A stretch of 64,000 nucleotides of DNA, from the NCBI GenBank assembly GCA_963666345.1, contig OY762721.1:3584001-3648000 (forward strand). The letters run 5' to 3'. The notes beneath the pieces are model-generated. The model had not been told where the DNA came from. It searched no databases and saw nothing but the letters and a program-made list of their open reading frames with translations. Positions 1-64,000 of this stretch are shown one piece after another (the stretch's first letter is position 1; every line of letters starts with the position of its first letter). A program made the position numbers and the translations under genes. Source of the DNA: Desulfatiglandales bacterium (lineage in GTDB: Bacteria > Desulfobacterota > DSM-4660 > Desulfatiglandales > Desulfatiglandaceae).

Positions 1-2670
1 AACCAGTATATTTCTGAAGTTGGTGATAAACATGATGGATGGATAAAAACTTTCTGGGATCAGGGTTATCATTACAATACTAAATGCCCTGAGATTAGAG
101 GAGAGCAGGCTCCGGTCGGTTGTACGGCAACAGCAATGGCTCAAATAATTAATTTTTGGGAGTATCCCACAAGCGTAAGTTTTTCAGATTTGCCAAAGGA
201 GCAAGGTGGGGATGCTTATGATTATTGGGATAAATGGGGAATTCTGCCAATAAATAAAATAAATATATTTGAAGATTCATATGCCTCAGTAAATGATCTT
301 AATAACGCTTTAGAAACCATAGATTACTATACTGATGAAGAATCTCAATCTAGCTCTAGTGCTAGAGATGAACAGGCCTATTTTTGTTTTGGTGTTGGTG
401 CCAAACTTGGAATGAAATATCATAAAGAAGAATCAGGTATACGTTTAAGTGCGGATGCTTACCTAGAGGGTTTTAACTATGGTTCAGCTATATGGGAGTT
501 TAAGGATTATTGCATATGGAACAAATATGAAGACACTATTATTGAAAATTTAAAGAAGGGATGGCCAGTTCAAATTGGGATCATCACGGATGGCTCAGAT
601 GGTCATTCAATAGTTGTAGATGGTTACAAAGATTCAGGTGTTGAACGTTTCCACACCAATTGGGGATGGGGCCTTGGTTACACTGGTTGGATAAATTTAC
701 CCGATACTGGGACTGATTATAAATATGTACAACAAATTGTTTACAATATAGCTCCCTACAAAGGTTGGAACCAATGGGGTGCAGATGAAAGAAATTCCTT
801 CAGCACACTTTATAACGCACCAGATGAAAATGTTATAAAAGAGAAATGGAAAGTTACATGCCCTTCAAGCCATAGTTTCAGTGGCTTAGTAGTTGGATCA
901 GCTAATAATATTTATGCTGCTTGCTCACCAGATGGAACTTCCCAGCACCCCAAAGTCTATATGTACAACCAGTTCGGTTCAAAAACTGGAGATCCAATTG
1001 ATATTCCAGAAAATGTTAAAATTGAATTTATATGCCAAGAAACAGATCCTGAAAGCTCAGATAGGTATGTATTCATTTCCACAGAAAACGGATTCGTATA
1101 CAGGATAGATACCCGCAGTCGAACATGTAATAAAATATGGACAGAACCAAATAGTGATGACATCGATTGTTTAAAAATAGATTCAGACGGCTATTTATAT
1201 GCTTGCACGCTTCATAACCTTTACCAATTAGATTGCAATGGAAATGAAAAATGGCATTATTCTGCACCTGGTGACACGATGTTTTTAGGAGGTGGGAAAA
1301 ATCCCGCAATCGATGAGAAAAGGAATAAAGTCTATGTTGTATATTATGATTCAAATTCTAAAACGCCTTATCTTGTCCAGCTATCCAGGGCATCTGGGCC
1401 TAGTTTTATGAACACAAGATCATTTGGATCTGTCACCATCCCAACCATAAGAACTCCAATAGTAGGTCCTGATGGCACTATTTATATAGGAATATACACA
1501 ACTCTTTATGCACTTAATTATAGTGATATAAATGGTCCAACAAAGTGGACTAAAAATTTAAACTGCAGAAATGGCTGTTTAGATCCTAATGGTGAAAAGA
1601 TATATGTTCCATTATGGGAACAGGAGGATGGTCAATGGTATAATAAAATACGAGCAATGAATACCCTAAATGGTGATGAAATATGGGAAATCAAATTTCA
1701 GCAAGACCCTTCTAAAGATGATATTTGGCAGCCATATACAGCTGGTAATGGTATGGTATGCTTTACTGTTGAAACAGGTGGAGACCCTGAAACCTATACC
1801 GTTTACGGCTATCAGGATAATGGAAATAGCTACGATAAAAAATGGCAATTTGATGCTGGAACATCAGGCGGGGATTTTGCCTTCGGTCCGGGATCTACTT
1901 TATATTTTTGGGGAAAGACCGGTGTTGCTGAAACAATTTATGCTATTTCACAGGGTGAAACTGGAAAAGCCAATGAAGCTGGTATGGGCTTCACAGATAA
2001 TTCATCTCCCGAAAGTCCTCATAGTCCGACTCCAAATGATGGGGCTACTGATTTAGATATAGATGTTTTCCTAGATTGGGAGTCTGGAGATCCAGATTTC
2101 CATGCTTTAAAGTACTCAGTTTTTGTTGGAAAGCAAGGTAGTATTATGGTGCCAGTTGTTACTGACTTAACAAATAGCAATTATACATTGGAAAATTTAG
2201 AAGGGGGGAAGCTTTACAATTGGCAGATTATTGCAAGTGATGGCCAAGCAATTACAAAAGGTCCAACTTGGGCGTTTACAACAGAAATAGAAGATTTATG
2301 TCCCGATGATCCAAACAAAACAGAACCTGGCATATGTGGGTGTGGTGTGCCAGATACAGACACAGACGGAGATGGGGCTGCAGACTGTATTGATTTAGAT
2401 GACGATGATGATGGCCTACAAGATATTATTGAGGATGTAAATCAAAACGGAGCAGTTGATTCGGGAGAAACTGATCCTCTTAATCCTGATAGCGATGATG
2501 ATGGGATGTTAGACGGATGGGAAGTGCAATATGGTCTTGATCCTCTGGTAGATGATGCATCGGGCGATCTAGATGGTGATGGGGTTTTAAATTATCAAGA
2601 ATATCTTAACGGCACAGATCCATCAAGACCACCATTTTTGCCCTTCTTACCATTACTCTTAGAGGATTAG
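1..2670 (+). CDS. C10-family (streptopain-like) cysteine protease with beta-propeller, FN3-like and Asp-rich Ca-binding repeats; 5' end outside window
   Basis: Frame is open from base 1: WDQGYHYNTKCP...PVGCTATAMAQI (catalytic Cys 121-123), GHSIVVDGY, FHTNWGWG. Then PQQ-like propeller repeats, PTPNDGA...GPTWAFTT, DTDGDG/DSDDDG repeats and a C-terminal PFLPLLLED tail. Confidence 0.85.
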   Translation, partial: NQYISEVGDKHDGWIKTFWDQGYHYNTKCPEIRGEQAPVGCTATAMAQIINFWEYPTSVSFSDLPKEQGGDAYDYWDKWGILPINKINIFEDSYASVNDLNNALETIDYYTDEESQSSSSARDEQAYFCFGVGAKLGMKYHKEESGIRLSADAYLEGFNYGSAIWEFKDYCIWNKYEDTIIENLKKGWPVQIGIITDGSDGHSIVVDGYKDSGVERFHTNWGWGLGYTGWINLPDTGTDYKYVQQIVYNIAPYKGWNQWGADERNSFSTLYNAPDENVIKEKWKVTCPSSHSFSGLVVGSANNIYAACSPDGTSQHPKVYMYNQFGSKTGDPIDIPENVKIEFICQETDPESSDRYVFISTENGFVYRIDTRSRTCNKIWTEPNSDDIDCLKIDSDGYLYACTLHNLYQLDCNGNEKWHYSAPGDTMFLGGGKNPAIDEKRNKVYVVYYDSNSKTPYLVQLSRASGPSFMNTRSFGSVTIPTIRTPIVGPDGTIYIGIYTTLYALNYSDINGPTKWTKNLNCRNGCLDPNGEKIYVPLWEQEDGQWYNKIRAMNTLNGDEIWEIKFQQDPSKDDIWQPYTAGNGMVCFTVETGGDPETYTVYGYQDNGNSYDKKWQFDAGTSGGDFAFGPGSTLYFWGKTGVAETIYAISQGETGKANEAGMGFTDNSSPESPHSPTPNDGATDLDIDVFLDWESGDPDFHALKYSVFVGKQGSIMVPVVTDLTNSNYTLENLEGGKLYNWQIIASDGQAITKGPTWAFTTEIEDLCPDDPNKTEPGICGCGVPDTDTDGDGAADCIDLDDDDDGLQDIIEDVNQNGAVDSGETDPLNPDSDDDGMLDGWEVQYGLDPLVDDASGDLDGDGVLNYQEYLNGTDPSRPPFLPFLPLLLED

Positions 2671-2718
2671 GAATTTATTATTTGATACTTCGCTAACATG
2701 ATACCAAAGGCAGCTCAA

Positions 2719-2761
2719 CAGCCATGCATATACAGCATCAATAGCTGTTATTGCATGGCTG
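2719..2761. repeat. Imperfect palindrome H1
   Basis: CAGCCATGCA-tat-ACAGC-atcaata-GCTGT-tat-TGCATGGCTG. Confidence 0.8.
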
Positions 2762-2820
2762 ATCTACCTAGCTACCTCAGCTATTCCAAATCCATATCAC
2801 CAGCTCAGCAGCTTCAAATC

Positions 2821-2849
2821 TTGACATTCCGGCATAATCACAATAAAAT
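2821..2849 (+). promoter_or_regulatory. sigma70 promoter for the riboswitch leader
   Basis: TTGACA(2821-2826)-17 bp-TAAAAT(2844-2849). Confidence 0.75.
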
Positions 2850-2862
2850 AGTTTGTAAATAA

Positions 2863-2951
2863 TCATGAAGATTGACGTGAGGCAACTGGGCCTGTGACCG
2901 TCAAGCCAACCTAGCTCCAAAAGGTGGCACCAGCCCGTAAGGGAACCATGA
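2863..2951 (+). ncRNA. SAM-I (S-box)-like riboswitch aptamer, variant
   Basis: P1 UCAUG/CAUGA; J1/2 AAGA; P2 UUGACG/CGUCAA with UGA/UGUGA kink-turn and GGC-AACUGG-GCC; P3 GCC-AA-CCU...AGG-U-GGC; pseudoknot CUGG/CCAG; P4 CCC-GUAA-GGG. Confidence 0.8.
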
Positions 2952-2977
2952 GGTCAAGAAGACAAACGGACAGATGG

Positions 2978-3007
2978 CCTCTCCCTATTTCAGTGAGAGG
3001 TTTTTTT
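2978..3007 (+). terminator. Intrinsic terminator of the riboswitch expression platform
   Basis: CCTCTC...GAGAGG stem followed by T7; competing antiterminator GAGGTCA(2950-2956)/TGGCCTC(2975-2981). Confidence 0.8.
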
Positions 3008-3036
3008 ATTTGTCCATAGACAAAGGAGAAGCTGAT

Positions 3037-3213
3037 ATGACCGAAAATAAAAAGAAGACCCCTAAGGAACAAAAATCACAACGTCCATTATGCACGGACT
3101 GGTCGTTCACAAAGCAAGTGCTGCCGTTGGGCAGCTTCATAGCTGGAGGAAGGATTTTGAAACCCTCCAGGATGAATAGTTCTGAAGATAAATCAACAGA
3201 TAAGAAAGAATAG
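3037..3213 (+). CDS. Small Lys-rich protein A (58 aa), unknown function
   Basis: SD AAAGGAG before ATG 3037; paralog of the next ORF (GGRILKPSR...DKKE). Confidence 0.7.
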   Translation: MTENKKKTPKEQKSQRPLCTDWSFTKQVLPLGSFIAGGRILKPSRMNSSEDKSTDKKE

Positions 3214-3246
3214 CTACAGCTGAAAATTGAAAAGGAGAATATGGAT

Positions 3247-3423
3247 ATGGCCACAACTGGAAAGAAGACCCAGCAGGAACATCGATTATCGATGGAAGAG
3301 CTGCCTTTGGATCATCCACTGTACAAGACAGGCTTCGTGGTTGGAGGAAAGATTTTGAAGCTGTCCAGAAAAGACAACCATGAACAAGGATCTAAAGATA
3401 AGCCAGCAGATAAGAAAGAATAG
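3247..3423 (+). CDS. Small Lys-rich protein B (58 aa), unknown function
   Basis: SD AAAGGAG before ATG 3247 (alternative start 3241); GGKILKLSR...DKKE. Confidence 0.7.
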   Translation: MATTGKKTQQEHRLSMEELPLDHPLYKTGFVVGGKILKLSRKDNHEQGSKDKPADKKE

Positions 3424-3435
3424 CTGGTACAGCTG

Positions 3436-3479
3436 CAGCTGTGCAATCACAGCAGATATTTGCTGTATCTGCACAGCTG
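3436..3479. repeat. Imperfect palindrome H2, same geometry as H1
   Basis: CAGCTGTGCA-atc-ACAGCA-gatatt-TGCTGT-atc-TGCACAGCTG. Confidence 0.8.
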
Positions 3480-3523
3480 GCTGTCGATGTCTCAATAAAT
3501 TTGATTGTCAGATATGGGGTAGG

Positions 3524-3544
3524 AGCCTCGGAGAGGAGAGCTGT
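3524..3544. repeat. 21-bp direct repeat, copy 1
   Basis: AGCCTCGGAGAGGAGAGCTGT; 20/21 identical to 5445-5465. Confidence 0.85.
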
Positions 3545-3568
3545 TATGTTTGATCTTAGCTAGTTCAT

Positions 3569-4410
3569 TTAATTGTAGGGCCTCAATCTTTCGCTCACTA
3601 TTGCATTCAGCTTTCTGACATCCTCGGTAAGATTCAAGACATGCATTTTTCGGTGACAGTTTGGACATAAGGCAACAGTATTCTCAATTACATCCTCACC
3701 GCCTTCTGACAACCAGGTTAGGTGGTGTTCTTCAAGATACGGCACTCCTTTTCTATCCTTGAATGGAGCATCATTCCCACAAAGCTGACATTTTCCGTTA
3801 GCTATTCTTTTTGCAAGTTCAGCTACATAAACGTTCCTCTCGTAGGTTTTTGAGATGACCTGTCTACGTCCAACTCCTTTTCTTGAATATTTGGCTCTCC
3901 TCTCAAGTTCAGAATAGCTTAACCTAGAAGCCTCCCTCTGTTTTTTCTCCTGTTTGCTCTGTATGAGTTTATCCGGTGTCGGCTTATAAGCTACACCTGC
4001 TTGAAGCTTTAATGGGAAAACCCAAACATATCTCAAATTGTGGTCTATGTCTGGTTGTGTTTCTTTATAAGGTTCACTGGCCAGTTCAACCTGGCCTTGG
4101 TATATATAATTTCCTCTGTCAAACACTTCGAAAAGAAATAAACTAACATCAGATTCGGGAGATTCAGCCACCGTTTTATTCTGATTAGCATCAATTCGTT
4201 GATCACCTCTCAATCCCATGCCAGTGTAGTGAAAGACATCATCTATCCATCGGTCTTCATAAATGGATTTTGTAGGATCAGAGACAAGAACAAGACTATT
4301 CGTTGTAAGGGATCGTCTCATCCCCCCTTTTGTGGGCTGCATTTAAATATTTCTCGCAGTTGGTCGTTTTGGAGGATATCTCCTACCTCTAGATTTGGCT
4401 CAAATGTCAA
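3569..4410 (-). CDS. SRA-like/HNH modification-dependent endonuclease; frameshift near 4322-4331
   Basis: GGMRRS..NSLVLVS...HYTGMGLRGDQ N-domain and CQLC...LEEHH...EGGED...NTVALCPNCHR HNH. TTG at 4410 with SD GAGGAGG gives ...LREIFKCSPQ, which joins GGMRRS only after a -1 shift. Confidence 0.8.
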
Positions 4411-4816
4411 TTTCGTTCCTCCTCAATTTGTCAACGAAGGGAAGATCAGCTGGTGCAAAATCATATTGATCTAGCTGGCTAGGCTCAACCCATCTGTAAT
4501 CATCATGAGCACTGGCTATGATATCACCACTCTGCCAATAGGTGTTAAAAGCTAGAAGGTTTATTGATATGTGGTCATAGTGATAAACACTAGAGCCTAT
4601 AAACATTCCAATGGAAGTAACTATCCCAAATTCTTCCATTAGCTCTCTTTTCAAGCATTGCTCAGCAGTCTCACCGTTCTCAACTTTTCCGCCAGGAAAC
4701 TCCCATTTATTTGGTAGGCTCCCAGTAACCTTCCTTTTGGCTATGAGAATTTTACCATCTTTCACCATAATGGCTGCAGTAACATCTACGATATGGGGAT
4801 CACTTTTTTCAGTCAT
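4400..4816 (-). CDS. NUDIX hydrolase, MutT-like
   Basis: WEFPGGKVENGETAEQCLKRELMEE Nudix box. Confidence 0.9.
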   Translation of the reverse strand: MTEKSDPHIVDVTAAIMVKDGKILIAKRKVTGSLPNKWEFPGGKVENGETAEQCLKRELMEEFGIVTSIGMFIGSSVYHYDHISINLLAFNTYWQSGDIIASAHDDYRWVEPSQLDQYDFAPADLPFVDKLRRNEIDI

Positions 4817-4845
4817 TAATTTTCCTTCTAGTATAGCTTGAACAG

Positions 4846-5397
4846 CTATTGGTTAGATGCATTTTCACCATCTGCTAACAGCCCATATATAATTGTTGGC
4901 ACCGATATGGGTAAAACGGTGAAATATCTTAAGGCCAAGGCAAAGTTGGCCATGTTCCTAACACTTGATCTTCTATTAGGGAAAAATTCGTATTCATTAT
5001 GTGGCACAATTAACACTGCAAGGCTAAGCAATCCATTCTGGAGCCCATATTGAAACTTGTAGAAATCACGGTACAACGTAGCACTATTGCCAAACTGTAT
5101 CTCACCAAAAACAAGACCCTTAGAAAAATCGCCTATCAAACGAGGGGATTTACTCAATCGGGGCTGCAATCGCCAACCTATCTCAGATAAGGCATCAGAA
5201 AACGATCTGTTATATGCAGCTTGATGATGAAGCAAGTTCTTGGTTGTGTTCAATGAGAAATCTGGAGACCATGCGTGAGCAGTAAGGACATCAGACAATT
5301 CCTGAAGCTCTGCATTAACAGAGGATAGCAGCACCTCGCCACAGTGCAAATATTTAGTAAGGTATCTCATATTTGTTTCTAACGCCTGGTTGTCCAC
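4846..5397 (-). CDS. BglII/BstYI-like restriction endonuclease
   Basis: GDFSKGLVFGEIQFGN...YRDFYKF (D...ExQ active site pattern). Confidence 0.7.
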   Translation of the reverse strand: MDNQALETNMRYLTKYLHCGEVLLSSVNAELQELSDVLTAHAWSPDFSLNTTKNLLHHQAAYNRSFSDALSEIGWRLQPRLSKSPRLIGDFSKGLVFGEIQFGNSATLYRDFYKFQYGLQNGLLSLAVLIVPHNEYEFFPNRRSSVRNMANFALALRYFTVLPISVPTIIYGLLADGENASNQ

Positions 5398-5444
5398 CTA
5401 GTTTCATTGATCATGGCTATCACATTACATGTATATTTACTAAA

Positions 5445-5465
5445 AGCCTCGGAGAGGAAAGCTGT
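5445..5465. repeat. 21-bp direct repeat, copy 2
   Basis: AGCCTCGGAGAGGAAAGCTGT. Confidence 0.85.
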
Positions 5466-5490
5466 AGGATTATCTTTTAACTGCTAAAAA

Positions 5491-6090
5491 TCATTTTGAC
5501 GTAGGATCAAATCTAGTCAAGAATTTCTTAATTTCTTCATCTGTAGAATTTTCCGTAATGCCATTCTCTTTTATAAGCTTTTCGATTTCATGCAATTCAA
5601 GGAATTGTCGTTTTGATAAGACATCTTTAGGATCTTGATCACCCCATTTTGGGCCAAATGTTTTCACAGCCCAATACATTACTTTAGCCTTAATTTTGTT
5701 CACGCCTCCACACAGGCAAGCATCGTAAAACATTCTATGTGCTGTTAGAGAAGATCGACAAATTTTTTCACGAAGATCACAAGCTACATCATGAACTACA
5801 GACGCCCTGCGATAATTACCTACAAATGGTGGGCCAATCCATTTATTCCATAGTAGCCATGGGATGCTTGCTCCATTAATTTCAGAACCTCTAGGAGCAG
5901 GCCATTGTTTTCCACTAGGATCAACATAATAAAAATCGTCAAGAAGTATGACATTTCTATCTGGCTCGGGCTCCACCATCCACTCAACTCGGACATCATT
6001 TAAAAAATGTCCATTAGAATCAGCGTACAAGTTAGATGCCAAAAGAATTAGGAGTCCTATGAAGATTTTAAAGAAAACTTTATATTTCAT
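5491..6090 (-). CDS. DUF1353-like exported protein
   Basis: Signal peptide; GASIP...Y..ASVVHD...MY.AV..FG pattern. Confidence 0.7.
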   Translation of the reverse strand: MKYKVFFKIFIGLLILLASNLYADSNGHFLNDVRVEWMVEPEPDRNVILLDDFYYVDPSGKQWPAPRGSEINGASIPWLLWNKWIGPPFVGNYRRASVVHDVACDLREKICRSSLTAHRMFYDACLCGGVNKIKAKVMYWAVKTFGPKWGDQDPKDVLSKRQFLELHEIEKLIKENGITENSTDEEIKKFLTRFDPTSK

Positions 6091-6178
6091 AAGTCCTCAC
6101 AATATTAATATATCTGAAACAAGAGGCTTTGTCTGAATGTGCAGTTCCAATTACTGATGAAAACATACAGCTCAATCT

Positions 6179-6454
6179 CTATTTAATCTCAAAGCCCTCG
6201 TAATAAACCACCATCTCATCAAGTATCCGTTTCTCCCATGGATCTTTCTGGCTCATGCAGCTGCCACATGCTCCGCTATCGGCATCTCTATAAGCACCAA
6301 TGGTTGGATCTAGACCGCCATTCCTGAAGACCCTCTGGTAGTATATACAACCACAAGAAAGCAGATAGAACCTTAAGCCTGTCACTTCACCTGGAAAGGA
6401 CTGAAAGATACTTCTTGCAAGCCAGGTGATTGTTTCTGAGGTGCTGGATTCCAT
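6179..6454 (-). CDS. Hypothetical protein (Cys motifs)
   Basis: 91-aa ORF collinear with neighbours; CGC and CxxC. Confidence 0.55.
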   Translation of the reverse strand: MESSTSETITWLARSIFQSFPGEVTGLRFYLLSCGCIYYQRVFRNGGLDPTIGAYRDADSGACGSCMSQKDPWEKRILDEMVVYYEGFEIK

Positions 6455-6517
6455 ATATTTGCCTTGTAGTTCTTATTTATAAACTGGAAGGTTCCAAGCT
6501 ACATTATGTATTTTCGG

Positions 6518-7363
6518 TTAAATCTTATCAGATTTTTCCCTGTTGCAGTGCTCACATAATATTTGAATGTTTCTTTCAGTATTGCTTCCCCCTTTTGAAA
6601 CTGGGATGATATGATCAAACTCCAAGTTTTCTTTGCTACCACATTTTACACACTTCCCTCCGTCTCTTCTCCAAACAAACATTCTGACAGCCTCAGGTAT
6701 TGGTTCTCTTGCTAACTCTGGTTCAGATGCCAATCTCTCAATTATTTGAAGCTCCTTTTGGAACCTGTCGAGCTTTTTCATCTCTTTAACATAATATTTT
6801 TTAACTAATAGTTGCCGGTCTTCTTGACTATGTATGTCAGGCTTATTGAAATAATATAGATTCTCTTTATAAACGTAGAAAGTATAGCTTTCAAATTCCT
6901 TCATTATTTCATTTTTTTTGGTATGAATTTTGTCTTTAGCATTTCTCACTCGTTCGCTAAATTTAGCCATTGCTTCTTCATATTTCTGTGCTTCCCTTTC
7001 ATTTCTGTCATTATCCCTGTCTTCTGCAGCCCATTCTCTATCCCAATGCTTGCTTTTAGCTATATCGTACCTACGGTCAAAAGGATCAAGAGCTGTTCTA
7101 AATTCAGGAACATAAGTGTAATATCTTTTAGGTTTTTTAGGAGGGACATTAGGAACTTTTATATTACTTAAGTCAATATTTAACAGAGCTGCAGACAATA
7201 GTTGAGGATCATCTTTTTGAGTTCGTTTAAATTCAGCCATATGTTTTTGCGAAGAAAACTCAATCAAGCATGGTCGACCCAGAATTTTTATCGTAATTTG
7301 ATCAAACTTGACCTTCTCATTCTCGGTCTTCAAGAATCCTGTACTCAAAACCTTTAGCGCCAT
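6518..7363 (-). CDS. HNH endonuclease (C-terminal HNH), paralog 1
   Basis: VWRRDGGKCVKCGSKENLEFDHIIPVSKGGSNTERNIQILCEHCN. Confidence 0.85.
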   Translation of the reverse strand: MALKVLSTGFLKTENEKVKFDQITIKILGRPCLIEFSSQKHMAEFKRTQKDDPQLLSAALLNIDLSNIKVPNVPPKKPKRYYTYVPEFRTALDPFDRRYDIAKSKHWDREWAAEDRDNDRNEREAQKYEEAMAKFSERVRNAKDKIHTKKNEIMKEFESYTFYVYKENLYYFNKPDIHSQEDRQLLVKKYYVKEMKKLDRFQKELQIIERLASEPELAREPIPEAVRMFVWRRDGGKCVKCGSKENLEFDHIIPVSKGGSNTERNIQILCEHCNREKSDKI

Positions 7364-7480
7364 TTGAATCCCACTTCAAAACCTGAGTTTTTGACCGATA
7401 TTCTCTGGAAAATGCGATTGTAGTAACCCTTATACAAAATGTGCTTTTAGCGAAACAGAATCATATTTCAATAATCCTTA

Positions 7481-7879
7481 TTAGCCTTTTTCTTCAAGGC
7501 TAACTCTAACAGTCGTTTTTTTCTTTTTTTTAACTTTTTTTGGGGTGCCTTTTATCTTTGCCTCCCATTTACCACAATTAAAATCAATCCCACCACCAAA
7601 ATCCATATGTGTAAACCATCCTCTATCAACTTCCTCCTCCTCATCAACCTCAACAACTAAATCATGTCTCTCAGCACTGTATTCATCTTTCAGATTTTTA
7701 AGAAACTGCAAGGCAAATTTAATAGCAGTATCAGGTTGTTCACGTTCGACTTGAGGGACAGTCGAAGCAGAAATCGTTGCAACGTCAGTGGAATATGGAA
7801 AAATCTGGGTGTTAGGCTTACCGCCTATCGGAGTTGCTGTTACTTCAATAATAGGTTCATCCTCGTATTTGTTGGACAT
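7481..7879 (-). CDS. Hypothetical protein
   Basis: ATG 7879 with GGAG SD, directly after the HNH paralog 2 stop. Confidence 0.55.
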   Translation of the reverse strand: MSNKYEDEPIIEVTATPIGGKPNTQIFPYSTDVATISASTVPQVEREQPDTAIKFALQFLKNLKDEYSAERHDLVVEVDEEEEVDRGWFTHMDFGGGIDFNCGKWEAKIKGTPKKVKKKKKTTVRVSLEEKG

Positions 7880-7898
7880 AACTTTCTCCAAAAAACAT

Positions 7899-8672
7899 TT
7901 AGATTTTGTTAGATTTCTCTCGGTTGCATTTCTGGCATAGAATTTGGATATTCCGTTCGGTATTACTACCGCCTTCGGACACAGGTATAATGTGGTCGAA
8001 TTCAAGGTTCTTCTTGCTCCCGCATTTTACACATTTGCCCTGGTCTCTTCTCCATACGGCAAATCTGACCTCTTCAGGAATCGGCTCCCTTGATCGCTGA
8101 ATCTCCATCGACTCCATTTTTTCAAACAGCCGTATTTCCTTTTGCAGTTTTCTGAATTTCTTTTCCTCTTTAAAATAGTGCTCTTTGACCAGTAGTTTTT
8201 GTTCATCTTCAGTATGCATATCATCAGGGTCAAAATAATAGATGTTATTTTTGAATAAGTAGTAGTTTCTCTCATGAATTATATGTTGATTTACAGATAC
8301 CATATTATCATTTATCGGTAACGGTCCTAAATGAGCACCGGTTCCTAAAACCGGTTGCGGCTCATTATGCTGATTTTCTATATCAAAATTAAAAAGAGGA
8401 TGGAATGCAAAATAGTATTTATATTTTGTTATATTAGAATGACATGCAATAATGCTAACTTTTGAGTTTGGGTCGTTATGATAACTTATTGCATAAGATC
8501 TATAAATGTCCTTTATCCTATGCTTTAATGATATGGGACTATTATTATTTGGAAAAGGGGAGCTATGTTCTTTATGAAAGCTTTTTTTGAGCATTTCTGA
8601 ATATTCCATAAGCGCTTTAATATGCTCATCATCCAATTCCCCAATATCTCTACAAAGTATTTTAACCGTCAT
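7899..8672 (-). CDS. HNH endonuclease (C-terminal HNH), paralog 2
   Basis: VWRRDQGKCVKCGSKKNLEFDHIIPVSEGGSNTERNIQILCQKCN. Confidence 0.85.
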   Translation of the reverse strand: MTVKILCRDIGELDDEHIKALMEYSEMLKKSFHKEHSSPFPNNNSPISLKHRIKDIYRSYAISYHNDPNSKVSIIACHSNITKYKYYFAFHPLFNFDIENQHNEPQPVLGTGAHLGPLPINDNMVSVNQHIIHERNYYLFKNNIYYFDPDDMHTEDEQKLLVKEHYFKEEKKFRKLQKEIRLFEKMESMEIQRSREPIPEEVRFAVWRRDQGKCVKCGSKKNLEFDHIIPVSEGGSNTERNIQILCQKCNREKSNKI

Positions 8673-8860
8673 TTTCCTTTTCCAATATCATTATGACAAT
8701 TATTAACTTAATCTATCTACTGATTGACAGTGTTGGGACAAGAACATGGTTATTAAATGTCAATAGGCGTTGAAAATTGACCCATCATCGGCGTCCAAAA
8801 TTGACCCACCCCTGAGAAAAAAATATGGTTAAATAGTTGAGTAGTTGATCCCTTCTTTAT

Positions 8861-9592
8861 CTATGAAGCTGCGTGTTTCATTCTCCAGCTTTCGTTACCT
8901 GTTTCTATAATTTCACAATGATGAGTCAACCGATCAAGCATGGCCGTAGTCATTTTTTTATCTCCAAAGACTTGGGGCCATTCACCGAAGGTCAAGTTGG
9001 TGGTGATTACTATGGATGTCTGTTCGTAGAGTTTTGATATAAGATGAAAGAGCAGTTGACTGCCGTTTTTGGAAAAAGGCAGATAACCCAGTTCATCGAG
9101 GACCACAAGATCAAATCGAAGTAGTCTTGCTGTGATTTTGCCGGCCAATCCAATCATTTTCTCCTGCTCAAGCTCATTTGCCAGATCCACCAGGTTATAA
9201 AACTTGCACTTCCTGCCATTCCTTATGGCCTGGGCCGCTATAGTTATGGCTAAATGGGTTTTGCCCGTACCGGTGCCACCTACAAAAATCAGGTTGATAT
9301 GTTCGGCTATAAAATCACCCTGATAAATAGACCTAATCTGGGCTTCATCAACACAGGCCCCGTTAAAATCAAAGCCATCGATATCTTTAAGGACAGGAAA
9401 CCTGGCCTGTCCCATACGATATCGGATACTCCTTATATATCTTTCGGCAGCTTCAGCCTTGAGCAGTTCCAGGATTACCTTTTCAGGCGTTGAATGGCTC
9501 TTGCGTCCATTGGAGACAACTTCATCATAAATGGACTGCATACCCCGCAACTTTAGTTTTTCCATCTGGTCCATGATATCATTGCGCAGCAT
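8861..9592 (-). CDS. istB: IS21 helper ATPase
   Basis: [26 protein letters not shown]. Confidence 0.95.
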
Positions 9593-11096
9593 GGTATCCC
9601 TCCCTTACCAAACGTTCATAGCGGCGGCAGTCTGCTATGGGCTCTTGCTTGAGAATCAGATGGGAGGGGATACCCAAATCAGGCGTGCAATCCTGATCCT
9701 GATCCCTGTTTAAAAGATTGAGAACCACCTCTTTACTTACGGCCCTTATCTTTAGGGCCTCCTTACAGGCTTTACTTACAGCCTCAAGTCCGTAGAAAGG
9801 AACAGCATTTAGAATGGCCACAAACTGACGGTCCCAGTCGGAAAAACGGTTTTGAAGCCCATTTAGGACGCCTTCGACAGGATCGGGAAGTTGCCAGTCT
9901 TTAAAGGGGGCTCCATTACGGAGAGCCCCGGGCTTACGTTCAAGGACCGGGACATAATGCCAGGGATTAAAAATAGTCTTGTTCTTTCCAAAATGCCTAT
10001 CATGCTCTCCTACGATACAACCGTTATTTACTATCACTATCCGATCGGCATATACTCTCATATAGACCGCTTTACCCACCTGGCTGCAATTAACGCTGTA
10101 TCGGTTCCGGTCATAGGTTACAAGTGAGCTGGGGGTAACCCTGGCTGGACGTTGTGCATATCCATCAAAGAGAGGTGGTAGATTTATCAGATAGGGTCTC
10201 TCTTCACTGTAGACCTGCCAAACCGTCTTATCAGATATTGTTGGATGCTTACGGGTCTTTGCCCAGGTGATGCATTGTTCTCTAAGCAGCTCGTTTAGGT
10301 GTGTGAAATCCCTGGCCTTGATTCGGGGAGTGAAAAATCTCCTTCTGACCACACCTACCTGGTTTTCCACCTGACCCTTTTCCCAACCTGCAGCAGGGGT
10401 GCAGCTTACCGGTTCAAATAAATAATGGGAACACAGTTGGCTGAAGCGGCTGTTGAACTGTCTTTCCCTTCCTCCCAGGATCTTGTTAACCACTGTTTTG
10501 AGATTGTCATAGATGCCTTTACGGCAAACTCCCCCAAAAAACTCAAAGGCCCTGATATGGGCATCAAACACCATCTCCTGGGTTTCTCTGGGGTAGGCAA
10601 TACAAAGGAAGTAGCGGCTGTGACATAACCTTATATGTGCAACCTTTGCCTTTACTCTGCTTCCGTCCAGATCTACCCACTCATGACTCCAGTCAAACTG
10701 AAAGGCTTCTGCAGGATCAAATACCAAAGGTATAAATACCTCCTTTGGCAAGCTCCTTTGATCCTGGCGCCATCTTTGAACATATCTCCGTACGCTGTCA
10801 TAGCCACCTTCGTAGCCGTTGAGTTGCAGCTCTTCAAAAAGTATCTGGGCTGTCCTGCGCAGTTTTTTGGGCAGTTTCTCGTCTTCTTCCAGAAAGCCTT
10901 TCAGCATGTCTATAAACGGCCCCAGCTTGGGTCTTGGCTGGTTGCTTCGTTCGTACTGAAAAGATGTTTCTCCGCTCCTTATCGCCTTTTTTACTGTATT
11001 TTTGCTAAGGCGCAGATCCTTCGCTGTCTGACGTATGGATTTGCCATCTCTGAGAACAGCTAATCGTATCTTACGGATTGTTTCCACTGTGAGCAT
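9579..11096 (-). CDS. istA: IS21 transposase
   Basis: N-terminal HTH; FQFDW, YDNLK, WEKGQVE (DDE). Confidence 0.95.
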
Positions 11097-11573
11097 CCCT
11101 TTCCGCCTCCTTCTACCATAGTCACAGCAGAATAGAAGGCTTTCAGGGGTGGGTCAATTTTGGACGCCGATTCGCCCTATAGGTGGGTCATTTTTGCATG
11201 CCGATTCACAGTAATCAGAAGGGTAATTAGTATTGTGGCTTGTCGATGAGATAGATTTGTGATTGATACTGGGTGTCACCATTGAAGCATATGTTGTGAC
11301 ATGAAAATGGTATCATAAAAGAAGGAAATCCTTTTTAAAGAGAGCATCCTAGGTTTGTGAAGGCCTGTGATATGATCAGATGATCAGTGATTTTTCATTG
11401 TGTATATATCCTGGTTTTTTCTGGTGCGATCACAGCTTTAGGCAATGTTGTGATAAGAAAATGCCATCTATCTTGGCTGAAGTTTTAACTGAAGCAAGAA
11501 ATACAGTCCTTGCCTAAACCGCCTACCATTTTATATCATTACTAGCAAAAAATCATGACAGGAGTCTTATGCA

Positions 11574-11858
11574 ATGAGCCTTACTAAAGCTGAAATCGTT
11601 GAAAAATTACATCAGGAAACGGGTTTATCAAAGAACCAAGCGGGTGATGCCTTAAAGGACATTATCGATATCATTAAGAACAGGCTTGAAACCGGGGAAA
11701 GTGTCTTGATTTCAGGCTTTGGTAGGTTTGCAGTCAAGGAAAAGCGGCCTAGAAAGGGTAGAAATCCTGCCACAGGCAAGTCCATAATGCTTGATGGTAG
11801 AAGAGTCGTCAGTTTTAAGTGCTCTGGTGTCCTAAAAGACAGGCTAAATAAGTCATAA
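11574..11858 (+). CDS. ihfA: Integration host factor alpha
   Basis: LTKAEI...ISGFGRF...RKGRNPATG...RRVVSFKCS. Confidence 0.85.
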   Translation: MSLTKAEIVEKLHQETGLSKNQAGDALKDIIDIIKNRLETGESVLISGFGRFAVKEKRPRKGRNPATGKSIMLDGRRVVSFKCSGVLKDRLNKS

Positions 11859-12361
11859 GTCACTCAATTGCGAGGTATTGGACTTCTATACCGTATAAAT
11901 CACCCAAATTTTTCTTTTCTCAAGTCCTTTAAACATAGTTGTAAGATCAAAAATATGCGATTGAGGTCTTAAAATACCAGTTTGCGTTTAAAAATATAAT
12001 GTTTCACGCTCCTTTTTAACCGTTTCTCGCTCAAAATTATCTGATTGAGCGATAAAATACCCTTCTGTTCAAAAACTTCAAAACCATTAACATCAGGGAC
12101 CTGGACCTCCTTCATAAATTACTGTTTTTCCAAGCTCACTAGGTCAGTCTATCCAACAACTCTTTAATAGATCGCTATAACTAGGTAGTTGGTGAAGATT
12201 CAGAGGATTTTATTATTTGTTGTGACTGTTTAAATTGTAATTTTGTCGTTTATTTTTACATGGCAGTGGGACCTATATTTATGGGGTTAAGAGGGCATTT
12301 GTGGTATTGAAAATACTATGTCCAAGGTTGAGGGAGATAAGTGGCTTGAAGCAGTGTTTGA

Positions 12362-12454
12362 GACAAAATCCGTAATCTGATAGTAGTTTTGGTGTGCATG
12401 ACAAAAACCGTAAAACATTTCTTATACTATACGAACGCTTTTACGACTTTTGTC
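12362..12454. repeat. Origin-like repeats downstream of the rep-like gene
   Basis: GACAAAATCCGTAA(12362), GACAAAAACCGTAAAA(12400) and inverted TTTTACGACTTTTGTC(12439-12454) around TTATACTATA. Confidence 0.55.
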
Positions 12455-12460
12455 CCCTAT

Positions 12461-13936
12461 TTACCGGTATAGATTCTTTTCATGGTTTTCATCCATGTCT
12501 TTGACACTTTCAACTAAATCCATGTTAAGTTTCACTTCCATTACTCTCGCTTTTCGTTTTTTCTGAGTATAGAAGAAAAACTTCAAAATTGACGTTGTTT
12601 TCTTGATTTTACCACTGTTAGGTATGTTTACACCCTTCTTCAAGAGTTTATCAATCTCAGGTTCTATGTTGTTTTCAGATGAGTACACTTTGTTGACTAA
12701 AGACTCGTATATCTTGACACAGTCATTGTTTGTAAGTTTTACAGGTTTAGGTGACTTGAAGCTTAACCCGTAGGGTTTCAAAGTGCTTTCCAGGATATGG
12801 GTAGTCTTGACAGTGATACTAGACTTTTCACAGTTGTTTAAGGCACTGTTTAAGATTCTTTGACCAGTCTTGATTTTACGTATTTTTTCGTACGTTGAAG
12901 TTTGAGACTTAGCCTTTAACTCCCCTCTGTAGTTTAACTCTTCTCTTACAGCCTTTTTGCTCTGTTCTAAGTAATTTTTGGAAGTTTTAGATGTACTTTT
13001 CTTGGGTTTAGAGTCGGTTTGAACTGAAACCAAGCATCCTTCCCTGGCCAGAAGGTTTCTGTACTGACCTAAGACCCCGTACTTTCTGTCGTAGCTCTCC
13101 CACTCGATACATGCCTTTTCCAGTCTTATTGCCGTCTTGACACCCTCACAGTTGATCAAGTCTAAAAAGCTGTTGTTGCCGATCATCCTCTTGATTTTTT
13201 CTTCTTTGCTGTGACTTTCTTCTAAAGCCTTGAAAGTCAAAAGGGAACCCATCTTCAATTTTAGATTGCCAACAGTGTCTTTTAAGGTCCGTGTAAGGTA
13301 TTTCCCTCTAAATTTGACGTTTTCAAACAGTTCTAGCAAACCTAAGCTAAAAACCTTGTCAGAGTCTGTTTCTTCGTTATATCCATTGTCTGCCAGGTAT
13401 AACGGCATCAAAACCTTGTATTTCCTTGCATTTCTTCCCCGCATAGTCATTTGGTAGTGGGTGTGAGCACCTAGTAAAATCCCGTCTATAAAATGGTATA
13501 CATTAGTGCCTTTAGTTTCTCGTATATCCACCCCTGTAGTGATGGCTGGGCTGTAGATCAGGTAAGTCAGTTTGTCTCGGGATAAGTGCTTGTCAAATTC
13601 CCTGATGATATCAAGCATCCCTTCCTCTTCTGTGGTTTTCCCGGTAACTAGCTTGATGTTTTCCTTGGACCCATTGGCCTTTTCTATGTATTTTTTGAGC
13701 TCTTCAGCCTTCTTTTTGTAAGAAGCTGCGATTAGCATTGGCCTGTTGTTTTCCTTGGATTGGGTCAGGTCCTTGTTAAACTGAGAGAGAAAACGCTTAC
13801 ATTTTTGGCCCTTGCTTGAAATTCGGCTCATTCCCTCTTGAGGTTAAGTATATCTCAACTTTCTTTTCTGTCCGGAGGTTTTTCCTTAAGAGGTAAGGTT
13901 TTTTACCGGAAATTTCAGAGATTGCCGCGATTATTG
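12461..13936 (-). pseudogene. 5'-truncated SF2 helicase / origin-binding (plasmid Rep-like) protein
   Basis: YSPAITTGVDI (motif V-like) and HYQMTMRGR (motif VI-like); no Walker A left; probable frameshift near 13810; 5' end abuts the istA fragment. Confidence 0.6.
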
Positions 13937-14165
13937 TCATCTCAAAGCAATTTGTTTGTTGGAGTGGCCGTGTTGCCACTTGAGTCTGAGGACTTCTTTA
14001 ATCTTTCGCATGGATAATCTCCTGCCGGCCATTATTGCCTCCTGATATCTTTTTTCAGAAGGTTATAGGCCAGGGTTTCAATTATACAGCGTCTCTTCAA
14101 TCACCTCCGCACTCGGGGTGCCGGAATGCTTCGGAATGGGGTGTCGGAATCAATCGGAATACTCA
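13937..14165 (-). mobile_element. IS21-family left-end remnant (a different element from 8758-11210)
   Basis: End reads TGAGTATTCCGATTGATTCCGACACCCC with repeated ATTCCG; istA start MAGRRLSMRKIKEVLRLKWQHGHSNKQIALR* at 14032-13937. Confidence 0.8.
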
Positions 14166-14251
14166 TCTGGGCAAATAATTTCAGTATATGTGAACCATTC
14201 AGATACCAACTATCAGAAATATCAGAATAAATTTCGGAAATAATTTTCATC

Positions 14252-14324
14252 TTGACAACAAAATACAATAATGATATTTAAATTAGCGTTTGATCTAGCA
14301 ATACAACGTTTCATCTAGTAAAAC
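14252..14324 (+). promoter_or_regulatory. Promoter and tandem IclR-type operators
   Basis: TTGACA at 14252; GTTTGATCTAGCAATAC(14288) and GTTTCATCTAGTAAAAC(14308) are imperfect palindromes with a 20-bp period. Confidence 0.55.
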
Positions 14325-14338
14325 TATGTAATAGCGAA

Positions 14339-15142
14339 ATGAATAAAAAATTAATGGAAAAAGATAGATATTTTGTTTCTGCACTTGCGAAGGGGTTGGA
14401 CATTCTGCAGGTAATCGCTAATGCAGGTAGACCCCTACCTCTCTCAGAGGTATCTGCCTCTCTAGGCATCAACAAATCAACCACAATGCGATTTTGTCAT
14501 ACGTTAATCAAGTTGGGATTTCTCCAACGCAATAGGGAAAAGTTGTATTATCCAACTCCTCGAATTCTTTCTCTTGGATACAAATCAATACAAGGAATGA
14601 CTTGGCTGGATGTTACTGAGTTCTATTTGGAAAGCCTTTCAATGCAGGTAGAGGAAGCTGTCGGGCTATTAATATTAGATGAAAATGAAGTTTTGTATTT
14701 GAAAAGGGTCGTAAAAAAGGAACATTTGCTCCCTTATGATGTACAAATTGGAGCCAAATTCCCTGTCTATTGCACTTCGGTAGGAAAAGCCCTTTTGGCC
14801 TTTAGGCCTCGAGAAGATGCTATAAACATTTTAAAAAATATTGAATTTAAGCCTCTAACTCATAGAACAATAACTAGCTTTGAAGAATACTTAAATGAAT
14901 TAGATTTTGTAAATCAAAATGGATATGCAATATCCGATGAAGAATTATCTGTAGGTCTGCGATCAATAGCAGTTCCTGTTAGAAATCCTGAAGGAACAGC
15001 AATATTTGCCATAAATATTAATGTTCCAACAAAACGTCACGACATCAAATATTTATCAAAGGTAATCGCACCCCATGCATTAAGAAGTGCCGAAGATATA
15101 GGTAAAGCTCTTGAAGATATTGGATGGGATTTTATCATATAA
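14339..15142 (+). CDS. IclR-family transcriptional regulator (PcaR/PobR-like)
   Basis: FVSALAKGLDIL HTH; CTSVGKALLA; EELSVGLRSIAVP. Confidence 0.92.
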   Translation: MNKKLMEKDRYFVSALAKGLDILQVIANAGRPLPLSEVSASLGINKSTTMRFCHTLIKLGFLQRNREKLYYPTPRILSLGYKSIQGMTWLDVTEFYLESLSMQVEEAVGLLILDENEVLYLKRVVKKEHLLPYDVQIGAKFPVYCTSVGKALLAFRPREDAINILKNIEFKPLTHRTITSFEEYLNELDFVNQNGYAISDEELSVGLRSIAVPVRNPEGTAIFAININVPTKRHDIKYLSKVIAPHALRSAEDIGKALEDIGWDFII

Positions 15143-16672
15143 CTCAACTTTCGGGATTGGGAGGAGTAGCATAAAAAAGGAGATAACTTATTGAAATAAT
15201 GCATAAATAAGTTGAAGAGCCCAGTCTTTTGAATTATAGTGAGATTGTGAAAAAACACAATAATATCAAAAGGAAAGGGCTCATATGCAACATACAATGA
15301 ATGTCTCCCAATCGCAAGATAAGATTCAAATAAACAGCCAAATTGACGCTTTTTTTAAGGTTTTCACCGTTGGCACCTTGCTTGACCGAGCCGGTATAAG
15401 AAAACGACATGGATACCGAGTTAGCTCTTTGATAAAGACGATATTCACACTGCCGTTCATCGGAAAGAACTTTTTCCGGGGCATCGTCATCAATGAAGAT
15501 GTTGGGTTTGGTAAAGACGCCGCCTACGAAGTTTTAAAGTGCTCCAGATATAATTGGCGAAAACTGATCCTAATGCTGGCAGTAAAACTCCATAGATTCT
15601 TCACTGGCCTGACTAGTGAAGACAGACAAAGCGTACTCATTATTGATGACAGCACCTACGATAGATCCCGATCAAAGGTTGTTGAACTGCTCAGCCGGGT
15701 GAAAGATCATTCCACGGGCAGATATTTAGCGGGATTTAGGATGCTGACCATGTGCTGGTCCGACGGGGTAAGCTGTCTGCCGTTAGACTTTGCACTGCTG
15801 TCATCGAGCAACACCAAATCCCGGTTGCAGGATATCCGTAAATCCTTGGATAAACGCACATGTGGTTATCGTCGACGTGTTGAAGCGATGCAAAAAGCAA
15901 CCGCTCATTTAGATGCCATGATCAAAAGGGCTTTAGCTGCCGGTATCAAAGCCAAGTATGTTCTTATGGACAGTTGGTTTGGCATGCCCGCAACCATTGC
16001 CAAAGTTGCATCAAATTTGGATGTAATCTGCATGGTTAAAAAGACCCCCAAGGTGCATTACAGCTATGGTGATAAACGTATGGATGTGATGGCTATATAC
16101 AAGACAGTTAAAAAACGTCGTGGGCGTGCCAAGATTAAAGCCAGTGTGCTTGTAGAACTTACCGATGGCATCCCTGCAAAGCTGGTCTTTGTCCGTGACA
16201 ATCGCAAAACAGATTGGCTGGCTCTGTTGAGCACTGATGTATCGCTGGATGATGAACAGGTTGTACAGATCTACGGCAAACGCTGGGATATAGAGATTTT
16301 CTTTAAAATGGCCAAGCAGCATCTGAAGCTAGCTAAAGAGATCCACAGCAGAGACTATGACGCCCTTATCGCCCATACCAGTATCGTGTTCATGCGGTAT
16401 ATGTTCCTTGCTTATCAGAACCGCAACAGCATCGATGATCGAACCTTTGGAGATATGTTCTATGCCTGCTGTGACGAGATCAAAGACATCAGTTTTATCC
16501 AGGCTCTTTACAGACTGCTCACTCTTGCAATGGCAAATGTACATAGTATGGGCACTGCTTGTGAGAAAACAGTCCAAACATTTTTCGATAAAATCATCGC
16601 TGCAGCTCTTGATTGTGTGAAGTTGTCAAAGAACCAATTTATTACTCTAAATGCTTAAACCCGAAAGTTGAG
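15143..16672 (+). mobile_element. IS4-superfamily insertion sequence, intact
   Basis: 13-bp IR CTCAACTTTCGGG/CCCGAAAGTTGAG; 6-bp TSD ATATAA at 15137-15142 and 16673-16678. Confidence 0.92.
15285..16658 (+). CDS. DDE transposase (IS4/IS701-like)
   Basis: IIDDS, LMDSWF, YGKRWDIEIFFK. Confidence 0.92.
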   Translation: MQHTMNVSQSQDKIQINSQIDAFFKVFTVGTLLDRAGIRKRHGYRVSSLIKTIFTLPFIGKNFFRGIVINEDVGFGKDAAYEVLKCSRYNWRKLILMLAVKLHRFFTGLTSEDRQSVLIIDDSTYDRSRSKVVELLSRVKDHSTGRYLAGFRMLTMCWSDGVSCLPLDFALLSSSNTKSRLQDIRKSLDKRTCGYRRRVEAMQKATAHLDAMIKRALAAGIKAKYVLMDSWFGMPATIAKVASNLDVICMVKKTPKVHYSYGDKRMDVMAIYKTVKKRRGRAKIKASVLVELTDGIPAKLVFVRDNRKTDWLALLSTDVSLDDEQVVQIYGKRWDIEIFFKMAKQHLKLAKEIHSRDYDALIAHTSIVFMRYMFLAYQNRNSIDDRTFGDMFYACCDEIKDISFIQALYRLLTLAMANVHSMGTACEKTVQTFFDKIIAAALDCVKLSKNQFITLNA

Positions 16673-16945
16673 ATATAATGTCAATATAATAGAAACAACA
16701 TTGACATCTGTGTTTAGTGTTCGCGTATAAATTGGCAATATAAAAGATTTACTAAATACCAACTAAAGGCCATTCCCATTAAGATAATTTCGTGAACTGA
16801 TTAGAATCAGTAATTAAATAATTCTATTATATAATACATATCGGGAAGTAGGTACAAAATCAACAGCACGTTTGATTGAATCTAGGATATCAATAAATTT
16901 AGAAACTATTGGGCTTTGAGCAAAATAAGAAAGAAAGGAGAAACG

Positions 16946-18931
16946 GTGGCTACCACACAATTTAAAAACCTTTTTACTCCCCTAAAAATCAATTCCCTGG
17001 AGATTTCCAATAGAATCTTCATGTCAAATGCGGCTCATAGGTTTTATTCTGGTAGTGAAGGGCCAAATGAAAGGGCACTATATTACTACGAGGCTAGAGC
17101 AAAAGGTGGATTAGGATTGATTATAACAGGCCCTCACTATATTTCTCCTTTCACCACATCTGGAAAGCCTACTGCATACCAGAGTGATGAGGTCATACCA
17201 AGTTTGAAGAGACAGGCTGATACAGTTCATAAATATGGAACCAAGGTTTTTGCCCAATTAGGCCATGTTGGTAATTATGTAACTGGGCGAGGATGTGGGG
17301 GTGGATCAACTTGGGGGCCATCTCCTGTTTGGAGAAGAAACCTCTTTGCACCAGGGTGGCAGGAGGTGCCGCATGAAATGGATGAAGATGAGATCGATCG
17401 ATTTGTAAGTGATTATGGCGGGGCTGCAAAGAGGGTTAAAGAGGCTGGATATGACGGGATAGAAATAATGGCAATGGTCGGCCTGTTGCAGGCACAGTTC
17501 CTGTCATCGGCTATGAACATTCGAGATGATGAATATGGTGGTCCATTAAAAAGCCGGATGAAATTTCTTTTGCGAACAATTGATTCAATACGAGATGCAG
17601 TAGGACCTGATTTTGTTGTAGGAGTAAGATACACAGCAGATGAATTTGTGGACAGAGTCTGGTGGACAAAAAATCACGGGAATACATTGGACGATGCAAA
17701 AGAAATTGCCAAGATATTGGAGTCCACACAAAAGGTTGACTACCTATTCCCCTGTGCTACTGCATTTGGTCCTGCCCATGTACCTCCAATGAACTACCCC
17801 TTGGCACCTTTTATATATCTTTGTGCAGCCGTAAAAGATGAGGTCAAACTTCCTGTCTTCGGAAATGGCAGAATCAATGATCCCGTTTTGGCAGAAAAGA
17901 TTTTAGATGATTATCAGGCAGATATGATTGGGATAACACGAGGACTTATAGCAGATCCAGAATTTCCCAAAAAGGCGAGGGAAGGAAAGGTTAAAGAAAT
18001 CAGGAAATGTATTGGTTGTAATGAAGGATGCGCTGGGGGGCACTATCCGAGGTTGCCTCTGTGCTGTGCTATGAATGTTGAAGCCGGGAGGGAAAAGGAA
18101 TTTGTCATTACTCCAGCAGATAACCAAAAAAATGTTGTTGTTATAGGTGGTGGGGCGGCCGGTCTTGAAACTGCAAGGGTAGCAGCTTTAAGAGGGCATA
18201 AGGTAAAGCTATATGAGAGAGAAAATGAGTTGGCTCCTGAGTTGACATTAGCTGCAAAGGTACCAGGAAGAGAGGGATTTGAAGACACCTTACGGTATTT
18301 TGCCTATCAGATGGAATTGCTTGGAGTAGAAGTTAATTTAGGCATAAATATTACGGATGAAACTGTTTTAACTAATGATTGGGATGTCGTAGTTGTTGCA
18401 ACTGGGGCGAAACCTTTCATCCCCAGAATTAATGGTATCGAAAACAGTAGCATCAGGTTAGTTGAAATGAGAGATGTCTTAAATGAAAAGACTGAAGTTG
18501 GCGATAATATAATTATAGCTGATTATCAAAATCATCTATATGGATTAGATACTGCGGATTTTCTAGCACATAGAGGAAAGACAATTGAACTGATAAATGA
18601 ATCAGTTTTTGTCGGAGGAATGGTAGATTATCAATCGATAAATACAATGTATACAAACGTATTGAGCAAAGGTGTCAAAATAACCCCTTTGACAGCGATA
18701 AAGGAGATAGTTGAAAACAAAGTAATAACATACAATCTTCTTACAAATAGAGAGAAGACAATTGATGGGATTGATACAGTAGTAGTATGCACAGATGGCA
18801 GGAGCGATGATTTATTATATCGTAAATTAAAATCCAAAGTTAAAGAACTATATAGAGCTGGTCAGTGTGTATCTCCTCGAAAAATGCTTGATTCCATTGC
18901 TGATGGTTATCGAGTTGGCAAATTATTATGA
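16946..18931 (+). CDS. Old-yellow-enzyme family FMN/FAD/4Fe-4S oxidoreductase 1
   Basis: YYEARAKGG, QLGHVG, CIGCNEGC, VIGGGAAG; GTG start with AAGGAG SD. Confidence 0.9.
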   Translation: MATTQFKNLFTPLKINSLEISNRIFMSNAAHRFYSGSEGPNERALYYYEARAKGGLGLIITGPHYISPFTTSGKPTAYQSDEVIPSLKRQADTVHKYGTKVFAQLGHVGNYVTGRGCGGGSTWGPSPVWRRNLFAPGWQEVPHEMDEDEIDRFVSDYGGAAKRVKEAGYDGIEIMAMVGLLQAQFLSSAMNIRDDEYGGPLKSRMKFLLRTIDSIRDAVGPDFVVGVRYTADEFVDRVWWTKNHGNTLDDAKEIAKILESTQKVDYLFPCATAFGPAHVPPMNYPLAPFIYLCAAVKDEVKLPVFGNGRINDPVLAEKILDDYQADMIGITRGLIADPEFPKKAREGKVKEIRKCIGCNEGCAGGHYPRLPLCCAMNVEAGREKEFVITPADNQKNVVVIGGGAAGLETARVAALRGHKVKLYERENELAPELTLAAKVPGREGFEDTLRYFAYQMELLGVEVNLGINITDETVLTNDWDVVVVATGAKPFIPRINGIENSSIRLVEMRDVLNEKTEVGDNIIIADYQNHLYGLDTADFLAHRGKTIELINESVFVGGMVDYQSINTMYTNVLSKGVKITPLTAIKEIVENKVITYNLLTNREKTIDGIDTVVVCTDGRSDDLLYRKLKSKVKELYRAGQCVSPRKMLDSIADGYRVGKLL

Positions 18932-18941
18932 TGGATTAATT

Positions 18942-19952
18942 ATGCCAGAGAAAATGTCTTCAAATAACTGCATTTTGATTTATCTTGAAACTAATAATGG
19001 CGAAATAGAAGAGGATGTTCTTGAGGTTTTGAGTAAAGGGCGTCAGCTTGCCGATAAGTTAAACAAAGACATCTATGCAATTGTATTCAGCCATCAAAAA
19101 ATAGGTAAATTGAGTCTTCTCTTTGAATATGGCGCTGACAATATCTATTCATATAATTGCCAGGAGATTAAGGAAAAGAGCATAGAATGTTATGAAGAGG
19201 CCCTATTTGATGTTGTACAAGATCTGGAGCCTGCAATTATATTGTTTGCAGCATCAATAAGAGGAAATGATTTAGCCTGCAGGCTTGCTGCCAGGTTGAA
19301 ATTACCAATCGAAACTGACTGTATTGACTTGGCAGTTGATGATGAAGGTCATTTGCTGCAGACAAAATTGACCCATGGTGGCAGAGCTTCAACAACAAAA
19401 GTAAGTAAATTGGCTGGAATACAAATATCAACGGTTAAAGCTGGAGCCTTTGACAAAATAAAAGCTAATAAAGTCGCTAATGGAGATCAAATTAAGAAGA
19501 AAATTAAGCTTTCAAAACGAAACTTAAGAATTATTTCAGAAGGTATAACAAAGGAGGACTCAGATAAAATTGGAATTGACGAAGCTGACATTATTGTTTC
19601 AGGTGGAAGGGGAATGGGATCAATTGATAATTTTCAATTGATCAATATGTTGGCTACAAAACTACAAGGGGTGATTGGAGCATCATTGGGTGCGGTAGAT
19701 GAAGAATTTGCTCCGAGAAAAAGATTAGTTGGGCAAACTGGAACAACAGTGGAACCGGATCTTTATGTTGCATGTGGCATATCAGGTTCTATCTATCATA
19801 TACTAGGAATGAAAAATTCAAAAGCTATAATTGCCATAAACAAAGATCCTTCTGCACCAATATTTAAGTGCTGTGACATGGGCTTTGTGGGCGATGCCAT
19901 TGAAATATTACCTGCAATAATTGATAAGCTTGCTAAGTTGAAAACCAAATGA
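18942..19952 (+). CDS. etfA: Electron transfer flavoprotein alpha (FixB)
   Basis: VSGGRG, VGQTG, CGISGS.YH..GM, AINKD. Confidence 0.9.
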   Translation: MPEKMSSNNCILIYLETNNGEIEEDVLEVLSKGRQLADKLNKDIYAIVFSHQKIGKLSLLFEYGADNIYSYNCQEIKEKSIECYEEALFDVVQDLEPAIILFAASIRGNDLACRLAARLKLPIETDCIDLAVDDEGHLLQTKLTHGGRASTTKVSKLAGIQISTVKAGAFDKIKANKVANGDQIKKKIKLSKRNLRIISEGITKEDSDKIGIDEADIIVSGGRGMGSIDNFQLINMLATKLQGVIGASLGAVDEEFAPRKRLVGQTGTTVEPDLYVACGISGSIYHILGMKNSKAIIAINKDPSAPIFKCCDMGFVGDAIEILPAIIDKLAKLKTK

Positions 19953-21280
19953 ATTTAAAAGATAACAAAAACTACGAGAAGTTTGATGTAATCATAGTCG
20001 GGGCTGGACCAGGTGGAACGACGTCGGCATTGGCTTTGGCAAAGGCTGGTTTGAAGGTCGCTTTATTTGAACGAGGAGAATTACCAGGTCAAAAAAATGT
20101 TTCTGGAGGAATTTTACACTATTCAGAGCATCTCGACAGACTTATCCCACAGTTTTGGAAAGAGGCTCCAGTTGAACGATACGTTACAAAATATAAGACA
20201 ACTGTTTTATCCTCAAAGACTTCACTGTCGTTTTCATTGAAAAACGATGAATTCGGTAAACCGCCCTATAATGGATATACTGTTTTGAGACCAAAGTTTG
20301 ATAAATGGTTTGCCATGAAAGCTCAAGAGGCTGGAGCCTTACTTATACCTGAGACAACAGTAACTGATTTTATTTTTGATAAAGACAAAAAAATAATTGG
20401 AGTTAAAACAGACAGAGAAGATGGATATTTATACTCTGATCTAGTAATTGTCGCAGATGGGGTTAATTCCTTATTGAGTAAAAAAGCCGGATTGAGATCA
20501 GACTTTATTCCGGAAAAAATATCGGTCGCTGCAAAGGAAGTTTTGGAAATACCCAAAAGTGTTTTAGAAAATAGATTCAATCTAAAAGAAAATGAAGGGT
20601 TGGCCCATTTATTTATGGGTGAAGCCACTCAAGGTGTAGAAGGTGGGGCTTTTTTATATACAAATAAAACAAGTCTTTCAATAGGGGTCGTTGGAAAATT
20701 AACTTCACTTCAGGAATGTAAAATATCAATTGCTGATCTTCTGGAAAAATTTAAAAACCTAAACATGATCAAAGAGTTAATTCAAAATACAACAATTAAA
20801 GGATATTCAGGCCACTTAATTCCTGAAGGTGGAATAGGTATGGTCCCAAAGTTATATGGCAATGGTATCCTTGTCGTAGGTGATGCTGCAGGTCTAGTGT
20901 GCACGACTGGATTAACAATTGAGGGAATGAATTTTGCGATAGGTTCAGGGGCTGTTGCTGCCGATGTCGCAGTATCTTCAAAAAAAGCCAAAGATTTTTC
21001 AGAGCGATTTCTTTCCAAGTATGGAAAACAGCTTAGAGAGTCGTTTGTTCTAAGTGACCTAAAGGCATATAGAAAATTTACAGGAATTCTTGAAAATCCC
21101 AGAATCTATAATGTTTACCCATCTATACTTTGCGAGACAGTCAGTAATTTTTATAAAGTAGATGGTAAGCCTAAAAGAAATATAAGAAGCCTCCTATGGA
21201 AGCAGGTAAAAGATAAAGTATCCTGTCTTACATTTATCAAGGATGCCATACAAATTGCTCGAGCGATATTATGGAAATAG
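19949..21280 (+). CDS. fixC: FixC ETF:quinone oxidoreductase flavoprotein
   Basis: GAGPGG, KNVSGG, HLIPEGG, VGDAAG. Confidence 0.88.
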   Translation: MNLKDNKNYEKFDVIIVGAGPGGTTSALALAKAGLKVALFERGELPGQKNVSGGILHYSEHLDRLIPQFWKEAPVERYVTKYKTTVLSSKTSLSFSLKNDEFGKPPYNGYTVLRPKFDKWFAMKAQEAGALLIPETTVTDFIFDKDKKIIGVKTDREDGYLYSDLVIVADGVNSLLSKKAGLRSDFIPEKISVAAKEVLEIPKSVLENRFNLKENEGLAHLFMGEATQGVEGGAFLYTNKTSLSIGVVGKLTSLQECKISIADLLEKFKNLNMIKELIQNTTIKGYSGHLIPEGGIGMVPKLYGNGILVVGDAAGLVCTTGLTIEGMNFAIGSGAVAADVAVSSKKAKDFSERFLSKYGKQLRESFVLSDLKAYRKFTGILENPRIYNVYPSILCETVSNFYKVDGKPKRNIRSLLWKQVKDKVSCLTFIKDAIQIARAILWK

Positions 21281-21540
21281 AACAAAAGATAGCAAAAGTT
21301 AGGTTTAATATTGATAGGGAAGCCCATATAAAGATTTCAACAGAACTCTGTAGAAAATGTAGCGAGAAGCCTTGCCTTTATGTTTGTCCTGTACAGAATT
21401 ATACATTGATTGAAAATGATATTGTCTTTGTATGGCAAGGTTGTATGGAATGTGGTGCATGTAGAATAATTTGTCCAAACGATGCCATAAGTTGGAGTTA
21501 CCCGCGAGGGGGGTTTGGTGTGTGCAATCAGAATAGCTAG
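21271..21540 (+). CDS. fixX: FixX ferredoxin
   Basis: CxxCxxxxCxxxCP, CMECGACRIIC, YPRGGFGV. Confidence 0.88.
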   Translation: MEIEQKIAKVRFNIDREAHIKISTELCRKCSEKPCLYVCPVQNYTLIENDIVFVWQGCMECGACRIICPNDAISWSYPRGGFGVCNQNS

Positions 21541-21564
21541 GTATTAAAAAATCGGAAAAGAGAT

Positions 21565-22446
21565 ATGAATATTGTAGTTTGTGTAAAACCCGTTCCAGAT
21601 ATCAGTGTTATTACACCTGATTATTTTGACACCAATCAAGGTGGCTTTGACGATTTATTATATATTATTAATTCAGCTGATATGGTTGCTGTTGAGGAAG
21701 CTCTCAAAATAAAGGAAGAAAAACAAGATTGTTCAATACTGATCGTATCAATGACTTCAAATGAAAATATAGGCCTTTTACGAAAATGTCTGGCTATTGG
21801 TGCTGATGAAGGAATAATAATTGTTGATGATGAAATAGGCACTTTCAATAGCTATAGAACTGGAAAAGTATTGGCAGAGAAAATTAAATCAATTGAATAT
21901 GATCTTATCTTATGTGGAAGTAAAGCTGAAGATACACTCGCTGGCTGTGTTCCCTATATTATTTCGAGTGAACTTGAATTGCCAATTGTATCAGGGGTAA
22001 CTGAACTAAAGATAAAAAAGAAGAAAACGCAAATTTATCTGAAGAAAAAACTTGAACGTGGTTATCGTGAACAGATGAAAATAGATATCCCATGCGTTAT
22101 ATCGGTTGATAAAACATTGGGTGAACCACGATATGCTTCATTACCTCTGTTGATAGAAGCTCTTAGAAAAGAGATAAAAGAAGTAAGCATTGAAGAAATA
22201 ATGAAATCTACCAGTCAAGGTGAAGTTGCAAAAAATTGGTCAAAGGTGATTCAAACTGAGGCACCTAGGCCAAGACCTAAAAAACTATTTACACCAGATA
22301 GCAATCTAAGTGCAGTAGAAAGGATGCAACTAATTATGAACGGAGGTGTAGAGAAAAAGAGTCAGGAGGTTTACACCGGAAATGCTGATGAATTAAGTGA
22401 CAAATTTTTAAAATATTTGAATCAAATTAAAATTGGGAGGTCATAA
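21565..22446 (+). CDS. etfB: Electron transfer flavoprotein beta (FixA)
   Basis: IVVCVKPVPD, AIGAD, EPRYASL. Confidence 0.88.
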   Translation: MNIVVCVKPVPDISVITPDYFDTNQGGFDDLLYIINSADMVAVEEALKIKEEKQDCSILIVSMTSNENIGLLRKCLAIGADEGIIIVDDEIGTFNSYRTGKVLAEKIKSIEYDLILCGSKAEDTLAGCVPYIISSELELPIVSGVTELKIKKKKTQIYLKKKLERGYREQMKIDIPCVISVDKTLGEPRYASLPLLIEALRKEIKEVSIEEIMKSTSQGEVAKNWSKVIQTEAPRPRPKKLFTPDSNLSAVERMQLIMNGGVEKKSQEVYTGNADELSDKFLKYLNQIKIGRS

Positions 22447-22447
22447 A

Positions 22448-22852
22448 ATGAAGGAATTCAATCTATCAGTAGCAAATCAGATGGCAGATGCTGCACTTAA
22501 AAAAGCAGAAGAAATTAAAAAACCAATTTCAGTAGGAATTGTAGATTCTGGTGGCCATTTGATTTGTTTCAAACGATCAGATGATGGAAAAATTGGTAAT
22601 ATAAGTATAGCTATTGATAAAGCCTGGACTGCTGTTGCTTTTAAAGGTGACACCGAAGTCTACCAAAAAAGAACGCGGTATTCCGAGCCAGCTTTTCCCC
22701 TTTGTTTTACAAATGGCTGTAGACCTGTATTTATTAGAGGGGGATTTATTATCAAAGTTAACGATAATATTGTTGGCGGTATTGGTGTGAGTGGCGGAAC
22801 AGGTGAAGAAGATGTTGCCTGCGGAAAAGCAGGTTTAGAAATATTAAAATAG
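22448..22852 (+). CDS. GlcG/HbpS-like heme-binding protein
   Basis: VDSGG, KAWTA, GGIGVSGG. Confidence 0.85.
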   Translation: MKEFNLSVANQMADAALKKAEEIKKPISVGIVDSGGHLICFKRSDDGKIGNISIAIDKAWTAVAFKGDTEVYQKRTRYSEPAFPLCFTNGCRPVFIRGGFIIKVNDNIVGGIGVSGGTGEEDVACGKAGLEILK

Positions 22853-22979
22853 ATACCTGGACATTAATGAATACAAAAAGGGAAGAAAAAAAATTAATAA
22901 AAATGCTATTAACAAACTTTTAAATAATATTTTGTATTGGTAAATGACAAAGTAAACCACAAAATTACGAGGAAATAGT

Positions 22980-23939
22980 ATGGATGCTAAGGAAATAATG
23001 AAGCAGTACGGTGATTCTAAAATGGTTGAGGTTATCCGCTATAACGATGATGTATATTGTGATTTAACCTCATTACCTAAGTGGGATATTCCCAAGAAAA
23101 TTCATTTGGGCGTGGCTATCACCGGATCATTTATTGATAAAAGGCAGAACCCAAACCAGCCTATAACTACTGATGAAATACTTAAGGAAGTCTTCGATTG
23201 TATTGAGGCCGGGGCCAAATGGGTTCATTTCCATGTAAGAGATGAATATGGCCGTAATATTGGAGATATTGAAGAATACAAGAAAATTGTTTATCCGATA
23301 AGGGAAAAATATGGGGATGAGGTTTTCATCGATGGATGCCCGCTTTTCGGAAAGGATTTTGAAGAAGCTTGTGGGCCAGTTACGGAGGATTTATTTGAAA
23401 TTGGTATCGTAAATCCTGTTTGCACTTTTGTCGGAGATAATGTGAGGTATACTCCTCCGCCAGTTATCAAGGCGCAATGCGAATACTTCCAGGCTCTTGG
23501 GAAAAAGGTCAAGGTCTCTGTTCACGATACTGCCAGCATAGATAATATCAATAGGTTTCTGATAAGGCCAGGTATCTTAAAAAAGCCTTATTACTTTGGA
23601 ATAGTTTCTGATTTACCGGGAATGTTTTACATGCCTAATCCAAGAGCAATGGTGGAAGGAATAACCCTTTTAGTCAATCGACTTAAGGAACTAGACCCAG
23701 ACTGCGAAATATCGATTGCCGCTGCAGGGCGAGCATCAGTATATTTAAGCGCATTGGCGATATTGATGGGATTACATATAAGGGTTGGGACTGAAGATAC
23801 GATCTGGCGTTATCCCCATCGTGATGAAAAACTAGAAAGCAATTTGCAATCTTTTCAAACGGCAAAGGCATTATGTGAACTTCTTGGCCGTGAAATTGCA
23901 ACCGCTGATGAACATAGAAGAGATATTGGGCTCAAATAG
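22980..23939 (+). CDS. Beta-keto acid cleavage enzyme (BKACE/DUF849) 1, divergent
   Basis: AITG, NPNQP, HFHVRD, RVGTED. Confidence 0.85.
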   Translation: MDAKEIMKQYGDSKMVEVIRYNDDVYCDLTSLPKWDIPKKIHLGVAITGSFIDKRQNPNQPITTDEILKEVFDCIEAGAKWVHFHVRDEYGRNIGDIEEYKKIVYPIREKYGDEVFIDGCPLFGKDFEEACGPVTEDLFEIGIVNPVCTFVGDNVRYTPPPVIKAQCEYFQALGKKVKVSVHDTASIDNINRFLIRPGILKKPYYFGIVSDLPGMFYMPNPRAMVEGITLLVNRLKELDPDCEISIAAAGRASVYLSALAILMGLHIRVGTEDTIWRYPHRDEKLESNLQSFQTAKALCELLGREIATADEHRRDIGLK

Positions 23940-23976
23940 GCTAAATGTGGTTAATTAAAAATATCGGAGGTGTGGA

Positions 23977-25632
23977 ATGGGCACGCGACTTGTAGTTCAC
24001 AAAGGAGGAATTGAAGAACCTAAGTGCAAACAGGCCTGTCCTCTTGGGGTTGAAGTCCCGCTCTATATTCGGTTGATAAGGGAAGGTAACTACCGTGAAG
24101 CGGCAGAAGTGATAAGACGTAATGCTCCTCTGGCTGGGGTTTTGGCCTATGTGTGCCCAAGATATTGTGAAGGAGAATGCAGACGTGCTGAAATTGATGA
24201 GGCTATTGCAATTAATGCCCTGAAGCGGTTCGTCCTAGATAGATGGGTGGAAAGGCCGGAGTCAATGAATAAAAAAGTGAGCAATAAAAAAGTGGCTATT
24301 ATTGGCTCAGGCCCATCAGGATTAAGCGCTGCATATTATTTGAGAAACAGCTATGGCATTGATACTACTGTCTTTGACAAATTGCCGGATGCAGGTGGAA
24401 TGATGAGGTTCGGAATACCCAAATATAGGTTACCGAGGAAGGTCTTGGACCGTGAAATTGAGATGATCAAGGAATGTGGAGTTAAGTTTGAGCAAAATGT
24501 ATCAATAAAGTCGACTGAAGACCTTTTTGCGACAGGATTTAATGCGATATTTATCAGCGTAGGAGCATGGAAAACCAAGAGATTGATGATTGATGGTGAA
24601 AAATCTGATGGAACAATCGACGGTCTATCCTTTCTTAAGGATGTTAATTCAGAAAAGTTTATTGAGGTAAAAAAGAATGTTGCAATTATTGGAGGTGGAA
24701 ATGTTGCAATTGATGCTGCAAGGGTAGCACGAAGATTAGGGGCTGAAAATGTTTGCATCTTTTATCGCAGAAGTAGAGAAGAGATGCCATCAAGGTCTGA
24801 AGAAATTGAGCAGGCGCTAGAAGAAGATATAAAGATATATTATCTAGTCGCGCCATTGAAGATAGAACAAAAAGAGAAAGGTTTGTCACTTACATTTATA
24901 AATATTAAATTAGCTGGGCTTGATGAAACTGGAAGAAGGGAACCAATTCAGATCGCAGGATCAGAGTTTGACATGTATTTTGACACAGTCATTACGGCTA
25001 TAGGTGAAAATCCGGAAATTCCTGAAGACTTCAAAATTGATATAACAAGTGACTGCAAAATAAAGATAGATAAGGAAACATTATTAACAAATCGTGATGG
25101 AATATTTGCTGGTGGAGATTGTGTTACTGGCCCTGCAACAGTTGTTAAAGCTATAGCAGCTGGTAAAAAGGCGGCAATAAATATTGTAAAATATTTGGGC
25201 ACAAAAAGACATGACATATTTGATAAAAATGAAGAGGCTAGCCAGGATACTGCTCCCTGGGATGAAAGCATTTTAGATATTCCAAGACAGCGAATGAGAT
25301 TATCACCGAAACTTAATCGGGTAAGAAACTTTGAAGTGGTTGAGCTTGGATTCACAGAAGGAACGGCAAAAAATGAAGCTAAAAGATGCCTTCTTTGTGA
25401 CTTGGCTCTGGCAATAAATATAGATACAACGAAGTGTGTAGAATGTTACTCTTGCCAAATGACATGTTCCTTTGCATATACCCAGAAATGCAATCCAGAA
25501 AGAAGTCGAATTGTTTTTGATAATGAAAACAATATCCATTTCAATAGTGAATGTGTGGGGGGTTGCCTTCTCTGTGTTAATAATTGTCTTTCGGATGCTC
25601 TTTCATACGAAAATGTCAAAATAATGGGCTGA
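23977..25632 (+). CDS. GltD/NfnB-like FAD/Fe-S oxidoreductase with C-terminal ferredoxin
   Basis: CKQACP, VCPRYCEGEC, GSGPSG, GGGNVA, EAKRCLLC, CVECYSC. Confidence 0.88.
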   Translation: MGTRLVVHKGGIEEPKCKQACPLGVEVPLYIRLIREGNYREAAEVIRRNAPLAGVLAYVCPRYCEGECRRAEIDEAIAINALKRFVLDRWVERPESMNKKVSNKKVAIIGSGPSGLSAAYYLRNSYGIDTTVFDKLPDAGGMMRFGIPKYRLPRKVLDREIEMIKECGVKFEQNVSIKSTEDLFATGFNAIFISVGAWKTKRLMIDGEKSDGTIDGLSFLKDVNSEKFIEVKKNVAIIGGGNVAIDAARVARRLGAENVCIFYRRSREEMPSRSEEIEQALEEDIKIYYLVAPLKIEQKEKGLSLTFINIKLAGLDETGRREPIQIAGSEFDMYFDTVITAIGENPEIPEDFKIDITSDCKIKIDKETLLTNRDGIFAGGDCVTGPATVVKAIAAGKKAAINIVKYLGTKRHDIFDKNEEASQDTAPWDESILDIPRQRMRLSPKLNRVRNFEVVELGFTEGTAKNEAKRCLLCDLALAINIDTTKCVECYSCQMTCSFAYTQKCNPERSRIVFDNENNIHFNSECVGGCLLCVNNCLSDALSYENVKIMG

Positions 25633-26666
25633 TTTACATTTTAGAAAAAATATAAGTGGTTGAAACAAGACGTCAGTCATATAAATTTGAAGCTGGTTCA
25701 AAAGGGGAAAGCGGACAAGGGAATAGCCAAAGGAAGAATGGTAATTTTAATAAAATAACATTAATAAACCAATTACCAATTTATATGACCGCAGATATCA
25801 ATAAATAGAGAGGTATGTATTTGGTAGATAATAGAGCTAACCTCATTGAAAAGAAGCGTTAAAAACGATTTAAAAGTCTGATGGAGATCATCCTGATGGA
25901 TGACTAAATATAATAAAATGAAGGACTAAATTGGAAACAAATACAAATCATAGAAGTGTTTAAAGGTTACTTGCTAGGTAGAAAGATCAGTGATTTAAAA
26001 TAGAGCGATAATATATCAACTAAACCACTTTCGCAAAATCGATTGTCTCAAAACATATTTGAGATGCTGCCACGGTAGTGATGTTTTTTCGTTAACTCAA
26101 TTTGCTGATTGGCTTTTTGAGAGAAAGATATCAACTTCAATTCACAAAAAACATACGTGCTTTTACTTACAATGGTATCAAAGTAGCTATTAGATTATAT
26201 TGCTTTAACAGTAAAATATAATGGAACATGGGATCAAAAGGGAATAATGATTCCGTTGGAAATTTATATATTTTTATAAGCGCGTAGATTCAAACAAAAG
26301 CCTTTTTTAAAAAAACAATGATAATATGTGGCTTCTTGCAACTAGCCTCAATGTAACCTTGCCTATGGCTAGTTAAAAGGGAAGATTATTCGCTGAGAGC
26401 TGAGGGTTACCTATATATACTGCCAATTGGCTTGCTAGAAGTATATGGGGTAATTTAATGCACTTGCTATTAGAGGAAGTAAAACAACTTGGAAATAAAT
26501 TATCATAAAAAAATGACAAAGTTTTTAAATAAAGAAATTATTGATGCAAATTTAAGACAAAGAAAAAAGGGGTGCAATTGGCTAATGTTCTGTCAAAACC
26601 TTAAAAAAAACAGCCTTTGGATTATACATTAAATTAGGTAACCAACTACTAGTTGAGGGGGCGGGA

Positions 26667-28610
26667 ATGGCACTGGAAAATCGTATTGGAGGATATGCGG
26701 GCTATGTTGTTTATATTGACCTAACAAAGGAAAAAATATGGAGAAAAAAAATTGAAACCGATTTGGCTTATAAATTTATTGGAGGACCAGGCATTGGTCT
26801 GAAGATACTACAGGAAATGCTAAAACCCGGTATCGATCCGCATTCCCCTGATAATGTTATGGTTTTTGGCACCGGTCCTTTGGTAGGCACAACTATTCCT
26901 GGCGGTAGTAAATGTTACCTTGTTACAAAATTTGCAAGCCCTGCAAATCAGGAAAAGACAAAATATTTCATCTCATCATCAATGTTTGGAAGTAATCGGT
27001 TTGGTGTAATGTTAAAAAATGCCGGATATGACCACCTTGTCGTAAAGGGGAAGGCAAAAAAGCCGAGTTATATAAAGATAACAGATCAGGATGTTGAAAT
27101 TTGCGATGCAACAGACTTATGGGGAAAAGAAATATATGAAGTTGGTAAGATACTGAGAACGAGGCATAGAGGCAATGGACCTTGTGGCACATGGGTTATA
27201 GGAAAAGCTGGAGAAAATATGGTTAGGCCTTCATTAGGCTTTACTGACGATTGGCACAATGCCGGTAGATTTGCTGCGTCTGTGGCCGGTTCAAAAAACC
27301 TAAAGGCAATTGCAACTTTTGGTTCAAAGGGGATATCAATTGCTAATGTTAAAAAGTATAAAGCTTTACTAGAGAAAAAGAAAAAGGAAATCTTAACACA
27401 TCCGAAGTTTGACATATATCGTCCTATGCCTGCCGGAAAACAAGGAGAAATATTGAATGAGACATTAGTTGGTGTGAGGGGGTGCAGTGGTGGAATGAAT
27501 TGTGCGTGCAAGACAATCCATGCACTTAAAAGTGGTAATTATAAAGGGACATGGTTCGGAGGGAGCTTTCGCACAGCAGCTTTCAGAGCCCAATATCGGC
27601 TAAAGCTCGACAATTATCAAGATGGATTCAGATTAATTGAAATAATGAATAAGCACGGGCTATGTAGAATAACTGCAATGAATATGATGTGGTTTCTCGT
27701 TAATCTCACTGAAAGAGGAATTCTAACGCAACATGATACTGACGGGATAAAGCTGAAGACAGGAGATATTGAGACTTATTTGACCTTAGTTGATAAGATG
27801 ATAAATCGCGAAGGAATTGGAGAAAATATGGCGGAAGGCTGGCATTCACTTTGTAACAGAGTCGGAATAAATGCAGCTGAAGACTGGGAGGCAGGTTATC
27901 CCATTACAAAAGGTGTAGATGTAATTGTTGATAGTAGAGCATGGCCCTCACTCGCTGTTCCTTCCACTGGATTTTGTCCTGCTATGGGGCTTGCGGCAGT
28001 TTTTAATGCAAAAACTAAACACTCCCATTCCCATACCTATTGGCCAAAGGAAGAACTTTCCTTAGACGATATAAAAGCTGATGTGGAAAGAATGGGAGTG
28101 AACAAGGAGGAACTTGAAGGTATATTTACTGAAGACAATTTTAATTCCGGCAAGTTGGAAGTTTATGATGGTGATGCAGAGTTTGCATATAATGCTTTAG
28201 GTATATGTGACACTTCCTTTCATCATTTATATGATCCAATGAGGGATATGGGATGGTTATCCGAAATGTATGGAGCAGTAACAGGGATGAAAATTGAACC
28301 AAGGGAACTACTTCGTGCTGGGGAGAGAAATTGGAATTTGGAAAAAATGCTGAATATTCAGGAAGGTTTCTGTCGTGAAGATGATGTTATTCCCTACCAT
28401 TATATGGAAAACACAAAAACTCCGCTACAAGCTGTCGAAGGCAATAGATATCTTTGTGATTGGACTGGAAAGCGATTAACAGAAGATGACCTGAACAAAA
28501 TGGTTATGGATTACTACGATGAACGTGGCTGGAATGCAGAGACTGGGTTTCCCAAAGAAAGCAAGTTAAGTGAGCTAGGATTGAATCATCTATTTGATGT
28601 AAAGTTGTGA
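26667..28610 (+). CDS. Aldehyde:ferredoxin oxidoreductase family (W/Mo-pterin)
   Basis: GYAGYVVYIDLT, GPLVGT, GSKNLKAI, YYDERGW. Confidence 0.88.
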   Translation: MALENRIGGYAGYVVYIDLTKEKIWRKKIETDLAYKFIGGPGIGLKILQEMLKPGIDPHSPDNVMVFGTGPLVGTTIPGGSKCYLVTKFASPANQEKTKYFISSSMFGSNRFGVMLKNAGYDHLVVKGKAKKPSYIKITDQDVEICDATDLWGKEIYEVGKILRTRHRGNGPCGTWVIGKAGENMVRPSLGFTDDWHNAGRFAASVAGSKNLKAIATFGSKGISIANVKKYKALLEKKKKEILTHPKFDIYRPMPAGKQGEILNETLVGVRGCSGGMNCACKTIHALKSGNYKGTWFGGSFRTAAFRAQYRLKLDNYQDGFRLIEIMNKHGLCRITAMNMMWFLVNLTERGILTQHDTDGIKLKTGDIETYLTLVDKMINREGIGENMAEGWHSLCNRVGINAAEDWEAGYPITKGVDVIVDSRAWPSLAVPSTGFCPAMGLAAVFNAKTKHSHSHTYWPKEELSLDDIKADVERMGVNKEELEGIFTEDNFNSGKLEVYDGDAEFAYNALGICDTSFHHLYDPMRDMGWLSEMYGAVTGMKIEPRELLRAGERNWNLEKMLNIQEGFCREDDVIPYHYMENTKTPLQAVEGNRYLCDWTGKRLTEDDLNKMVMDYYDERGWNAETGFPKESKLSELGLNHLFDVKL

Positions 28611-28733
28611 AAAATAGTAAAACAAAATTAAAAATAGAAACAAACTAGCATGGAAATGAAAGGGGGTGAAAAGGTTATAAAGATAAAAAGCTAAGGTGAA
28701 TTATAGCGATTAAAAAAACACAATAGGAGGGAT

Positions 28734-29789
28734 ATGATGAGGAAAAAAGTGCTGTTTATTTTTGGGATAATGATAGGCTTTGTTATTTTGTTTACATCAC
28801 CCTCAATTGCTAAGTCTGAAAAGCCAATTGTCTGGAAATTTGCAAATTATGGATCAGCAACCAGTCCATGGAATATGCTTCCCGCTTGGTTTTTTCGAGA
28901 ATTAGAAGAACGGTCTGGTGGCAGAATAAAGGCAAAACTGTATCTCGCATCGTCTCTTGTACCGATGAAACAGGCGCCAGAGGCTCTTAAGGCAGGTGTT
29001 TGTGAGAGCACGGTTTTTGTTCCTCCCTACTACCACAGCAAAATACCATTATGTGGATTTCTCTCATACCCCTTTGTTATGCCGGGAAGTGGATCTAAGG
29101 AAGGAATAAGAGATACTTTTCTTATTGCCGATAAATATTTTTCTCATCCAAACATTACAAAGGAACTAGAAAAATGGGATGCTATGTATATTGTACCACA
29201 CGGATTTACCCAATATGAACTAATTGGAAATAAAGTAGTGAAAAATCTGAATGATCTTAAAGGCATGAGAATAAGGGTCACCGGTCCCCATGTAGAAGTT
29301 ATGAAAAGATTTAATGCGGTGCCAGTCTGGGTATCAACATCAGAGGCCTTCGAAGCACTTCAGAAAGGTACACTTGATGGCTTCTTGCATAGTGTATATT
29401 TCTTTCATAGATATAAAATATTTGAAGCCTGCAAATACTTCATTGATGATATGCAAATGGGCACTACAATGGATCCAATGGTTATAAAGCTGTCTGCTTT
29501 CAATAAATTACCTGAAGATTTACAGAAAATTGTACTTCAATTAAAAAAAGAGGCTCTTACAAAATTTTGGACTACCTATTATGAGGAAGAGGCACTCGGC
29601 AGGCAGGTACTCAACGATAATGAAAAAATAACTGTATTTAAATTTCCTAAAGAAGATAGGGCGAAGCTAAAAGAAGTAGCGAAAGAGGTTGCATGGCCGG
29701 AGTGGATTGAAAAAACCAAAAAACTTGGATTGCCAGCGGAAAAAATGTCTAACTGGATATTAGGTGAAATAGAAAAAAAAGGATGGTAA
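28734..29789 (+). CDS. dctP: TRAP substrate-binding protein
   Basis: Signal peptide; DLKGMRIR; EAFEALQKGTLDG. Confidence 0.88.
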   Translation: MMRKKVLFIFGIMIGFVILFTSPSIAKSEKPIVWKFANYGSATSPWNMLPAWFFRELEERSGGRIKAKLYLASSLVPMKQAPEALKAGVCESTVFVPPYYHSKIPLCGFLSYPFVMPGSGSKEGIRDTFLIADKYFSHPNITKELEKWDAMYIVPHGFTQYELIGNKVVKNLNDLKGMRIRVTGPHVEVMKRFNAVPVWVSTSEAFEALQKGTLDGFLHSVYFFHRYKIFEACKYFIDDMQMGTTMDPMVIKLSAFNKLPEDLQKIVLQLKKEALTKFWTTYYEEEALGRQVLNDNEKITVFKFPKEDRAKLKEVAKEVAWPEWIEKTKKLGLPAEKMSNWILGEIEKKGW

Positions 29790-29860
29790 AAGCCTAAGTT
29801 GGAATGACTCAGTACTTGAAGGTATTTCTGATAATACCTTCAAGTAAAAAGGAGTTTTCA

Positions 29861-30397
29861 ATGGAAAATAAAAAAGGCTTTAAACGGAAAGCTTCGTCAA
29901 TTATAGCCAAATTAACATTTTCACAGATTGAAATAGTATTTTTATATATCGCTGGGACTGGAATACTATTCTCTATGTGCTTGACAACCTCGGACGTATT
30001 CGGGCGCTATGCATTACGGAAGCCAATTATAGGGACAGTTGAGATTACTGAATTATTACTCGTGATAATTATTTATTTTGCAGTGGCGAATACTGAAATG
30101 TCAGGTACTCATATTAGTATGTCAGCTATTCCAGAGATGCTTAAAAGAAAAGAAAAGATGAAACTATATCATGCAATTGAAATATTCAATTTTGTTTTTC
30201 CGCTCTTTATATTTATATTGGCATGCGGATTATTCATATTGTCGAGTTATAATGCGTATGTGAGTAATGAAGCAAGTTTTGGTCCATTATATATAAGATA
30301 TTGGCCGCTGAAATTGATAATAGCAATTGGATTTGGATCTCTTTGTATTAGATTGACATTAAAAATAATAGGCCATATCAAGGAACTGACGAAATGA
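29861..30397 (+). CDS. dctQ: TRAP small permease
   Basis: DVFGRY..PI.GTVE, about 4 TM segments. Confidence 0.85.
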   Translation: MENKKGFKRKASSIIAKLTFSQIEIVFLYIAGTGILFSMCLTTSDVFGRYALRKPIIGTVEITELLLVIIIYFAVANTEMSGTHISMSAIPEMLKRKEKMKLYHAIEIFNFVFPLFIFILACGLFILSSYNAYVSNEASFGPLYIRYWPLKLIIAIGFGSLCIRLTLKIIGHIKELTK

Positions 30398-30555
30398 CAT
30401 AATAGGTTCAATAGAAATAAGGTTGTTGTATTGCCGGATTAAAGATGGATCCGAATGTGGACCTTTCAAATGCGGTAAAACGATATTGCGATCGATAAAG
30501 ATGGCGGATATTGTTTAAATAAATAAACTGAATATTGTGGAGGCAACCAATCGTT

Positions 30556-31848
30556 ATGGATCCAATAATTATTGGCCTTATAGGAGTGGCAATATTTCTT
30601 TTATTGATATTTACTGGCGCTCGAATCGCTTATGCTGGCTTTGCTGCCGGGTTCATAGGATTGATCTGCTTGTATGGTTGGGAGCCTTCTATAGCAATAC
30701 TTAGTGCACAGCCTTTCGCGAAAAGTATAACCTATGGATTATCTGTTATTCCACTTTTTGTTTTGATGGGATATTTTGGATACTATGCCGCTGTTGGAGA
30801 AGAGATATTTAATGCTGCCCAGCACTGGATTGGGGCACTTAGAGGTGGACTTGCAATGGCTACGACCATTGCAAGTGCCTTTTTTGGTGCTATTTCAGGA
30901 TCAAGCACTGCTGCAGCCGCAATGTTTTCGAAATTAGCAATTCCTGAAATGGCAAAATATAAGTACAACAAAAGACTTTCATTGGGGACTGTAGCTGCTA
31001 GCGGTACTTTGGCTACCCTTATTCCACCTAGTACTAATATTGTAATTTATGGTTCATTGACAGAGCAATCTATTGGCATGCTTCTTATTGCAGGCATTAT
31101 ACCCGGGGTGGTTTCAAGCATTTTGTATTGTGCCATGATTTACATCAGGTGCGTGATAAATCCCAAACTAGGACCAGCTGGCCCTAGGACTCCTATCAAA
31201 GCAAAAATAAGTTCTCTAAAGCCGTTATGGGCAGTAATAGTTGTTTTTATTGCTGTAATTGGTGGACTTTATTTCGGTGTTTTTACCCCCACTGAGGCTG
31301 GAGCGGTTGGGGCAGCTGCAGTTCTTATCATTGCTGTAGCAAGGCGAAAGCTTAATATATCAAATGCAAAAAAAGCCGTTTTAGAAACAGCTCGAGTTTC
31401 ATGTATGATATTTTTTGTAATAATTGGAATAAGTATGTTTACTACCTTAGTAGTTGCTACTGGGGTAACTGAAATAATGGTCACATACGCTTTAACATTG
31501 CCACCATATCTATTACTTACTGGAATATTATGCATATACGTCATTTTCGGATGCTTTATTGGTGTGCTTGGAATGTTAGTAACTACAATTCCGTTTGTTT
31601 ATCCAGTTGTGATTGCAGCCGGCTTCGATCCGATATGGTTTGGTATTATAATTATAAAGCTTTGTGAGGTTGCGATGATTACCCCTCCGATTGGGATAAA
31701 TGCTTTTGTTACGAGCAATGTTACAGGCGAGCCAGTTGAGACAGTTTTTAGAAGTATTATTCCTTTCTTCATAATTGATATTTTGACTATTGCTGTATTA
31801 ATAGCATTTCCACAAATCATTCTTTTTCTGCCAAATCATGCCGGCTAA
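30556..31848 (+). CDS. dctM: TRAP large permease
   Basis: GAISGSS, LIPPS, FTPTEAG, ITPPIG. Confidence 0.92.
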   Translation: MDPIIIGLIGVAIFLLLIFTGARIAYAGFAAGFIGLICLYGWEPSIAILSAQPFAKSITYGLSVIPLFVLMGYFGYYAAVGEEIFNAAQHWIGALRGGLAMATTIASAFFGAISGSSTAAAAMFSKLAIPEMAKYKYNKRLSLGTVAASGTLATLIPPSTNIVIYGSLTEQSIGMLLIAGIIPGVVSSILYCAMIYIRCVINPKLGPAGPRTPIKAKISSLKPLWAVIVVFIAVIGGLYFGVFTPTEAGAVGAAAVLIIAVARRKLNISNAKKAVLETARVSCMIFFVIIGISMFTTLVVATGVTEIMVTYALTLPPYLLLTGILCIYVIFGCFIGVLGMLVTTIPFVYPVVIAAGFDPIWFGIIIIKLCEVAMITPPIGINAFVTSNVTGEPVETVFRSIIPFFIIDILTIAVLIAFPQIILFLPNHAG

Positions 31849-31972
31849 CTAATCATGAATAGAACTTAAAAAGGGTTTATATGAAAAACGAATATTATTA
31901 ATTGATACTTAATAACTAAGAGGTGAAAATGTAATTATTGTACTGTTAATATATCAAACAAGGAGAAAACAA

Positions 31973-32722
31973 ATGATATTGGAAAACAAAGTAGCGATTG
32001 TAACAGGTGGTGGAAGTGGAATCGGAAAGGCAATATGCAAAAAACTCTATGATGATGGTGCAAGTGTTGTGGTTGCTGATATCTCACTGGATGGAGCTGA
32101 TAAGGTTGTTTCAGAGTTGGCAGGAAATAACGGTAATGCCATTGGAATTAAAGTAGATGTCACAAAATCTAAAGAGACAGAGGAGATGACACAAAAGGTT
32201 TTAGATAAATTTGGAAAAATTGATATTTTAGTAAATAATGCCGGGGGAAGCCATCCAGATAAAGGAGTATATTTTTGGGACTCAAAGGAAGAAGTATGGG
32301 ATTGGACAATAGCACTTAATCTTAAAGGAGTCATAAATTCCACTAAAGCAATTATCAATAACTTCATCGAAAAAAGAGAAGGTAAAATAGTAAACATTGC
32401 GTCTATAAGTGGTGTCATGGGAACTCTTACAAAAGTTGATTACTCAGCTGCAAAGGCTGCAGTGATAGGATTTACTAAAGCTCTTTCCAAAGAGGTTGCC
32501 CCTTACAAAATATATGTAAATGCGGTTTCACCTGGCCCAACTGAAACGCCACTTTTTATTAGTAATACTGAAGAATTTAAAGATCGAATTCGAAATATAA
32601 TTCCGCTTGGCAGATTTGGAAAACCAACCGATATTGCAGAAATGGTAGCTTATTTAGCATCGCCGAAAGCGGATTTCATAACTGGACAAAATTTTATCGT
32701 TGATGGTGGTAGAAGTCTTTAA
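31973..32722 (+). CDS. Short-chain dehydrogenase/reductase 1
   Basis: TGGGSGIG, NNAG, YSAAK. Confidence 0.92.
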   Translation: MILENKVAIVTGGGSGIGKAICKKLYDDGASVVVADISLDGADKVVSELAGNNGNAIGIKVDVTKSKETEEMTQKVLDKFGKIDILVNNAGGSHPDKGVYFWDSKEEVWDWTIALNLKGVINSTKAIINNFIEKREGKIVNIASISGVMGTLTKVDYSAAKAAVIGFTKALSKEVAPYKIYVNAVSPGPTETPLFISNTEEFKDRIRNIIPLGRFGKPTDIAEMVAYLASPKADFITGQNFIVDGGRSL

Positions 32723-32740
32723 TTCCAAAGGGGGTAAAAA

Positions 32741-33079
32741 ATGAAAAGCCAGGCCATAAATGATACTGAAAATGTTTATTTGCTTGTCAGAGTAACCATT
32801 GCACCAAACCTAATCAAGGAATTTAATGACTTTTGGTCATCAGAGATCTTAGCTTTTTGGGAGAAATATGGGGCAAGTCATATCCGGTCATTTATCTATA
32901 GTGTTGGTGGCCCAAGCAATCAACTCCTAAGGCTTTTTAAATTTGATAATTACGAAACATTTGGGAAGTTTAGAGAGGCACTTCGAAACACAGAAGAGGG
33001 AAGAGATATTTTGAAGATACTCTACTCAAAGAAATGGGATATTGTTGTAAAAATGAGTTTATTAAAGGCAATACTTTAA
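32741..33079 (+). CDS. NIPSNAP-like protein
   Basis: 112 aa; F...W...G...VGG.N pattern. Confidence 0.6.
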   Translation: MKSQAINDTENVYLLVRVTIAPNLIKEFNDFWSSEILAFWEKYGASHIRSFIYSVGGPSNQLLRLFKFDNYETFGKFREALRNTEEGRDILKILYSKKWDIVVKMSLLKAIL

Positions 33080-33093
33080 AAAAAGGAGATGCC

Positions 33094-33843
33094 ATGTCAT
33101 TTCAATATAAAGTAGCGATTGTCACAGGTGGTGGAAGTGGAATCGGAAAGGCAATATGCAAAAAACTCTATGATGATGGTGCAAGTGTTGTGGTTGCTGA
33201 TATCTCACTGGATGGAGCTGATAAGGTTGTTTCAGAGTTGGCAGGAAATAACGGTAATGCCATTGGAATTAAAGTAGATGTCACAAAGTCTAAAGAGACA
33301 GAGGAGATGACACAAAAGGTTTTAGATAAATTTGGAAAAATTGATATTTTAGTAAATAATGTCGGAGGAACTCCTAGAGAAAAAGGCGGTCTTTTTCATG
33401 AATTGGAGGAAGGCATTTGGGATTGGCAGATAGATTTGAATTTAAAGTCAGTTCGAAACTGTACAAGGTCAATTATAGGACATATGATTGAAAGAAAAGC
33501 TGGGAAGATTGTTAACATTGCATCTGTTGCTGGTGTTAAGGGAACGCCGTCAAGAGTAGAATATTCAACTGCGAAGGCTGGCGTTATTGGTTTTACCATT
33601 GCTCTGGCGAAAGAAGTAGCTCAGTTTAATATAAATGTTAACTCTGTTTCACCTGGGCCTGTTGAAACCCCTCTTCTCAAGGCGGCTTCTTTGGAAAGAA
33701 GGGAAAACCTGCTAAATTCATTATATATAAAGCGATTTGGAGAACCTTGGGAAATAGCTGAAATGGTAGCGTACCTTGCATCAGAAAGCGCAGATTTTAT
33801 TACTGGACAAAACTATATCGTAGACGGAGGAAGAACGTTATAA
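33094..33843 (+). CDS. Short-chain dehydrogenase/reductase 2
   Basis: TGGGSGIG, NNVG, YSTAK; ATG 33094 with SD. Confidence 0.92.
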   Translation: MSFQYKVAIVTGGGSGIGKAICKKLYDDGASVVVADISLDGADKVVSELAGNNGNAIGIKVDVTKSKETEEMTQKVLDKFGKIDILVNNVGGTPREKGGLFHELEEGIWDWQIDLNLKSVRNCTRSIIGHMIERKAGKIVNIASVAGVKGTPSRVEYSTAKAGVIGFTIALAKEVAQFNINVNSVSPGPVETPLLKAASLERRENLLNSLYIKRFGEPWEIAEMVAYLASESADFITGQNYIVDGGRTL

Positions 33844-34229
33844 AGTTAAATCAAAATAATTTGATAAGATAACATTTAAAATTAGATAAATAAGATAACC
33901 ATATATTAAAGGTTTGGAGAAGCGATGCCACCAGGATGGTTTATAGAGGCAAGGTAAAAATAGACTATGGTTCAAAAAAAGTCTATTTGAAGTGATTAGC
34001 ACCTTATTGGGGTATGGGTTATCTGACTCAATATCTGGGGAAGAAAAGGCTGGCTAAATGGAATAGTTAATGAAACTTAGAAAAAAAAGATTTTTGAAAC
34101 AAAACGATTGGATTTTCACTCTGTTTCAATTGATTAACAAACCAAATGGCCTAAAACCGGCAATCGTTAAATTAATTATGACAAAAAGTTATTTCATATT
34201 TTATGAAAATAAAATTGGTGGTGAGAAAA

Positions 34230-36152
34230 ATGAAGCTGTTTAAAAAAATAAATATCGGCCCTATGGAACTAAAGAACAGAATCGTAATGCCGGCAATGCA
34301 CACTGGCTTTGGTTCCGACGAAGGATACGTCACAGATAGGATGATACGCTATTATGAAGAAAGGGCAAAAGGAGGTGTAGCCTTAATCATTGTTGAATTT
34401 ACTGCTGTTGAAAGGAGAGGAAGATCTGCAACACATGAGCTATTAATTGATGATGACAAATATATTCCGATGCTAAGCAAGTTGGCCAGGGCAATACAGG
34501 GAAATGGAGCGAAAGCCTGTATACAATTGCATCATGGAGGAGGTAAAGTCACTGAAAGAGTAAGTAAGAATCAACCAATATGTCCATCGGTATTGGAAGA
34601 ATATAGAAATAACTATGGAAATAGACCTAGATTACTGACAAAGGGTGAGATTAGAAAATTAGTTTTGAGTTTTGGTGATGCTGCCGTAAGAGCAAAAGAA
34701 GCAGGGTTTGATTGTATTGAATTGCATTTTACCCATTCCTATCTAGTGGATCAATTTATATCTCCACGATTTAATAAAAGGAAAGATGCTTTTGGCGGAA
34801 ATATTGAAAACCGGATAAGGTTTGGATCTGAAATAATTGAGAATATAAGGAAAAGGGTAGGCAACTTTCCAATTATCTGTAGAGTTACAGGAAGCGACTA
34901 TATGAAAGGAGGAATAACAACTGAAGATGCTAAGGCAAACGCTGTTTTATTAGAACGGGCAGGTGCAGATTGCCTGCATGTCTCAGTTGGTATCTCAAAA
35001 AATGTTGTATCAACTCCCCCAATGTCGATTGAAAATGGATGTTTTGTATATCTGGCTCAACAGGTTAAAAAAGCTGTAAAACTTCCTGTTATCGCTGTAG
35101 GTAAATTAAGTGATCCTTGGCTAGCTGAAAAGGTAATAGTTGATAAAAAAGCTGATTGTATTGCTATCGGCAGAGGTTTAATTGCTGATCCCTTTTTACC
35201 GGAAAAGGTGGAAAATGGTGGAATTGAAGAAATTCAACAATGCCTCTATTGTAATCAAGGATGTATTTGCAAAGTTCTTGGAGGAGAGACTATAACCTGT
35301 GTTGTCAATCCATCTGTTGGGAAAGAAGATGCCTTTTCATATACTCAGTCTGATCATCCAAGAAGAGTACTAATAGTTGGCGGTGGACCTGCTGGAATGA
35401 AAGCTGCGATAGTTGCTAGAAGTAGAGGCCATGATGTTATATTGGCTGAAAGAAAAAGGGAATTAGGTGGTTTACTTAAATATGCAAATAGACCGCCCGG
35501 AAAAGATCAGTTTGATCAGTTGCGGATTGGGTTAATTAAGCAGATAAAGGAGTCAAAAATTGAGACGCATTTAAATCAAAATGTTGGTAAGGATTTTGTA
35601 GCCCAGATAAATCCAGATGTAATTGTTATGGCAACTGGATCTAAGCCTGTTATTCCGGTGATACCTGGGATAGAGGAAACCAAAATATACTTGCCTACTG
35701 AAATTCTGGAAATGGAACAAATCGATGCAAATTCGGCAATTATAATTGGAGGTGGCCAAACCGGTCTTGAAACTTCTGAATATCTTGCTCAAAAAGGACT
35801 GAAGGTAACAATATTGGAAATGTTATCAGAGGTTGGTGCGAATATACCCAAAAGAAATAGACAGGTTTTGTTAAATAGAATTGCTAAAGAAGAGATTAAA
35901 ATATGTGAAAATCGAAAAGTTACTGAAATCAACAAGAATGGCGTTTCCACGGTTCATTTTGGTAAGAGAGAAAAATATTATGGTGATATTTTGGTAGTGG
36001 CATCTGGAGCTAAACCTGAAAATGAATTGCTTGATGAATTGGAATCTATCTTACCCAAGCTAAAAAAATGTTTTCTAATAGGAGATTGTATTGAACCTAG
36101 AAGTGCCTTGGAAGCAATTTATGAGGGAGCTCTAGTGGGAATGGAAGTTTAA
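34230..36152 (+). CDS. Old-yellow-enzyme family oxidoreductase 2 (FadH/BaiCD-like)
   Basis: ELHFTHSYL, CLYCNQGC, VGGGPAG. Confidence 0.9.
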   Translation: MKLFKKINIGPMELKNRIVMPAMHTGFGSDEGYVTDRMIRYYEERAKGGVALIIVEFTAVERRGRSATHELLIDDDKYIPMLSKLARAIQGNGAKACIQLHHGGGKVTERVSKNQPICPSVLEEYRNNYGNRPRLLTKGEIRKLVLSFGDAAVRAKEAGFDCIELHFTHSYLVDQFISPRFNKRKDAFGGNIENRIRFGSEIIENIRKRVGNFPIICRVTGSDYMKGGITTEDAKANAVLLERAGADCLHVSVGISKNVVSTPPMSIENGCFVYLAQQVKKAVKLPVIAVGKLSDPWLAEKVIVDKKADCIAIGRGLIADPFLPEKVENGGIEEIQQCLYCNQGCICKVLGGETITCVVNPSVGKEDAFSYTQSDHPRRVLIVGGGPAGMKAAIVARSRGHDVILAERKRELGGLLKYANRPPGKDQFDQLRIGLIKQIKESKIETHLNQNVGKDFVAQINPDVIVMATGSKPVIPVIPGIEETKIYLPTEILEMEQIDANSAIIIGGGQTGLETSEYLAQKGLKVTILEMLSEVGANIPKRNRQVLLNRIAKEEIKICENRKVTEINKNGVSTVHFGKREKYYGDILVVASGAKPENELLDELESILPKLKKCFLIGDCIEPRSALEAIYEGALVGMEV

Positions 36153-36206
36153 ATGTTTTTATAAAAAAATGCTGATATAGAAATTTGACAAAGTTTGGAG
36201 GACGAT

Positions 36207-37187
36207 TTGTACTATCCAAAATTGCGTTTGCGTCGATTAAGGAGAACTGAGAAGTTAAGAGGGCTTATAAGGGAAACAAGGGTATCCGTCAATGATATAA
36301 TCTATCCTCTTTTTGTGATCGAGGGTGATAATCTCAAAATGCCAATTTCAGCAATGCCTGATCAGTTTAGGTTTTCAATTGATTTGTTGTTGGAAGAAAT
36401 TGGACAAGTAGAAAAGGCGGGAATCCATGCAATAATACTATTTGGGTTACCCAAAGAGAAGGATGCAATCGGCTCTCAGGCATATGCGATAGATGGAATT
36501 ATACAAAGAGCACTTCGAAGCATAAAAAAGACATTTCCAGATATTGTCGTAATAACAGATGTTTGTTTGTGTGAATACACTGATCATGGCCATTGCGGTT
36601 TTATAAGAGATAATCAGATTGATAATGACGAGTCTACTAAGCTTTTAGCTGAAATCGCCTTGTCTCATGCACAGGCTGGGGCAGACATTGTTGCGCCTTC
36701 AGCTATGATGGATGGTCAAGTTGCCGAAATTAGGAAAAAATTAGATGAAAACGGTTTTCAAGAAACTGGAATAATGGCTTACTCGGCAAAATTTTCTTCG
36801 GCTTTCTATGGCCCTTTCCGGGAAGCTGCTGATTCATGCCCGAAATTTGGAGACAGGAAAAGTTATCAAATGGACATGGCAAACGGGAGGGAAGCCTTAA
36901 GGGAGGTTGAGTTAGATATAGCTGAGGGTGCTGATATGGTTATGATTAAGCCAGCACTCCCTTTTTTGGATGTAATTTATCGCGTCAGACAAATTTGCCA
37001 TTGTCCGATAGTCGCCTACAACGTCAGTGGTGAATATGCAATCATTAAGGCTGGAGGTTCAGCAAATTGGATTGACTATAAAGAAGCAATGTTAGAATGC
37101 ATGATATGTATCAAAAGGGCTGGTGCAGATCTAATTATTACCTATTTTGCCAAGGAATTAGCAAAATATCTGAATGAAGTAGAATAA
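36207..37187 (+). CDS. hemB: Porphobilinogen synthase
   Basis: RLRRLR, DVCLCEYTDHGHCG, YGPFREA, MVMIKP; TTG start with GGAGG. Confidence 0.95.
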   Translation: MYYPKLRLRRLRRTEKLRGLIRETRVSVNDIIYPLFVIEGDNLKMPISAMPDQFRFSIDLLLEEIGQVEKAGIHAIILFGLPKEKDAIGSQAYAIDGIIQRALRSIKKTFPDIVVITDVCLCEYTDHGHCGFIRDNQIDNDESTKLLAEIALSHAQAGADIVAPSAMMDGQVAEIRKKLDENGFQETGIMAYSAKFSSAFYGPFREAADSCPKFGDRKSYQMDMANGREALREVELDIAEGADMVMIKPALPFLDVIYRVRQICHCPIVAYNVSGEYAIIKAGGSANWIDYKEAMLECMICIKRAGADLIITYFAKELAKYLNEVE

Positions 37188-37335
37188 ATAAACCTGGAAT
37201 ATTTTATAAATTGAATTATCTGATATAGATTGCAAATTGAAAAATTATTTAAGTTGTTTGATAAAAAAATATGCAAAGATATACGCAATAATAAGATGAT
37301 TTTAAAAGATCGAAATTGGTAAAAGGGCTTGGAGT

Positions 37336-38160
37336 ATGGCATTTTTACATATTGATAGGAAGAAATGTATTCAGGACGGTATTTGTGTTTCTGTCTGTCC
37401 TTCCCGTGTTATCCATATGAGACCAGAGGATGATTATCCTTCTGCTAAAAGGGAATTTGAAGAATTTTGCCTTAAATGTGGTCACTGTGTTGCGGTCTGT
37501 CCCTCTGGAGCTTTTAGTCTTGACTGGCTTTCACCTGAACAGTGTGAAGGCATTGAGGATATATTAAACATAACACCTGAGCAGGCTTGGCAATTTCTCT
37601 GTAAAAGACGATCCATCAGGAGATTCAAAAAAAATGCTGTCCCTCGATCTGTAATTTTTAACCTCCTTGAGGGGGCTTGTTTAGCTCCTTCAGCCAAAAA
37701 CCGGCAGCTCTGGCAGTGGGTTGTTGTAGAGAACCATTCAGAGGTTCAAAGGCTTGCCAATTTGGTTATCAGGTGGATGAAAAAAGTTATAAGAGAGAAT
37801 CCTAAACTTGCAAAAGAGAGAGGTTTTGAGCGTGCTGTTACCTTGTGGATGGAAGGAAATGACATTATTTGTCGAGGTGCACCTGATATCATAGTAGTTC
37901 ACGGCCAAAATGACTGGGGTTATGGGCCTGAGGACTGTGCCCTTGCTCTTAGCCAACTTAGTTTATATGCAACTAGTATGGGGCTGGGTTCCTGCTGGGG
38001 TGGGTATTTTTTTAAGGCAGTGAATTCTTATCTTCCTTTGTTCAAAGCACTAGATCTGCCTGAAGGCAATAGGGTTTTCGGAGCAATGATGGTGGGCTAC
38101 CCAAAATTTGAATATAGTCGTATTCCAGTACGCAATAAACCTCGTGTTAATTGGTTGTGA
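37336..38160 (+). CDS. Nitroreductase with N-terminal 2x[4Fe-4S]
   Basis: CIQDGICVSVCP, CLKCGHCVAVCP, RRSIR, APSAKN, GLGSCW. Confidence 0.88.
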   Translation: MAFLHIDRKKCIQDGICVSVCPSRVIHMRPEDDYPSAKREFEEFCLKCGHCVAVCPSGAFSLDWLSPEQCEGIEDILNITPEQAWQFLCKRRSIRRFKKNAVPRSVIFNLLEGACLAPSAKNRQLWQWVVVENHSEVQRLANLVIRWMKKVIRENPKLAKERGFERAVTLWMEGNDIICRGAPDIIVVHGQNDWGYGPEDCALALSQLSLYATSMGLGSCWGGYFFKAVNSYLPLFKALDLPEGNRVFGAMMVGYPKFEYSRIPVRNKPRVNWL

Positions 38161-38204
38161 TGCTCAATTCTAATAATTAGCGATACCTCTATTTTTATTT
38201 ATGC

Positions 38205-38326
38205 CTAGAAAACCCCGCCCTTTGGGTGGGGTGAGAGTAATTAGGCTTCGCCTGTAAAATGTTTTTGAAATCGCGGTGGCGAAGCCATGAATCGGGCGAA
38301 AAGCCATGGCCTCTGGCCGTGGATAG
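38205..38326. mobile_element. Non-autonomous IS200/IS605-type miniature element (PATE/REP-like)
   Basis: Three GC-rich hairpins in AT-rich DNA: ACCCCGCCC-ttt-GGGTGGGGT, GGCTTCGCC..GGCGAAGCC, CCATGGCC-tct-GGCCGTGG. Confidence 0.55.
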
Positions 38327-38415
38327 TCCGATTCAAGCGATTTCTTTACTTTATCTGAAAGTAAGATGTTAATTATAAAAATCATTTGTCATATAGATTG
38401 CTAGCTGGAGGAAAC

Positions 38416-39255
38416 ATGGGTAAAAGGATAATCATTACTGTGGCAGTTACAGGTTCCTTCCCGACTAAGGAAATGAATCCAGGGGTGCCTTATTCACCCA
38501 AAGAGATTGCAAAAGCGGCGGTTGAAAGTAATAAAGCTGGGGCATCTATTGCCCATATCCATGTTAGGGATCCTGAGACAGGAAAACCCGCATACGATAA
38601 AAAATTATTTAAAGAAGTCTTGGAACGTATCCGTGAAAAATGCAGCATGATAGTAAATTTGACAACAAGCGGTTTGAGGCTCACTGGCTCAGATGTTATC
38701 AAAAAGCGACTGCAACCAGTGGAACTTGAGCCTGAAATGTGCTCTTTGGACTTGGGTTCTATGAATTTCCATAATAAAGTATTCAATAACCCCCCTCAGT
38801 GGGGAGAGGAAGCTGCAAAAAGTATGCAGCGTGTTGGAGTAAAACCAGAGATAGAGGTATTTGAAGTAGGTCATATACGACAAGCCTTATACCTTATTGA
38901 ACAAGGATTTATAGATCCTCCACCATATTTTCAGCTCTGCATGGGTGTCAGATGGGGCATTGATGCTACAATTGAAAGCCTTCTTTTTATGAAAAGCAAA
39001 TTACCACCTGATGCACCATGGAGTGTCCTTGGTATTGGAGCGAGTCAAATACCCATGATCAACACTGGTATCCTTTTGGGGGGTAACATCAGGGTAGGCT
39101 TTGAGGACAATATTTACCTAGCAAAGAATAAGTTAGCTATTAATAATGCTCAAATGGTTGAAGTAGCAAGTGATTTAGCAGAACGTTTGGGAAGAAATGT
39201 TGTTGATGCCGATGAAGCGCGCGATATGCTAGGAATAAAAACGAATGGTGCCTAG
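38416..39255 (+). CDS. Beta-keto acid cleavage enzyme (BKACE/Kce-like) 2
   Basis: [34 protein letters not shown]. Confidence 0.9.
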
Positions 39256-39474
39256 AATTTTATCTATTTTTAGGTCAAGATATAGCAAATTCTAGGGTGC
39301 TTTTTAATGCTCTTTTTTAGTCAAGACCGATAGTTTATAATAATTAGGTTTTAAAAATAAGAATATAATTTGCAAGGATATTTTAAAAAAAGTTATATGA
39401 CCATGGCAAACGGAAAAAGTCATTATTTGCTTCTAAAGCGCATATGAGTTAAGTATTACCCAGGAGGGCTATTA

Positions 39475-39966
39475 ATGGAATATGATGGACGTTTAAAAGG
39501 AAAGAAAATACTAATAGTTGATGATGAGCCGGATGTATTGGCGACACTCGAAGAAATTCTAGATATGTGTGATTTAGTAAAATCAACCAATTTCGAAGAT
39601 TCAAAACGCTTAGTTGAGACCGAGAGCTATGATATCGTTATTCTGGATATTATGGGGGTTGACGGTTACAGGCTTTTAAATATTGCCAATAAAAGAAAAT
39701 TAACTGCTGTAATGCTAACTGCACATGCCTTAGACCCTGAAAATGCTGCTAAATCTTTTAATGAGGGGGCTTCATTCTATGTTCCGAAAGATAAGATTGG
39801 AAGCATTGCCAGTTATCTTGAGGACGTACTTGAAGCGAAAGAATCTGGTAAAAGTACTTGGTGGAGTTGGCTTGAGAGGATAGGAAACAATTATTTTGTA
39901 GACAGATTTGGGCCTAATTGGAAGGATCAGGACAAGGAGTTCTGGAAGAAACTTGATTATCACTAA
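39475..39966 (+). CDS. Response regulator (receiver plus short tail)
   Basis: ILIVDDE, ILDIMG, LTAHA, YVPK. Confidence 0.85.
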   Translation: MEYDGRLKGKKILIVDDEPDVLATLEEILDMCDLVKSTNFEDSKRLVETESYDIVILDIMGVDGYRLLNIANKRKLTAVMLTAHALDPENAAKSFNEGASFYVPKDKIGSIASYLEDVLEAKESGKSTWWSWLERIGNNYFVDRFGPNWKDQDKEFWKKLDYH

Positions 39967-40040
39967 TCTGCAGTAGCTAAAATATGGTCGAAGCTTTTTG
40001 TTCTTCTTGAGTTTCTGAGCCGATTATATCTAGAAATTAT

Positions 40041-40805
40041 CAGCAATTTCCGGTTAGGTACTTGCATAAGGGTTTGAGTTTATTGAAGTCGGTTCCGATT
40101 ATTTCGGTAGAGCCTTCACGAAGCTCATTTTGGATTTGAATCCGAAGTTGTCGCACTCTCTTTATGCTGACTTTTTCGTTGTGCTGCTCGCAGCAGTAGA
40201 CGGAAAGCAGTATGTAGGTGATCAAACCGGCGAGTATTTGGGCCATCAAGCCATAGCGACTCCTGGCAATCAGATGGTAGACTCGAAGGTGGCGCTTCCA
40301 CCATCCGAAAAATTTCTCGATGTCCCATCTGAGCTTGTAGATGAAAGCAATTTGGTCAGCAGAAAGGTCGTATCGGCTTGTTGCAACCCAGTATTTTATG
40401 CCATCTACTACATATCCGACGACCCTGACAGGCTTTTTGGTCTGGTTGACTCCGGCGGTGCCGAGCAAGAGGATCGCATCGTAGAGACCACCGCCGTTAG
40501 GTTTGATCGGTTTGGCTTCAATGCAGGCTTTGCGTGTCTTGGCTTTGATACGGCATACAAAATGTTTTTTCTCCTCCTGCCATTGGTCAAACAGGTCGTG
40601 AGCCTTATACCCTAGGTCCAGAACACCTGTGTGCCCCGGAGAAAGAATCATTGAAACGAAGGGTCGTTGCGGGCCCTTGTCATCAGTGAGGAACACCTTG
40701 CGTGGAATCGAAAGGTTCAAGAGTCAAAGCCGATATGCACTTTGGCCTTCTTTGAGCCCTTTCTGTAGTCGGCCCGGTTCATTGAAAGCGATGCATCAAT
40801 CAATT
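40041..40805 (-). pseudogene. IS4-family transposase remnant
   Basis: DLGY, YKLRWDIEKFF; frameshift near 40720; 5' part missing; IS end-like CAGCAATTTCCGGTTAGG at 40041. Confidence 0.8.
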
Positions 40806-40836
40806 ATCCGCCGATATCTAGTTTTTAGTGGCAATT

Positions 40837-40938
40837 TCTGTGTGAGAATCTGTGTGAGAAAAACCTTCCAAAATCAGCAAAAACGTGGAAAATCTGCTAA
40901 AATCACTAAAAGTCAAAACCAATAAAATCAATTAGTTA
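40837..40938 (+). promoter_or_regulatory. Integrase arm-type repeats and IHF site
   Basis: TCTGTGTGAGAA x2 (40837-40860); AATCAATTAGTTA (40926-40938) matches WATCAANNNNTTR. Confidence 0.65.
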
Positions 40939-40975
40939 AGTCTTTTGAGGAGGTTAGGAAACCAGGGGTTCATGG

Positions 40976-41020
<45 letters not shown>

Positions 41021-41029
41021 GTATTAGCA

Positions 41030-41066
41030 AAGGCTTTCACCGTATTAACGGCTGAAGGCTTTTTTT
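41030..41066 (+). terminator. Intrinsic terminator after the tRNA fragment
   Basis: AAGGCTTTCA-CCGT-atta-ACGG-c-TGAAGGC plus T-run. Confidence 0.7.
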
Positions 41067-41346
41067 ATTTTATTGTCCATGAAAGCGCCTGTGTAATCAA
41101 ATTATAAAAATCCAGTTACAAACCAGCCTTAAAATAAAAACCCTCGATCTTTATCTTACGGATTTACCTTGTTAAATAATCAAAGCCTAACATCTTGACA
41201 AAAAGGGATATAAGTATGAACATGTCAAGCGTTCATTTATTTATGCTTGTCTGCATTAAATAAATACAATCGGAGGTATTCATTAGGCAATAAGACCCCG
41301 TTTCTTGGAAAGAGAGGTGGGGTTTTGTATTTTATAAGGATTAAAA

Positions 41347-42539
41347 ATGAACAATGCATTGTTTGAACAACTCCTATATGAAGAAGAAAGTAACACACTG
41401 GATTTTAAAGAAAAACAATATCGCTTTGCTAGGGCGACTAATGAAGAAAAGTCAGAGATTTTAAAGGACATTCTAGGTTTCGCAAATGCTTGGCGCCGAT
41501 CAGATGCCTACATTATCGTCGGTGTCAAAGAAATTAGGGGAGGGCGAAGCGTTGTCGTTGGCATATCAGCAAACGAGCATTTGGACGAGCATTCACTCCA
41601 GCAATTCGTTAATCACCTTACTAATCAACCAATTCATTTTAGCTATGAAGCATTTGGATTTGAGGGAAAACAGGTTGGGATAATCAAAATTGGTGCACAA
41701 AATCGACCCGTTTATCTCAGAAGAGACTATGGAAGGCTTAAAAAAGAAAAAGTCTTCATTCGCCGAGGAAGTTCAACAGATCCAACCAGCCCTGCATCGA
41801 TAGATGAAATAGCTATGATGCGCAGCCGTTTAGAAAATCTTCCCGCAGAATTACGTATCGAGTTTGCTCATGTAAATCGGGAAGAAGCGCTCGGAACAAA
41901 AATTGATTTGGAGACTGAGTTTTGTGAAATGCCCGAAAAAAACAGCATCCCTGACTTATCAGATCAGCAAAACCAAAATCCATTTGAAATAGGGATACCT
42001 CGTCTTAGTGATTTTATGATAAATATTAATAAAGATTATTTTCGTGAATTAGCTGATTATAAATCCAATCAATGTTGGTTCAAGCCTGTCCGTTTAGTAA
42101 TAACAAACGTAGGACACCTTGCAGCTAAAAAAATATTAGTCGAAGTGACAGTACCTATAGAATCGGGGGTAATTCTGCTTGATCAAGACGATATGCCTGC
42201 CCCCCCCAAATGCATTATGATTTTTCTGACATTACCGCTATCAAAAGTAATGTGTTCTCCAATCGCAGTCCAGGTGACATTGTTATCGAGCACAATGAAA
42301 AGCAGTATAAAATTGAAATTGACTGTGGCGATCTTCAACCCGGACGCCGAATTTTTTCAGATTTTATATATATTGGGAAGATGATTAGCGGAAATTTTTG
42401 TCTGTTTGGTTTATTGTACGCCGATAATCTTCCTAGTCCAAAGGAATTTGAGCTTAATGTAGCGGTAGAGGTTACTACAACATCCATGACAGTCGATGAA
42501 TTATGTTCCCTATCTGAAAAAGCAAATAAAGACGAATAG
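41347..42539 (+). CDS. Schlafen/AlbA_2-domain protein; frameshift at C8A3 (42200-42210)
   Basis: EEESNTLDFKE, KDILGFANA, IIVGV, FIRRGSS; C-terminal part continues in the -1 frame (42210-42539). Confidence 0.75.
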
Positions 42540-42719
42540 AGCTATCCAACTATTTGATGACACAGCCATCCATATACGGCTAAACACGGCTGAGCCGGCA
42601 GATGGAAAATGCCTAGCCTTTTTTTGAGGTGGATCATCGCTAAAGCAAATCGGATCTGACAATCTTCGAACTATTCCAACGCCTGATCTTTGCGTTAGGA
42701 AAGCAAAGTGTGTTTTCAT

Positions 42720-45700
42720 ATGAGCCAACTATTTAACATAGATAAATCGTTCATTAAAGCCGTTGATGATGTGACGGCCCGGGAACTTGTTGCAAGATTA
42801 TGTCGTGCAGAGCTAAGAGGCCAAGGGCTTCCCGAATCTGCTGTAACTTGGGGTGGTGATCAACGAGCCAAAGATGGTGGCGTCGATGTGCTCGTGGACT
42901 GTCCCAGCCCGCTTTGGGAGCCGGACTTCGTCAAGACGTCCCACACCGTATTTCAGGTCAAGGCGGAGTCATTCCCACCCTCAAAAATTAAAGAGGAGAT
43001 GGCTCCGGATGGCACTCTACGGCCAGCCATCGCGGAACTCCAAGAAACTCGTGGTTCCTATATCATAGTTTCGACCAAAGATGATGATACTTACTTGGCC
43101 TTAAAGCCAAGACGCGATGCTATCCATAACTGCCTCAGTGACCATGGTCTAGGCACCTCTGTTCAATCTGACTTCTACGACAGCCGACGTCTTGCTGATT
43201 GGGTAGAACAGCATCCTCAAATTGCAGCATGGCTTAGGCACAAGATAGGCGAGCCAATTAAGGGTTGGCGCCCCTACGGCGCCTGGGCCTACGATGAGCA
43301 CGATCTTGAGGCAGAGTACCTCATTGATGATCAAGTTAGAGTTTTCGTGCCAAATGCCGATGAGGGATGGTGTATAGAGGATGCAATCGCACAGATGCGG
43401 CAGGAATTAAAGCAAAGAGTTTCGATTAGGATTGTCGGTCTGTCTGGTGTTGGTAAAACAAGACTTGTGCAGGCCTTGTTTGATTCACGTGTGTGTCCTG
43501 ATTCCGCCGTCCCATCGTCCGAGAATGTCTTCTATGTCGATCTCGCTGATGAACCTGAACCACAACCACAAACGATGCTGAACACTTTGCAGGATCGCCT
43601 ATCAGATTCGATCGTTATAATTGATAATTGCAGCCCAGAAACTCATAAACAACTGATTGAAATCATCAAGCGTAATGGTAGCAAACTGAAGCTAATCACC
43701 ATAGAATATGACATTCGCGATGATTTACCTGAAAGCACGCTTTGCTACCGGCTGGAAGGCTCGTCCCCCGAGATTATCACAAAGCTCTTGAAGGTCCGAT
43801 ATGAAAATCTTTCAAATAATGATGTGAAACGCATAGCCGAATTTTCTAATGGCAATGCTCGCATGGCTTTTGCACTGGCATCAAACGTTGAGACAGGGGG
43901 GGAACTCTCGAGTTTGCGAGACCGAGACCTCTTCGATCGAGTGTTTCAGCAAAAGAATGATCCAAATGATGAGCTACTGCGTTGCGCACAAGCTGCGAGC
44001 CTTCTTTATTCATTTGATGGTTCTGATCAATCTGAAAATGGAGAGATTTCGCAACTTTGCGGTTTCGCAGAAGTAACGCCTTTGGCTTTTTCAAGGAACA
44101 TAGCGGAGCTAGAAAGCCGTGGCTTATTGCAGAAACGGGGGCGATGGCGGGCTCTTTTACCCCATGCGATAGCAAATGGCTTGGCGATACGTATGCTCCG
44201 ATATCTGCCTTGGGATCGTTTATATGATGTGCTCATCAAACATGGCGGTGAGCGGATCGCTCGATCATTCAGCAAGAGGTTGGGCTTTCTACACGATTGC
44301 CCGGAAGCAGTGCGGATGGCATCGCGAATGCTTGCTGGCGATGGAATGCTTGGGAATTTGATGTTGCTAACCGATTTTGAGCAGCAAATGTTTGTGAATC
44401 TGGCACCTGTAGATCCTGGAGGAGCATTGGCCGCTATCAGGCGTGCATCGGAGAATAAAAACTTTCTATCGACATACAACAGTTCCCGAGCGCGATTTGC
44501 CCGTGTTGCACGATTAATTGCCTATTATCCTACTTATTTCGATGAAGCAGTATCGATCCTAATTATATTCGCCTTGGCTGAACCGGAGGACTACCATTAC
44601 GAACCCGTTCGAGATATTTTGAAATCACTGTTTTTTTGTAGTCTATCGGGTACGAAGGCAAGTCCTGGGCAGCGACATGAAGTGGTTAAAAACCTCTTTT
44701 TAACAGATGGCAAAAAGGAGCACGAGCTTGGATTTGATTTGATACATGCTGGACTAGAGACTTCGCATTTCAGCACGCACTACGGTTTTGAGTTTGGTGC
44801 GAGACGACGAGATTATGGGTGGCATCCGCGATTCCAGGCTGACATAAAAGATTGGTTTCAACCATGGATTGAAATAATTACTACCATCGGGGAGCAGGAT
44901 AATGAGGATGGCTCCAAAGCGCGGACTATGCTGGGAGAAGCATTACCAGGCCTCTGGCGAGTAGGACTTGATGATGAGTTGGTTGATGCTGCGAAATTTT
45001 TACGGCCCATAGATGGCTGGCCCGAAGGATGGTTGGGTGTGCGGAGAATACTGCATTGGGGTGCAGATCAGCTTTTGCCACCATCGCTTGGCCAATTGAG
45101 AAAACTCGAGAAGACACTTAAACCTTCTGATTTAATGTCTGAGATTCGTGCGCGTCTCCTTGCACATGGCTCATTTGCTTATGATATTGAAATCGAAGAT
45201 GAGCTTGAAGTTGAAGATCGCGAACCAGTTTCAGCATCTGGGAAGATCCAAAAGTCGCGGTTGAAAGCTGAGAAGCTTGGTGCTAAGGCAGCCATTTCAC
45301 CCCCGCTAATAGAAGTTCTAATTCCAGATCTTATTTCCACGGGCTGCAGCGCTGTGATCTACAACTTTGGCTTGGGAATCGGAAGGCATCATAATGATAT
45401 GGCTGGACTGTTGCAGGCTGTGCGGACCCATATCGAACGTATTGACTCTCGCGATCTGAGCCTGATCTGGGTGAGAGGTCTGATAGCAGGATGGAAGGAG
45501 ACTAATCCCGACGCTGTCGAATCTTTCTTGGATGGCGCAATCGATGATGTTGTATGGCGCGTTTGGTTTGTTGAGCTTCAATGTCAGGCAAGTCTTAATA
45601 CGAGAGCCTTTCATCGTCTTGTTCGAGTGCTAGATTCGAGGCATTGCCCGACGGGGCAATTCGGGTATCTTGCCTTAGGTCGTGTGACAGACCCTCTAAC

Positions 45701-46568
45701 TGTTTCACAGATTATGGAGCTATCAAAAAAATTGACGTTGAGACCCGACCATGGCCTATTAACAGCAATTGAGCTTCTTTCTATGGTTATTCACTGTTTA
45801 GACAAAAAAAATGATCAGTATAAAGACGAACTTGCCAAGGCGCTTTTAGAGTTTCTTGGCTACGTAGACTGGTCACTCTTGAACGAAGACAATGCAAAGA
45901 TGGACTATGATCTTCACGTTGTTTTGGAGTTTTCCTTGAAGTCGGCCAAATCTGTGGATAATATCGCCCCGATACTCAGAAGTATACTGCAAACGTTTGA
46001 TAACGATCAGCTACGTTACGACCAAGCTAGAAAGATTATTCTGAAGCTATTTTTTACGTATTTCCCGAAACTTGCATTGGAAATGATTTGCGTGCCGGAT
46101 GAAGATGGAACATTTCAACGGTTAGAGGAACTCGTCTCCGATGTACACTCAGACCGGAATGAAACAATCCTCGGAGTCGTCTCAAAAGATGCTTTAATTG
46201 ATTGGTGCAATGAAAAGCCGGATACTCGCTATTCGTTTGTTGCAAGTACCTGTAAATTGTTTGATAAGCAAGATGATGAAAAAATGTCTTTAACAATTTC
46301 TGACACCGCCAGGGCTCTTTTGGAAGCGGCCCCAAACAAGACGACCGTTATTAAGAAATTTGTCATACGTTTTTATCCGAGCGGTTGGTCTGGTTCACTC
46401 GCAGGCATTCTTGAAAAGAGGCTTCCCTTACTCGATTATTTGGCTATTAGTGGTGATGAAACTGTAAATCTGGAAATTGAGTCCGCTAAAGCAAAACTCC
46501 AAAACTACATTGATACGGTTAGAAAGCGTGAAACGAAGGAAGAGTCACAAAATTTAAGTTTTGAGTAA
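42720..46568 (+). CDS. REase-STAND NTPase (Avs-like) large protein
   Basis: N-terminal DGGVD...FQVK nuclease-like motif; RIVGLSGVGKT; IVIIDN; long helical C-terminus. Confidence 0.7.
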   Translation: MSQLFNIDKSFIKAVDDVTARELVARLCRAELRGQGLPESAVTWGGDQRAKDGGVDVLVDCPSPLWEPDFVKTSHTVFQVKAESFPPSKIKEEMAPDGTLRPAIAELQETRGSYIIVSTKDDDTYLALKPRRDAIHNCLSDHGLGTSVQSDFYDSRRLADWVEQHPQIAAWLRHKIGEPIKGWRPYGAWAYDEHDLEAEYLIDDQVRVFVPNADEGWCIEDAIAQMRQELKQRVSIRIVGLSGVGKTRLVQALFDSRVCPDSAVPSSENVFYVDLADEPEPQPQTMLNTLQDRLSDSIVIIDNCSPETHKQLIEIIKRNGSKLKLITIEYDIRDDLPESTLCYRLEGSSPEIITKLLKVRYENLSNNDVKRIAEFSNGNARMAFALASNVETGGELSSLRDRDLFDRVFQQKNDPNDELLRCAQAASLLYSFDGSDQSENGEISQLCGFAEVTPLAFSRNIAELESRGLLQKRGRWRALLPHAIANGLAIRMLRYLPWDRLYDVLIKHGGERIARSFSKRLGFLHDCPEAVRMASRMLAGDGMLGNLMLLTDFEQQMFVNLAPVDPGGALAAIRRASENKNFLSTYNSSRARFARVARLIAYYPTYFDEAVSILIIFALAEPEDYHYEPVRDILKSLFFCSLSGTKASPGQRHEVVKNLFLTDGKKEHELGFDLIHAGLETSHFSTHYGFEFGARRRDYGWHPRFQADIKDWFQPWIEIITTIGEQDNEDGSKARTMLGEALPGLWRVGLDDELVDAAKFLRPIDGWPEGWLGVRRILHWGADQLLPPSLGQLRKLEKTLKPSDLMSEIRARLLAHGSFAYDIEIEDELEVEDREPVSASGKIQKSRLKAEKLGAKAAISPPLIEVLIPDLISTGCSAVIYNFGLGIGRHHNDMAGLLQAVRTHIERIDSRDLSLIWVRGLIAGWKETNPDAVESFLDGAIDDVVWRVWFVELQCQASLNTRAFHRLVRVLDSRHCPTGQFGYLALGRVTDPLTVSQIMELSKKLTLRPDHGLLTAIELLSMVIHCLDKKNDQYKDELAKALLEFLGYVDWSLLNEDNAKMDYDLHVVLEFSLKSAKSVDNIAPILRSILQTFDNDQLRYDQARKIILKLFFTYFPKLALEMICVPDEDGTFQRLEELVSDVHSDRNETILGVVSKDALIDWCNEKPDTRYSFVASTCKLFDKQDDEKMSLTISDTARALLEAAPNKTTVIKKFVIRFYPSGWSGSLAGILEKRLPLLDYLAISGDETVNLEIESAKAKLQNYIDTVRKRETKEESQNLSFE

Positions 46569-46872
46569 CTGACGGGAATTTGGATAGTCGAACATAATGG
46601 GAAAATATAATCAAGGCGCCCGGAAGGTTAATTTAATGGTCAGAAATAAGCACTAAGCAGATTAACCGACAAAGAATTAGTCGGTAGATTTTAACCCCCC
46701 TCCCTCATCATAGATATCCTTTGAAATTAAAACAAATAGAATAAAGAGTGTGCGATATTGCCAGAAGCTGTTCTATTTTCTTGCGCGCGACTTATCGCGC
46801 AAAATAAATCCGGTGGGTTTGTCGTGGAATTTCGGGAGTTCCACGACTACCTCCCTTTAGGGGCGCGGTAAT

Positions 46873-47189
46873 TCCCGGATATTTTCTTCATCCAGACCTA
46901 CCATGCGGCAGATAACCCATATTTTCTTTCCGCTATCACCCCCAGCCTGAACCAGGGCTTTGTCCTCTATCATGGCAGACCCACCGGGATCGAAGCCTAT
47001 GAAGAGGAAGGCTATATCCACTTAAAGAAGTACCTTAGAAGGAAAACAAGACCTGACGTCACAGTTACCTTTAAAGATGGCAGTACGTTTAAGAGCATCC
47101 GGGAAAACCCTCTTATCCTTGACTATTTGAAAAATGCTAAGGGCCTGCCTGGAAGGCAGATCCTTAAGATCGAAGGCTATGGTGAGTAG
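46873..47189 (+). pseudogene. Start-less 3' gene fragment of unknown family
   Basis: About 100 open codons (DIFFIQTYH...LKIEGYGE*) with no start, directly after GC-rich hairpins. Confidence 0.4.
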
Positions 47190-47661
47190 GAAGCATGGGA
47201 TTGATCGGTTTTTCTGAAAATAGCAGCATGCGCCTCAAGTGCTTTCTTTTGCAATATATCATTAAGGTAAATGTAACATTATAAGTTTGCTACAAATTGG
47301 ATTTTTGAAATGGATGATATTTTCAATCTTTGGAAATACACCCCAAATGAATTAGCAGGAAAACCACGCATGCTTTGTCCATAATCCCTTATGGTTTAGG
47401 ATACCAAGCTATCGTCTGATTTATGTTTTTTATATTGTTTAAAATGCTTAGGAATGGTCTTAGTTTAGATTTAAAAAAAACCAAAGGAAAAATATTTCCT
47501 TGACATATTATAACATGTACTATAGTGTACGATCATGATATCATTTCATGCTGAAAAAAGTGCTATATGGTCTCCTGCTTTTTCCAAGAATGATAGAAGC
47601 GCAGTATTTTTATAAATCCTTAATAACAGGATTCGGTAGGCATAATTATGGAGGGAAAACT

Positions 47662-48921
47662 ATGAAGGGCAAGAATGTTATACTGATCACAATGGATGAA
47701 GTGCGCCATGACCATTTGAGTTGTTACGGATACACTAGAATAAATACTCCAAATTTGGACTATTTTGCGCATGATGGTGTCCTTTTTGAAACGGTCGCTT
47801 CTACAACCTGCTTTACTCCGATCAGTCATGCCACAATTTTGACGGGAGTTTACCCTAGTAAACACAATATGAGGGATCCTTTTTCTATGCCTGAATGGAA
47901 AATGATATCGGAAATTTTCAAGGAAAATGGATACGCTACAGCCGGTTTTGTTGGAGTTAATCTTATTGGGAAGGCAAACGGTTTTGACAAAGGTTTCCTG
48001 ACATTTGATGAACCTAAGCATGAAGAGGTCTGGAAAATTTCAGACTTTGCTGGAGATGATAGAGGTGAACTACTTTGGGGTAATTGGTGGATTCCACGTA
48101 TGCTGGAGTGGGTTAGATTTGTGGATAAACCGTTTTTCATATGGTGCCACTATTTCGATGTGCATCAAGCTGCAGAGAATATTTTATTGGAACTAGGTAA
48201 GATCAAGGAAGGAGTCATGCCCGAATACGGCTACTATGATCCAAAAATTGAATATATGGATAAGGCATTTTTCGGTCCTTTAAGGGAAGTGCTTTCCGAC
48301 CTTCAAATCGAAGATGAAACTACAGTTTTGATTACCTCTGACCACGGTACGAATCTTGAAGAACACGAGGTCCCTCCTTTCCCTCATCTGGATTTGGTCT
48401 ATCCACAGCATACAACTATGTATGATTGTGACTTGTTAGTCCCTCTTATTATAAAAGATATGGACGTCCCCAAGAATAAAGTGATCCCAGGAATGGTCCG
48501 AACAGTAGATATAGTGCCAACCTTACTCGATCTGGCGGGCATGGCTATTCCTGATGACTTAGATGGGGTATCGTTATGCTCATTTATTAAAAATGGAAAG
48601 GCGGAAGGACTGCTGGCATATGCTGAGGAGCTTTATGAGAAAAGAGGGCCAGGGGATTTTCAGGCAATTCGTGATGATTTGCATAAGTATATAATAGATC
48701 ATCGGAATGGTGGGCAGGAAGAATTTTACGATATAAAATCAGATCCAGTCGAGAAAACCAATTTAATGGATTCTTTATCAAAAAACCAAGAAAATATTTT
48801 AACGAATTGGAGAAATATTTGCGAAGAATACAGACCTCGAAAAGATTCTACTTTTAAAATGGACAATGAGGTAAAGGAAAAACTAACAGAAAGATTACAA
48901 ATGCTTGGATATATAGAATAA
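47662..48921 (+). CDS. Sulfatase-like hydrolase 1 (Thr at the FGly position)
   Basis: NVILITMD, FTPISHATILTG, TSDHG, RLQMLGY. Confidence 0.85.
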   Translation: MKGKNVILITMDEVRHDHLSCYGYTRINTPNLDYFAHDGVLFETVASTTCFTPISHATILTGVYPSKHNMRDPFSMPEWKMISEIFKENGYATAGFVGVNLIGKANGFDKGFLTFDEPKHEEVWKISDFAGDDRGELLWGNWWIPRMLEWVRFVDKPFFIWCHYFDVHQAAENILLELGKIKEGVMPEYGYYDPKIEYMDKAFFGPLREVLSDLQIEDETTVLITSDHGTNLEEHEVPPFPHLDLVYPQHTTMYDCDLLVPLIIKDMDVPKNKVIPGMVRTVDIVPTLLDLAGMAIPDDLDGVSLCSFIKNGKAEGLLAYAEELYEKRGPGDFQAIRDDLHKYIIDHRNGGQEEFYDIKSDPVEKTNLMDSLSKNQENILTNWRNICEEYRPRKDSTFKMDNEVKEKLTERLQMLGYIE

Positions 48922-49103
48922 GAATATGGTGAAAGAATTATAACTGCAAAAGGTGCTAATAGGTGGAATGTTTATTAAGTATTCACAAAATGAAGAATAT
49001 CGTAATAAGGGGGTGATGCTAAAGCGCTTTATGAATTGGCTAAATGACAGTTAATAATTATTAAAGAGCCTGCACATTTGGCACAGGAAAAGGAGGTTTA
49101 AGC

Positions 49104-50165
49104 ATGGAAACGATGATTTCTGATAGAGGAAGTGGAAAGAGAAGTTTGGCTACTCTTGTTATTGTAATTCTTCTGTTGTTTGCGTTCAGTGTTACCTCAT
49201 TCGCAGGTCAAAAAGTTAAATTTGTTTATTCCAGTGTTCATATGGGATATCTGCCAAGAATTGTAGCCTTGGAGAATGATTTTTTTACTCAGGAAGGTTT
49301 GGAGGTTGAGGCTATAAATATTCCAGGTGGGTCCAAGGCAGCTGCAGCATTGTTGGGTGGAAGTGCGGACATTGTAAATCTTGCATATTTTCATGCTCTG
49401 AAGGCAGCCCGAAAAGGATTTGATGTGGTAGCCTTTGGCTGTCCGCTAAATCAGTGGCCTTTGGCATATTTGATGAAAGCAGAGATGATGGAAAAAAAGG
49501 GGATTACTGTCCAGTCAAGTATTGATGACAAAATACATGCAATGAAAGGCTTGGTTGTAGGATGCACATCACCTGGAAGCGGTACCGACTTAATCCCGCG
49601 CGCTTTTCTAAAAAATAGAGGTATTGATCCAGCTACTGAGGTAAAAATGGTGCCATTCGGAAAATGGAAAGCAGGGGTGGCTGCATTTGAAAAGGGCAAG
49701 ATTGATATATATCAATGGGTCTCTCCGATTCCTGAATTGCTTGAACAAAAGGGAACTGGAAAAATCTTATTCAGCATGGCTCGAGGCGATGTGCCGGAAT
49801 TTGATGGATATATGTGGGACAGCTATTTTACTACAAGAGAATATATGGACAAAAACCCTGAGGTGTTGGTTGCCTTCACCAAAGCAATAATAAAAGCAAT
49901 GGATTACATTCACAGTAATAAAGAAGGCACAATGAAAATTATTGCCAAGACATGGAAAGAGGCTGGCCCTGAACTTCTTGACGCAGCCTATGAAAATATA
50001 AACCGTGCTGTACCGAAGGATCCAAGACTTACAAAGGCCGGCTGGGAAATAAATATGAAGCTGCATTTTTCTGATGCAAAAGGAGTCGAAAAAGAAAGGA
50101 TAGCCTACGAAAAGACGGCAACAAATGAATTTGTGGAAAAGGCTTTGAAGGAATTAGGTAGGTGA
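49104..50165 (+). CDS. ABC substrate-binding protein, NitT/TauT (NMT1/SsuA) family
   Basis: Signal peptide; FFTQEGLEVE; SPGSGT. Confidence 0.85.
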   Translation: METMISDRGSGKRSLATLVIVILLLFAFSVTSFAGQKVKFVYSSVHMGYLPRIVALENDFFTQEGLEVEAINIPGGSKAAAALLGGSADIVNLAYFHALKAARKGFDVVAFGCPLNQWPLAYLMKAEMMEKKGITVQSSIDDKIHAMKGLVVGCTSPGSGTDLIPRAFLKNRGIDPATEVKMVPFGKWKAGVAAFEKGKIDIYQWVSPIPELLEQKGTGKILFSMARGDVPEFDGYMWDSYFTTREYMDKNPEVLVAFTKAIIKAMDYIHSNKEGTMKIIAKTWKEAGPELLDAAYENINRAVPKDPRLTKAGWEINMKLHFSDAKGVEKERIAYEKTATNEFVEKALKELGR

Positions 50166-50171
50166 ACAATA

Positions 50172-50207
50172 GGCGGAAGTGATTGCCATATCAGATTCTC
50201 TTCCGCC
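50172..50207 (+). terminator. Stem-loop after the binding-protein gene
   Basis: GGCGGAAG...CTTCCGCC. Confidence 0.45.
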
Positions 50208-50320
50208 ATTATTCCAATTAGAGACTGAAAATTTGTACTGCATTTAATTGTTCAAAACTAAAAAGAAATAGCAACACTTTAAGGTCAAATATTACAAAAA
50301 ATTAACTTCGTAGTTTATCG

Positions 50321-51175
50321 ATGGTACGAAAGAAAAGCATGGAATCAAAAGCATTACATGGTCACGATCCCTTAAACCCCCGAATACTTAGAAGTAATTT
50401 TGAAAGTAATTTGCGAAAACGGTCTCGAAATTTATGGGGCTTAAGGTTAGTTTTTGGTATTGGGATCATTTCGTTTTGGGAATTGGCGTCAAGATGTCTT
50501 ATCGATCCCTTTTGGATTAGCATGCCTTCTAATATTGTGGTTAGGCTGAGGCAATGGTATTTTACAGGATTCATATTTGAACATTTATGGATTACTTTAG
50601 CGGAAATGGCAGTCGGTTTCGCAATTGGATTAGTGTTGGCGGTAGCCGCAGGCCTTTTGTTGGGAACGAGAAAGAGCCTTGCTGAGGTATTGGATCCTTT
50701 TATGATGGCCATATGGAGCGTTCCGGGTATTGTGTTTGGCCCCCTTTTTATCCTCTACTTTGGGATTGGATTTACAGCCAAAATGGTTCTTGTAGCTGTA
50801 ACGGTATTTTTCCTGATTTTCTTTAATACCTTTACTGGGGTTAGAGAGGTGAATCAGGAGTGGATAAATGTAATGCGAATTATGGGCGCTTCCAATGGCA
50901 AGATATTTAGAAAAGTTGTTTTACCTGCTTCAGCTGTTTGGATTTTTGCAAGCTTTAAAAACGCAATTCCCTATACAATGGTCGCTGCAGTAGTGGGAGA
51001 ATTGATTGCCTCACAAAAAGGGCTCGGATTTTTAATTGAAGATGCCTCAAGCGTTATGGATACCACTGGAGTTTTTGCGGGGCTTTTTAACTTAATGGTT
51101 ATAGGATTGATTCTTAATCAAGTGGTTGAACATATCGAAAAAAAGGTTTTGCATTGGAAAAACAGAGAACAATGA
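50321..51175 (+). CDS. ABC permease (SsuC/TauC family)
   Basis: MGAS...KVVLP, VVGELIAS.KGLG. Confidence 0.9.
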   Translation: MVRKKSMESKALHGHDPLNPRILRSNFESNLRKRSRNLWGLRLVFGIGIISFWELASRCLIDPFWISMPSNIVVRLRQWYFTGFIFEHLWITLAEMAVGFAIGLVLAVAAGLLLGTRKSLAEVLDPFMMAIWSVPGIVFGPLFILYFGIGFTAKMVLVAVTVFFLIFFNTFTGVREVNQEWINVMRIMGASNGKIFRKVVLPASAVWIFASFKNAIPYTMVAAVVGELIASQKGLGFLIEDASSVMDTTGVFAGLFNLMVIGLILNQVVEHIEKKVLHWKNREQ

Positions 51176-51969
51176 ATACTAAAAAAGTCATCGATGTACA
51201 AAATGTCTATAAGTGGTTTATTACCCGCGCGAACGATATACTTGCCTTGGAAGACTGTTCGTTGACAATTAAAAAGGGTGAATTCTTTGCCTTTGTAGGA
51301 CCTTCCGGTTGCGGTAAATCAACTCTTTTGAACATAATTGCTGGTCTTATGTTTCCGACAGCAGGAAGAGTTATCTATGAGGGGGAAGAACTTAAAACTG
51401 TGAATCAAAAAGTTGGGTATATTACGCAGCACGATTCAATTTTTCCATGGCTTACTGTCGAAGAAAATGTCGGGATATCATTAGAAGTAAGAAAAAATGC
51501 TAAAAGCTACGATATCAATCCTTCAGATAAAATTCATGAATTCATAAAATTAGTAGGATTAGAAGGTTTTGAAAAGCATTTTCCTTCCCAGCTCTCTGGA
51601 GGTATGAGGAAACGAGTTGGACTAGCTAGAACGTTAATCTATGAACCACAAGCTTTGCTTCTTGATGAACCATTCGGCGCTTTAGATGCACAGTTAAAAT
51701 TAGTTCTACAAGGAGAACTTCTTAAAATATGGAATGCAACGAAAAAAACAATGGTTTTTGTAACACATGATTTGGGAGAGGCGATTGCTCTAGCTGATTA
51801 TGTTGTAGTTTTCACCGGTCGGCCAGGGAAAATTAAACTTATCAAAAAGATTCCTATACCAAGACCAAGAGATGTGTTTCAGATTAGGTTTTCCAAGGAA
51901 TTCGGCAACCTTTATGAGGAAATATGGGAGTCTCTGCAGCAAGAGGTCGCAAAAGGTGAAGAATTATGA
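51172..51969 (+). CDS. ABC ATP-binding protein (SsuB/TauB family)
   Basis: GPSGCGKST, LSGGM, LLDEPF. Confidence 0.93.
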   Translation: MNTKKVIDVQNVYKWFITRANDILALEDCSLTIKKGEFFAFVGPSGCGKSTLLNIIAGLMFPTAGRVIYEGEELKTVNQKVGYITQHDSIFPWLTVEENVGISLEVRKNAKSYDINPSDKIHEFIKLVGLEGFEKHFPSQLSGGMRKRVGLARTLIYEPQALLLDEPFGALDAQLKLVLQGELLKIWNATKKTMVFVTHDLGEAIALADYVVVFTGRPGKIKLIKKIPIPRPRDVFQIRFSKEFGNLYEEIWESLQQEVAKGEEL

Positions 51970-52799
51970 GCAGTAAGAGTTCAATGGAAGTCCATGGTAT
52001 AGACCTTGAGGCCTTAAGGAAAGCTTCCCTGCCATCTTTTTATCAGCGCTATATCAAGATCCAGATCTATCGATTGATTTTACTTGGATGTTTCCTTTTA
52101 GTTTGGCAGCTGATTTCAGGCTGGATTATCCCTGCCAACTGGATTGCAAGTCCAATTCTTCTATTTGAAAAGGGATGGGAGTGGATATCAACGGGATTAC
52201 TTTTTTACCACTTGAAAGCAACGATTATTGAAATGGTGATAGGCGCGGTTTTGGGTACTTTTTTAGCTGTTTTTACGGGCTTTATTATGGGATCAAGCAA
52301 GCTGATAGCAGATGCTCTTCTACCATATGTCGCAGCAGTATATGGAATCCCAAGGATTGCTATGGCCCCGCTTTTTGTAATCTGGTTCGGCATTGGGATC
52401 ACTTCGAAGGTTGCCCTAGTAACGGTAGTAGTCTATTTCCTGGTATTCTTCAATGCCTTTGTAGGGGCGCGGAATGTTGAAGAGATTTATATTAACACTT
52501 TGCGTATTATGGGGGCATCTCGATTTAATATATTGAGAAGAGTCGTGCTTCCCCATGCAGCAGGATGGGTTTTCAGCGGTCTACGCCTTGCATTGCCTCG
52601 AGCTTTAATAGCTGCAGTGGTTGGAGAAATAATTTCATCGAACAAAGGCCTTGGATATCTAATCGAAGAATCAGGTGGTTTTTTTGATGTAGCTGGAATT
52701 TTGGTTGCAGTGAGTGTGCTGGCAGTATTGGGAGTTTTTCTCAATTCAATTGTAAATTGGATGGAAGTTAGAACCAATAGATACAGATTTATAGAATAA
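51966..52799 (+). CDS. ABC permease 2
   Basis: PRIAMAPL, VVGEIISS.KGLG. Confidence 0.9.
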   Translation: MSSKSSMEVHGIDLEALRKASLPSFYQRYIKIQIYRLILLGCFLLVWQLISGWIIPANWIASPILLFEKGWEWISTGLLFYHLKATIIEMVIGAVLGTFLAVFTGFIMGSSKLIADALLPYVAAVYGIPRIAMAPLFVIWFGIGITSKVALVTVVVYFLVFFNAFVGARNVEEIYINTLRIMGASRFNILRRVVLPHAAGWVFSGLRLALPRALIAAVVGEIISSNKGLGYLIEESGGFFDVAGILVAVSVLAVLGVFLNSIVNWMEVRTNRYRFIE

Positions 52800-53061
52800 T
52801 ACAATCACAGAACATACAGACTTATTAAAATAACTTTTAGAAGTGAAGCCAGTGTAAAAATATTTCATATAAATTAGGTATGAACTCTGTAAGTCATAAT
52901 AGTAATTTTTATAGTAGAAATGAGCAGTGATTAAGATAAATGTTACTTTGGTTTTATGATGAATATTAACAATAATTAGACTTGACTTTGTGATCTATGG
53001 ATATATGTCCAGATGATCAATATGGTGAGTCAGTTTAGAAAAGTAAAGATGTAGGTATGCA

Positions 53062-53880
53062 ATGAAGTTCTATGATTTAGAAAAAAGAAGTCCAATTCCG
53101 TTATATGTTCAGTTAGCTGATATTATTAAACGAAATATTCGTGAAGGCATTTTGAAGGAAAATGACCTAATTCCTTCTGAAGCACGCCTGATGGAAAAGT
53201 ATAAAATAAGTAGGATTACTGTAAGAAATGCCTTGCTCAGGCTTGAACATGACAGGGATATATTCAAGGTCCACGGACGAGGATCTTTTGTGGCTGCAAA
53301 AGAGAATATTATAATTACCTCGCCATTTTATTTCTTTAAAAGTCAGATGAGTAAATTAGGGATTGATATTACCGAGGAATTGATTGAATTCGAAAACGTT
53401 TATCCAACAGAAAGGGTTAGAAGTGAACTCAACCTCAAACCGGATGAGTTGGTCACAAAGGTAAAGCGAATAATGAAGATGGGCAATGAATCAATTGGCC
53501 TGAGAAGCTTTTTTGTGCCTCATAAGTTTGGAAATAAAATGAGATATGACGATGTAGAAAATCGTTCAATGCTAGATTATCTGAATGAGAATCCAGCAAC
53601 AAAAATAGCAAAAATGGAGGTTAAGGTTCAGGCTGCTGTAATCGCAGATGGTGATGCTGAAGTAATGGGCGTCGATAACAACAGCACTGTTTTAGTTCGC
53701 GGTGTAATATTTTGGACGCGGTTAGGTGTTCCTATCATGTCTGGAAGAGTTCTTTATTTGGCTCAGCATGCAATGTTTAAAATGCATCTTAATATTGAAA
53801 CTATTCCTATGGATGTTTCTGTTGAAGAAAGGCCCTTGGTAATTCCAGCGGAACATGATCAATTAGATATATTAAAATGA
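53062..53880 (+). CDS. GntR (HutC/UTRA) regulator
   Basis: PLYVQL, PSE..L...Y.ISR.TVR.AL, GRGSFV. Confidence 0.9.
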   Translation: MKFYDLEKRSPIPLYVQLADIIKRNIREGILKENDLIPSEARLMEKYKISRITVRNALLRLEHDRDIFKVHGRGSFVAAKENIIITSPFYFFKSQMSKLGIDITEELIEFENVYPTERVRSELNLKPDELVTKVKRIMKMGNESIGLRSFFVPHKFGNKMRYDDVENRSMLDYLNENPATKIAKMEVKVQAAVIADGDAEVMGVDNNSTVLVRGVIFWTRLGVPIMSGRVLYLAQHAMFKMHLNIETIPMDVSVEERPLVIPAEHDQLDILK

Positions 53881-53987
53881 TATTTTAATTTGTGAGAGCA
53901 TACACACAATTATTATGTGCTGACCAAACGGCTGCTTAAGGACACCATAATAATAAGTAAGAGTTAAGATGGGCCGGAGATAGTGAA

Positions 53988-55196
53988 ATGAAAAATGTAA
54001 TTTTACTGACAGTCGATGCATTGAGAAAAGATGCTTTGAATAATAGCTACAGTAGACGTCTTACGCCATTTTTGAAATCGATAGATAATCATATAATTAA
54101 GTTTGAAAATTGTTATTCCTCTGGGCCATATACACAAGCAGCTTTTCCCGGAATTCTGACTTCATCTTATTATCTGGAATACGGTAGACAGAAAGTGCTT
54201 TCCAAAAAGAGAGTTTTAGTTTCTGAAATACTTCAAAATAACGATATCGAAACAGCAGGCATACATTCAAATGCATATCTTTCAGATTATTTTGGATGGA
54301 ATAGAGGATGGGATTATTTTTATGATTCAATGGAAGACGAAGTTAATGAAAAACTTCCTTATATCGAAGCTAAAATGATAAACAAAAAAATAAATACATG
54401 GATAGAGAACAGAGATAAACCTGCGAAGCCATTTTTCCTTTGGGCTCATTATATGGATATTCATGAACCATATATTCCATCTAAAAATAGCCTTCAAGTT
54501 ATGAATGATTCTTTAAAATATGATGAAGATGAGATGCTTTCTTTGTTTACTGATGTTTTGTTAAAAAGGGATGTTTCCAATAAAACAAATGTTGAGAGTC
54601 TTCAGATGCTTTATCTGGCTCAACTAGTTGAACTTGACAGGGCAATTGAGGAGCTTTTCAAAAACTTAGAGGAAAATGGTTATCTGGAAAACACCGTTAT
54701 CATATTTACTTCCGATCATGGTGATGAATTCAACGAGCACGGTGGGTTGTCTCATGATGGTAAAATGTTCAATGAGCTATTAAGAGTCCCATTATTTGTA
54801 TATGACAAAGCTATTATGAAAAAAGAAATATGTGATACCCTTGTAACAACCGTTGATATACCACCAACAATTATAAAATTATTTGAACTAGAAGCAATCA
54901 AGAAGTTTGAAGGTGTTTCCCTTTTACCAACTTCAAACTATACAAATAAAGGAATATATAGTGAAGCAGTAGATAAACATGGAAGTCGAGAAACCGGTGA
55001 CGAAGAGGAAATATATTGCTATGTAGAAAACGGTTATAAACTTATTTATCAGGAATCAAATAAAGTTTGGAGATTGTATGATTTAAAAAAAGATCCGGAA
55101 GAAATGGAAAACATATTCGAAAAATCAGAGCGATCTGGGTATATGAAAGAAAAGTTAATCCCAAGGATTAAAAGATGGAAATATGACAGACAATGA
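53988..55196 (+). CDS. Sulfatase-like hydrolase 2 (Thr at the FGly position)
   Basis: NVILLTVDALR, YTQAAFPGILTS, HYMDIHEPY, TSDHG. Confidence 0.85.
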   Translation: MKNVILLTVDALRKDALNNSYSRRLTPFLKSIDNHIIKFENCYSSGPYTQAAFPGILTSSYYLEYGRQKVLSKKRVLVSEILQNNDIETAGIHSNAYLSDYFGWNRGWDYFYDSMEDEVNEKLPYIEAKMINKKINTWIENRDKPAKPFFLWAHYMDIHEPYIPSKNSLQVMNDSLKYDEDEMLSLFTDVLLKRDVSNKTNVESLQMLYLAQLVELDRAIEELFKNLEENGYLENTVIIFTSDHGDEFNEHGGLSHDGKMFNELLRVPLFVYDKAIMKKEICDTLVTTVDIPPTIIKLFELEAIKKFEGVSLLPTSNYTNKGIYSEAVDKHGSRETGDEEEIYCYVENGYKLIYQESNKVWRLYDLKKDPEEMENIFEKSERSGYMKEKLIPRIKRWKYDRQ

Positions 55197-55235
55197 TAGG
55201 TAGTGATTGATTTATTAGCAATCCTGGAGGGCAAG

Positions 55236-56678
55236 ATGAATAAAACTCAAAAAATGACTTCTGGCAATCGCATCCTTTCCAGCGAACAAGTCGAAAAGGT
55301 CCATGAGTACTCAATAGAACTTCTTGAAAAGGTTGGAGTTTGGGTGCAGAGTGAGGAAGCCCTGCATGTTTTAAAAAAATCAGGATGTGATGTTGAAGAT
55401 GCGAAACGTGTAAAGATCTCAAGGAAATTGATTGAGCAGGCAATAGAATCGTCACCTGAAAAAATTGATGTTTTTAATCATAAAGGTGATCTTGTTATGG
55501 AGCTCAGGGAGGACCAGTGTTTTTATGGAACCGGTTCCGATTGCCCAACTCATATAGATATAAATTCTGGTGAAAGAAGAGAAACCACCAAGAATGATGT
55601 CGAGGAACTGACTAGGTTTTGTGACGCCCTACCTAATATTGACTTTTGTATGTCTTACGCGATCGCTTCTGACTCCCCTAAGGGAGGGAATTTTGTCCAT
55701 CAGTATGAAGCAATGCTATTGAATACGGATAAGCCAATAATTGTCACGGGGCATGGACGTAGTGATATGAAGACCATGGTGGATATGGCCGCCGCAAGAA
55801 TCGGAGGTTATGATAAGTTGAAGAATAAACCTCCATTGGTATTGTATTCAGAGCCGATGTCCCCTTTAATTCATACAGATATGGGAATTAGTAAATGTTT
55901 CGTATGTGCTGAATATGGAGTCCCGTTCATCTATATTGGAAGCCCATTTATGGGTGGAAATGGTCCAGTAACCCTGCCTGGAGTTTTGGTACAGGCGAAT
56001 GCCGAATGCCTCTCAGGTTTAGTAATTTGTCAATGTAAGCATCCAGGTGCAAAGTTTGTCTATGGTGGTGATGTCACCTCAATGGATATGAAAACTTCAA
56101 TCTTCGCCTATGGTGCTCCAGAATTGAATTTGTTAAATGCAGCTTTGTCAGATTTGGCGCATTATTATAAGCTTCCTCTATTTTGTATTGGAGGTGCCAC
56201 TGATTCCAGCAAACTTGATGCTCAAGCTGGAGTAGAATATGCACTATCAATTTATCTGGCTACCCTCAATGGGTGCAACATAATTCATGACTGTGGGTAT
56301 TTAGAAGCTGGGCTTACTTCAAGTTTTGAGTCAGTTCTTTTTGCGAATGAAGTGATTGATATGGTGAAATATATGCTACAGCCAATTGAAATAAATGATA
56401 AAACCGTACCGCTTGAAATGATGGACAGAGTAGGTCCTGGGGGAAGCTTTATTACTGAACCACACACAGCAGAAAACTTCAAAAAGACATTATGGATTCC
56501 GAAATTGATGGACAGATCAAGATTCAATGCTTCTGATATAGAGAAAAATAAGGATATGTTATCCCGATTAAATCATAAGGCGAAAGAGATAATCAAGTCG
56601 CATAAAGGACCATATATTCCAGAAGCTGTTATTGCCAAAATTGCAAAACTTGTCGAAGCGCATGTTCCAGATATTTAA
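55236..56678 (+). CDS. MttB-superfamily methyltransferase, non-pyrrolysine
   Basis: SPL, GPVTLPG.L.Q.NAE, YGAPE, DAQAG.E, VGPGG; no in-frame TAG. Confidence 0.88.
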   Translation: MNKTQKMTSGNRILSSEQVEKVHEYSIELLEKVGVWVQSEEALHVLKKSGCDVEDAKRVKISRKLIEQAIESSPEKIDVFNHKGDLVMELREDQCFYGTGSDCPTHIDINSGERRETTKNDVEELTRFCDALPNIDFCMSYAIASDSPKGGNFVHQYEAMLLNTDKPIIVTGHGRSDMKTMVDMAAARIGGYDKLKNKPPLVLYSEPMSPLIHTDMGISKCFVCAEYGVPFIYIGSPFMGGNGPVTLPGVLVQANAECLSGLVICQCKHPGAKFVYGGDVTSMDMKTSIFAYGAPELNLLNAALSDLAHYYKLPLFCIGGATDSSKLDAQAGVEYALSIYLATLNGCNIIHDCGYLEAGLTSSFESVLFANEVIDMVKYMLQPIEINDKTVPLEMMDRVGPGGSFITEPHTAENFKKTLWIPKLMDRSRFNASDIEKNKDMLSRLNHKAKEIIKSHKGPYIPEAVIAKIAKLVEAHVPDI

Positions 56679-56786
56679 TTTTGAAGCAGGCGATGCTCAC
56701 TAGATAAAAAGTTCTATAAGAACTGAATCTTCAAAAATCTAATGATAAAGTGGTAACCTTAAAGGTTTTATAATGTGGAGGTTTTT

Positions 56787-57434
56787 ATGAATAGTGCCGA
56801 GATATGCAATGATGTGATAGCGAATAATTCAGAGAAACTAGTGGTAGATATTAGAAAAGGACTAGAATTAGGTTTAAGCCCTGATGATATCTTGAATGAA
56901 GGATTGATTAAGGCTATGGATATTGTAGGCGTAAAATATTCAGAAGGTGAACTGTTTGTTCCTGAGATGTTGCAAGCAGCAATCACCATGAAGCAAGGGC
57001 TAAATATTTTAAAACCAATGCTAGTTGATTCTGGAGCTTCTGAAAAATGCAAAATTGTGATTGGTAGTGTTAAAGGAGATCTTCATGATATCGGCAAAAA
57101 TTTGGTTGCAATGATGTTGGAAGGAGCTGGATTTGAAGTGTTTGATTTAGGAGTTGATGTAACACCTGAAAAGTTTGTTAATAAAGTTGCTGAACATCAA
57201 GCACAAATTTGTGCAATGTCAGCTCTTTTGACGACTACAATGCCAGGAATGAGAGACACTATAAATCTTATAAAAAAGGAATTTGATGATAGCTCAGTAA
57301 AAACTGTTATTGGTGGAGCGCCGGTATCCCAAAAATATGCAGATGATATTGGAGCTGATTGCTTTGCCTCAGATGCGGTTGCAGCTGTTGATGCAGTAAA
57401 GGAGATAATGAATATTAGTAAGTCATTACAATGA
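56787..57434 (+). CDS. Corrinoid (cobalamin-binding) protein
   Basis: FVPEML, GDLHDIGKN, SALLTTT, GGAP. Confidence 0.92.
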   Translation: MNSAEICNDVIANNSEKLVVDIRKGLELGLSPDDILNEGLIKAMDIVGVKYSEGELFVPEMLQAAITMKQGLNILKPMLVDSGASEKCKIVIGSVKGDLHDIGKNLVAMMLEGAGFEVFDLGVDVTPEKFVNKVAEHQAQICAMSALLTTTMPGMRDTINLIKKEFDDSSVKTVIGGAPVSQKYADDIGADCFASDAVAAVDAVKEIMNISKSLQ

Positions 57435-57522
57435 TATAATTAAATTATAACAGATAGATCTCATTGAGAAATATGATAAATATAGTATTGGCAACTTATT
57501 TTTAACAGTGAGGAGAATGTTA

Positions 57523-58350
57523 ATGCTCGAAAAAAATAGAATTACAGATTTGGAAGATAAAATTGAAAAAGCAAAAGAAATATTTGATGAGGCTTTCAAA
57601 CGATTTTCTTCTGATGATATGAGAATTATTTGGTCGGGTGGAAAAGACAGCACACTTACTCTTTGGATTTGTTGTGAATACTGCAAAGAGAAGAGCCTCC
57701 AGTTACCTAAAGTGTTTACTATAGATGAGGGAGATAGCTTTGATGAGATTGAGAACTTTCTTAAAAAATATGAAAATGAATGGAAATTGAATCTTGACTG
57801 GGGAATAAATAGAGATGTCTTGGAGGCCTGTGGTTACCGGTTAAATGGAGATGTTAAAGTTAATGAACTCAATGAAAGAAATAGAGCTGAGATAAAACGC
57901 ATTGGCTTTGATTTAGAGTCGTTTCCATTTGAGGCAGAATCCTATGTGGGAAATCATTTAATGAAAACTGTAGTGTTTAATACCTATCTTGAAAGTAATG
58001 GTATAGAAGCCGTGTTCCAAGGCCTTCGGTGGGATGAACAACCTGCAAGAAAAAACGATCCGTACACAGAAGAAGTGGCTGGTGGTGAGATGACACCCCC
58101 GCATGTAAGATATCGACCTATTCTTCACTTTACAGAGAGAGATGTGTGGGATACCACTTTTCATTTTAAAATTCCTTTCTGCAAACTATATGAAGAAGGA
58201 TACCGTTCGCTCGGTGCGAAGACTACTAGTCAAAAATCATCTAATAACCCAGCATGGGAACAGGATCTGGAAAATACAGTGGAGCGTGCAGGAAGGCGCC
58301 AGGATAAAGAAAAAACCATGGCTCGACTGAGAATGCTAGGCTATATGTAA
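57523..58350 (+). CDS. PAPS-reductase-family protein, CysD-like
   Basis: WSGGKDS, GLRWDE, GYRSLG, ER.GR.QDKE..M..L..LGY; lacks the CysH CC and ECG motifs. Confidence 0.75.
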   Translation: MLEKNRITDLEDKIEKAKEIFDEAFKRFSSDDMRIIWSGGKDSTLTLWICCEYCKEKSLQLPKVFTIDEGDSFDEIENFLKKYENEWKLNLDWGINRDVLEACGYRLNGDVKVNELNERNRAEIKRIGFDLESFPFEAESYVGNHLMKTVVFNTYLESNGIEAVFQGLRWDEQPARKNDPYTEEVAGGEMTPPHVRYRPILHFTERDVWDTTFHFKIPFCKLYEEGYRSLGAKTTSQKSSNNPAWEQDLENTVERAGRRQDKEKTMARLRMLGYM

Positions 58351-58404
58351 TTAAACTATTTTAATAAAAACAGCCGATCTGTAGAAGGGATTGAAAAACA
58401 TTAG

Positions 58405-58893
58405 ATGAACGCAGAAAAGGTGGTATATAAAGTGTTCAACGAATTAAATATAACTTTCGTTGTGCATGAACATCCACCTGTTTATACAGTTGAAGAAGCA
58501 CAGAGATATGCAAGCCAGATAGAAGGTATGCATTGTAAGAATCTGTTCCTGAGAAACAAAAAGGGCAGTCAGCATTATCTTCTCACTTCAAAGCATGACA
58601 GATCGATAAAACTGGATTATGTTGCAAAAAGCCTTGGTGAAAAGCACTTAAGCTTTGCATCTGAAGAGCGGCTCTTCAGATATCTAGGTGTTAAAACAGG
58701 TAGCGTTTCTCCTTTAGCTCTTATAAACGACAAGGACCTTGGCACGATTCTTTTAATAGATAACTCCTTCCAATCAAAGCCTAAACTAAATTTTCACCCC
58801 AATGTTAATGATAAGACTGTGACTATTTCCTTTGAAGATTTTATGAAATTTATCAACCATTGTGGAAATCGATTTCACATCTTTCAATTTTGA
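58405..58893 (+). CDS. ProX/YbaK aminoacyl-tRNA editing domain protein
   Basis: HPPVYTVEE, KNLFL, GSVSP, FHPN. Confidence 0.88.
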   Translation: MNAEKVVYKVFNELNITFVVHEHPPVYTVEEAQRYASQIEGMHCKNLFLRNKKGSQHYLLTSKHDRSIKLDYVAKSLGEKHLSFASEERLFRYLGVKTGSVSPLALINDKDLGTILLIDNSFQSKPKLNFHPNVNDKTVTISFEDFMKFINHCGNRFHIFQF

Positions 58894-58973
58894 TCAATTG
58901 GCGACTTCAGCAGAGATTTGAAAAGCATACTTCGTTGATCCTGATGATGAATTATTGATAGAAGGAACTAAAA

Positions 58974-60008
58974 ATGGAAAAGATGAAAGCGCTTGTAAAA
59001 GCAAAACCTGAGCCTGGGTTATGGCTTGAAGAGGTAGAGGTTCCTGATATCGGGATAAATGATGTACTCATCAAGATAGAAAAGACCGCAATATGCGGAA
59101 CCGATGTCCATATATACAACTGGAACGACTGGGCAAAAAAAACTATCCCGGTCCCAATGCAAACGGGACATGAGTTCGTGGGACGCATCGCTGAAATCGG
59201 AGCGAATGTTCACGATTTTAAACCCGGCGATCTTGTATCGGGCGAGGGCCACGTTGTATGCGGCCGCTGCAGAAACTGCCTTGCAGGCCGCAGGCACCTG
59301 TGTATGAACACAAGCGGAGTCGGAGTCAACAGACCTGGTGCCTTTGCCGAATATCTCTCGATTCCGGTTACCAATGTATGGTACTGCGATCCTAAGATTC
59401 CCACAGATATCATTTCATGTTTCGACCCCCTGGGAAATGCGACTCATACGGCCCTTTCCTTTGATCTTCTGGGAGAAGACGTGCTTATTACAGGAGCAGG
59501 TCCCATCGGATGTATGGCAACGGCAATCGCAAGGCACGCCGGTGCCAGGTATGTGGTGGTTACCGACATAAATGAATACCGCCTTGAGCTTGGCAGAAAA
59601 ATGGGAGCGACTCTTGCCATAAACGTGAGTCATGAGAAAATAGAAGAGGCTCAGAAACGGCTCTGCATGAAGGAAGGATTCGACGTAGGTCTCGAGATGT
59701 CGGGTAACCCCGCGGCCCTCACCTCCATGCTTGAAAACATGTGTCACGGCGGAAAGATCGCCATGCTCGGGCTCATGCCTGACAACACCCCCATAAACTG
59801 GGACCTGGTCGTGTTCAACGGAATTACCATCAAGGGCATCTACGGAAGGGAGATGTATGAAACCTGGTACAAGATGACCTCCATGATTCAGACCGGTCTG
59901 GACATATCACCTGTTATTACCCATCATTTCCCATACACTGAATTCAGAGACGGGTTTGAGGTTATGAGATCGGGTAATTCAGGCAAAGTCATACTTAATT
60001 GGGAATAG
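58974..60008 (+). CDS. tdh: L-threonine 3-dehydrogenase
   Basis: [31 protein letters not shown]. Confidence 0.95.
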
Positions 60009-60031
60009 AGGATATATAGGCGAAGATTTTG

Positions 60032-61942
60032 ATGAGTACTGAGAAGCTGGATACAGCATTAGACAGAGAGATTGAAATCCTGCAACAAGAAGGCCGTGCC
60101 AAACCTCCCGAAAGGATCATTACCGACTACATCGCTCCGAGCGGCAAAAATGGCCCCAGATATAGATTGAATGGGGTTGATGGTCAGTTTTATCAGGATG
60201 AATTCGAACAGCTATCTTTCCCTTTCAAACCACGAGGACCTGGCAGAAGCCGCCGATATCGCAACAAAGAGGTTCGGGGTGGGTCCCGGAGCGGTCAGAT
60301 TCATCGACGGGACGTTCGAAGCCCATATTACCCTTGAAAAACGAATCGCCCGGTTTGTGAAAAAGCCATGTGCAAAGATCTTCAATTCGGCCTACACCTC
60401 AAACTGCGGACTGGCCCTGGCCATTTCAAACAAAAAAACCTTCTGGGTAGGCGACCAGCTCAACCACAACAGTATTATCAGGGCGATGAGGATCGCAAAC
60501 ATCCCTGGCGCAAACAAAAAAATCTATGAACACAACAACATGCACTCCCTTGAGGAATGCCTCACTCAGGTACCGGAGGAGGCGGAAAGGGTGATAATCA
60601 TCTTTGACGGCATATTCAGCATGCGCGGGGACTATGCACCGATAGATGAGATACAGAAAACCGCCCTTCGCTTTGACGACAAATTCAAAGAAGGAGTGAT
60701 AACGGTTGTCGACGACTCACACGGTATAGGCGCATACGGACAAACCGGAAGGGGTACGGCCGAATACTCAGGCGCCAGTCCTGACGTGATAATAGGAACA
60801 TTCGGAAAGGCGTTCGGGGTAAACGGCGGTTTTATCGCGGCTAGCGACAGTGTTATAGAGGCGGTCAGACAGAAGGCGGACACATATATCTATACCAATC
60901 CTCTTGGTGTGGCTGATTGTGCCGCTGCCATAAAGGCGATAGACATCTGCGACAGCGCCGAAGGAGCAGGGCTTTTGCTGAACCTGAGGGAAAGGATCAC
61001 ACAATTCAGAAATGGAATAGAAGGATTGGGTCTTGAATCTATCCCAGGTCCTCATCCGGTTGTTCCGGTGCTTGTAAGGGATACGGATAAGGCGCACAGC
61101 ATGGTCAGGTTTCTCTTTGAGAGCGCCGATTAAAACCGGCAAGAAGTAGGGACTGAAAGTGTCCCATGATGAAGGGTTAGCCACCCGCATCAGCCTTGAG
61201 TCATGCGCTGGCAATGGTAACATTGTCGGCGAAGCATTGACAGGGGAAAGTGCAGGCTGAGTATTGAGCCTCGTAATAGACATAAACCCAAGCGCCGATG
61301 TGCTTCAAAGACACAGAAGGCAGTATCTGCAGGTCCGATATGGTGAGGAGATGCAGGGCTTGGCGGGGTCGGAGACCTCATACATGCACGGAAGCTTGTT
61401 GCGCGGGAATCGGGAGGCCCTGTAACTGGCCTTGATTAGATTGCAAAAGGTCCGTACTGAAAATCCCAAGGGAGTAAAGCAGTAATGAATGGTTACAGGG
61501 AGTCTGACAGCCCCATAGTATCTAGGAAGCCTTCGAACAAGACAGGCGACAACAAGTCTGAGGCGGAGAAGGTGGAGAAAAGGGGGTTGGCCAAGGGGAA
61601 TTCGGTAGAGCGAAACAAGGGCCGGGCACTGAACCGGGGAACCTTGCAAAGTGAGCTTACGAGAATACGGCAGAGTATGTTTACCAATAACTTTGTGCGT
61701 CATTACCCGAGGCAGGAGAGCAGTGCATTAGCAGTGCACGTCACGCCAGCGGCGTGATGCGGGGGGTGCCGAGCAATCGGCATTCCTACCGCGATCAGGG
61801 AATTCTTGTTGTCGGACTCACTTTTCCCGTTGTTCCCAAGGGTGATGAAACCTTGAGATTCCAGCTCAACGCGGCCCACACAGAGGCCGATGTCGACTAT
61901 GTGCTTAACATGATTTCCGAAGTGCTGAAACAGGAAGGATGA
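60032..61942 (+). pseudogene. kbl: 2-amino-3-ketobutyrate CoA ligase, frameshifted and intron-interrupted
   Basis: NSNSYL, DDSHG, TFGKA, FPVVPKG...RFQ; extra T at 60188-60191; intron at 61121-61795. Confidence 0.85.
61121..61795 (+). ncRNA. ORF-less group II intron (IIB-like), degenerate
   Basis: 5' GAGCG (consensus GTGCG); GAGTCTGACAGCCCCATAGTA D1-D3-type motifs; RT start and end fused; partial D5; D6 GGGGGTGCCGAGCAATCGGCATTCCTACCGCGAT. Confidence 0.85.
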
Positions 61943-61971
61943 ACACTAATCGTTAATTTAGTGATAGTCAT

Positions 61972-62600
61972 ATACCTCCGGCATAGCCGGAGGCTTGAAA
62001 TATGTGAACCGCTCAAAGCGGTTGTAAAATCAAGGGCCACCTCAAAGGTGGCGGCTATTTAATATAAACTGAGTTGATCGAGTCTTCGATCCTCTCTTTC
62101 TTGTTCTTTGATATATTTGCGGATTGAATCCTCATCTTTACCTACAGTTGAAACATGGAAACCCCTGGCCCAAAACTTTTGACCTGTAAAATTCTTTCTG
62201 CGGCCAAAATACTGTCTCGCAATATGGATGGCACTTTTCCCCTTGATGAACCCTACCACTTGTGAAACCGAATATTTTGGTGGTATAGACAGCAACATAT
62301 GCGCGTGATCCGGCATCATATGGCCTTCCAACACTTCACAGTCTCGCCTCTTCGCCAGTTCATGGAAAACTTCACCCAAGTATTTACGCAAATCACCATA
62401 CATCTCCTTTTTTCGGTATTTCGGTATCCATGTTAGATGATATTTGCATTCCCATTTCGTATGACTTAAGCTGTTTACGTTGTTCATTGAAAGCCTCTCT
62501 TTCTGTGAATTTTGAGCGGTTCACTTTAGAGGGGCTTTCATATATTCCCGGAATTGTCAAACTCTGGGAGTCTCCCCGGCACAGCCGGGGGTTTACCCTG
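61972..62600 (-). mobile_element. IS200/IS605-family element (tnpA only)
   Basis: Subterminal hairpins CCTCCGGC-ata-GCCGGAGG and CCCCGGC-aca-GCCGGGG; end positions approximate. Confidence 0.85.
62059..62487 (-). CDS. tnpA: IS200 Y1 transposase
   Basis: YHL.W.PKYR, DHAHML, KGKS, FWARG, YI..Q. Confidence 0.95.
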   Translation of the reverse strand: MNNVNSLSHTKWECKYHLTWIPKYRKKEMYGDLRKYLGEVFHELAKRRDCEVLEGHMMPDHAHMLLSIPPKYSVSQVVGFIKGKSAIHIARQYFGRRKNFTGQKFWARGFHVSTVGKDEDSIRKYIKEQEREDRRLDQLSLY

Positions 62601-62703
62601 GATTAATTAGTTGTATTTTAGGCGTTTTGAAATTAATGATATTGGCAAGTTTGAGCTATGTTTTATTATTGAAAGTGCGAAGAATGGAATTGGAGCTTAA
62701 AAA

Positions 62704-63870
62704 ATGGATCATCTTATTGAACCTCATGGAGAGAAAGAACAGTTAATGCCACTCTGTCTGGAGGGAAAAGACTGTAAGAATGAGATAAAAAAGGCAAACA
62801 GTCTAAGAAAAATGAGAATTACGTCACGGGAAACCTGTGATATTATAATGATGGGAATTGGTGCTTTTAGTCCTTTAGCAGGTTTTATGAATAAACTTGA
62901 TTGGGAAGGGGTTTGTGATGATTTCACTATGTCAGATGGGACTTTTTGGCCTATTCCCATTACTCTTTCGACAGATGACGAAGTTATCCGGGAAGGAGAC
63001 GAAATTTCGCTCGTAGATGATGAGTCTAACACAATTGTCGCCACGATGAGGATATCGGAAAAATATTGTATTGATAAGGTGCATGAATGCCAACGTATTT
63101 ATTATACTACGGATCAACAACACCCTGGTGTCGCTAAGGTAATTTCGCAAGGAAAATACAATCTTGGTGGGCCGGTAAAAGTAGTGAGCGAAGGTTTATA
63201 TCCAGACCAATTCAAGGGTATTTATCAAACGCCTATGGAGGCTAGGGAAATATTTAACAGGTTTGGTTGGAAACGGGTATCAGCTATGCAATTGCGAAAT
63301 CCTATGCATCGTTCCCATGAGTATTTGGCAAAGATAGCGTTAGAGATTTCGGATGGAATATATATTCATCAACCCCTTGGTAAGCTAAAAGATGGTGATA
63401 TCCCTGCAAATGTTCGCGTAAAAGCTGTGCAGGCAGTATTGGATAATTATTTTGCAAAAGGAACTACCATTCAAGGGGGTTACCCGATGGAGATGCGTTA
63501 CGCTGGGCCTAGGGAAGCCCTTTTGCACGCTATCATTCGTCAGAATTATGGTTGCAGCAATCTGGTAATTGGGCGAGACCACGCAGGTGTAGGCAGTTAT
63601 TATGGTCCCTTTGATTCCCAGCGAATATTTGATGAAATCCCAAGGGGAGCATTAAAGTGCAAAAATCTTAATATTGATGTGTCATTTTATTGCTATAAAT
63701 GTGGTACCATGGCTTCAGTTAAAACTTGTCCTCATGGCAAGGAAAATCATCTCATCTTGTCTGGAACAAAAGTGAGGGAAATATTGTCCCGAGGTGGTAA
63801 GTTACCTCCAGAATTTTCAAGACCTGAAGTTGTAGAGATTTTAGAACAATATTACAAGGGTATTTCGTAG
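62704..63870 (+). CDS. sat: Sulfate adenylyltransferase
   Basis: [34 protein letters not shown]. Confidence 0.95.
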
Positions 63871-64000
63871 AACGTAAAAAAGTCTTTAAGAACCTTTGAT
63901 ACTGCAATTGAAAAGCCGTAATATTTTTGCGATTATGCAGAATAAAGATAATTTATAGCGAGAACTCTAAAAAATGGATGGCTAAAGGAAAGCTGAAACT

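Follow-up and report, generated by a model that had tools for sequence, protein, structure and literature searches.

Within the 64,000-nt stretch of Desulfatiglandales DNA analysed here (the window), we identified what is probably a working, miniaturised SAM-I termination switch, the whole cargo of which is two copies of a small, predicted-disordered protein from an undescribed mobile family. The module is self-contained and spans about 600 nt. The textbook role of SAM riboswitches is to regulate sulfur and methionine metabolism, and SAM also matters in host-parasite conflict by way of SAM lyases, type I restriction-modification and BREX. Here, across three phyla or more, SAM riboswitches were found time and again in front of a mobile family of small, non-metabolic proteins that has no description in any database. 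This coupling suggests that SAM level signals something besides biosynthesis, and the neighbouring genes and the copies inside polyvalent-protein genes point to host-parasite conflict.

Anatomy of the leader

The module opened on the plus strand with a near-consensus sigma-70-type promoter (TTGACA-17-TAAAAT, 2821 to 2849) that matched the consensus at 11 of 12 positions, with a predicted transcription start at about 2856. It was the sole promoter-like site between 2500 and 3800. Shuffled sequence yielded 2.4 ± 1.8 such sites, so the count by itself was not significant; the position, ahead of the aptamer, fits the promoter proposed in the first-pass annotation.

When RF00162 (SAM-I, S-box) was searched in E-value mode, plus-strand positions 2860 to 2954 aligned to the entire model (1 to 108) with 36.6 bits and E 1.7e-6 in an 801-nt search, a score below the curated gathering score of 44.4; an Rfam scan at gathering thresholds gave no match at this locus. 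The expectation that a covariance model would recognise this leader was thus borne out in the length of the match and its E value, and not in its score. The score fell under the cut-off because P3, P4 and the outer part of P1 were shortened: three outer P1 pairs were unformed, P3 and P4 were stumps, and J3/4 was 3 nt short. The full SAM-I-type fold that had been claimed (P1 to P4, kink-turn region and pseudoknot) was nevertheless present in the RF00162 alignment and in MFE folds, and the four-way junction was recovered in an unconstrained MFE fold. P1 (2863-2867/2947-2951) consisted of 5 bp, P2 (2872-2877/2899-2904) of 6 bp with a UGA...UGUGAC kink-turn region, P2b (2881-2883/2890-2892) of 3 bp, P3 (2905-2911/2923-2928) of 6 bp with a bulged A, and P4 (2934-2936/2941-2943) of 3 bp with a GUAA loop. 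In the kink-turn, as judged at the sequence level, UGA (2878-2880) lay opposite UGUGAC (2893-2898) and aligned to the consensus GA / UGAA. The pseudoknot was recognised by complementarity between CUGG in the P2 loop (2886-2889) and CCAG in J3/4 (2930-2933), which also occurred in the Synergistales loci L013, L014 and L033. The consensus blocks AU/AGA, GAGG, CUGG..CC, UGA, CAACC, GGUG and AU were retained in the alignment, and those that line the SAM pocket in the published structure (P1 A-U/U-A pairs, J1/2 AGA, P3 CAACC/GGUG) were identical to the RF00162 consensus.

The paired regions have also been maintained through sequence change. Compared by eye with the canonical Synergistales aptamers, inner P1, P2a, P2b and proximal P3 paired via double changes, including U-A to C-G and C-G to G-C in P1, G-C to U-A and to A-U in P2a, and G-C to C-G in P3. 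In a sediment metagenome, G was found at 2883 in 6 of 6 contigs and C at 2890 in three of them as well, together a compensatory swap of the P2b pair, and indels fell in the loops of P3 and of the terminator. A covariance model built from the three Synergistales aptamers (R1) did not recover the window aptamer, the model being too narrow.

The aptamer was followed on the same strand by an intrinsic terminator (2976 to 3007), in which CCUCUC (2978-2983) pairs with GAGAGG (2995-3000) ahead of U7 (3001-3007), confirming the hairpin described earlier. A simple terminator scan missed it, since its loop is longer than the 8-nt limit of the scan. The competing plus-strand antiterminator (2940 to 2986) was formed by 2940-2944 and 2950-2956 pairing with 2975-2986 (12 bp; −15.8 kcal/mol when the transcript was folded as far as the terminator's 3' half), and it cannot coexist with P4, the end of P1 or the terminator. 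It does take the last 2 nt of P1, as had been described, but it proved larger than described and takes the 3' strand of P4 too. The full-length MFE structure kept the terminator with P1 blocked or unblocked, so the switching that we infer must be kinetic.

By sequence and architecture this is a SAM-I-class OFF switch, so the peptides should appear at low SAM, in agreement with the first-pass annotation. Reading the mechanism from the RNA anatomy, P1 and P4 would stay closed when SAM is bound, leaving 2975-2986 available for the terminator, and polymerase would halt at 3001-3007. Under SAM scarcity, the terminator would be blocked by capture of 2975-2986 by 2940-2944 and 2950-2956, and transcription would run on into ORF1 and ORF2, each translated from its own Shine-Dalgarno site. 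The leader shares with SAM-I/S-box leaders (RF00162; Bacillus yitJ and metE) the P1-P4 junction, P2 kink-turn, pseudoknot, core blocks and terminator/antiterminator OFF logic. It differs from them in its score below the cut-off, in a P3 with the proximal 6 pairs, a P4 of 3 pairs with a GNRA loop and a P1 of 5 pairs, in an antiterminator that invades P4 besides P1, and in its cargo, which is two 58-aa proteins and not a Met, Cys or SAM gene as in the S-box regulon. Candidate functional SAM-I variants may therefore exist under the Rfam threshold.

The peptides and their family

Downstream of the switch there were only two plus-strand ORFs, followed by a convergent gene; no gene for Met, Cys or SAM synthesis or transport was present. 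ORF1 (3037 to 3213; DWSFTKQVLPLGSFIAGGRILKPSR) is preceded by AAGGAG 8 nt upstream. ORF2 (3247 to 3423), which carries the family motif LDHPLYKTGFVVGG, starts at its second ATG with AAGGAG 9 nt upstream. Each encodes 58 aa, and the two were 38% identical (pairwise E 1e-7), which upheld the view that two 58-aa paralogs, each with a Shine-Dalgarno site, are the sole downstream cargo. A word-index search with ORF2 alone recovered ORF2 only, and it was exhaustive HMMER searching that revealed the family, a group of some 45 small hypothetical proteins that share the motif P-D-[HD]-P-I-Y-K-R-G-F-V-I-G-G. ORF2 matched the family profile at 5.1e-21; ORF1 is a divergent paralog, for which exhaustive HMMER found a 62-aa ortholog-like protein (P0002) at 3.3e-28. 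Members have a basic N-terminus, the motif 18-26 codons past the start and a low-complexity tail, with a Shine-Dalgarno sequence and ATG 18-26 codons ahead of the motif. At L037 and L038, both in one genome, the motif formed the N-terminus of 274-aa and 223-aa proteins and was fused to unrelated C-terminal domains. A match in G466 (L036) was the C-terminus of GrpE and was treated as spurious.

The PD[HD]PIYKRGF family appears to be undescribed, having no counterpart in Pfam, NCBIfam, PHROGs, PADLOC or the PDB. The two peptides matched nothing in Pfam, NCBIfam or PHROGs and none of the defence models of PADLOC-DB 2.0 (0 families for both), a PDB profile search with the family returned 0 hits at E up to 10, and tblastn with a canonical member was negative against 50,697 phage and 72,556 plasmid records. 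The peptides were lysine-rich and hydrophilic, without a hydrophobic stretch, and AlphaFold2 with a 28-sequence alignment gave a low-confidence model without a fold (pLDDT 62), predicting disorder. The small toxins of type I toxin-antitoxin systems were considered and set aside on account of the absence of a membrane-spanning segment and the disorder predicted by AlphaFold2. A single conserved motif in a basic, low-complexity chain would most likely dock onto a partner protein.

In two viral contigs (L015 and L016) a segment homologous to the peptide-coding DNA lay within giant polyvalent-protein genes with ART-PolyVal, RadC-like JAB and DUF7178 domains, where a second frame of it is used as well. 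According to Iyer et al. 2017 (PMC5512222), polyvalent proteins with ART-PolyVal and RadC JAB domains are conflict weaponry of phages and conjugative elements. The main product of the two giant genes lies in that other frame, whereas in the window the frame is closed and there is no giant gene. It is conceivable, and in our judgment very improbable, that the peptides are untranslated and the DNA is a fragment of a polyvalent gene whose open frame is a by-product of purine-rich coding. Frame +2 of the L015 and L016 giant ORFs does encode a protein (GEYG..W..GRPDLQAWIRDRR..LLE.YSGEQL) that is conserved in L012, L017-L022 and L030, and when synonymous re-coding of this protein was simulated, the peptide frame stayed open by chance in 19-57% of cases. 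However, frame +2 was interrupted by stops in the window, L013, L014, L037 and L038, and in L033 it was open but had lost the motif. At four loci compared by eye, the +2 consensus was kept at 4-8 of 13 core positions and the peptide frame at 10-14 of 14, and the loci with a degraded +2 frame were those carrying SAM-I switches. At riboswitch loci, codon changes that were synonymous or of the Arg CGN-to-AGA type left the motif in place, and stops broke the alternative frame. Amino-acid conservation with synonymous codon changes argues for translation of the peptides, a point on which the earlier reading had depended. Between ORF1 and the only diverged metagenome contig that spans it, the 26 listed differences of the 34 in the piece (9 at third, 7 at first and 10 at second codon positions) were not enriched at third positions. 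The apparent dual coding in giant phage genes would be a clean case of bacterial-virus overprinting that later gave a free-standing gene.

Recurrence and mobility of the switch-peptide pair

Of the 21 distinct family loci, 7 had a SAM-clan riboswitch with an intrinsic terminator upstream of the peptide, on the same strand. Besides the one in the window, these were a locus in each of three Synergistales genomes, two in a single Verrucomicrobiota genome, and one on a soil contig. The aptamers scored 36.6 bits in the window, 82, 89 and 81 in the Synergistales loci L013, L014 and L033, 59.5 and 56.7 in the Verrucomicrobiota loci L037 and L038, and 49 (SAM-I/IV) in L020. All SAM matches in linked loci occupied the same-strand upstream position, with terminators trailing the aptamers in L013, L014, L020, L033, L037 and L038. 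The remaining 14 loci had no SAM riboswitch, 3 of them having less than 250 nt of upstream sequence. Among loci of the stand-alone, single-frame form, the SAM-I switch was kept in 6 of 8.

The pairing recurs in unrelated bacteria and is therefore a real module. It had been raised that a met or cys gene might normally follow the switch, making this copy a deletion relic of a met/cys operon. This was ruled out by the recurring pairing, since at 6 further loci the switch is followed by the peptide and not by a met/cys gene. The leaders of L013, L014, L033, L037 and L038 resembled that of the window in having an aptamer, a terminator, a Shine-Dalgarno sequence and an ORF with a basic stretch, and their ORFs, as in the window, carried a PD[HD]PIY..G[FYW] motif near the start. 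L013 likewise had a tandem pair of paralogs, and in L033, as in the window, the peptide was the sole cargo. The Synergistales and Verrucomicrobiota aptamers differed in scoring 57-89 bits with full P3 and P4, and L014 differed in having a 261-aa ORF ahead of the peptide; the proteins preceding the peptide in L014 and L020 showed no similarity to each other. The likeness of the GGCCUCUCC...GAGAGG terminator between the window and L014/L033 was not accepted as a sign of common descent of the whole leader, as S-box antiterminator logic can converge.

The family was absent from all 208 other genomes of the class and all 400 other genomes of the phylum that were searched (608 in total), so the module looks imported into this lineage. 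An RF00162 search found no match in the whole genome or 40 relatives, which is weak evidence, the first-look filter having scored some of its candidates only and missed the window's own 36.6-bit match. Recurring in Synergistales and Verrucomicrobiota and not found in relatives, the switch and motif appear to behave as a portable unit. Two decayed copies of the leader were present elsewhere in the same genome, one of them with P3-P4 deleted. With its truncations and sub-cut-off score, the window aptamer could have lost ligand binding as well, and the leader would then be the leaky constitutive terminator of an imported cassette on its way out. The shortened P3, P4 and outer P1, the two decayed paralogous leaders and the foreign origin of the module fit such decay, which we nonetheless regard as improbable: compensatory changes have preserved every paired region that is left, the two pseudoknot strands are still complementary, and no damage is seen in the promoter, the terminator, the antiterminator, either Shine-Dalgarno site or either ORF. 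True decay here looks otherwise, as the other copies show broken P2 pairs and a deletion.

Gene neighbourhood and possible roles

The convergent nuclease cluster that had been noted was confirmed on the minus strand. It comprised an HNH nuclease (3569 to 4342; context only) matching the PADLOC type IV methyl-directed REase model (mREase_IV) at 8e-19, a NUDIX protein matching PDC-S07 at 1.8e-46, a BglII-like endonuclease, two further HNH proteins, and IS21. Between the convergent units lay a strong hairpin (3427 to 3486, strand not assigned; −35.7 kcal/mol, z −3.16, a stability reached by none of 200 shuffles), which is likely a transcript end or barrier. Its presence disfavours the suggestion that read-through from the switch acts as antisense to the putative SRA-HNH operon. 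Family loci lay beside type IV restriction genes in the window (HNH), L013 (Mrr_N) and L031 (MrcB_N); L014 was flanked by Cas3 and by the toxin-antitoxin genes HicAB and MNT/HEPN, and L019 by a ResIII helicase. Asked whether homologs keep the switch and sit in defence islands, the family gave a mixed answer: a third of the distinct loci had the switch, and neighbours were often restriction or defence genes, with those of L033 being metabolic.

The partner of the docking motif most likely belongs to restriction/defence conflict or to methyl-donor supply, because of these neighbours and the presence of the motif inside phage or plasmid polyvalent-protein genes; this is the least secure step of our reading. 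Tentatively, the module may sense SAM depletion, for example by phage SAM lyases, and its peptides may trigger abortive infection or, on failure of host methylation, switch off the neighbouring restriction nucleases. The OFF-switch logic, the type IV-like HNH, PDC-S07 NUDIX and BglII-like neighbours, the defence genes at L013, L014, L019 and L031, and the copies embedded in polyvalent proteins, conflict weaponry according to PMC5512222, are all consistent with this. The metabolic neighbours of L033 are not, nor are the peptides themselves, which lack a PADLOC match and any membrane or toxin-like feature and are predicted disordered; the adjacent nucleases are of several unrelated families and, in the window, convergently oriented, making a common direct target unlikely, and a scan of 31 window ORFs turned up no methyltransferase. 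In the partly available literature, we found no paper on a SAM riboswitch with small-peptide or defence cargo, or linking one to restriction or defence islands. T3 SAMase and restriction-alleviation or anti-restriction proteins tie SAM level to restriction outcome (PMC7877911; bioRxiv 10.1101/2023.02.27.530186); they follow the same SAM-restriction logic as proposed for the module, without relation in sequence or fold.

Alternatively, and doubtfully, the peptides could bind an enzyme of SAM supply or use (SAM synthetase, a methyltransferase), restoring or sparing SAM as other members of the S-box regulon do, and mobile elements would carry them so that their own DNA could be protectively methylated. 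The seven linked loci, spread over several phyla, have a single feature in common, SAM-clan control, and its retention in most stand-alone single-frame loci agrees with this proposal; against it, no met, cys or SAM gene adjoined any family locus examined, and the sporadic, mobile distribution is unlike that of a core metabolic gene. Also speculative, and rather unlikely as a whole, is a portable SAM-gated cassette (SAM-I switch, terminator and a roughly 30-aa docking motif at the N-terminus) that crosses phyla and mobile elements, standing alone, fused to swappable C-terminal domains or overprinted in polyvalent genes, the product of which would couple methyl-donor level to restriction/defence nucleases as an anti-restriction or restriction-alleviation factor.

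A parallel for the cargo exists in C. difficile, where a c-di-GMP riboswitch regulates small membrane proteins, according to PMC13724677. There too a metabolite riboswitch governs a small-protein family and not an enzyme or transporter; the ligand is another one, and the proteins are membrane-associated, whereas those described here are hydrophilic and predicted to be disordered.

Anatomy of a SAM-I-type OFF switch in the window

The first-pass annotation had placed a σ70 promoter and a complete SAM-I-type fold ahead of two small ORFs. The promoter (TTGACA-17-TAAAAT) was present at 2821-2849 on the plus strand. With the curated Rfam thresholds applied to the whole window, no SAM-I element was reported, and the sole RNA family was a group II intron (RF02005 domain at 61156-61378; 182.6 bits, E 2e-53). 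In E-value mode on 2700-3500, RF00162 (SAM-I) was aligned from end to end (model 1-108) with 2860-2954 of the plus strand with 36.6 bits (E 1.7e-6), so that the covariance model matched the aptamer at a score short of the Rfam gathering score of 44.4 bits. Score was lost through three unformed pairs in outer P1, the absence of the distal half of P3, a J3/4 shorter by 3 nt, and a P4 reduced to the stump CCC-GUAA-GGG. The aptamer has a 5-bp P1 (2863-2867/2947-2951, plus strand), a P2 carrying the UGA/UGUGAC kink-turn region, a P2 loop CUGG (2886-2889) complementary over four bases to CCAG in J3/4 (2930-2933), the proximal P3 with its bulged A, and all of the SAM-I consensus blocks AU-AGA, GAGG, CAACC, GGUG, and AU. 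An unconstrained MFE fold of the leader gave the identical four-way junction. The class-defining parts of the proposed fold (P1-P4, kink-turn, pseudoknot) were thus recovered, and the leader is a SAM-I OFF switch in anatomy, the aptamer of which would be expected to bind SAM.

The annotated terminator was found as a stem of CCUCUC (2978-2983) with GAGAGG (2995-3000), followed by seven U at 3001-3007. When folding was stopped at the 3' half of the terminator, the most favourable structure of the transcript was an antiterminator of 12 bp, in which 2940-2944 and 2950-2956 pair with 2975-2986 (duplex energy -15.8 kcal/mol). This helix had been described as taking the last 2 nt of P1, which is correct but understates the coupling, since the 3' strand of P4 is taken as well. 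Because both are consumed, the antiterminator excludes the folded aptamer and the terminator alike, and the platform follows classic S-box OFF logic. The terminator was present in every full-length MFE structure of the leader, for which reason switching would have to be co-transcriptional (kinetic).

Comparison by eye of the helices in the window with those of canonical Synergistales aptamers showed double changes that kept pairing in P1 (U-A to C-G, C-G to G-C), P2a (G-C to U-A and to A-U), and P3 (G-C to C-G). Contigs from a sediment metagenome (X3) span the leader at 80-95% identity. All six carry G at 2883 and three of them also C at 2890, by which the P2b pair C2883-G2890 is swapped to G-C, and indels are confined to the P3 and terminator loops. 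Given their short length and low depth, the contigs lend modest support to selection on the RNA. Two further promoter-plus-leader copies, both decayed, lie 550 nt apart near C1:2.987 Mb of the window's own genome (G000; locus L011). The first (G000:C1:2986949-2987053; L011 about 2950-3090) has P3-P4 deleted and P2 pairs broken, and precedes a 129-aa ORF without a Pfam match; the second (G000:C1:2987506-2987638; L011 3507-3639) is scrambled between P1 and P4. A tRNA-like T-arm fragment (L011 2763-2779) lies just upstream. Judged by its sequence, the window leader does not look like these copies, which display what decay is in this genome.

A conserved small-protein family as cargo of the switch

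Two 58-aa paralogs had been named as the cargo, and both were present on the plus strand (ORF1, 3037-3213; ORF2, 3247-3423; 38% identical), each with AAGGAG 8-9 nt upstream; the peptides are probably translated. Neither matched a model in Pfam, PADLOC, PHROGs, or NCBIfam, and a word-index search with ORF2 returned nothing but ORF2 itself. An exhaustive HMMER search with the two-sequence profile found three real relatives, and a second search seeded with these three yielded 47 proteins (E up to 0.1), every one annotated as hypothetical and almost all between 49 and 200 aa long. Members of the family begin with a basic stretch (M..TGKK..KGK) and carry the motif P-D-[HD]-P-I-Y-K-R-G-F-[VA]-I-G-[GV], their tails being rich in S/T/K/E. 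AlphaFold2 on a 28-sequence alignment predicted disorder (pLDDT 62) with one short turn at the motif, and a profile search of PDB sequences with the family gave no match. Among the members, the 62-aa P0002 closely resembles ORF1. In one metagenome contig 3165 is fused to 3364, which gives a single hybrid ORF that is P0002-like, and therefore either the window pair is a tandem duplication or the single copy of the relative is a deletion.

DNA of family members was collected from genome, viral, and metagenome collections and by whole-genome searches, and scanned with Rfam. We found a SAM-clan aptamer in 7 of 21 distinct family loci; three of the 14 loci lacking one are covered for fewer than 250 nt upstream. 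All matches lay upstream and on the peptide strand, and an intrinsic terminator followed each of the seven aptamers. Beside the window, where the aptamer (2860-2954, 36.6 bits) precedes two tandem small ORFs, SAM-I was found in two Synergistaceae MAGs (L013, 82 bits at 431-539, then tandem small ORFs at 759-959 and 962-1141; L014, 89 bits at 2724-2832, then a 261-aa ORF and the peptide from 3896) and in Synergistales genome G453 (L033, 81 bits at 1209-1317, then a 51-aa peptide at 1489-1641 and a convergent gene). Verrucomicrobiota genome G1104 holds two (L037, 59.5 bits at 1748-1862, minus strand; L038, 56.7 bits at 1265-1375), followed by 274-aa and 223-aa ORFs that start with the motif, and a soil metagenome contig (L020) has a SAM-I/IV match of 49 bits at 1065-1179, then a long ORF with the peptide at its end. 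Were the window copy a deletion relic, a met/cys gene should follow the switch in homologous loci; the result was the opposite, as the peptide family follows. The pairing of SAM switch and peptide family thus recurs, and the module represents a genuine variant within an established riboswitch class, its cargo being of a new, recurrent kind. Full-text literature searches found no paper in which small peptides or defence genes are the cargo of a SAM riboswitch.

The two G1104 proteins are 77% identical over their first 31 residues only and carry unrelated domains thereafter, so that the conserved unit is the switch plus the N-terminal motif. In both loci (ORFs at L037 766-1587, minus strand, and L038 1498-2166) the leader and 31 codons precede unrelated C-terminal domains in the manner of a portable cassette, and L038 has an extra degenerate motif copy at 2166-2369. 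In two Synergistales genomes the peptide is preceded by a conserved protein of undescribed role (L014, 3130-3915; L035, a 127-aa ORF at oriented 1056-1439), which may be a partner; it showed no similarity to the protein preceding the peptide in L020.

The peptide frame within giant genes

Two viral contigs carry the peptide ORF nested out of frame within a giant ORF (L015, 3544-3738 within 1620-7718; L016, 3887-4105 within 40-8046). The giant ORFs, of at least 2033 and 2669 aa, contain ART-PolyVal, RadC-like JAB, and DUF7178 domains and are therefore polyvalent proteins. One DNA stretch reads ...ASPDDPIYKRGFVIGG... in the peptide frame and ...GRPDLQAWIRDRR... in the giant frame, and the codons for the conserved GEYG of the latter hold the Shine-Dalgarno site and ATG of the peptide. 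The giant frame is open and conserved in ten family loci (L012, L015-L022, L030), broken by stops in the window, L013, L014, L037, and L038, and open with the motif lost in L033. Counted by eye in the window, L013, L014, and L033, the giant frame retains 4-8 of 13 core positions of its consensus and the peptide frame 10-14 of 14, its codon changes being synonymous or Arg CGN-to-AGA. With the giant frame broken or degraded and the peptide frame kept, the latter is under selection in the riboswitch loci. The two giant ORFs are 31% identical, and identical residues have identical codons at 18 of 28 positions inside the overlap versus 182 of 510 outside (Fisher one-sided p 0.0026). Against dual coding, chance alone would leave the peptide frame open in 19-57% of re-codings with synonymous codons. 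The nested ORF may be an overprinted gene, and production of the peptide from inside the giant genes as well is only suggested.

Distribution and genomic neighbourhood

Within the class to which the window belongs, the family was found in 0 of 208 other genomes; a sample of the phylum gave 0 of 400 others, phage records 0 of 50,697, and plasmid records 0 of 72,556. It occurred in 9 of 261 Synergistales genomes, one spurious and one degenerate case included, and in 2 of 401 sampled from Verrucomicrobiota. A search of 40 relatives of G000, made with a lossy filter, found no canonical SAM-I. The module is mobile and, given the absence of the family from the class and phylum samples and of canonical SAM-I among the relatives, looks imported into G000. 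A match in genome G466 (L036) was a GrpE C-terminus, ..FQRGFLIGGKVLRASKV.., whose weak likeness to the motif and next strand of ORF2, ORF1, and the family protein P0006 (E 1.3e-3 per genome) is probably due to chance.

The observation of the first-pass annotation was confirmed, including convergence with a nuclease cluster. The module adjoins a small island bounded by IS21 (8861-11096), in which a nuclease-rich, minus-strand islet at 3569-8672 encodes an HNH nuclease that matches a type IV methyl-directed restriction model, a NUDIX protein with a match (1.8e-46) to PDC-S07, a candidate defence family, a BglII-like endonuclease, a DUF1353 protein, and a further pair of HNH proteins that are paralogs. 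The 31 ORFs scanned in the window included no methyltransferase. Type IV restriction genes lie near three family loci (the window; L013, Mrr_N; L031, MrcB_N), and other neighbours are Cas3 and toxin-antitoxin pairs (L014), a ResIII helicase (L019), and transposases with ParA (L018, L021). These neighbours and the polyvalent-protein link lead us to favour, as a guess, a role of the peptides in the conflict over restriction and defence, or in supplying methyl donor to it, and a defence interpretation of the module is a plausible candidate, one form of which would be an alarm for SAM depletion. Antisense read-through that would act on the nuclease operon, which had also been suggested, is disfavoured by a long near-perfect hairpin at 3427-3486 that separates ORF2 from the convergent HNH gene (-35.7 kcal/mol, z -3.2), for which Rfam gave only chance-level microRNA-like matches. 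On the other side of the module, window 1-2670 encodes a large protein that looks secreted, carries bacterial TSP3 repeats as well as a C10 peptidase domain, and ends 150 nt before the promoter.
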